A stretch of DNA of 57,109 bases, counting the filler, from Dugesia japonica (taxonomy: Eukaryota): assembly GCA_001938525.1 (NCBI GenBank). It is 5 parts of 5 records of this genome, joined end to end, with 100 filler letters (N's around TTAATTAATTAA, not from the genome) between each part and the next. Parts side by side here need not be neighbours in the genome. Positions count along the whole stretch, not along the records: positions 15,262 to 25,363 come from MQRL01611999.1; 4 more parts are not named here. One strand, 5' to 3'. How positions within the stretch are numbered: position 1 is the stretch's first letter; every line of letters starts with the position of its first letter. The position numbers and the translations under genes are program-made. The notes beneath the pieces are model-generated. The model saw only the letters and a program-made list of their open reading frames with translations. It did not search any database and was not told the origin of the DNA. Shown here one piece after another: positions 1 to 57,109 of the stretch.

Positions 1-82
1 TATAGACTAAATTAAAGTACTTTTAATTATATATTTGCATCATTTTATGGATATTATAGGAGTGGCCCAAAACATATGGACG

Positions 83-115
<33 letters not shown>

Positions 116-137
116 TATGAAAATTTATTGTGATCAA

Positions 138-860
138 TATTATTATAAAAGTTGATAAATTATGTAAGGATTTATTTTTATTTAAATTAAACGGTAATGA
201 TTTTCTTAAATTGTAATAATTTTGTAACGATTTTATTTTAAGTTAGCTTTTTTTTAAATTAATAATTTCTTTTAAGTTAATAAATTGATTTTCAGATGAT
301 AATTGTATACATTATAAATNNNNNNNNNNNNNNNNNNNNNNNNNNNNNNNNNNNNNNNNNNNNNNNNNNNNNNNNNNNNNNNNNNNNNNNNNNNNNNNNN
401 NNNNNNNNNNNNNNNNNNNNNNNNNNNNNNNNNNNNNNNNNNNNNNNNNNNNNNNNNNNNNNNNNNNNNNNNNNNNNNNNNNNNNNNNNNNNNNNNNNNN
501 NNNNNNNNNNNNNNNNNNNNNNNNNNNNNNNNNNNNNNNNNNNNNNNNNNNNNNATTATTATAAAAGTTGATAAATTATGTAAGGATTTATTTAAATTAA
601 ACGGTAATGATTTTCTTAAATTGTAATAATTTTGTAACGATTTTATTTTAAGTTGGCTTTTTTTTAAATTAATAATTTCTTTTAAGTTAATAAATTGATT
701 TTCAGATGATAATTGTATACATTATAAATTCTTAATTATATGAGTTATAAAGTTATTGGAGATATGGTAACTTATTACGATTTATGATCATTATTATGAA
801 CTTTGACAATAAGCTAGGATTTTTTTATTTAAATTAAATGGTAATGTTTTTTCTTAAAGG
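138..860. repeat. Tandem AT-rich repeat, ~235-bp unit, interrupted by a gap
   Basis: ATTATTATAAAAGTTGATAAATTATGTAAGGATTT... occurs at 138 and 556, with a diverged copy at ~790. The first two copies flank an N-gap and may be partly an assembly duplication. Confidence 0.7.
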
Positions 861-1422
861 ATTTAACTTAATAAATTTTTAGTAATGCTTTTCTTTAATG
901 ATAATAAGTAATGATTTCTGTAATGATTTAATTTAAAGATTTATTTAATAACAGTTGACTTTGAATTTTTTACCATTTTGCGGATCTGAGTCTAGCTAAA
1001 TATGGCGTTGACGACTAACTGTTTATATCTTATAAAGGTTATACAGTCGTAGCAATGTATATTTGAGACCGAATTTAAACGGTTAGAAGCATTGCTGCCA
1101 GAGATGCACATACTGTAATCGAGCTTAGTCTAGTTAAAACTACACAAGCNNNNNNNNNNNNNNNNNNNNNNNNNNNNNNNNNNNNNNNNNNNNNNNNNNN
1201 NNNNNNNNNNNNNNNNNNNNNNNNNNNNNNNNNNNNNNNNNNNNNNNNNNNNNNNNNNNNNNNNNNNNNNNNNNNNNNNNNNNNNNNNNNNNNNNNNNNN
1301 NNNNNNNNNNNNNNNNNNNNNNNNNNNNNNNNNNNNNNNNNNNNNNNNNNNNNNNNNNNNNNNNNNACTTAAATATAAATATTAAGAATGATTTTCCTTG
1401 GAATAGTAATCGATTCTTTAGG

Positions 1423-1648
1423 TGAGCAGCTAATATTAATAGAACTGTGAACATTTAATGTCGGGAGCATTAAATAGTTTGATCAGGGATCATCTAATGT
1501 AGGAGCATCTAATTGTATGAGTCAGGGAGCATCCACTAGTATGAGTCCTGGAACAACTTATAGTATGAGCCATTAAACATCCAATAGTATGAGCTCTGGA
1601 GCAACTAATGTTATGAGCCATTGAACAACCAATAGTATGAGCTCTGGA
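1423..1648 (+). pseudogene. 24-bp coding minisatellite, G-[AT]-[ST]-N-S-M-S-x octapeptide repeat, decayed
   Basis: Six clear 24-nt units at ~1502-1645 read GASNCMSQ, GASTSMSP, GTTYSMSH, *TSNSMSS, GATNVMSH, *TTNSMSS. Both stops fall on the GGA codon position. Degenerate units extend upstream. Confidence 0.6.
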
Positions 1649-1870
1649 AGTAGATAGTGGCGCATATCCCCTCTTGATTTTATCCCTAAAAAGGCCCCCT
1701 TCCAGCCTCAAAAAGGGGATAAAAATTTTAAAATTAAAAGTGTGGATAAATTTTAAAAATAAATTAAAAGTGGGGATAAATTAAATAAAATAAATTATTT
1801 AAATAATTAAATTAATTAATTAAATAAATTAAAAGTGTGGATAAATTTTTAAAAATAAATTAAAAGGGAT
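1649..1870 (+). mobile_element. Maverick/Polinton-type terminus with subterminal ~30-bp repeats
   Basis: Starts AGTAGATAGTGGCGCA, matching five other ends in the window; followed by repeated TAAAAGTG[TG]GGATAAATT. Confidence 0.55.
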
Positions 1871-2016
1871 GTTTAATTTTTCATGTGTGTTTATTTGGGA
1901 ATTTATTCGGTGAGGTGGAATGTGGTCAATTTTTGACTGGTTTAGGTAAAATTGGTCAAATTTTTCCTCAGTTTTGGTCAGTTTGAGTAATTTTTGGATG
2001 ATTTTGTCAACTTTCT

Positions 2017-2177
2017 TCCGGACATAATTAGCAGGAATGGTGCTAGAACTAATTGGTCTAAAATAAAAGTAATTCCAACATTTGACAAACTTAACTGAAT
2101 GAAGAAGTTGCTAAGTTTCTTAGGAATTCGTAATTACTACAAGAAGTTTATAGAAAAGTACACAAGAAAATCAAGGA
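2017..2177 (+). pseudogene. Ty3/Gypsy pol fragment (RT C-terminus/connection)
   Basis: GHIISRNG...KKLLSFLGIRNYYKKFIEKY matches the LRSFLGxxNYYRRFI motif. Confidence 0.8.
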
Positions 2178-2351
2178 TAAAGAAATGTTGGGTATTTCTA
2201 CACAACAAAGTGATTTTATGGTTCGTTGATTTTAAACTATTGAATGATACCATGTGTATTAGTTTACGGATGTTGATTTTTCCCTTGATGTGTCGATACA
2301 ATATTATATAGTAGATATTTTAATCAAAAACGTATAAATATGGTAATATAG

Positions 2352-2560
2352 TGTAGTCGTTTTCTTATATAAATAAACAAACAGTAACCTTTTAATATTT
2401 ATTTAAGGTATATACAGATATAATTTTTACAGTTATAATTCCTATGCGCAGTAATTTAATTTATCAGAGGACTGCTGCCCAAGGAGGTTAGAGTCTCTGT
2501 AAATAAATGACTGAAAATCTATTCAATTCAATCAGTATTTATACTGAATTGAACACTACA
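2352..2560 (+). mobile_element. Possible solo LTR
   Basis: 209 nt bounded by TGTAGT...ACTACA, with internal AATAAA. A similar 3' end (ACTGAATTGCACTACA) occurs near 28250. No TSD found. Confidence 0.4.
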
Positions 2561-3139
2561 TGCATGCATACAACCTCAATATTTTGCATGCAAACATCAA
2601 CATTTATTTATAAAAAATCAATCATTTTCTCTAAAAACAAAATTTTCTGTCTGATTTAAATGTCACAAGNGAAAGTTTAAAAGTCAAATATATACAGACA
2701 TGATTNGTTTTTTTCCAAAATGAAATAAGGTCAAATATATGTACAGAAATTTTTATGACCTTAAAATAAAAATAAAAACTAATTAATTGTACATAATAAT
2801 GAATAATTATTAAAAATAAAATAATAATGAATTCACAAATTACATCCATAAAAATAACAAATACTGCTTATAAAATAAAATGGATTAATAAATTATATCA
2901 AGTTTTTAATATCGATCATTTTTATAAATCATGAAGTCTTTTATAAACAATATCGATTTAAATATCTAATAGTTGAACTGCTTTTCGAATATTGAGTTGA
3001 ATTTGATAATTGAACTAATTGAGGATTGATTGTGTCTGCATTGAATGATAATAGATTGTTATTTTGAGGCTCTGATTGTTGAAGATTTATTACTATGTGA
3101 TGTTGTTATTTGCTATGTGATATTATTGTGTGTTATGCG

Positions 3140-3479
3140 AAAGATAAAGATAAGAAAGATTAAGAAGGAAGAGAAATAGTGGTTGCCTACCGACCACACT
3201 CAATCACGAGTCATGGTATACTGCATCACAGTAAAGAGCTATTGGCTGTTTATTATTTCTGCTTGCATTTCAAATCTTACTTTTACGATAGAAGATTTAC
3301 TCTTAAGACAGAGCTTTATGATCTAACTTTCATGTTGACAACGAAGAAACAAATTACGTCAAAATTCCAGATATGGATTAATTATTTGAGTAGTCTAGAC
3401 ATGGTATTCGAATATAGAAAAAGAATTCATCATAGTAATGCGGATATGTTATCTAGACCAAGATACGGAGTATGTGTAC
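3140..3479 (+). pseudogene. Ty3/Gypsy RNase H fragment
   Basis: KELLAVYYFCLHFKSY...FTLKT...HSNADMLSR; cut off at an AGTAG-type terminus. Confidence 0.85.
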
Positions 3480-3560
3480 AGTAAGTAGATAGTGGTGTAC
3501 TGAGTCACCCCTTCCTCTGACGGGAAAAGTCTTTTGGCATGAGATTTTTGTCTTTTTTTT
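3480..3560 (+). mobile_element. Maverick/Polinton-type terminus
   Basis: AGTAAGTAGATAGTGGTGTA abruptly truncates the Gypsy RNase H frame. Confidence 0.5.
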
Positions 3561-4328
3561 AAAATTTGAATTTTAATGTTTAGTTTACATATACAAAAAT
3601 TAGTATCGTTGGACGACTAATTTGATGGCAGATCCATATATGCATTTAAACATTTGGTTAGATGGAACCGTAACAAAAACAATAAACAACAAAACGGTTC
3701 TACAGCGCCCATTTTTAATTTTATCGGCATTGTTCATACTTATGTATAGCGCATTAATGAAGACTTGAACGGATTTACATTTTTTTGATGCATCGCCAAT
3801 TCATATCAACGTGACGCAGGAATTTTACTAGAGAGTCAAAACCTGCCACCGATTGAGCGTGAGTATCAAAAGTGGGCAGATAAAGTGGAGCGTTGGCTGG
3901 TCCATCAACTCCTTCTCTCCGAGTTCATCCAGTGAGAATATTTTCAAAAATTACAAATCGTGTGGCATTATTAATATAACTAGTTTTGTGTTTGTCCTCT
4001 TCTTAATTGTATAAGGACATATGTACCATGCAATTTGATAAATTGTTTTTTATGTTAACTGTTTTAGTGAACTCTTCACAATCAAGGTCTGTCGCCCCAA
4101 ATAAGAAATTAAAGGCCGATAGCGAAAAAACTGGAATGACGCTGGACCTTTATCGTTTGTCAAAACAAAATTGGGAGACTTATGTGGCAGCCAAAAAGGC
4201 CAATAACAAAATGTAAAAGTGACTATGTTAGTACTATCGAATTGAAGCTGAGGTATCCCATTCTCAGGAATGAGACTGGGAAGCTCAACTTCAGTCGTTT
4301 GCAGATAACATTCGCTCTCTACATGACC

Positions 4329-6133
4329 GAGAAAACAAGCTTAGAGCAGCACTATAGAATTTTGGACCTAGTTTTTAAAAGAATTCAAGAATCAGGATTG
4401 AGAAGTAATCCAGAAAAATTTCATTTATTGCTTGCAGAAGTCAAATGACATGTCAAAGATAAGAATGGAGTCCGAACAAAAATTGAAGCGATAAAGAATT
4501 TTGGATGACCTAAATGTGTGAAGAACTTGAGAAGCTTTTTGGGATATGCAATTACTATAGACGATTTATTAATAATTATTCAAAAAAAGCTAGAAGCTTG
4601 GAGGATCTATGTTAAAGTAACAATAAAAAACTTGTGTGGTATGAAAATTGTGATAAAGCTTTTAATGAGATGAAAGAGGCATATTGAGCTTTCCAAATAT
4701 TAAAAAGAGGTTTTTAATAGATACAGATGCGAGTTTTGATGCAATTGGAGCAGTTTTATCGCAAATAGATGAAAAAGGTTTAGAGCTAGCCATTGCATAT
4801 GGGTCACATGCAATATCAGCTCATGAAAAGGGATATTGTATAACAAGAAAGGAATTATTGGCAATTTACTATTTTTGTGACCATGACTTTTCTTAGTAGT
4901 CTATATATGGTATTGGAATTTATACAAGGTGATAAACACACTAATGCAGATATGCTGTCGAGAATGAATTGTGGTACGTGTGTACAATGCTTAACATATC
5001 ATGAGAATCCAAAGGAAGGAAAAATAAAGACAAAAACTATTAATGGTATATCAGGCTCAGATACATATAAAGGGCAAAGTAATGTAGAAGAAATTGAACA
5101 GATAAAGAATGATATGAAAAATNAAACATGTAAAAAGTTTCGATTAATAGAAGAAATAATAAAAACAAAAGACGGCAAAATATGTATCCCGCCAGAAAAG
5201 AAAATTCAAATGGTAAAAGAAATGCATAATTTATTGATGCACGTTGGTACGGAAAATGTCATAAATTATTTGAAAAATGAATATGATATGGAAGATTTGA
5301 GAAAAACTGTGTCAAAAGTAATTAAAGAATGTACAGCGTGTTAAGTGAACAAAGTAACAACAGTTACAACAAAAGAGGAGACTATAAAATTAAAGTCTAA
5401 TGAACCATTTGAAAGTATTTATATTGATATATGTGGGCCATTCCAACAAACCGTAGGAAGAAAAAGATATATACATTTGCCATAATAGATAAATTTAGCA
5501 GATACATTTGCTTAACAGCCCTAGTTAAACAAGATGAGAAATCAATAAAGAAAACGATTATGGATAAATGGAAACTGAGATTTGGTGCTCCAAAAGAGAT
5601 ACATGTAGATTGTGGGAAGACCTTCGAATCAAAAGCCTTCAAAGAGATGACAGATTCAATGGATATAACAATTAGCTTTTCCCGTCCATATCATCATTAT
5701 ACGAATGGAATAGTAGAGCGGCAGTTCAGAATGATCAGAGATTACATCAATGCAACATTAAAATATAAAAAGAATAAAAATTGAGCAGAGTTAATACTAG
5801 AAATTGAATGCACACTAAATGCAACAAGCCAGAAGACTTTGGGGATAAGTTCAGCAGAAGTGATATTCGGTAAGAAAATACATAAAGAAAGATGGTTCCA
5901 TAATGGAGAAAAGAATGAAGAATCTGGAGAGTTGACACCAACAAAGAGATATTTTCAAGCTGGAGACGATGTGTTAATCAAGGTAGAAAACAGATCAAAA
6001 AACAAAGAAAGATATACAGGTCCATACGAGGTGATAAAACAGAATCGTAGAAGACGATACCTGCTGAAGAGTTCAGAAGGCAAGATTATTGAAAGAAATG
6101 TGGAATAGATTAAAAAATATTTTGAAGAAGGGG
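4329..6133 (+). mobile_element. Decayed Ty3/Gypsy pol (RT end, RNase H with internal deletion, integrase, GPY/F) and polypurine tract
   Basis: FLIDTDAS, KELLAIYYF, NADMLSR, HHCC (H..LMHVG...CTAC), YIDICGP, HVDCG, NGIVERQFR, YTGPY; PPT GAAGAAGGGG at 6124-6133 before a gap; many stops and frameshifts. Confidence 0.92.
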
Positions 6134-6189
6134 NNNNNNNNNNNNNNNNNNNNNNNNNNNNNNNNNNNNNNNNNNNNNNNNNNNTTTAT

Positions 6190-7170
6190 ATATAATTTTA
6201 AAATGTATTTTTAAAACATATGTAAAATAAAATATTCCATAAAATTAAATCGATATTTTTGATTTATTTTATGAAATTATTAGGTAAAATATTTTACAAA
6301 ATTTTTGTATGAAATTAAATATTCCATAAAATGGAATATTTTTAATTTATTTAAAGAAGTTATTAGGTAAAATATTTTATGAAATTTTTATGTAAAATTA
6401 GATATTTCATAAAATTTTAAAAAGTCGAAATTTTTAATTTATTTAATGAAATTAATTGGTAAAATATTTTATGAAATTTTTATTTAAAATGAGATATTTC
6501 ATTAAATTAAAAAGTCGACATTTTTAAAATATTTATAAATTATTATGTAAAGTAGAATATTTGTTATTTATTATTTTATTGAAAAATTTCTCAGATTATT
6601 TGTTTGAATACTATGAATTATTCTTGATATAATTTTTATTTTAATCAAATACACCTGTAATAATAAATACAATTTATGGAGAGTTGTGAAGTTTTGAATT
6701 TAACTAATAATATGAAAATATTTATTTGATTTTATTTATTTTTATTTAATTTAAATTATAAAATAGTTAATTAATCTTTGTTAAAATCATAAAAATATAA
6801 AGCAGTTAATTGATCGTTGTTATAATATGTCTTTGTTATTTTCATGAGTAATAACTTTGTAAATGCAACCATATACTACTTTGCAGTACTTGAAAATTAT
6901 TTTACCAAAAAATTATTTCTTGTCACAACTAAATATACTACGTTGTGGTATTTTAAAATATGCTAAGCTGCAGTATTTTGAAATTAACTAAATATACTGC
7001 ATTGTGGTATTTTTAAATTTTGATACACTTATAAAGGGGATAGAAAAACTATGATACACACACAATGGGGTTAGAAAAATTTAATGAGGATAGATAGGTT
7101 ATGATACACACTAACAAAGGGTATAGAACAATTTTGATACACACATTCATAGAGGATGGAAAAATTATTT
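6190..7170. repeat. Degenerate tandem repeat field (~88-bp units, then shorter units)
   Basis: Recurrent AATATTCCATAAAA...TATTAGGTAAAATATTTT (about four copies), AAATATACT..TTGTGGTATTT, and TGATACAC...GGATAGA. Confidence 0.6.
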
Positions 7171-7859
7171 TGACACTGAACATTGTAAAATTAGTTACTT
7201 TTTTAAACTTTTCACAATTTTCATAAAACTATTTTTAAAAGCAACAGTTTTTATAAGTAAATTTGTTATTTTCATTTTTTTATATCTTTTATATGTATAT
7301 TTTAGATTATAAACAATAATAATAAAAGCATATTGAGAACATTATTGAGCGAAGTAAAAGTACACTAACTATTTTCATTATTTTTATTAATTATTATGAA
7401 CAGTATGAACAATAATAAAAATTTGAATTTGGCAAGTTTTATTAATGGATAATATAAATTTATTGTTATTATTTAATAGCTACTAATATTATTTATTTTA
7501 GAATAATAATTCAACTCAAGGAGGAAGAAGAATCAAAAGAAAGAGTTTAATTAAAGTAAATTTATGATTATTTCTTAATACCTAATAAAATTAATTATTA
7601 TAGAATTATGCTGTCATGTTGTTGCTTAAGAAGCTATTTATGAGAAAAGTTAGTTTTCATTAATTTTATAGTATTTTCTAAATTTTATGTTAATTTTTAA
7701 ATGAACTTTTAATACTTTTTGGTAATTTTTATTAATTTATAAATGAATTTTTAATTTTAATTTAATGCTGAACCTTTAAATATGATTTATGTTAATTTTA
7801 AAACGTGTTATATATTTCAAGTTTTCTAGAATGTTGTACAATATACAAACAATATTATG

Positions 7860-8068
7860 CAAATTGGACTCATGCTAAATTACTTTGACCTTGAAAATTC
7901 AACCTGGAAAATTTAAACCAATCAGAATCTAGTATACTAGATCATTATCCTTGAAAATTCGATCTCGAATTATTTCAGCCAATCAGAATGAAGTATACTA
8001 GATCACTGACATTAGAAAATTTGACCTTGATGTGGGGGTCTAGTTCAGTTCACTACTATCTACCTACT
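7860..8068 (-). mobile_element. Maverick/Polinton-type terminus with ~61-bp subterminal repeats
   Basis: Reverse strand begins AGTAGGTAGATAGTAGTG. Repeats contain CCAATCAGAAT, AGTATACTAGATCA and CCTTGAAAATT. Confidence 0.6.
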
Positions 8069-8424
8069 TCTGTAAGCAATTGAATGGGTTCACTTAAAGT
8101 CATCAAGACAGAAGCCCATGCCATACCAGGAATACCAAAATATGTTTTGCTTACTATAATAATCTTATTAATAATAATTTGATTTTTTAAGTTTTATAAG
8201 ATGAATATTTTAATAATAATCTATGCTTTTTATCAAAATAATTTTTGATTTGTTGATTATAATATTAAATAACTTTTATAATATTTTAAATAATTAATAC
8301 CACTTTCACTACTAAGTATTATTATAGAAGCCATTCATATGTTTTTCTTGCTATAATAATCATAATAATAATAATAATAATTTCACGATATTGATTCTAA
8401 AATATTATTTTAGAATCTTGTAAT

Positions 8425-10300
8425 TTGCATGAAGACTACTGTGACAGCTCCATTCACAAAAATGATTGCCAAGCTATAATAGAAGAATATTATAAAATCA
8501 AATATTACTGGATAAATTACCACGTTTGTCCTTCGTATGATACATTAGGATTAGGTACATATTTAAATTTTTGTAAGTTGCACGCACAACATATCACACA
8601 ATACACAACAAATAAAAAAGAATTGTTGTTGGAAATATAAGGTCCTCCATCAAAGAAAACAAAGCAAGACATTATTGTTATAGAGAACAGTGAAGAAGTA
8701 AAAAATGAAGAAAATGATGATGAAAAAAAGACTATATTAAAGCAGACTGAAAATAATGGAGAAATTATCGCGGGGTGCAAAATGGAACTTGAAAATAATA
8801 ATAAAATAGTGAAAAAAATCATTTTGAGTTGGATGATCTTTTGACGAACCAGTGATATAAACTTATTTATATCGTTGCCACTAAATTTTAAAACTGGATC
8901 TATCTCGATGGAACAATAGAGAAACAATTCTACCGGAGTTTTTGTTAGAAAAATTATTCAAAATAATAGATGAGTTGAAGCAAGTCAAAATTCAATGTGG
9001 AATAAATGTGGAATTTTTGAAGGAGGAAGAAGTAAAGACTAGTAGACTTTCAAACAGTTCCGTTCCTTTAACCAATAACTTTTTTGAAAAAAAATTAAAA
9101 TATTGAACGAAAAGATAGTAGTAAGAAGTGAGCTGGGTTCAAGCTGCATCTCAAGTAGGATTTTAGAAATCAATTTTAAAATTACTAAGATTTCAAATAT
9201 AAGCAGGCTTTCTGACAAAAGTTTTATTCCAACACCAAGAAACCTTGAAAAGAAACATACCATTGTTAATATCGAGAATAAGGATAACAAATGCTTTCTA
9301 TACAGTATTTTCCCAATTATCAAAAAGGATTAGGTTAATGAAAATCATAGTTATCGTGTGTCAATATATAGAAAATTGATGTCTAAACTAATATTTGATG
9401 AAAATAATTTACCGATGAAGCTGCGAGTATCCTAAAGTTTGAGAGACAAAATTCCGGACAAAATCAATATCTTATCCTAGAACTCTCATACAGTAGAAGA
9501 GGATGAAACACCCAAATTTAAATATCATCCACAGATCTGAAGTAGAAGATAGACAAAAAATAAATCTCTTGTTATTAGATGATGGTAACAAATATCACTA
9601 CACCGCAGTATTAAATTAATGACCAGGGACGTTAAAAAAATTGTGTCAGAATTCAATCAATCTGGTGCTCTAATTGTCTTAATGGATTCAGCAATAACAA
9701 TGCATACGAGAAAAATGAACCAATTTCTCACAAAATCAAAACTGGCACAACACTGTATAAAATTCCAACAGATCCTAATTTGGAATTTAGAGACTATTCA
9801 AAAACAATGACTCTTCCGTTTGTAATATATGCTGATTTTGAATCAGTATTACGAAAGGATCCTATTTATTATTAGAGACATTTACCCATTTCAGCAGTAT
9901 TGTTGTTTGTGAATAATTACTCGAATGAAGTTAAATATAGTCAGTTCATAGGAGATGACTATGCTTATGAGTTCTTGAAAGCAGTAGAAGAAATAAATAA
10001 GAAAATTGTATATCCCTATTTTATGAAAACAGCAAAAAGAAAATGAAAATATCACAAACTCAAAAAACTTTGTTTAATGCAGCTACTACATGTTATTTAT
10101 GTAAAATATCAATAGTGTAACCAGTTTGAGATCAAAATCATTTTACTGGAGAATTCAAAGGAGCAGCGTGCAACAAGTGTAATTTAAGTAGACAGGTCCG
10201 GTTTGAATTACCTGTAGTATTCCATAATTTAAAAGGATACGACCTGCATCATATTCTCAAGTATGGTCTCAACCCATTTCAAGATTGGAGTATTTCGTGT
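8425..10300 (+). pseudogene. Maverick/Polinton protein-primed DNA polymerase B, N-terminal half (copy 1)
   Basis: RSELGSS, VNIENKDNKCFLYSI, PFVIYADFES, HFTGEFKGAACNKCNL (endonuclease VII-like insert), PVVFHNLKGYD; colinear with 50130-53660; many disruptions. Confidence 0.9.
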
Positions 10301-11769
10301 AGAGACTAATGAAAACACCTATGGTCATTTATCACTAATTCATCCTATCACTTGATCGTTGACACTTTTCTACCAGTTCGTCTCATCATCATCATCATTT
10401 ACTTTCAATTTGTTTTTCTCATAATCATTTATTATCAGTTTTATCAATTCATTTTATAGGATCAATTTACTCTTAGTTTATTCTATCATAACCCAGGAAT
10501 CTTAGATGGGCTCATAACAAATTTATTTTGATTCATTTTAACATTTATATTAACATTTATTCGTTTGATTTTATTCATTTAAATATAACTATCCGGTTAT
10601 AATTACTCCGCGTTCATTATAAATAATAATATTTATTGAATAATAATAATTTTAATTATATTTATCGATAAAATTAATAATTTAACATTTTAATATATTT
10701 ATAAAATTATAATAATAATACAATTCTTCTACTAAAACCTGACTTATAATATAATATTTTATTATTTATAATAACGATGATGATTTATTTTGCTTTTCTT
10801 TTCCTATCATTTCTCTTTAAAATATCAAAATATTTTAATATGTTAGATGAGTTTGGAGAACTCATCTTGTCATTTATATTAAAACAAAATATACAAAGTT
10901 CCGTAACAAAATTTATTTTCAAGCAAAAGCTATAAACATAAATTTGCTTTTTTCAAACATATTTAAAAATTCATATATAAAAGCGAAAAATATTAAATAT
11001 CAGCAGTTATTAAATTTTTTAGTTTTAAAGCTTTATTACGAAATTTTAAAATACACTAAAAATACATATTTTATTTATTTACTTTTATATTTTATTCTAT
11101 TCGAAATATTTTTAATTTTAAAGTCTTTTTACCACATTTTAAAATACACTAAAAATACATATTTTATTTATTTAATTTTATATATTATCCTTCTGATACA
11201 AATTTTAAATAAAAATATGACTTTAATAAATTTTGCCTTAAAACAAAAAATTTAAATCTGTTTTAAAAAACTATCTTATAATAATTATTTGTTTTATTAT
11301 TTTTCTCTCATCAATATTACTTTTTTTTTTAAAAATGAATACTTTCAACACATCTATATAAATTAGAAATAATGATATATATTCCTTGCTTTATTTACAT
11401 TCGCCTTTTCGATTACTTAAATACTTTGATGTATTGTCTTATTCATTTTATTATTATCCTTTTATTTGTTTCTTTCTCTGCTTTTCATATGTTACCCGAG
11501 GCTGCTTCAGCCTAACACTTTTTTAAATTTTTATTTTAAAAAAAATAAAAAATTCCGAATAAATAAAAACAAAATTTAAAATTAAATGAAAATTCCACCG
11601 TTTCATTAAAACAAAAAAAAAGTTTTTGATCTGATGAAAAATCTTTAAATTTAAAATTCACTATAACCAGTAGATCAATTTGTANGCTGTTATGTATATT
11701 CACTTAGAGAGAAGGGGTCTGACCCATTGCGCTTACATCAGCTTACTATCGTACTCCCTTTTTAATTTG

Positions 11770-12480
11770 TCTTCCAAATTTATTTTCAATATTACAAATG
11801 TAATTCTCGATTTTTTAAACCGTTTTGCTGTTCACTTTTCATACAAGCTGGTATCCAAAAGTCTTCTGTAAAGACTTTTGCATATACTCCAGTCAGATCT
11901 GGTGTCACTCTTTCTGCAACTTAAAAAATAACCTTGCAAACGTTACTCCAGTTCTTACTTTTGCAACAATTTCAAGTACAGAAACGTTAGCATACTTCAA
12001 TATGTCATCGCTCATTTCTAAACGTAGTTCGAGTAATTTCTTTAAGCGACTCAAACTCATAACATTAATTTGAACCCCTGTGTCTAAAAGACATTCAACT
12101 TAATTTCCCTGAATTGATACTGTAATACACTTCTAATTTATGGTACAAAATATTTGTTCTCTTTTCTACTTTAATTGTTATAAAAGCTATTCTATTCTTT
12201 TATCATCCCAAAAATTTTCCCTTTTTAAGAACTTGTATACTTTTCTGTAAATTTCCTGATATCATCCCAAAATACAATTCACAGCGTTTCATGAATTTTT
12301 CAATATCATCTCATCTGCATAACACATTTGGTAATAACCTATCTGTAATTGAATCGGTATTTACCGCTGCCACCAAGTTAGGTACATCTTCTAAAGATAA
12401 TTGATTTTGCAAATCACAACAATTAATTTCACACATATTTTTATTTTCAAATTAAAACTATAATGTTTGTAACAAAACTT
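11770..12480 (-). mobile_element. Internally deleted Ty3/Gypsy element (family A): LTR end, PBS, gag start, protease
   Basis: PBS TGGTGGCAGCGGT (12375-12363) is complementary to the 3' end of tRNA-Leu. Homologous to 38050-38197, then jumps to 39181 onward. LDTG protease motif. Confidence 0.85.
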
Positions 12481-13220
12481 TTATAAATAGAAATTAATCA
12501 TTAATAAAAGTTATTTATCTTAATTTCTATTGGTTGAAATTATTCTCTTCTAATGGATTTTTGTATAATGCATTTTTATGAAATGCCATACTAAAAAATA
12601 TTTGCTGATGCCAATGTGAATTTTGATTTCACTAAAAGTATTTCTGATTAATTTTGAGTAATTCTTCTTGATTAGATTACAAATTAATAAAGAATTTTAA
12701 TATAATTTTGCAATTAAAGTTCTTGTTGAAGAAAGTTCCTTAAAGTTATTAAAAGAAATAAAAAAATTTCAAATACTCTTTTTAATTTATTAAAACTTTA
12801 AATAATGTGTTTTACAAAATAAGAATTAGTTTAAAAGTCGGAAACAATGTTAGTGTAATAATATTTAAAAATATGGAATCTATTTAATTGTTAACAGTCA
12901 TTAATTGCTAATAGANNNNNNNNNNNNNNNNNNNNNNNNNNNNNNNNNNNNNNNNNNNNNNNNNNNNNNNNNNNNNNNNNNNNNNNNNNNNATAACTTAT
13001 TAAATAAATAATTCATTTTATTATTTATGTAATTTATATATGTGTATTACATAATTACAAAATAATTTAAAAAATATAAATAAATTTCAATATGGAGGTT
13101 TTTGTTTAAATTATTTGTTTACTTTCTAATTTGTAATTATAAACGTTATTGTGAAGTTGGTAAAGTTAGTTCCTAAATCTACATTTGTAACGATATTAAT
13201 CATTAATTTTAAATTCAGTT

Positions 13221-14695
<1,475 letters not shown>

Positions 14696-14706
14696 CTTTG
14701 GTGTAG

Positions 14707-14712
14707 AATAAA
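14707..14712 (+). promoter_or_regulatory. Candidate polyadenylation signal of EF1A
   Basis: AATAAA just after the stop codon with a downstream GT/T-rich tract; another AATAAA lies near 14866. Confidence 0.4.
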
Positions 14713-15161
14713 TTTTGGAATAAGTTCATTGGGTTTTTTTTGCAATATTGATTATTAATGTTAAATTTGTGGTCAAAACAATTGTCTAGCTATATTTTTA
14801 ATTTAGTTTTAAGAAGTGAAGTTGAATTTATTTTTAAAAATGTATGTAACAAAGTTTAGTCTTCAAATAAATTGAAATTATTTTGTTATTTGAGTTTTGT
14901 TGGATGACCATGTTGATACCAAATATTCATTAAGGCTTTTTATGATTTTTGTACTACAACAAATTATTTATTAGTTGGATTTGATTTCTGAGGTTAAAAA
15001 GTGAATTGTGACAGAATTCGAACTTGGTAATAAAATGCTGAATTTTGATCGGACCCCTGTAATGTAAGGAAATTAAATTTATATTGTTAAAAGGTCAAGA
15101 GATGAATTTAACATAGCCATTTAAAAAGGAAAGGAAAAATAAACCAACATACTGCAAGCAC

Positions 15162-15261
15162 NNNNNNNNNNNNNNNNNNNNNNNNNNNNNNNNNNNNNNN
15201 NNNNNTTAATTAATTAANNNNNNNNNNNNNNNNNNNNNNNNNNNNNNNNNNNNNNNNNNNN
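15162..15261. other. Artificial scaffold spacer
   Basis: 44N + TTAATTAATTAA + 44N (stops in all six frames). Confidence 0.97.
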
Positions 15262-15327
<66 letters not shown>

Positions 15328-15330
15328 AAT
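15262..15330. repeat. (AAT)n microsatellite
   Basis: Read directly from the sequence. Confidence 0.95.
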
Positions 15331-15725
15331 AAAGAATTTTTACTACTTGAAAAATGAGTAAATCATATAAATTGAAAGATATTATTTCTTTTAATGGTAT
15401 AAAGTAATCATTAATGAAAATATTATTAATCTTTTGAAATTTTTTATGATTTCTTGAAAGAATGAAGGAAAATATATTTTATTAACTTATGAAAAATTAG
15501 TAAAAATTATCTTACACTCTTCCAATTGTAAAATAAAGTCATAATCATGAAAATTATACTCAAATATTTCAAGACTTGAATTTTTCTGATATTATTTTCA
15601 AATTTCTTTTTAAATATTATTTTACAATATATTACTTACAATTTATCAATAGTGTTTATATATTTAAGTTATATAAATTAAATCAAAACTAATTGAATTC
15701 AATTGAATATTTCTTTTAATTATTA

Positions 15726-17063
15726 CCGTATTTTCCCATCAATAACACATGAGTTATCTATACAGAAAACCTTATCAAAGAAAACCACTTTGCGTTTAAG
15801 AAGGTGTCAATTAGATGTCTTAAGGTTGTCATATTATAAAACACCATATCCGAGCTATACGTAAGATTAAGGCCTGCAGTAACAGTATTCCGGGGCTATT
15901 TTGACGACCTATAAATACTGATATTCGGTATTTAATTAAATATCATATTTCCATTTGGTGTTTAATGAAAGTATTCAGATTACATTAACTAGTTAGTGTT
16001 CCTTTAGCCGTTAAAATATGTTATGTTGTGCAAAGTATTTTTTGATATTTATCTATATTGTTTAATATAATTAAATTATACTCTATATTTAATCACAGAT
16101 AGATTTTGTTGAAAAAATTTGTATTTTATTAATTATTGGAATATATATTTTATTTCAATAGACTTAAGATGAAATTTGAACTAGTTAAAAAAGGCGTTAC
16201 AGACAAAATTTCCGTTTGGCATTATTTTCTGAGAGATAAATCAGGAAAATTGGCAAAATGTATCAAATGAAATATTGAAATAAAAACCTGCGATGGATCA
16301 ACTAAGAACTGCTCATGATATCGACTTGTTAAGAAATAGGGAATTAGATGCAGAATATCTCAAAACTTCAACATTCTCATGTAATAAATCTACTAGTACT
16401 GTACCGCTTAAATTAAAAAAATATCGATCCACTTTAACAATGAAAATGATGATCTTGGTATAGTATTAGCCAAAATGACTGCGGCTGATGGTCTACCATT
16501 TAAAATTTTTATTCAAAGCAAGATTAAATTTTGCAATTAATAAACAAAAATAGATGAATCACAAGGTTAAAGTAAAAACATTTGAGAATTTGGAGAAAAC
16601 TATTAAAAAAGTAATACCTATTTTCGAAGGAAGACGATGTCGAGGAATAAATTTACAAAAACATATGAATATTTGTATACTATTCCCCCAACTAGCATAG
16701 AGGCTGAAGGATTATTTTCCTCATCTGGAAATATTTGTTCAAAAATCAGGTCATCTCTAAGTGATGATACCCTGAACACACTTTGCTTTTTAAGAAGCCA
16801 CTTCCTTTCAAAAAAAATTGATTTTTTTCATTATAGTTTTAGTTTTATTTTTTCCCGAATCAATAATATGATTTGTTTGATTTGTTCTTTTATTAATTAA
16901 CAAATTTATCAATTTATACAATTTGTTTTCAATTTTTAAATAATTCACCAATACCGGTATAATACCGGTATTTATTAAAATACAATACCAAATACCGCTA
17001 TCTATAATTATCTCTGGTATTGCAGACACTACGTAAGATGCGTGTTATCGATGTGAAAATGTG
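15726..17063. mobile_element. Short pogo/Tigger-like MITE, split by a hAT insertion
   Basis: Left end TA-CCGTATTTTCCCATCAATAACAC; right end GTGTTATCGATGTGAAAATG is an imperfect inverted copy. Confidence 0.55.
15868..17031 (+). mobile_element. Non-autonomous hAT transposon (BED finger and dimerisation domain remnants)
   Basis: Perfect 8-bp TSD CGTAAGAT (15860-15867, 17032-17039). Imperfect TIRs TAAGGCCTGCAGTAACAG / TAGTGTCTGCAATACCAG. SVWHYF...AKCIK and TIPPTSIEAEGLFSSSG...LCFLR. Confidence 0.93.
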
Positions 17064-17195
17064 ATTATTGCAATTATTGTGAGAATATTTGTTGGACGTA
17101 TCGATTGATCGTTTTTATAATTCATTTAAAATAAAAGGTTCGATCAAAAAACAAAAAAGAAATTTTTGATCGAAACTTTTATTTTAAATGAATTC
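17064..17195. repeat. Penelope-type inverted-repeat fragment
   Basis: Shares TGCAATTATTG.GAGAATA...TTCGATCAAAA / TTTTGATCGAA with the 21975, 24970 and 44870 copies. Confidence 0.6.
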
Positions 17196-17230
17196 TAAAA
17201 TATTTAATCTACAAATAAATAAAACACTAC

Positions 17231-20200
17231 TTTTATTCGATTCGTTTTCTGTATCTGATGATGGCGATGAACTTCTTGTATCTACTGGACTTTTACGCTC
17301 ATCAGAAACTGAAATTATCTCGATAAATCTATTAATTAAATTTGATTTGTTTTACCTTGCTGAAAGAACTGAATCGAAGAGTTCAAATTTGAATTGAAAA
17401 ACTTTTCTTTTCGATCGATATATAAAGGTTTATTTTGTGTTGTTTCATCTGAATTTGTTTTAATAAAAATCTTTTAATTATTCATTTTATTATAGAAATA
17501 AACAAAAACCAGTTTGTTTTAATGCTGATTCAGAAGATGGAGAATTCAGTGTATAGTAAACAGGATTGAAACGATAAATATTATCTAAAAGTTAATCAAT
17601 TTCTTTTTGATATAATTTAGAAAATCTCACCATCCTTATTAGGATAAATAAGAGAGCGAGTATCTTCATTGCTAAAATATTCTAAAATAATAACAATATC
17701 ATATTTTCATAAGCCATATTTTCACACCTTCGAATTTTCCGCTGTTNCTTTTTAGACTGAATGACTTTGTTTTAATGAAAACATTTTCGTCTTCATTGAA
17801 TTGATTAGGAAATTCTGATGATGTTTCGAACTCGTCAACTGAAAATATAAAATATGAATTCTAATTATTTTTTATGGAGTTTTCTTCTGGAAGTTTTTTA
17901 AATTTAATTTCTTTCATAAAATCCAGTTTCAAATGTTTTGTTTTAATATATTAAAATATTTTGAGAAATAAAATTTGTTTAATATCTAACTGATATTTCC
18001 AAATATGATGTTCATCCCAATAATATGCGCATAAAAAATTCTTGTTGGCATATTATGCTTATGCTTATGCAGAACTTAACTATAAGACATAAATAATAAA
18101 TGTAAATTGTTAAAAAATTGATATACTTAAAAGATTTAATTTAATTTAATTTTAAATAATCTTTTATATTTATTGTTTTGTAATANTTTATGTGTTCATA
18201 CATATAAATTTAATTTGTTTTAATCACTTGTTAACCATTGATCTGTATTTATCAAATAAAACTTTTCAAAATGCGAATATCAAAAGTATTTTTTTCTCTT
18301 CAATATTTCCATCAATCGTTCTATCGATTCCTCGAAAACGATATATATTTATTATATTGTGTCATTTGGTGTTAGTAATAAAAATATGTATATGTATATA
18401 TGTATATGTATATATNNNNNNNNNNNNNNNNNNNNNNNNNNNNNNNNNNNNNNNNNNNNNNNNNNTTTTTTTAAAACACATAATAACTTTATTAATTAAA
18501 AATTCTACTTGGATAAAATTTATTAGTTGCTTAATAGTTTCATTCAAAGAAGCCACCGTCAGCTTCGTAAACTTATTCTACACGAGATCAAAATCGTTTT
18601 CAAGCTTTAAGTAAATGTTTCTGGCTCATATTTGACATTACCTTCACTATGGTGGCTTTCAAAAAATCTATAGTGTTGTGAGAATGCTCATTGATCTCTT
18701 TCTCAATAACGCTCAATATGTAGTAATCTATTGCATTATGGTTTGGGAAGTTAGGAGAACAAATATCAGAAAAGATGTGGTCATAAAATTTTCAGCTATT
18801 TATTTCTGCGTTAATTTAGCCTTGTGTTATGAGGCAGAGTCTTGTTGAAAAATATAAGGTCTTCCATTTTGACCTGAGTTTATTCAAGGCCTAAAATCTT
18901 TCAGGTCATTAATATAGGCAGCAAAATTCACTTTAAGGCCTTGTGGAAATGAGTGAGGAGACATAACATTTTCTTCATTGCTGACTACCCTTGACTAACC
19001 ATGACAGTTGCAGGAAATTTGTTGTGTATTACTCTCGGAACTTTACTAGATTCTCTACTTGACCAAAGATCATTTCTTCTGTTAACTTTCTGATCTTAAT
19101 CAAAGTTTTTTTTCATCCAAGTAAAACCAAATTGCATCGCTTTTTGCTGATTTTTTGATTTTGCTTAAGACCTTTTTAGATCTGATTAACTATTTTTTGT
19201 TTTTTCAAACAGAAATTGTCTTTTCTTTGGCACATAAGGTTTATATCCGATGTTTTTATGGACAGTATTTCTGATTGTTCCTTCTAAGACCTTGAAATCT
19301 TTAGCAAGTGATCACATAGATATTCTGGGATTATGATCAATGGTCTGCTTAACTTCTTGGATAAATTCAGCTTTTCTGACCATGTCAGAGCGTTTGGTAT
19401 GATTTTTACATTTCGTTGTTATATTTTCATTTTTGCTTTCTAGCACTTTACGAATATTAAAAACAAAAGATCGTGCGATTCCATTCAATTAAAAAATAAT
19501 AAACGAAAAATATTTTGATTATAATTTCAATAGGATTTTAGAAATAATTTGAAAACATTTTTTTCTTCACATATTTGATTAAATATTATTCGTAAATATT
19601 TTTATTAGAGATTTTTTAAAATCTTTTAGATCATAAATAAACCTTTATGAAAATGAAAATGCTTCAAAGTCTTTTAATATCGAATTTGCTGAAGATAATG
19701 CTATACCAATTCCTTGAAATTTAACATAAAATGATTTTAATCCATTTCTAGTTATCGATAACAGTTTAAAAACTCACGAGGATAATACTAATGATAATTT
19801 TGTTGCTATAGATAATGTTGGAAGAGAGGAGGAGATAAAACAGGAATTTAAAAAACCAACAACCGCTGTAACATTTTCCGTTGCATTAGAAGCTCTTAAA
19901 ACGTTCTGCGGATATTTTGAAAAAAATCATTGTGATTCAAATAAATTGGAAAATCAAATTTTTGTTATTAAGGAGAAAACATCGTTCAAAGAACACTATA
20001 TAATTACTTTGAAAGTTTTACTAAATATAATAGTTTTCTGATTGTAATTAATGCGAGAATATAAATAAAAATTAAACAAAACAAATATTTTGATCAAAGC
20101 TTTTATTTTAAATGAAATTTTGATAAATCGAAAAATAATTGTTCAACAAGCATTTTTAAAATTTACTTCGGATATCTACATTTTTTATTCATTACTTTTT

Positions 20201-21755
20201 ATTAATTTATTCAAACTTTTGTTATTATGTAGTAAAATCCATATTAAATTTTAATAAGCAATAAAAAATATGCATTATATTCAAAACCTTTTCTTAAAGA
20301 TCTCAGCTTTAACATTAATATTACTGTACTTCGTTTAATTACATACTTCACTTAACTGCATATTACTGGTGTAGCCCCACGACCATGGAGTTAACTTGAG
20401 GGTACTGTATACTAATACAAAACAATTTAATTAAGATTGAATTAAAACAGATTAATTCTTTTGGAGTTATTGTTAGATCAGTTTGAAGTACTCACCGGAT
20501 AATTAATTTCACAACTCGTTTCCATAAAAGATTTATTCACAAAATAAAAACTGTGAATATAAATTTGTTTTTTTTTTAAAAATTTAAAAATTTCAATTTC
20601 GAAACGAAAAATAGAAAATGTCAGTATTAGGGATATAATTAGTTAACTAATTAATTTAAATAATATATGTATTTATATTTATATATGCATTTATATTTGT
20701 GTCACATAATTCCCATCGTAAGCTCTTCGAAAGATAATTAATATTCCATATTATGTAATAATAAGAAATGGAAATTATTATATCATAATTTAACTTATTA
20801 TAAATGCAATCATAGGTTGAGATTTGATATAAATATTTCGATGAATCAGAAGTGAATCAGAATATATTTTGATATTTAATAAATATTTGTATTAGATTGT
20901 GTTGTATCTTAACGTAACAGTCAGCATTTTGAAAAATATTTCATTAAGTCGGTTTATTTTAAATTTTAATGTAAAATTTAAAAATACCATTAAAAATATA
21001 TTTTGTTGAAAATAAGAAATTTGATTATTTTATACATTATAATAAAATTATAAAAATTTTCAAATTTTAATATATATTGTAAATTAAAAATTTTATATTT
21101 AACACAAATTATAAATTTCACATTCGTTTTCTGTGCACAAATAAATTTTAAAATTTATTTTACAAATGATTTTAATGATTCAATTCAAATATTTAACCAA
21201 TCTGATTTTAATAAATCCCGTTTCAAAATACAAAAAATTTCAATCTACTTTTGAAAACTATCTTACAGTTATCTTTTATGATTTTATGTTTTGGTAAAGT
21301 GAAAATTCGTCCTTGATGAAGACTAAATTGAAATAATGAATATTATTTGAATATGAATATTGTATGAATATTCTAATAAAATAGAAAAAAAATAATTCTC
21401 ATCTTCGCATTTTTGTAAAGTTTTAGTTATTAGTTAATATTATCAAAATATATTCTTGTTCAAATATTAAAAATTAGCAAAACATTTATACTTGGTTCAA
21501 TTTCCTTTTCGTTGAAAATATAAATTTCATTTATTAAACTCTCGGTATTTTCTTCGTGTTCTTTTCTTTGTTCAATAAAATCTTTTGGAAAACTCATATC
21601 TATATTTAAGGAAAAATAAAATGAAAATTCCAACTTAATCCAAAGTAAGTAGTTACATTTGTTTTTGTAAAACTCGTGGTGATGCAAAGTTGACATCGGT
21701 GTATTATGTTCTTTCTCTTCTGTTAAATCAAATTGAGAAAACGGAATTCTTGTGT
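17231..21755 (-). CDS. Partial orphan gene with symmetric phase-1 exons: 21755-21657, 21599-21492, 17838-17728, 17681-17631, 17584-17510, 17448-17356, 17308-17231
   Basis: All exons are AG/GT-bounded, 99, 108, 111, 51, 75, 93 and 78 nt long, and splice into one stop-free frame. Short introns are 57, 46, 46, 61 and 47 nt. Product is hydrophilic and S/E/N/K-rich. Start and end not found. Confidence 0.7.
18640..19425 (-). pseudogene. maT/DD37D-type (Tc1/mariner superfamily) transposase remnant
   Basis: KFPATVMV, FPQGLKVN, GRPYIFQQDSA, SPNFPNHNAIDYY (decayed PPxSPDLNPxDY). Confidence 0.88.
19600..20407 (+). mobile_element. pogo/Tigger transposon 3' remnant
   Basis: C-terminal VTFSVALEALKTFCGYFE...NYF; right TIR GAGTTAACTTGAGGGTACTG followed by TA. 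Confidence 0.7.
21040..21270 (+). repeat. Dispersed AT-rich repeat, second copy at 25590-25830
   Basis: Colinear ~230-nt match ending AAAACTATCTTACA in both copies. Confidence 0.75.
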
Positions 21756-21974
21756 CTGAAACTAATATTATAATTAGAATTCAAATTAAATCAGATTACT
21801 TATAACTAAGTAGTAGTAAACAAATTTATTAACATTTAATTAATAAAGGATATCGCCGAATAGTATCAGTGATATTATTTAAGTAGAATGACATTTTGTG
21901 ATACTATTTAGATAATGATATTATTCAATGCTTTCATTTTTTTACAAATGAAATTTTAAAGAATTATAATTACA

Positions 21975-22770
21975 ATATTTGTGAGAATAATTATTGGACA
22001 TAACTATTGATCGCATTTGAGATTTCATTAACATAAAGGAAAAGCTTCGATCAAAATAAAATGTATTTCTATAGAAATTCAAATTTTTTGACAATTGTCT
22101 TCTTCAGGAAAATGATGACTTTTTGAACAAGATTCAATACGATAATATATCTTTTTTACAAAATTCTTAATTTTCTATCACAATTTTATTGGTCTATTAA
22201 ATTAAAAAATTTTTATTTTAAAATTAAATCTCAAAAAATCTTTTTGAAACCTGATATCAACGTGATTTTCAATAATTACAATAATTAAAATTTTAAATTG
22301 ATAAAAGATCAATAAATTAAATTTTAAAAGAATTTTTTAATAAAAAATATTGAGAAAAGATTTTTTTTAATATGAATTGGGAGAATGTTTCTTAAAAATT
22401 GATAGAAAAAAATAATTTTATTTTACTATTTCAATATTTTAATATTTTGATGTTAATAAAATACATATTTTAAATGTTTTAATACTTTTATATATTAGTT
22501 TTTAAAAATTTGGAAGATTTTCAATTCGATTTGGTTAAAAAAGATTTTTTGAGATTTCATTTATAAAGAAAAAAAATTATAATTTAATTGACCAATAAAA
22601 TTTTGATAAAATCTAAAGAATTTTGTAACAAAGATCTATTATCGTTTTGAATCTATCAAAACGTTATCATCATATTCCTGAAGAAGACTATTGTCAAAAA
22701 TTTTAATTTCTTTAAAAATACATTTTATTTTGATCGAATCTTTTTTCGTTATTTTAATGAAATCTTAAAA
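21975..22770. mobile_element. Palindromic Penelope-type element with a degenerate hammerhead in each arm
   Basis: Arms ~22020-22245 and ~22542-22768 are inverted. Each contains TTCCTGAAGAAGAC.ATTGTC[A]AAA. Confidence 0.7.
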
Positions 22771-22872
22771 AAATTAATTAAAAATACTAAAATTACTGTT
22801 AATTAACTAAATATTCAATAAATCTATTTTTTAAAATTGTTTTAAAACTTAAACAATTTTTTTGTCAATCAA

Positions 22873-23118
22873 TAAACTCGTTTAAAACAACAAATAATTT
22901 TTCATTTCAAAAAATTATTTAACAAAGCAAAGATCAAAGTTGTTGTTCTTTTATTTTTAAAATCTGTCTTTATGTCAAAGTTTACAATAAGAATTTACTG
23001 AAAACGGTTCCTAAAGAAGTCTATGCCGAAATATTGAAAATAAAAGAACATCAACTTTGATCTTTGCTTGTTAAATAATTTTTCGAAATAAAAAATTATT
23101 TGTTGTTTAAAACGAATT
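22873..23118. repeat. Short palindromic element with decayed hammerhead-like motif
   Basis: ~85-nt inverted arms; TTCCTAAAGAAGTCTATGCCGAAATATTGAA near 23010. Confidence 0.6.
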
Positions 23119-24764
23119 TAAATATTCAATGTTTTCATCGAGAATAGAATCATTATTAAGTTGTATTTCTGGTTTCAAAGTAGACCATAACTTGCATACT
23201 TTTTTACCATACACGTCTTTTTTGACTTTTAGTGATAGTATTTGGGTTGTAATATTGTTTAAATAGTATCAAGAAAACTGCATGACATTTAGAGATACTA
23301 TTTAAGTAGTGATATTATTTGTTATAGTAAGACAAATCAGTGATATTTGTTATATAAAAAGTAGAATAATTGTTTCTTTTATTTTTTATTTATCTTGATC
23401 GAGAAATCCTAAACATTTTCAATTTCTTTGTTGCCATAAATTCTTAACCAATAAGAATTCAATTAATCCAATTAATTCCAAATGGGTAATTAGTTAGGAT
23501 TTTATGACTGGAATAAAATTGATAAAGACTATGTTGTAATATAGAATAGGAAAAAACAAGTTTAACGTAATAGTTAATTTAAATGATAGATGAAAGTAAA
23601 AAAATTAATAATAAAAACAATAAAACGTAATGACATACTTATGTTTAACAATTACTCACCACTTTCAGTATACTCAATTTCAGTTTTTTTATTAATTTAT
23701 TAAATTATATTAAAAGATAAGAAAATGTTTTTAATTAGATCTGATGAATAATTAAATCAGTTTTAAAACTACCCCGCATTACTATCAAAATTTGAGTCAT
23801 AAGTTACTTTATTGCATTTATAAATAGTACTTCAACAGAATTTTAAGAAATATACTTTAAGAAGCTACGGTTTTACTTATATTTTTCTTTTTTCTTTTTC
23901 TTTATTTTAATGAAATATATTATGTGAGTTTCTGAAGCAGGATTTCTGAACAAATTTTTGCCATGACACGCTTATGAACATATGAAAATATCACAATACA
24001 AATATAGTTATAAATATCATTAGATAAAACACATTATAGCATATTTTCTCAAGGTGAGGCCGCGAACATTTTCCTTGGGGCCATAGAAAATAGAATTCTT
24101 AAACAATTTATTTCCATTTCTTAAAAGTTCAAATCTTTTTCACAAATAACCATTCGTAAATTATCTCCAATGAAAATCTTAATTCTTTTTTAATGTTTTA
24201 AATGATACTTATTCTTGAAAAGGCACTTTTACAGAGATAAGTTATGGCAAAAGACAACAAAAAGAGTTCAGCAAAATTAAATAAATTAAATTCATTCTTA
24301 ACAGACGTTTACAATTGAAAGATATCAGATTCTTCAAATTCGGTTTAATTTCCCTTCGATAATTTCAGATCAATTAATTTATTAATATCAAACATCTTGA
24401 AAAAATTTTAAAACATTTTTTGGAAATATTTATGAGAAAAGGCTAAATTAACATTTTTTTCAAATGGTGCCAAAAAAATTATTATTTTAGAATAATGTGC
24501 TCTTCAAACATTTCTCTCTGAAACACTGCATTGTATTATTATTATACAACATTTATTTACTAACAGAATAATTAAAACTTATGGACTCATGGAAATATAC
24601 TTTAAGGTTCAAGAGGGTGCAGAAATTCACAAAATTGTCCCTGAAATTTAGTTCAATTAAATTACATAATAATTTTACAATGCGTCTAAATTTGATTAAT
24701 ATTTCATTAAATTAAAAGATTTGATAAAAATGTTGTTTTTCTTTTTTTATTTATTTTTTTTTAG

Positions 24765-25200
24765 TTATCCGAATTTTCGACTATTGTCTTCAGGAATTTA
24801 ACTTTTTAATTGATTCAAGACAAACAAAACAACATTTTGATCGAAGCTTTTAATTTAATGAAATCTCAGATACGATCAATGGTTAAGTTTAACAATTATT
24901 TTCACAATAATTGAAATTATAAAATTATTTAAAATTATTATTGCAATTTTAAATGATAAGTAAATCTTTTACAATTGCAATTATTGCGAGAATAATTTTT
25001 GGACATAAACATTGATAGTTTTTCATAATTCATTTAAAATAAAAGCTTCGATCTAAATTTTTTTTCGTTTTTTTGAGATTAATTCGACTTTTTAAAAAAA
25101 GTTTAGAAAAAAAGTCAATTCCTAACGAAGACAGAGTCAAAATATCGAATTAATCTCAAAAACCAAACAAATCAATTTTGATCGAAGCTTTTTTTTAAAT
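24765..25200. mobile_element. Cluster of Penelope-type inverted repeats
   Basis: Same TTTTGATCGAAGCTTT core. Hammerhead-like motifs at ~24769-24798 (-) and 25117-25151 (+; AATTC CTAACGA AGACAGAGTC AAAA TATC GAATT). Confidence 0.65.
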
Positions 25201-25332
25201 GAACTTAGATAAATAAATCGATAATAATTTAAATAAAACTAAAAAAGGATTATAAAAAGGGAAAACGTCCACAATTTATTAAATACAACTATTTACAGAA
25301 GAACCTTAATAAATATAATAAATATTTATACT

Positions 25333-25363
<31 letters not shown>

Positions 25364-25463
25364 NNNNNNNNNNNNNNNNNNNNNNNNNNNNNNNNNNNNN
25401 NNNNNNNTTAATTAATTAANNNNNNNNNNNNNNNNNNNNNNNNNNNNNNNNNNNNNNNNNNNN
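25364..25463. other. Artificial scaffold spacer
   Basis: 44N + TTAATTAATTAA + 44N. Confidence 0.97.
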
Positions 25464-25588
25464 TAAATCATCAAAATACGTATGATAAACACGATGATTA
25501 TTTCATCGTCAAAACATTCAACACTTTTATATAATAAGATTTTTAAGAAAATAAAGATCACGCAGAGCAAAGCGAGGGCAATTTCTAG
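25464..25588 (+). mobile_element. Helitron 3' end
   Basis: GC-rich imperfect hairpin CGCAGAGCAAAGCGAGGG shortly before a terminal CTAG followed by T. Confidence 0.5.
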
Positions 25589-26955
25589 TAAAATTATAAA
25601 ATTTTAATATACATTGTGAATTAAAAATTTTATTTTAGACACAAATTATAAATTTTACATCCGCTTTCTGTAAACAAAAATAAATTAAAATTCGTTTGCT
25701 TTTAATTTTAAAATTTATTTTAAAAATTATTTTAAAGATTCAATTTAAATATTTAACAAATCTGATTTCAATTAATTCCGTTTCAAAATAAAAAAATTTT
25801 AAATCTGCTTTTAAAAACTATCTTACATGTTGAATTTCACAAATGATGAACAAACAGAAGATATTGAAGATATTAGTGTCTAATAAATCGTGACGAATTC
25901 CACAAAAGAAATACATTGTTAATCCCGACAAAAATACTAAAAGCATATCGAAAAATTTAAATATTTAACAGCAAATAGTCGAAAAATATAAACCTGGATA
26001 AATTCACAATTAAACTGGAGATTAGTTAAATTCTAGAAAACTTTACAAAAAACCACAGCTAATCAGGTCACAAATTTCAATAATTAACTGTAAATAATGA
26101 ACCAATGTAAAATTAAAAAACGTATTAAGATTACTCCAAAAACTTTTTTAAAAAAATAACACCAACAAATACAAGAAATGCAGTAAAAATATAAATTTGA
26201 TTAATCAATATAAATATGTCGATTAAAGTCAGAAATAAAAAAAATAAAAAGTTAAAAATAAAAATTTAGATTAAGAAAATAAAAGAATTTAATAGTATTA
26301 CTAAATTTGAAACATTTAGTAAGTGCTACAATGAGTGGTGTTACATATAGTTGAAATAATTTAATCATTGTATTTATTTGTAGTAATTATTTCATTTTCT
26401 TAACCAATATATTCATGACTTTTACCAAATATAATTCATTAATGAAAAAGTCATGCGATTGTAAAATAAAATAATGTAATATACTCTATTTCACACAAAT
26501 ATTTCCAAAATACTTTTATTCGGTGATAAGCAATAAATGTTCGACATACAATTGTGAAAATTTTCAAAATATGAGAACTGCCATATATTTGACAATATAT
26601 TCAGTGAAAAAAAGCTCCTAAGAAATTTTTAAGCAACCGAAATTTTATCAAATGAAATTTGTATGATGTACCAAGAGAAACTAATTTTTCCAAAATAGCG
26701 CAGAAATTTGGAAAGATAAAAAGTAAAAAAAAATCANNNNNNNNNNNNNNNNNNNNNNNNNNNNNNNNNNNNNNNNNNNNNNNNNNNNNNNNNNNNNNNN
26801 NNNNNNNNNNNNNNNNNNNNNNNNNTTCTATTGTTTAAAACTTGACAAATAATACTTTAATTAAGTTATTCATTATTTTAAATATTATTATTGTCTCATT
26901 TTTTAAAATTCATGGATGTCTTTTAAATTATAAATAGAAACAATAAACAAATTAC

Positions 26956-29900
26956 CTGAAAAAGTAAAAATATTAGTCCCATTTCATATAATATACTAAG
27001 GCACAGAAAAAATCTCCAAAAAGCTAAAAATATAATTTATGTATGCAAAATCCATTTCATTTTTAAATAAATTAATGTAATAAATTAAAATTCATACGAA
27101 AATACCCAGAATACTTTTAGTCGGTGGTCAGCAATAATTGTTCGATGCAATATATTCAGTGAAAAAGAATTTCTAACAATATTAATAAGAAATTTATTAC
27201 TAATAAGACATTGTAAGTACTCCTTAAGTAACATTAATTAATAGATGCTGATTTAAAAGAAATATGTATAAAATATGTATAAAACCAAAAGAGATGAAAA
27301 TTAAACAATTTCATTATCNAAAAAAAAAAAGAATTGCAAAACTCGAAAATTTCATTTATTTCATTTTGAGGTAAATAATCAATGTAAAGTTTACTAATAT
27401 TAAATATTCTTTCAATTATGTTACAAATATTTTAACAGTTAATGAAATAATCTGTAAAATTCAATCACTAATATACTCGGTGTCGGTTTAGAGGCTGGCG
27501 AGGTGTGGCGGCGTTACATGGCGCAAAATAAACTAGGGGCAACGAAGGCGGCCTAACTTTCTTAGAATATTTTTTAAGACTCTCATATATACACGTAATA
27601 TTGATACACAAGAAATACATTGCACCTTTCCCATATTCAACATACGTATCATATAAAATAACTTTTTGGCCTAAACGTTGGAGAAATATTTCAAGTATAA
27701 GCGCGCTCTTTCTTTGATCATAAAACTGCGCGCATTCCAACAATTTTATAACAATGAATTGCTTTTCGGAGAAGTAAATATGAATGTAGAATTATTGAGA
27801 AATGAAAGCCAAAAAAATGTCATGAAAATAATTTACGACCCTTAATTATTATGAATTATGTATTAATTCTATGTTTATTACTGTTTTTTAAAGTTAATAT
27901 TAACTATACTGGGCGGCTGAAAAAAATTTCCCTAGTGCGCCGTAGAAGCTAAAGCTCGCACGGAATACACTTAACATAGTAAGTGAATTTGCTTTCATTA
28001 AACTTATAAATTAAATTTATAAATTCTGAATTTAATAAAAAAATTTGAAACCTTTAATAATGTTAGGCATTCACACACATAATTTGTAAATTTTCAGTAA
28101 GTGTACTGTTTGAAAGGAAATATTTTGAAAAATGTTTAAAAATTTTTCGTTTTTCCGCTTCAACATTATTGATTCTCACGACCCTGGATTGTATATCTTA
28201 TTAATAAAATCGGATTACATCATACGCACTTTTAGTACTGAATTGCACTACATTTTTTACTTTTAAGTCATTGAGAAACCATTAGTAAAGAACATTTTCA
28301 AAATATTTGTATTAACTATAGCTAATTCTGTCTAACTCGATTTTATTGGAATAAAGAGATATAATGCAGATTAAAGGAATTTCTATTATTATTACCTCCA
28401 AGATATTTTAATTTTATTATGAGGTCGATTTTTGATTGGTTTAGGTGGGTTTTGTACAAAGTTTCCTCGGTAAGGTTGAATGAGGTCAATTTTTGGCTGC
28501 ATCATATGAATTTTGTCCAATATTTCCTCGGGATCGCTCGGTTTGGGTAATTTTTTGGGTGATTTGGTCGAATATTTTATCGGGATTGGTCAGTTTGGTT
28601 CATTTTTGAACGATTTGGATGAAATTTTCCTCGGAAATAGTCAATTTGGGTCAGTTTTGGATAATTTGATCAATTATTTACTCGGTTTAGGTAATATTGG
28701 TCAATGGTTAACTTGATTAATTTTTTGGGTGAATTTGGTTAATAATTTACTCGGGACTGATCAATTTGGGTAATTTTAGGGTAATTCGGTCAATTATTTC
28801 CTCGGGTTTGGTCAATTTTGGTCAGTTTTGGACGATTTAGTCAATTATTAAATCACAGTGGTCAGATTTTGGTTGACAGTTGTCAGAAATTGGTTGACAA
28901 TGGTCAGAAATTGATTAAAAGTGCTCAAATTTTGTATGATTCGGTCAATTATTTCCACAGCATGGATAAACTTAGTCAATTATTTACTCATGGTGATTGG
29001 TTTTGGGTGGTTTTGTGAAAATGGTCAATTATTTGCTCACGAGGGTAATTTTAGGTGAATTCGGTCAATTATTTCCTCAGGAATGGTTAATTTGGGTCAG
29101 TTTTGTAATATTTAGTCAACTATTTACCCAGTTAAGGTAATGTTTTTGTTAATTATTTACTTACAAGGAACAGTTTTAGGTGAATTTGAGTGATCATTTT
29201 CTCGGGTTTAGTCCGCTTGGGTTTAATTTTAAGGAAATTCATGATAAAAGTCGAATTTTTTAAAGTTTTTTAAAATTTTTTATTGGAATGTTTTATAGGG
29301 ATCCGGGTAAACCGTTTATGTTGTTTAAATAATATGAAAATTTAAAATTTTTTAAATGAAATTTTTATGGCAGTCTAGGTGGAACGTCTAAATTTTTGAA
29401 AAAATATGTTCTATATTTCAGATTTTAAAGATTTTTATACCAAACTTCTGAGAATTTTACGGCGATCATTTTTCACAAATAAAAATTTTTCAAAAAAGTT
29501 TTACTTCTCAAATAGGTTATAAAAGTGTCTATTCGATAGACAAATTTTCGCTGATTCCAAATATATTAACCTAAAATCGCCAAAGTTAATACTCGATAAA
29601 ATAAATGGGGTTTTGTGTTGAAAAAATCTCAAATTTTGACTTGTTGTACTCAATTTTCTCTGTATGGTTTCTAATTTGGTATTGTTTTACTCGGGGTGAA
29701 AAAGTAACTGTTAAAAGTTAAAATATAGTCTCGAGAAAAATGCTTCCTAACGAAGATGTACAACTGCCCTCCTGGATTTTGGTAACATTTTCCGAAAATA
29801 TCAAAAGTACCTCAAAATTTATCGAACCTGATACTATTCGATAGGAACTTTAACGGTGAGTACGAATAACACAGTTAAAATTACCAAACCTTATAGATAA

Positions 29901-32900
29901 AAAGTTATATTGAAAAAAACAAGTACTTAATTTGGGAGTCCCGGAGGAACATAAAAATATAATAATTTATTCGGTAAGGTCAATTTTGGGTATTTTTTTA
30001 GATGAATGTAGATGAAATTTTATTCTTCACCTGTCCTCAGTTATCAGAACTCTCTGCACAAGTGCTCAAACCTCAGAACTCTGCACTCCGTACACAAGAT
30101 TTCAGTTATCAGTGCTCTGCTTACAGTATACTGAATTTTAATTATCAATGGTGTTCTCACTCATTGCAAATCACTGTTGCTGGAATCAAAAATATGATAG
30201 TATAATCGTGTTTATCATATGTATTTTGATGATTTAAAAAATTCGACTTTTATCATGAATTTCCTTAAAATTCAACCCAAGCGGACTAAACCCGAGAAAA
30301 TGATCACTCAAATTCACCTAAAACTGTTCCTTGTGAGTAAATAATTAACAAAAACATTACCTTAACTGGGTAAATAGTTGACTAAATATTACAAAACTGA
30401 CCCAAATTAACCATTCATGAGGAAATAATTGACCGAATTCACCTAAAATTACCCTTGTGAGCAAATAATTGACCATTTTCACAAAACCACCCAAAACCAA
30501 TCACCATGAGTAAATAATTAACCAAATTCACCCAAAAAATTAGTCAAGTTAACCATTACCAAGGAAATCATTGACCGAATTAACATAAAAATTACCCTTG
30601 AGAGCAAATAATTAACCAATTTGTCCATACATAGTAAATAATCGATCAACATTACCCAAACCGAGTAAATAATTGACCAATATTACCTAAACCGAGTAAA
30701 TGATTGATCAAATTGTCCAAAACTGGCCTAATTTGACTATTTACGAGGAAAATTTCATCCAAATCGTCCAAAAATGAACCAAATTAACTATTCCCGAGAA
30801 AATAATAGACCAAATTGTCCAAAACTGACCCAAACCGAGCAATTCCGAGGAAATAATTAACCAAATTCACGCAAAAAATTAACCAAGTTTGTCTAAACCG
30901 AGTAAAAAATTGATCAATTCACCCAAAAATCGCCCAAACCGAACGATCACGAGGAAATATTGGACAAAATTCATATGATCCAGCCAAAAATTGACCTCTT
31001 TCAACCTCACCGAGGAAATTTTGTAAAAAACCCACCTAATACCAATAAAAAATTGATCACATTCGACCTCTCTGGGCAGAAATGCTAAAAGCGGCCAAAA
31101 GTCATTTTTTAAATTATCATTTTTGAATGAGTTTGGTGTTTTTTTTTATCAACTATGGATATTAATTCCTGTTTTATATTTTTTTAATTGAATGATTCTG
31201 TTTAAGAAGTAAAGCGATGATTTTATTGATGGTTAAAAAATTCAAAAAAATGATTTCTTTTTATTATTTTCTCATTTATTTGAGGTTTTAAATTTGTTAT
31301 TATTAAATGATATTATTTGTTTAAATAATTAATAAATAATTAATAATAAATCATTTTTGTTTAAATAAATAATTATGGAAAGCTCAAGTCTTTTAACTGA
31401 CAACCACGCCAAAATAAGTGTAAAAAAAGATGATCGCCAGAAGATTTTTGCAAAGCCACCATCTTCAACACAAGAATTGCATATCCCAAAACCAAGTTTC
31501 TTCGCGGGTTCATCTGAAGCAGCTGATGAATGGATATAGATGACAAAAGAATTTGCTATGTTTAATCAAATGGAGTTATCATTTGGGTTGGATATGTTAA
31601 TGAGACGAGATGCGAAAGAATTAGTGGTGGAAAAATGGAAAAAGATTTAATTTTGACGAACGAGGTCTGAGAAAAATGCTTTCGCGAGTCATTTGTGATT
31701 TCAGAGACACTGTTGTATAAAATAACACTTTTATCGAAGATCAAACAAAACTCAACTGAAAAATATCGTAATTTCTGATTAAGAGTCAGAAAAATAGTAA
31801 AAAAAAGTTTATGCGAGTAAAAAAACTATAGATGAAATTGCAACAATATTTGTAATTAATGGCGTAAGGAGTGAAAAATTGAAAGAATCTTTTGTTCTTT
31901 TACCAGAACTTACTGATATGCAAAGACGAAAATTAGCCAACAATTCGGATAAATAACCAACATATTCTATTAATGTGATATAAAACAGCTATGCGATACT
32001 GTGAAGAAGAATGATTATCAGTCAAAGTTTTGTAAAACTCATCCACGAATGAATACTCAAAATGATTCAAGTACAAGAAGTCGGCCAATTGTTTTCAAAG
32101 AGGATCAGTATCGAGCAAATGAAATTCAAAACCAAAAACGGGCCCAAAACAATAGATTTCCTCGATACTCCATGAAGTGTATTGCCAATAAGCTTTATTA
32201 CAAAGCCCAAGGAAAAAATTCTCGAGAGAAGGTTTAGCACCGGGATCATGTTTTTTGCTGTGGAGATATAAGCCATAGAAGAATGAATTGTCCATTACAA
32301 GACAAATGTTTAATATGTGGAAAAGAAGGTCATAATTTTCGAGATTGTTCACTAATTCGATAAAGAAATTCTACATTTGCGAAAATTTTGTGTATTGCAG
32401 AAGATGATGTTATCTTAAAGTGGTGAACAAATTGAATATATATACGATGTTCCTTCAGACGATGATAAAAAACGATCAGCAACCCACTACATCCATCTTT
32501 CCAGTGAGGTTGCAATAACAGAGAAAATACTGAGAAATGAAAAATTGATGTTCGATGGTAAGATGTTTCAGGAGAGAAATGGAAGAGAATGAAGTTTATT
32601 GCGTTACAATGGATATGATATTGAGATGTTGTGGGATTCAGGAGCAGCAATATCAGTTATGGTGCGGATATGTGGAAAAGAATTGGATCACCTGATTTAT
32701 CGTCGCTACACATTATTCTAGCAAGAGTTTTTTCTGAAAAAAGAGAACATTGTACCGGGAAAACTAAACTGAAATTACAATGGAATGGGAAGGGAATAAA
32801 GAAAGAAGTAATAATTGTTAGAAATATTTCACCCAAATTTATCGTAGGTATTGATATGATAAAGCTATTTGGAATGAAAATTACTGAAGTTGGTTTTATT

Positions 32901-35900
32901 AACTCAAACGATGGAAATCTATTTTTTAGATAATACAGAAAGAGTGAAAAATGACTTTAATACTTCAAATAATGTCAGTCAAGAAGTAAGAGAAATGATA
33001 GAAACTTAAAAAGATATATTTATGGCATCAACATGTGATATTGGATATACGAAACTAATGCAGCATCACATTGAAACGACATGACCTCCAATAATGATAA
33101 ACCCGAGAAGACAGCAATGCACTTGGAAAATAGATTGATGAATTGTTAGAAAATCAAATATTATAAGTTGCAGAATTCCACGGAATTCTCCATTGGTAAT
33201 TGTACCAAAGAAAGATGGGACGATAAGAATGTGTCTTGATCTTCGGAAATTGGATTCAATTACAGAAAAGTATTCGTTTCCAGTTCCAGATATTCAATTA
33301 TTATTAGATACGCTTGAAGGATCAGTTTTATTTTCTTCTTTAGATTTAGAGCAAGCATATCATCAAATTGAACTAAGCGAAGAATCAAAGCAGAAGACGC
33401 TTTTAGTACAAATATAGGTCAATTTTGTTTTAATCGAATGCCCTTTGGGTTATGTACTGCACCAGCAACATTTCAAAACTTGATGCACAAAATATTTGAA
33501 GGAATGTTGTACAAAGAAGTATTAGTATATTTGGATAATATTTTAATATATGGTGAAACTAAAGAGGAGCACGACAAACGAGTTGGTAAAGTTTTTTAGC
33601 TTTTAAAAGATGCGGGTTTAAAAATAAATTCAAGTAAATGTGTGTTCAATCCCAAGAAGCTGTAATTTTTAGGACATACAATTAACGCTAAAGGTGTAGA
33701 GACAAATGATGAAACCATCAAAAAAATTAGAGAAGCCGTAACGCAAAATTGCGCCACCTAAATACGAGCGTTCTTAGGATTAACAAATTATTACAGGCGT
33801 TTCATAAAAGATAAGGTTTTACTTGCAGCACCAAAATATGCAAAGACGACAGAACAAGAAAAGAACATTGAATGAACAAAAGAATGTGAGGATAGTTTAC
33901 AATCTTCGAAGATAAAATTGTGTGGTGCTCCGATTTTGACTTTCCCAAATAATAGGGCGAAATGATATTGGATACTGATGCTAGTTTCGGAGCAATTGGA
34001 AGGGGATTTGATTTAACTAACGGATAATGGATTGGAACAGGTCATAGAATATGGATCTCAAACTTTAAACAATCACGAAAAGGGATATTGTGTTACTCGC
34101 AAGGAATTATTAGCACTGCATGAGTTTATGATATATTTTAAACACTATTTGTATGGAAAGAAATTTAGAGCAAGAATGGATAATAAGGCATAAAAGTTTG
34201 AGTTTGATGATGAGATACTGATTATCAATGATGGAGACAAAAAAAATTGTACTGGCAGTAGAATCGATACCCGACCTTATAGATTTCATACACGATGAGT
34301 TATGTCATGCCGTAGACCAAAAACTGACGGAATATTTGAGTGTAAGTTATTTTTGGCCAAATATGCAAAGAAATGTAGAACATCAACTAATAAAATGTAT
34401 TATATGTAACATGCGTAAAACGTATACTGGGCGAACAAAAGAAATTTTTATTCCAAGAACAGAATTTGGGTCATTAAAACAGGTTATCATGGATATCGCT
34501 TACTTTCCAGAAATGAAAACCAAAAAGAAAAATGTTATCGTCTATGTTATCGGTATAGTAAGTTAGTGTCATTCTTAGCGTTAAGTAAACAGGGTGAAAC
34601 ATCGGTAGTTGAGGCAATAAAGGAAAACTGGATATATCGTTTTGGTAAGCCAAAATTATTTTTGACAGACATAGCAAATATTTTTGAGAGAAAGTTAATG
34701 CGGTCACTTGTAGAGAAGTTTGGGATTCAACAAGGATTTTCGCCCCCATACCAACATCAATCAAATGGTTTAGCAGAAAGAAATATTAGAACATTGCGAG
34801 ATATGATGGTACCAACGATAAAGAACGACTGCACGGAATCAGGTTGAGACAAATTACTTCCACGAATTCAGTTTGTAATAAATGCAATACAACAAAAATC
34901 GACTGGTCTATCTCCTTTTGAAATTATTTTTGGAAGAAGAATAGTCTTACACGGATTACCACAAGAAGGAAATCCAAAACACGAAGAAATGAAAATTTAC
35001 AGATGAAAATTTACAGAAAGCATTTCAAAAATTAAGCAAATACGAATGTGAAAAGCGAACGNCCAGACATTTTGAAGAATGGGAAAAAGTATTAATGAAA
35101 GTAGAACCACACAAGTTAAAGAAAGAAGATTTCAGGTATGAAGGCCCTTACAAAATTAGTAAATTTATAAGTCCACATCAGGTGCTTATGAATTATGCAG
35201 GACAGCTTAAACTCAGAAGACTTGAATGGCTGAAAAAAATTGAAAATGAAAATTAGAAAGAGAGAGAACAGTTATAAATCATTTATAAAATGATATAAAG
35301 TTTTAAATTTGTTATTATTAAATGATATTATTTGTTTAAATAATTCATTATTAATCAATAGTTTTTTTTTAAATAAATAATTATGGAAAGTTCAAGTCTT
35401 TTAACTTTTGAGATTTTAGGGAATAAATGAAGCAAAAATTGATACCTTATATAATATAATGTTTAATCTTATTCTAATTCTTATTTTAAAAATATAGAGT
35501 TCAGTTTTTTAAAAACAGTGAAAAATTTTTTTTGAGTCTTTAATAAAAATGATCTTATAGTAAGAAATAACCATAAAAAATTTTCAAAAAAGATTATCTC
35601 ATACACACACCATGAATTAAGAGCAGAATTTTATTTTTTAGTTTTAATAATACTCTTTAAAATCCACGTAGATACTCACAAATTCAATTTTATGATTTAA
35701 AAGATATCTAAAAATTTTTTAAAATATAATATTATGTAAGGTATCAATTGCTGCTTCAATGTTTCGCTAAAATTTGAGATAAAGGAAAAAATAATTTTAA
35801 AAATTCATTTTTTTTGAATTTTATAGCCTGCTTCAAATAAATTATCGTTTTATTTCTATATTATTCAATTAAAACATGCATAAAACATGTATTAATATCC

Positions 35901-36499
35901 ATAGTTGATAATAAAAAACGAAAATTAATTCCAAAAATGACTTTTGGTCACTTTTATAGCATTTCTGCAACTGTGTATTAATAATTACAAATACATTCAG
36001 AACTTCAAAATTTCAGAATTTAATTTAAAACAGTCATGTTTTTTATTCAGTTATTTTTTCATTAATTTATAACCAGCTTAACAATAATTACCTGGATGTG
36101 GGCGTATAAATGGTCCATCAGGAGTGTGAATTACCCCAATCAATATAAAAGCTAATATGACAGCTGAAAGACCTCTAAATTAAAATCAAATTACTTAATT
36201 ACTTTCAAAAATATCTACCTCTGAAGATTATCTTCAGCAGTATAAAATTGATTATCAAAAACTGCTTCACATAATAGTAAAAAAGAAAATATTATCAAAA
36301 CTGTTATTGTGTGAGCATTCCTAAAACCATTAACTCAAGATAAAAAGAAAATAATATACCAAAAAAAAGATAATGAGCCATCATCAAAGAAACTTTTCAA
36401 TCTATTTTTTTCTTCTTCCCAATCATAAGCAGTTTTTAAAGTATACCTTGAAATTTCTTTTTCAAAGTTGATTTCTTTAGAATGCTTTTCTTCGGACAT
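26956..36499 (-). CDS. PTDSS2: Phosphatidylserine synthase 2-like, 5' part; exons 36499-36360, 36320-36219, 36174-36092, 27023-26956
   Basis: Spliced frame reads DDGSLSFFW|NAHTITVL...NLQR|GLSAVILAFILIGVIHTPDGPFIRPHP|AFWRFFLCLSILYEMGLIFLLFQ, matching PTDSS2 motifs DDGxxxFFWxAHT and DGPFxRPHPAxWRF. GT-AG introns are 39, 44 and 9068 nt. Later exons not found. Confidence 0.93.
27478..27963 (+). mobile_element. Non-autonomous hAT element
   Basis: 8-bp TSD AATATACT / AATACACT (7 of 8 match); imperfect TIRs CGGTGTCGGTTTAG / CCGTGCGAGCTTTAG; weak RSF..KT dimerisation-domain trace. Confidence 0.7.
28420..31060. mobile_element. Foldback-like element: ~0.83-kb inverted arms built of ~20/40-bp subrepeats
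   Basis: 28420-29265 is inverted relative to 30232-31050. Subrepeat TTGGTCAATTATTT.CTCGG. A related fragment lies at ~1900-2010. Confidence 0.8.
29440..29945 (+). repeat. Dispersed non-autonomous repeat, reverse copy at ~48840-49440
   Basis: Shared GCTGATTCCAAATAT.TTAACCTAAAATCGCCAAAGTTAAT, AAAATGCTTCCTAAC and GGGAGTCCCGG. Confidence 0.8.
31070..35973. mobile_element. ~0.78-kb palindromic MITE interrupted by the Gypsy element
   Basis: GCAGAAATGCTA...CCAAAAGTCATTTTT...TTATCAACTATGGATATTAAT at ~31076 is inverted at 35890-35968. The left arm resumes at 35407. Confidence 0.75.
31283..35406 (+). mobile_element. Near full-length decayed Ty3/Gypsy LTR retrotransposon (family B)
   Basis: LTRs at 31283-31398 (internal deletion) and 35270-35406 (AGTTA...TAACT); TSD TTTG; PBS TGACAACCACG; gag with two CCHC knuckles; WDSG protease; RT (CLDLRKL, MPFGL, YLDN); RNase H (DTDAS); integrase (SNGLAER); GPY; PPT GAAAGAGAGAG. 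Confidence 0.95.
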
Positions 36500-37979
36500 T
36501 TAAGCCTAAAATTTATATCCAATAAGTAAAGTATTAACGTTTTCATTTGTATAAATTATTTAATTTAGATAAATTTATTAAAATTACTACCTATTAAGAA
36601 TGTCACGTGATATGTAATTTTAAAATTATACGTGAAATTTGTTTACACAGTTATTAAGTAAAGACTTATTAAAAGAAATTTTAAACTTAACATTTTGTAC
36701 TTTAAATCTTTTTTAAAGTTTCAGTTATTAGAAAATAATTCTTGCTTTAAACTTACATTTTTCATATCATGAATTCATGAAAAATATTTNNAAAAAAAAT
36801 AAATATTCTACAAATATTTAATTGAATATTCACGTGACATTTGCACTTTAGGAGCTCATATCCATTCTTCCTTAATTTTGTGCCGCATAAAACATACGAC
36901 CGATTATTCGGCATATTGAAACAATTAATTTAAAATTGACAAACAAAAGTCTTATTCAACGCTCAACCGTAAGTATCTCTGTCGAATTTTAATTGAAATG
37001 TAGAACTTTTTAGAAAATGATATTACTAATTCTACAGCTCAAAGATATCTTGATCTTTTGGATGATTTACTTGAGAATAAAATACTTCCAAAACATTCTC
37101 CAAAATTATATGCAAACATCTGTGAGTCGGATTTTTAAATACAAATGTCAAAAAATGATAGAAAATGCTGAAAAATGCAACAGGAAAAATGGTCATAATG
37201 AAATAAGATAAGTGATAGCATAGCTATTGGTTGAAAACTTAAATAAGTGAATCAAACACAAGTTTTTTTTCTTAATACAGTTCATTTATGGCTTTTATCG
37301 AATTTTGTTTATCTTCTGTTTCTTCCAGTTATTAGTTAGATTTTATATTCTTGTATATTTTCCTTAAAAGAGTAATTGTAAAAGTATCAACAATTTTGCA
37401 GAATACTTTTGACATCTATTGAGTGTGAATTACAAACAACTGAATTAAAAGATATCCCATGGGAAAAATTATTTTTTATGTTACAAATCTTTTATCAATT
37501 AATAGATTTTTAAACAAATTTTAATGTAAAACAAGTACATCCGAATTAGGGCTTTCCGACTGAATTGATTCTGCCCNTTGCTAACTAAATTAAACAGTTA
37601 GAAAAAAAGACTTTTAAGAAAATACACATAACTCTTATATTCAGATAGAAATTGACCATGTATCAACAAATCAAAACATTAAATATTTACAAATGAGATA
37701 AAAATTACTTTCCTAGATTTCTCTGAATCTAATTTCAAATAAAATGAATTTTTCTTGTTAGCTACAATAATTAACTTGAGCTTTTTTTGTTAAACAATAA
37801 ATTATTGTAAAGTTAAACGGTTTTAAGTTATTGTGCCAATAATCTGATAATGATTCTTCTTTATACTTTGACTTCAATTAAAAATTATTTTTGCTATGCT
37901 TATGAGGAAATAATTATTAATTAATAATCGCATACAATAGAAATCGAGGTATCTGAATATTAATATTAAAATTCTTTTC

Positions 37980-39555
37980 TTTCATTTATATTTATCTTAT
38001 CAAACATGTGTTGTAGTAGTAAAATAAATGATGTAAAAAAATATTAGTTTTGATTTGCAAAATGAATTACCAATTGAAGATCTACCTAACATGGTGGAAG
38101 CGGTAAATACCGATTTTATTACGGAGAGGTTATTTCGAATGTGTTTTGCAGAGGATATGATATTGAGAAATACATCAAGCGGTGTGAATTGTATTTTGAA
38201 GCTAAAAACATCACCAATGTGAAACAAGAGGAAAGATTAGTCTCTTGTTTGCTAGATAAAGATTTGTTGGAAGAACATACAAAGACGTTAAAAAAAGTTA
38301 AAGGTTTTCATGCTCGTTTACGTATGGCATTTGAGAAAGAGAAAGATGTTATTAAAGATTTTCAAAATTTGATTAACTACAGGCGTGGAAATGAAGAGAT
38401 TCNNNNNTATTTTAAAAATGTAAAAGATTTAGTAGAAAGATTATTTACAAATAAAATTTTACTGAGGAAAATATGGTAGCAGAGATGCTAGTTTTTTGTT
38501 CAGATAACAAAAATAGTTGAAGAAGTAACTTTGCGAAAACAAGAAAATTTAGAAGAAATTGAAGAAACAATATCGTTAGTATATCGAGTAGAGAAAAACA
38601 GAGATAAAGTCAATGCAGTTAGAAGTTACGCGAGAGTTACAAGTCGAAATTATCAGAAACCAGTTAATCATACTGTGAATGTGGAGCAAAGAAAAGAAAA
38701 ACATAATATCGAATGTTGGTTATGCCATAAGATCGGTCATACTATAGCAAATTATCCGACAAAAAAAATGGTAGAGTGCTGGATTTGTCATAAAAAAGAA
38801 CATATAAGTCGAGATTGTCCAAATAGAAAACCAACAAAATGTTTTGGTTGTGGTAAGATTGGCCATATTAAAAGATTATGTCAGGAAGTGAGGTGTAAAC
38901 GATGTGGTAATGGTGAACATAGAGCAGTAGAGTGCTACACAAACTTGAAAATGAAAAAAACAAGTGAGAAATTTATGACTGCAGAAAGATCAAGAAACAG
39001 ATATAACCGAGTACATGCGATTGAAGACGAAGATGTCTGAACAAACGATGAATATGAGGAAGTATATGAAAGTTATTCCGAAAGGCAGTACCCAAAAGGT
39101 AGGGCTCCGCCAGTAGAGGAGTTGGTTGGAGCCATACATAGTTAAATGAAGTTTGTAATTATCCTCAAAGAGTCGAAAAGTGGGATGATATCGGGATATC
39201 GACAGAAAAGTATACATGTTCTTAAAGAGGAAAAATTTTGCGGATGATAGAAAAGTAGAATGGGTTGAAACATTTGAAGCAGAAAAGAAAAAATATATTT
39301 CGTATCATAAATTGAAAGGCAGTTTAAGTGTTACGATATCAATTCAAGGAAATAAGGTCAAATTTCTATTAGATACAGGGGCTCGAATTAACGTGATGAG
39401 TTTGAGTGGTTGTAATAAATTACGAGAAGTAAATTTAGAAATGAGTGATGAAAGATTGCGTTGTGCAAATAATAGCACATTTGAAATTGTTGGGAAAGTT
39501 AAAACCGGAGTGATAATTGTTGAAGTTTGCAAAGAGGTTACCTTATTAGTTGCTG
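37980..39555 (+). mobile_element. Ty3/Gypsy family A 5' portion: LTR end, PBS, gag (four CCHC-type knuckles), aspartic protease
   Basis: PBS TGGTGGAAGCGGT at 38092-38104; four CX2CX4HX4C knuckles (first degenerate); LLDTGA. Truncated at a spacer; left LTR boundary is approximate. Confidence 0.92.
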
Positions 39556-39655
39556 NNNNNNNNNNNNNNNNNNNNNNNNNNNNNNNNNNNNNNNNNNNNT
39601 TAATTAATTAANNNNNNNNNNNNNNNNNNNNNNNNNNNNNNNNNNNNNNNNNNNN
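39556..39655. other. Artificial scaffold spacer
   Basis: 44N + TTAATTAATTAA + 44N. Confidence 0.97.
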
Positions 39656-40430
39656 ATCGGGCAGTCTTGATATTTTGTAAGATATTTATGCATGTTATGG
39701 GCATTCTTGATATTTTGTAAGATATTATTAAAAGTTATTTATGGGCAGTCTTGATATTTTGTGAGATATTTTTACAAGATATCGGACAGTCTTGGTTGAC
39801 GCATTATTGATTATTTCTTTATATTTTACTTTAGATGGGACAGTCTTGATATTTTGCAAGGAATGGACAGTCTAAAATTCCCAGGCATGTGATTTTCAGT
39901 GCATGTGTTGCAGTCTTGTGGCATTTGACTTGCATACATTATAAAAAAATAATAAAAATTCCCAGGCACGTGTGGCTGTATTGCATTCATATTGCATCAA
40001 TATTGCATTCAGTATTAAAACATGGAGGTGGTCTTGATATTTTTTTATATCATTGCAAGATATTAGACAGTCTAAAATATATCTATCGAAAAACTTCAAA
40101 GAGGGGAGTGTTTGAGATATTTACATGATACAATATTCAAATTAAAACTTTTCTTTACAAAATGATAAAAAACAATGAACTTTTTTCATAAAAAAAACAT
40201 ATAGGTCATGCAATTTTTAATGGAAAGTCTCATTAGTGTTGCAATTTTTAATGAAAAATCTCATTGACGATGCAATTTGAAATAATAAAATTACATAACC
40301 GTTGCAATTTTTAATAAACAATCTCTTTAGGTTTACAATTTTTAATAAACAATCTCATTAGCGAAGCAATTTTCCATTAAAAAACATATTGAGAATGCAA
40401 TTTATCCGAATAAAACATATTGGTGATGCA
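39656..40430 (+). repeat. Maverick-end-type subterminal repeats
   Basis: GGGCAGTCTTGATATTTT units as at 47965-48145 and 57070-57090, then ~30-bp CTCATTAG.G.TGCAATTTT units as at 53805-53925. Confidence 0.65.
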
Positions 40431-53100: not shown

Positions 53101-53660
53101 TCTGATTCAATATTGATTGCATCTTCTTCTTGTACAATATTTAGTGTTTCTTCTTCCGGTTGCAAATTGATGATTTCTTTAACATATTCAATTACTTTAA
53201 CATGTTCATCCTTGATTGTTATTTCTTGAATAAAAATCATTTCAATAGGCTCATCTTTGATTATCATTTCTTCAACGTCATACTCAATAACAATCGCTTT
53301 AATAGGCTCATCCTTGATTATTATTTCTTTAACATCATCTTCAATAACAATTATTTCAACTGGTTCATTCTTAACTGTTATTTCTTCTATCTTATTTATC
53401 TTATTTACTGATGCTTCATAAAATTTACTATCCATTTGTCTATCTAATATTGATTTTAAAATAATTTATTTTCTTTTTACTAAAACAAGTCAAGTGTTTC
53501 TTATCTGTTCTATATAACTTAAGTAGTCACCTAAGCCTAAAACCTTACAATTAGGACACACAAAATAATTTTTTCCATAAAACCGTTGGCCATAGTATCC
53601 TTCCATGATACTATGTCAGTCACCATTGTGATTCACACTTGCGCAATGGTTGTATAATTT
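50130..53660 (-). pseudogene. Maverick protein-primed DNA polymerase B with N-terminal Cys/His domain and acidic linker
   Basis: RSELGSSW, IYANFES, RDHEHFTGKYRGAACNKCNL, PVVFHNF, FIDSYQF, KGIFPY, GISGGL, YIDINNLYGWALSQRLP, TVLDLSK. C-terminus missing. Confidence 0.93.
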
Positions 53661-54389
53661 TCAATGTTCTTAAATAATTTAATAATAATATAATAATTTT
53701 AATAATCACATAATGATTTTAATAACATTTTTTTCTTTATAAAATATATTAGCTATGATACTTTTCCATAAAAAAAATATAAGAGTGGTAATTTTTAAGA
53801 AAAGAAAATCTCATTAGTGTTGCAATTTTAAGTAAAAGATCTCATTACCAATGCAATTTTAAATACAAAATATCATTGACGATGCAATTTTCCAAAATAA
53901 AACATATTGGTGGTGCAATTTTCTTAGAAAAATGATAAAAGCATAGAACCTTTTCATTTTATAAAAACAGAGCATTTCTTCATAACATAGAGCATTTCTT
54001 CATAATATCGTAGCATGAAACATACCATAATTGTTTTTCATAATAATTTTTTTAATAAAATTTAGCTTAAAAAAAAATTATTATTAAAATTTAACTTATA
54101 AAACAAATATTTAAAAACATAATAAAATCAAAAAACTAACGTGAATCTCCATTCACGATCATCTGAGATCCTTCACTTCAGTGTCTCATTTCTCAAAATT
54201 CTAAATTACATAATTAATTTATTAATAATAAATAATAACAATCTTACAGCATTCATAGTTTAAATAAATCTTCTTCCATCTTGTTTATATGAATTCATGA
54301 TAAATCAAAAAAAAAAAGTTAATATTGTTAATAATAATAATAAATAACTTTAAGCTCTCTTGAATTGTTCACTAGTTTTGTTTTTCTAG

Positions 54390-54725
54390 TTTTTCAACCA
54401 TAATAAACAGTGTTGACCATCAGTAGTTGTAAATGGATCTTGAAATTGGATTTAATTGTAAACTATTGGTTTAGATATTTTCGATAAGTGTGACAACAAC
54501 ATTGATGGATAACAAAGTGCTAATGGATCGAATACTAATATTTAAGCAGGTTGATTGTAAACAGTTATCCAATTTTCTCCATCTAGATTTGATGTATGAG
54601 TATTGACAATTAAAGCATGGTTTACTGGAATATATTTTGGAAGTTTATCTAACTCATAAACACCTAACCATGCTGATCCAAGCCACTTTGATGCAATCCG
54701 ATCAATCTGAATAGTACTATTAAAA
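54390..54725 (-). pseudogene. Adenain-like cysteine protease of Maverick
   Basis: WLGVY..DKLP...IVNTHTSNLDGENW...FDPL...QFQ...DGQHC. The catalytic His and Cys positions are substituted and there are internal stops. Confidence 0.85.
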
Positions 54726-54786
54726 TAAAAATCATTAATGTAATAACACTTACTTCACAACATGTACCAATTACACAACATATTGT

Positions 54787-56002
54787 TTACACTAATACTT
54801 TTTCGTTTTCTTTAGTCTGAATTTCTTTTTCAAATACTTCATACATTATAACATATGCCGATGTTGCTAAAGTTTTGGCAAACTTGATTTCCAATCTCAA
54901 ACTTTCTTGTTGAAGTAATTGACTCTGATTTATATCAAAATCTGGAGCAAGAACAAATGTAAAGAAATGATAAATATCATTAAAATTTTGAAGTGTTATT
55001 CTACAATTCATATTATTATCCAAATATCCCATATTTCGTACAATATAGATTGCATATATGCTGTGGCAAAATTATCGTTTGTAAAATCTTGAGTATATAT
55101 TTCTCGATAATCAGTGTTTTTTGTCAAGGAAACGGAAGCAGCATCTAGATTTTGAAATGCTGAATTCGAGCTTTTATAACTACCATTATATTGTTCTCCA
55201 CTTTAAAATGTAACTAAAATAAAGCTAGGTAATCGACGATCACCAAAGATTTGTTCCTTATAAAACGATGAACTATCTTTACTGATTACAAATGTAACGA
55301 CTTCCTTGTTTCTTATTGGATAAACAGCATTTTTAGGCCCATTTGACGAGCAACGAGTACTGAGGGTTCAACTTGTGCACATCTAACCATTAATTTTGCA
55401 TCTAGTATTACATATTTAGGTTGATTGGCTACAGATTCCAAACAAATATCAGCATCTGTTTGTTTCAATCGAATATGAACATTGACACTTGAAATAAGGT
55501 ATTTCGATTGATCCATGAAATCGAGTTGCAAAGAACTACATAGAGATAATTCTTTTGATTTTGCAATATAATTTTTTCTATCTGCTTCTGATCCATATCC
55601 CATTACTGTAAGACATATAATTTAAATATCGCTATTATAATTAATTATAGTTTCAATCAATGCTTTGTGAAGATCCATTTCCACCTTCAATTTTGAAATT
55701 ATAAAACGAAAGTAATAGATCCTTTAAAAGCGTATACATCATATAATTACAAGAAACTACATCATGAGTGTCAGTCATATCAACCACCTTCACCTTAATA
55801 TACAATAAAGCATCATTCAAATCAAAATATTCTGTTTGAGATCCATTTATAAAAAACCTCTACAACACTTTGTGATTCAGAAATTGAATTCATAGGAAAG
55901 ACATCTTCAAAAGTACCACTTTCAATTACAGCTTGATGAGATGGTCAATCAAAAATACATAATTCAGTTTTACCGCAAATCATTTTTCATATATTGTTTC
56001 AT
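54787..56002 (-). pseudogene. Maverick major capsid protein (double jelly-roll)
   Basis: CGKTELCIFD.PSHQAVIESG, NGSQTEYFDL, LQLDFMDQSKYLISSVNVHIRL, RLPSF, FTFVLAPD...LRLEIKFAKTL. Confidence 0.88.
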
Positions 56003-56004
56003 GG

Positions 56005-56385
56005 CTACTCATTTGTTTGTTTATAAGTGATCCATGAGATCCATGTTAGCATATTAGTTATTTCAGATGGTATTTTATTAATTTTACTTTGCGGTAATAT
56101 GCTTGCTACTTTTGGAATCATACTGGTTACTCTGCTAGGTAATGATGACATAATATTTCTAAGTTCAGCTAATGCATTAGATTTCAATGTGGGTAATATT
56201 TTTCCGTCATTAGCTAGTACATCATGAGCTGTTTTCCTACCAAAATAACCAATACGTTTAAGAATTGGTAAAGCAAATCAACCTATTGTTCTCAACCAAC
56301 CAGATCAATACTGTTTTCGAAGAAAGTAAGGTAATTCTCCGCCTGCTTGACTAGTACTATACAATGAAAGAATATCAGGATTCAT
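56005..56385 (-). pseudogene. Maverick core-like protein (PM-type)
   Basis: MNPDILSLYSTSQAGGELPYFLRKQY*SGWLRTIG*FALPILKRIG...HDVL; QxGG and QxGxG motifs; lies between the minor and major capsid genes. Confidence 0.75.
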
Positions 56386-56596
56386 TATGTAGTTTTCTAA
56401 AATGTAAAGTTAAATAAGTTTTTGAATGTTTTGGAAACTTGATTAATTTTCCGTTATCATCGCGTATATTAATTTCTATATTATTGATACATGATGTTGC
56501 AATATGTAAATACATTGGATTCTCGACTATTATTTGTACTACTTCATCAGTTTCATGCTTTTCTATCCATACTGTTTTCAATAGAGGTACACTAAC
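56375..56596 (-). pseudogene. Maverick minor capsid (penton/PX) C-terminal part
   Basis: VPLLKTV...NPMYLHI...INNIEINIRDDNGKLIKF...YLTLHFRK; the 5' part is replaced by an insertion. Confidence 0.85.
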
Positions 56597-57109
56597 AGTA
56601 GGGGGATAGTAGCGCACTGCGGCAATTTTTTTAAAGCAGTTATCGAGGGGGACCCCCCCCCGCCCCCCGGGGGGGCTCGGAAACACATTACGTCGAGCTG
56701 CGTTTTTTAATCGATAATTATTGATCTGATTGATTATTGATTTTTGATCTGATTGATTATTGATCTGATTGATTATTGATCTGATTGATTATTGATCTGA
56801 TTGATTATTGATTTTTGATCGGAAAATTTTTTTTTGATCGGATCAGACTTTCTTTGATCGAAAAAATTTTTTTTCATCGGATCATTTTTTTTGGGTTATT
56901 TAAAAAAAAATATTTTTGGCTGGAAATTCAAAAAAAAAATTTTTTGGCGGGAAATTAAAAGTTTTTTATTTCAATTGAGGAAAATCTTTTTAATATAAAT
57001 AAATTTAATTAAATTAAATTAATTTATTTTGCAAGAGACGAGGGGAGTCTCTATATTTATGTATGAGATGGGGCAGTCTTGATATTTTTTTAAGATAATA
57101 TTACAAGAT
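56597..57109 (+). mobile_element. Maverick/Polinton-type terminal region inserted in the minor capsid gene
   Basis: AGTAGGGGGATAGTAGCGCA, G/C homopolymer runs, 16-bp TTATTGATCTGATTGA tandem array (~56717-56815), TTGGCGGGAAATT. Confidence 0.65.

What the first reader, a model, noticed from the sequence alone, without database searches (positions are those of the whole stretch)
17231..21755. Hidden orphan gene made entirely of symmetric phase-1 cassette exons
Seen: seven exons (99, 108, 111, 51, 75, 93, 78 nt), each a multiple of 3, all phase 1-1, joining without stops: TRIPFSQFDLTEEKEHNTPMSTLHHHEFYKNK / MSFPKDFIEQRKEHEENTESLINEIYIFNEKEIEP / DEFETSSEFPNQFNEDENVFIKTKSFSLK.NSGKFE / YFSNEDTRSLIYPNKD / NIYRFNPVYYTLNSPSSESALKQT / ETTQNKPLYIDRKEKFFNSNLNSSIQFFQQ / SDERKSPVDTRSSSPSSDTENESNK. 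Known: schistosome micro-exon genes use symmetric exons to generate variants by skipping, though their exons are shorter. Inferred: a fast-evolving disordered protein whose exons can be skipped freely. Nearby partly broken exon-like pieces (20550-20496, 23740-23660, 15585-15516) could indicate exon turnover or decay. Linkage across the 3.6-kb intron is assumed.
Basis: partly seen in the sequence, partly recalled or inferred. Interest (0 to 1): 0.7.

Follow-up and report, generated by a model that had tools for sequence, protein, structure and literature searches.

The report
Spliced gene of same-phase exons
The seven small exons are real and are spliced as predicted in public RNA data, but they are only the middle of a larger gene coding for a polar, probably floppy protein with no detectable relatives, and nothing yet shows that its exons are skipped to make variants.

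Summary
Each has AG before it and GT after it, each is a multiple of 3, and all are phase 1-1. Transcript contigs of run X11 carry GT..AG junctions at exactly four predicted introns, and a fifth shows as a 9-letter overhang.

- **Exon 1:** the RNA starts it 6 nt further up, at 21761, so it is 105 nt and still symmetric.
- **Gene ends:** the RNA runs on past both ends into exons that were not found in this piece (not within 17000-22999, and the upstream exon's letters occur nowhere in it). The gene is therefore larger, and "made entirely of" such exons is unproven.
- **Large intron:** the exon 2 to exon 3 join across 3.65 kb, which holds the assembly gap, is not shown.
- **Coding:** spliced E3-E7 has 0 stops in one frame against 5 and 18 in the others. 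The product is Glu/Ser/Asn/Phe/Lys-rich, with GRAVY -1.23, and falls on the disordered side of the charge-hydropathy plot.
- **Relatives:** none were found, but only exon-sized pieces could be searched.
- **Exon skipping:** no skipping junction was seen.
- **Comparison with schistosome MEGs:** the architecture is the reverse of theirs, with larger exons and 46-61 nt introns.

The "broken exon" pieces have no support. This is an ordinary but real lineage-restricted gene fragment of moderate-to-low interest.

The parts
21657..21761 (-).
   Evidence: Open frame with AG before and GTAACT after. An X11 contig fits up to 21761 and then continues with 43 unlike letters that stay open only in the phase-1 frame. 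The joint 21599/21657 confirms the donor.
21600..21656 (-). Intron 1, 57 nt, GT..AG; it happens to be stop-free and in frame
   Evidence: Joint skipping 57 nt with CT..AC ends, depth 57.4, in X11. A stop-free genomic stretch runs 21780-21463.
21492..21599 (-). Exon 2, 108 nt, phase 1-1
   Evidence: The acceptor is confirmed by the joint 21599/21657. An X11 contig covers 21511-21585.
17839..21491 (-). Assumed intron 2 (3653 nt). It holds the assembly gap 18416-18465, a probable decayed Tc1/mariner-type relic (about 18480-19490, minus strand), a 93-codon stop-free stretch on the plus strand (19752-20032) and a MITE copy (20068-20154). The junction is not shown.
   Evidence: No E2-to-E3 joint is listed. 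The phases fit: E2 ends and E3 starts in phase 1. HTH_Tnp_Tc3_2 matches only at E=0.039.
17728..17838 (-). Exon 3, 111 nt, phase 1-1; the single N at 17747 makes codon AGN (Ser/Arg)
   Evidence: An X11 contig covers 17748-17838 and ends exactly at the acceptor, with 14 further letters of an upstream exon. The joint 17681/17728 confirms the donor.
17631..17681 (-). Exon 4, 51 nt, phase 1-1
   Evidence: Joints 17681/17728 and 17584/17631, both CT..AC, depth 34.3.
17510..17584 (-). Exon 5, 75 nt, phase 1-1
   Evidence: Joint 17584/17631. The donor is supported by a 9-letter overhang of the E6 contig that reads the end of E5.
17356..17448 (-). Exon 6, 93 nt, phase 1-1
   Evidence: X11 record 9 covers 17356-17449 and 17231-17308, with the joint 17308/17356.
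17231..17308 (-). Exon 7, 78 nt, phase 1-1; its donor is used and the transcript goes on
   Evidence: Record 9 (271 nt) has 91 more letters after 17231 that lie nowhere in 17000-22999.

Best explanation
This is the internal part of a real, expressed protein-coding gene on the minus strand of a very AT-rich (about 23% GC) eukaryotic genome.

Structure: seven consecutive exons are joined through short GT-AG introns of 46-61 nt plus one assumed TE-laden 3.65 kb intron. Every intron observed, including the one before E1 and the one after E7, interrupts a codon after its first base.

Product: the exons encode at least 207 residues of an acidic, Glu/Ser/Asn/Phe/Lys-rich, Gly/Ala/Cys/Trp-poor, low-complexity segment. 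It is most likely intrinsically disordered and has no detectable relatives.

Reading of the uniform phase: it is best read as the usual signature of disordered protein regions that grow module by module from symmetric exons. It makes any exon removable without a frameshift. In the RNA examined, however, the exons are joined constitutively, neighbour to neighbour.

Shown: the exons, five introns, the coding frame, and transcription in many runs. Inferred: disorder, modular origin, linkage of E2 to E3, and lineage restriction.
For: - Splice signals and phases.
- Junctions: four exact GT..AG joints plus a 9-letter overhang for the fifth in X11 contigs. The contigs continue beyond 21761 and 17231.
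- Exon-only words: 19 runs from 9 studies hold 0.38-0.47 of the sampled words of 17231-17838. This matches the 0.446 expected if only exon-internal 31-mers are present (258 of 578). One run holds 0.72.
- Coding frame: spliced E3-E7 has 0 stops in the coding frame against 5 and 18 in the other two. E1-E2 has 0 against 4 and 5.
- Composition: GC by codon position is 0.37/0.30/0.23. Exon GC is 0.30 and intron GC 0.13-0.23.
- Upstream exon: the 30 letters shown are open only in the phase-1 frame.
- Disorder-like properties: GRAVY is -1.23. Mean normalised hydropathy is 0.364, below the charge-hydropathy boundary of 0.441. No 19-residue hydrophobic stretch is present.
- No family or relative: Pfam, PDB sequences, word search, 1.84 billion representatives and metagenome contigs.
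- Phase statistics: eight phase-1 introns in a row would have probability of about 1e-4 at the human phase-1 frequency of 32.65%. Symmetric same-phase exons are enriched in disordered proteins (PMC3632108).
Against: - The E2-E3 junction across the gap-bearing intron is not shown, so E1-E2 and E3-E7 could belong to two genes.
- Disorder is inferred from composition only. Phe plus Tyr make up 13% of residues, which is high for a disordered region.
- No significant similarity between exons was found, so an origin by tandem exon duplication is not supported.
- The relative searches used only exon-sized or read-through pieces. The libraries do not even return this gene's own product, so a blank is weak evidence for 'orphan'.
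- The raw-read RNA run X24 had no read on the gene, and three other runs held none of the words. Expression is therefore not universal.
Confidence: 0.6

Rival explanations
1. The seven exons are a MEG-like variation device. Because all are phase 1-1, the cell skips them in different combinations to produce a family of variable, probably secreted, proteins.
For: All exons are multiples of 3 in the same phase, so any subset keeps the frame. There is a tandem in-frame acceptor at E1, 21761 versus 21755. One X3 contig leaves the reference after the first 10 nt of E4 and stays open in the E4 frame. The word share varies from 0.38 to 0.47 between runs.
Against: Every exon-exon joint seen joins neighbours, and no skipping joint appears in X11. 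Exons are 51-111 nt and five introns are 46-61 nt, the reverse of the MEG layout of mostly 15-nt exons and 0.1-5 kb introns (PMC10526429). The 5' end is missing, so no signal peptide is known. The product is strongly hydrophilic, whereas MEG proteins are described as hydrophobic and sticky (PMC10526429, PMC10399815).
Confidence: 0.08
2. The exons are the disordered linker or tail of a conserved, already known protein. Its recognisable domains are encoded by the exons that lie off this piece.
For: The transcript demonstrably continues at both ends, with at least 43 nt upstream and at least 91 nt downstream that are not in the piece. Searches could not use the full product.
Against: Nothing positive supports it. 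No exon matches any family or protein.
Confidence: 0.25
3. There are two separate genes, E1-E2 and E3-E7, brought together only by the scaffold join at the gap 18416-18465.
For: No joint E2 to E3 and no contig across the gap is listed. X11 contig depths differ: 52-57 for E1/E2 against 18-34 for E3-E7.
Against: Both parts share the strand, the phase (E2 ends in phase 1 and E3 begins in phase 1) and the amino-acid composition. The X11 contig on E3 carries 14 letters of an upstream exon, so E3 is not a first exon.
Confidence: 0.15
4. It is a non-coding or transposon-derived transcript whose open frame is chance.
For: The region is full of transposon relics and MITEs that are abundant in RNA contigs.
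Against: There are 135 and 70 stop-free codons in one frame only, in DNA where about 1 codon in 11 would be a stop. The GC gradient by codon position and the polar composition also argue for coding. No exon is repeated in the piece, and exon depths are modest, not repeat-like.
Confidence: 0.03

Closest known systems
Schistosome micro-exon genes (MEGs)
   Same: Runs of exons whose lengths are multiples of three, so any of them could be dropped without a frameshift. The product is lineage-restricted with no family match. Automatic annotation is difficult.
   Different: MEG exons are 6-81 bp, mostly 15 bp, and are separated by introns of 0.1-5 kb. MEG products have an N-terminal signal peptide and are described as hydrophobic and sticky (PMC10526429). 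Here exons are 51-111 nt and five of six introns are 46-61 nt. The product is strongly hydrophilic, its N-terminus is unknown, and no skipping was seen.
Genes of intrinsically disordered proteins assembled from successive symmetric exons of one phase class (Schad, Kalmar and Tompa 2013, PMC3632108)
   Same: Consecutive exons of the same symmetric phase class (1-1) encode a low-complexity, disorder-like polypeptide.
   Different: That paper often traces such runs to internal tandem duplication of exons. Here the exons show no significant mutual similarity. Disorder is inferred only from composition.

Membership tests
Schistosome micro-exon genes (MEG) | Most of the coding sequence lies in micro-exons (6-81 bp, majority 15 bp) | tested here: not met
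   Exons are 105 (or 99), 108, 111, 51, 75, 93 and 78 nt. Four of the seven exceed 81 nt and none is near 15 nt (definition from PMC10526429).
Schistosome micro-exon genes (MEG) | Internal exon lengths are multiples of three | tested here: met
   All seven are multiples of 3, all in phase 1-1.
Schistosome micro-exon genes (MEG) | Short exons regularly interspersed with long introns (0.1-5 kb) | tested here: not met
   Introns are 57, 46, 46, 61 and 47 nt. Only the unconfirmed intron 2 is long, at 3653 nt.
Schistosome micro-exon genes (MEG) | N-terminal signal peptide; secreted product | not testable with these tools
   The 5' exons are not in the piece. The upstream exon seen in RNA has no match in the window.
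Schistosome micro-exon genes (MEG) | Protein variants made by skipping of the symmetric exons | tested here: inconclusive
   Only neighbour-to-neighbour joints appear in X11 contigs. Contigs drop rare variants, and the raw-read run had no reads on the gene.
Disordered proteins built from same-phase symmetric exons (PMC3632108) | Successive symmetric exons of one phase class | tested here: met
   Seven 1-1 exons in a row, and the flanking introns are also phase 1.
Disordered proteins built from same-phase symmetric exons (PMC3632108) | Encoded region predicted to be mostly disordered | tested here: inconclusive
   Composition points to disorder: GRAVY -1.23, hydropathy 0.364 below the boundary 0.441, and only 1 Gly, 1 Ala, 0 Cys and 0 Trp among about 206 residues. 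No dedicated disorder predictor or fold was run, because the joined model was not sent to any tool.
Disordered proteins built from same-phase symmetric exons (PMC3632108) | Origin by internal tandem duplication of exons | tested here: not met
   Of 21 exon-pair comparisons against shuffles, only E5/E7 reaches z=2.8 (p=0.018), through a Ser-rich stretch. This is not significant after 21 tests.

The most novel reading that the evidence does not exclude
A non-schistosome analogue of micro-exon genes. This would be a lineage-specific secreted protein whose mid-sized phase 1-1 exons are combinatorially skipped, or swapped for alternative exons such as the unexplained X3 continuation at E4, to generate protein variants.
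Probability: 0.07. Interest if true: 0.6.

Novelty: new member of a known kind. Interest (0 to 1): 0.3.

Why it matters
If the gene is unannotated, this is a clean, RNA-backed correction to a fragmented, AT-rich genome. It adds one more example of a disordered, lineage-restricted protein built only from phase-1 symmetric exons. It would become more than that only if skipping isoforms or a secretory role were shown. As it stands it is an ordinary gene fragment with a tidy but known kind of architecture.

Tried and rejected
- **Family and structure scans:** Pfam on six exons gave nothing. PDB sequence search on five exons gave nothing.
- **Word search:** the E1-intron1-E2 read-through (87 aa) and the E7 stop-free stretch (55 aa) found no candidates. 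The length filter means only proteins of about 30-150 aa were seen.
- **Representatives search:** HMMER over 1.84 billion representatives with the 87-aa stretch gave 0 hits. Not even this gene's own product was returned, so the library does not hold it.
- **Metagenome contigs:** one scan found nothing. The other found one locus, L002, which is a chance 8-residue pattern match in 53% GC DNA with a stop just upstream, and it was rejected. The E3 query was too short.
- **Loose-end letters:** the upstream exon and the X3 continuation were searched in the window and are absent.
- **Exon duplication:** not supported.
- **Second copies or decayed copies of the exons in the piece:** none.
- **Non-coding RNA:** Rfam and tRNA scans were empty.
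- **Organism identification:** the hAT relic hit only two unnamed ENA metagenome proteins at about 60% identity.
- **Joined model:** the seven-exon peptide was never sent to a search or folding tool. It was used only inside scripts for composition.
Full report
**What is in the sequence**

The piece 15262-25363 is about 23% GC.

The seven exons are E1 21755-21657, E2 21599-21492, E3 17838-17728, E4 17681-17631, E5 17584-17510, E6 17448-17356 and E7 17308-17231. Each is preceded by AG, within tttcag, atatag, ttttag or attcag. Each is followed by GT, and each is a multiple of 3 with two leading and one trailing split-codon bases, which is phase 1-1.

The unknown residue in E3 comes from one N at 17747 in codon AGN. 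That codon is Ser or Arg and cannot be a stop.

A chain of five such exons separated by 40-80 nt is found on the minus strand. The plus strand reaches 3, and 1 of 300 dinucleotide shuffles reaches 5.

**The assembly gap**

The gap at 18416-18465 lies inside the assumed 3653-nt intron between E2 and E3. It sits between a TATATG-type microsatellite and a probable decayed Tc1/mariner-type relic. It therefore cannot disturb a reading frame.

No laid contig bridges it and no E2-E3 joint was reported. Continuity of the two sides, and so the linkage of E1-E2 with E3-E7, remains an assumption. That assumption is supported only by shared strand, matching phase and similar composition.

**RNA evidence**

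Twenty public runs from nine studies hold part of 17231-17838. Nineteen of them hold 0.38-0.47 of the sampled 31-letter words. If only words lying wholly inside exons are present, the expected share is 258 of 578, or 0.446. This is what a spliced RNA would give. One run holds 0.72.

Four runs were laid on 17000-22999. Contigs of X11 show the following:
- Joints with CT..AC ends, which are GT..AG on the minus strand, at 21599/21657 (57 nt), 17681/17728 (46 nt), 17584/17631 (46 nt) and 17308/17356 (47 nt).
- The contig over E6 carries 8 further letters that, with one ambiguous base, read the end of E5. Five of the six predicted introns are therefore confirmed at base resolution.
- One contig fits up to 21761 and then continues with 43 unlike letters. 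E1 is then 105 nt.
- The 30 letters shown of the upstream exon are open only in the frame that continues phase 1. They are not present anywhere in the window.
- The 271-nt contig over E6-E7 has 91 more letters after 17231 that lie nowhere in 17000-22999. The E7 donor is therefore used, and at least one more exon follows.

The gene thus has at least nine exons, of which seven are here, and both its ends are missing.

No joint between non-neighbouring exons was seen. The raw-read RNA run X24 (10.5 million reads sampled) had no read on the gene. Three other runs held none of the words, so expression is not universal.

**Coding**

Spliced E3-E7 has 0 stops in 135 codons in the predicted frame, against 5 and 18 in the other two frames. 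E1-E2 has 0 in 70 codons, against 4 and 5.

GC falls from 0.37 to 0.30 to 0.23 over codon positions 1 to 3. Exons are 0.30 GC and introns 0.13-0.23.

The product is rich in Glu, Ser, Asn, Phe and Lys. It has one Gly, one Ala, no Cys and no Trp. GRAVY is -1.23. Its mean hydropathy of 0.364 lies below the charge-hydropathy boundary of 0.441, and there is no hydrophobic 19-residue stretch. I infer an intrinsically disordered acidic segment. This is inference from composition only.

The two X11 differences listed in E1 and E2 (21693 and 21554) both change the amino acid by my reading of the codons (Ser to Thr and Glu to Val). Two sites are too few to conclude anything.

**Relatives**

The joined peptide was not sent to any search or folding tool.

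| Search | Query | Result |
|---|---|---|
| Pfam | six exons | nothing |
| PDB sequences | five exons | nothing |
| Word search | 87-aa and 55-aa stretches | no candidates |
| 1.84 billion representatives | 87-aa stretch | zero hits |
| Metagenome contigs | 87-aa and 55-aa stretches | one chance pattern match, rejected |

These blanks are weak evidence. The queries are short and low in complexity, the word search sees only proteins of similar length, and the libraries evidently do not contain this gene's own product.

**How it compares with known kinds**

*Schistosome micro-exon genes.* These have 10-20 exons of 6-81 bp, mostly 15 bp. Their introns are 0.1-5 kb, and the products carry an N-terminal signal peptide and are rather hydrophobic (PMC10526429, PMC10399815).

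This gene shares only the multiple-of-three rule. Its exons are larger, its introns are tiny and its product is hydrophilic. Skipping is not shown and the N-terminus is unknown, so it is not a MEG.

*Disordered proteins built from symmetric exons.* The better match is the general pattern described for disordered proteins, which are built from successive symmetric exons of one phase class (PMC3632108).

At the human phase-1 frequency of 32.65% given there, eight phase-1 introns in a row would have a probability of about 1e-4. The uniform phase is therefore not chance. The tandem-duplication origin often seen in such genes is not supported here, since exon-exon similarity is not significant.

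- 23740-23660 has stops in all three frames.
- 20550-20496 and 15585-15516 are open only in frames that do not fit phase 1. The first lies in a stretch with repeat-like depth and non-GT-AG joints.
- No part of the piece resembles any exon beyond 9-14 nt chance words.

Exon turnover or decay is therefore unsupported.

**Verdict**

This is a real, spliced, coding, apparently lineage-restricted gene segment made of phase-1 symmetric exons.

It is only the middle of a larger gene. The long-intron linkage is unproven, cassette skipping is unshown, and it is not MEG-like in architecture.

The source organism is coded in the tools and could not be identified. Its introns of 46-61 nt, TTTCAG-type acceptors and load of hAT, mariner-type and MITE repeats fit a small AT-rich invertebrate genome, but they do not prove a flatworm.

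Noticed in passing
window 17051-17200, 20068-20154, 21953-22760, 24808-25213: Several copies of one MITE-like family with inverted ends around a TTGATCGAAGCTTTTATTTTAAATGAA motif. One is a near-perfect 38-nt palindrome at 17113-17200, 31 nt past the E7 donor. Another has 122-nt arms at 22130-22654. These stretches have very high summed depth in RNA-type contigs (X11: 2300-7300).
   Followed up: partly
window 15740-17050 (+): Decayed hAT-type transposon relic. The 87-aa ORF at 16637-16897 matches Dimer_Tnp_hAT (E=6e-5), and a BED-finger-like stretch lies upstream by eye. The closest proteins found are two unnamed ENA metagenome fragments at about 60% identity.
   Followed up: partly
window about 18480-19490 (-): Probable decayed Tc1/mariner-type transposase relic directly beside the assembly gap. 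The support is weak: HTH_Tnp_Tc3_2 at E=0.039, an FQQD-like motif by eye, and many stops.
   Followed up: partly
window 19752-20032 (+): A 93-codon stop-free stretch on the opposite strand inside the big intron. It is covered by contigs of X1 and X3 that continue for at least 255 nt unlike the window from 19944. It has no Pfam match and is probably a repeat or another transcript.
   Followed up: no
window 17672 (E4): One X3 contig fits the window only from 17672 upward and continues for 158 nt of other sequence. That sequence stays open in the E4 frame and is absent from the piece. It could be an alternative exon, a paralogue or a divergent allele.
   Followed up: partly
window 21755-21763: Tandem in-frame acceptors 6 nt apart (ttag|tttcag|). 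The RNA contig seen uses the upstream one. Using the other would change two residues' worth of sequence.
   Followed up: partly
window 21463-21780 (-): Intron 1 is 57 nt and stop-free in frame, so E1, intron 1 and E2 form a 106-codon open genomic stretch. Retention would keep the frame, but the RNA contig shows the intron removed.
   Followed up: yes
window 15262-15330, 18380-18415, 25330-25363: Microsatellites lie at both ends of the piece, (AAT)n and (TTTA)n, and a TATATG-type repeat sits at the left edge of the assembly gap. These are the likely reasons the assembly breaks there.
   Followed up: no
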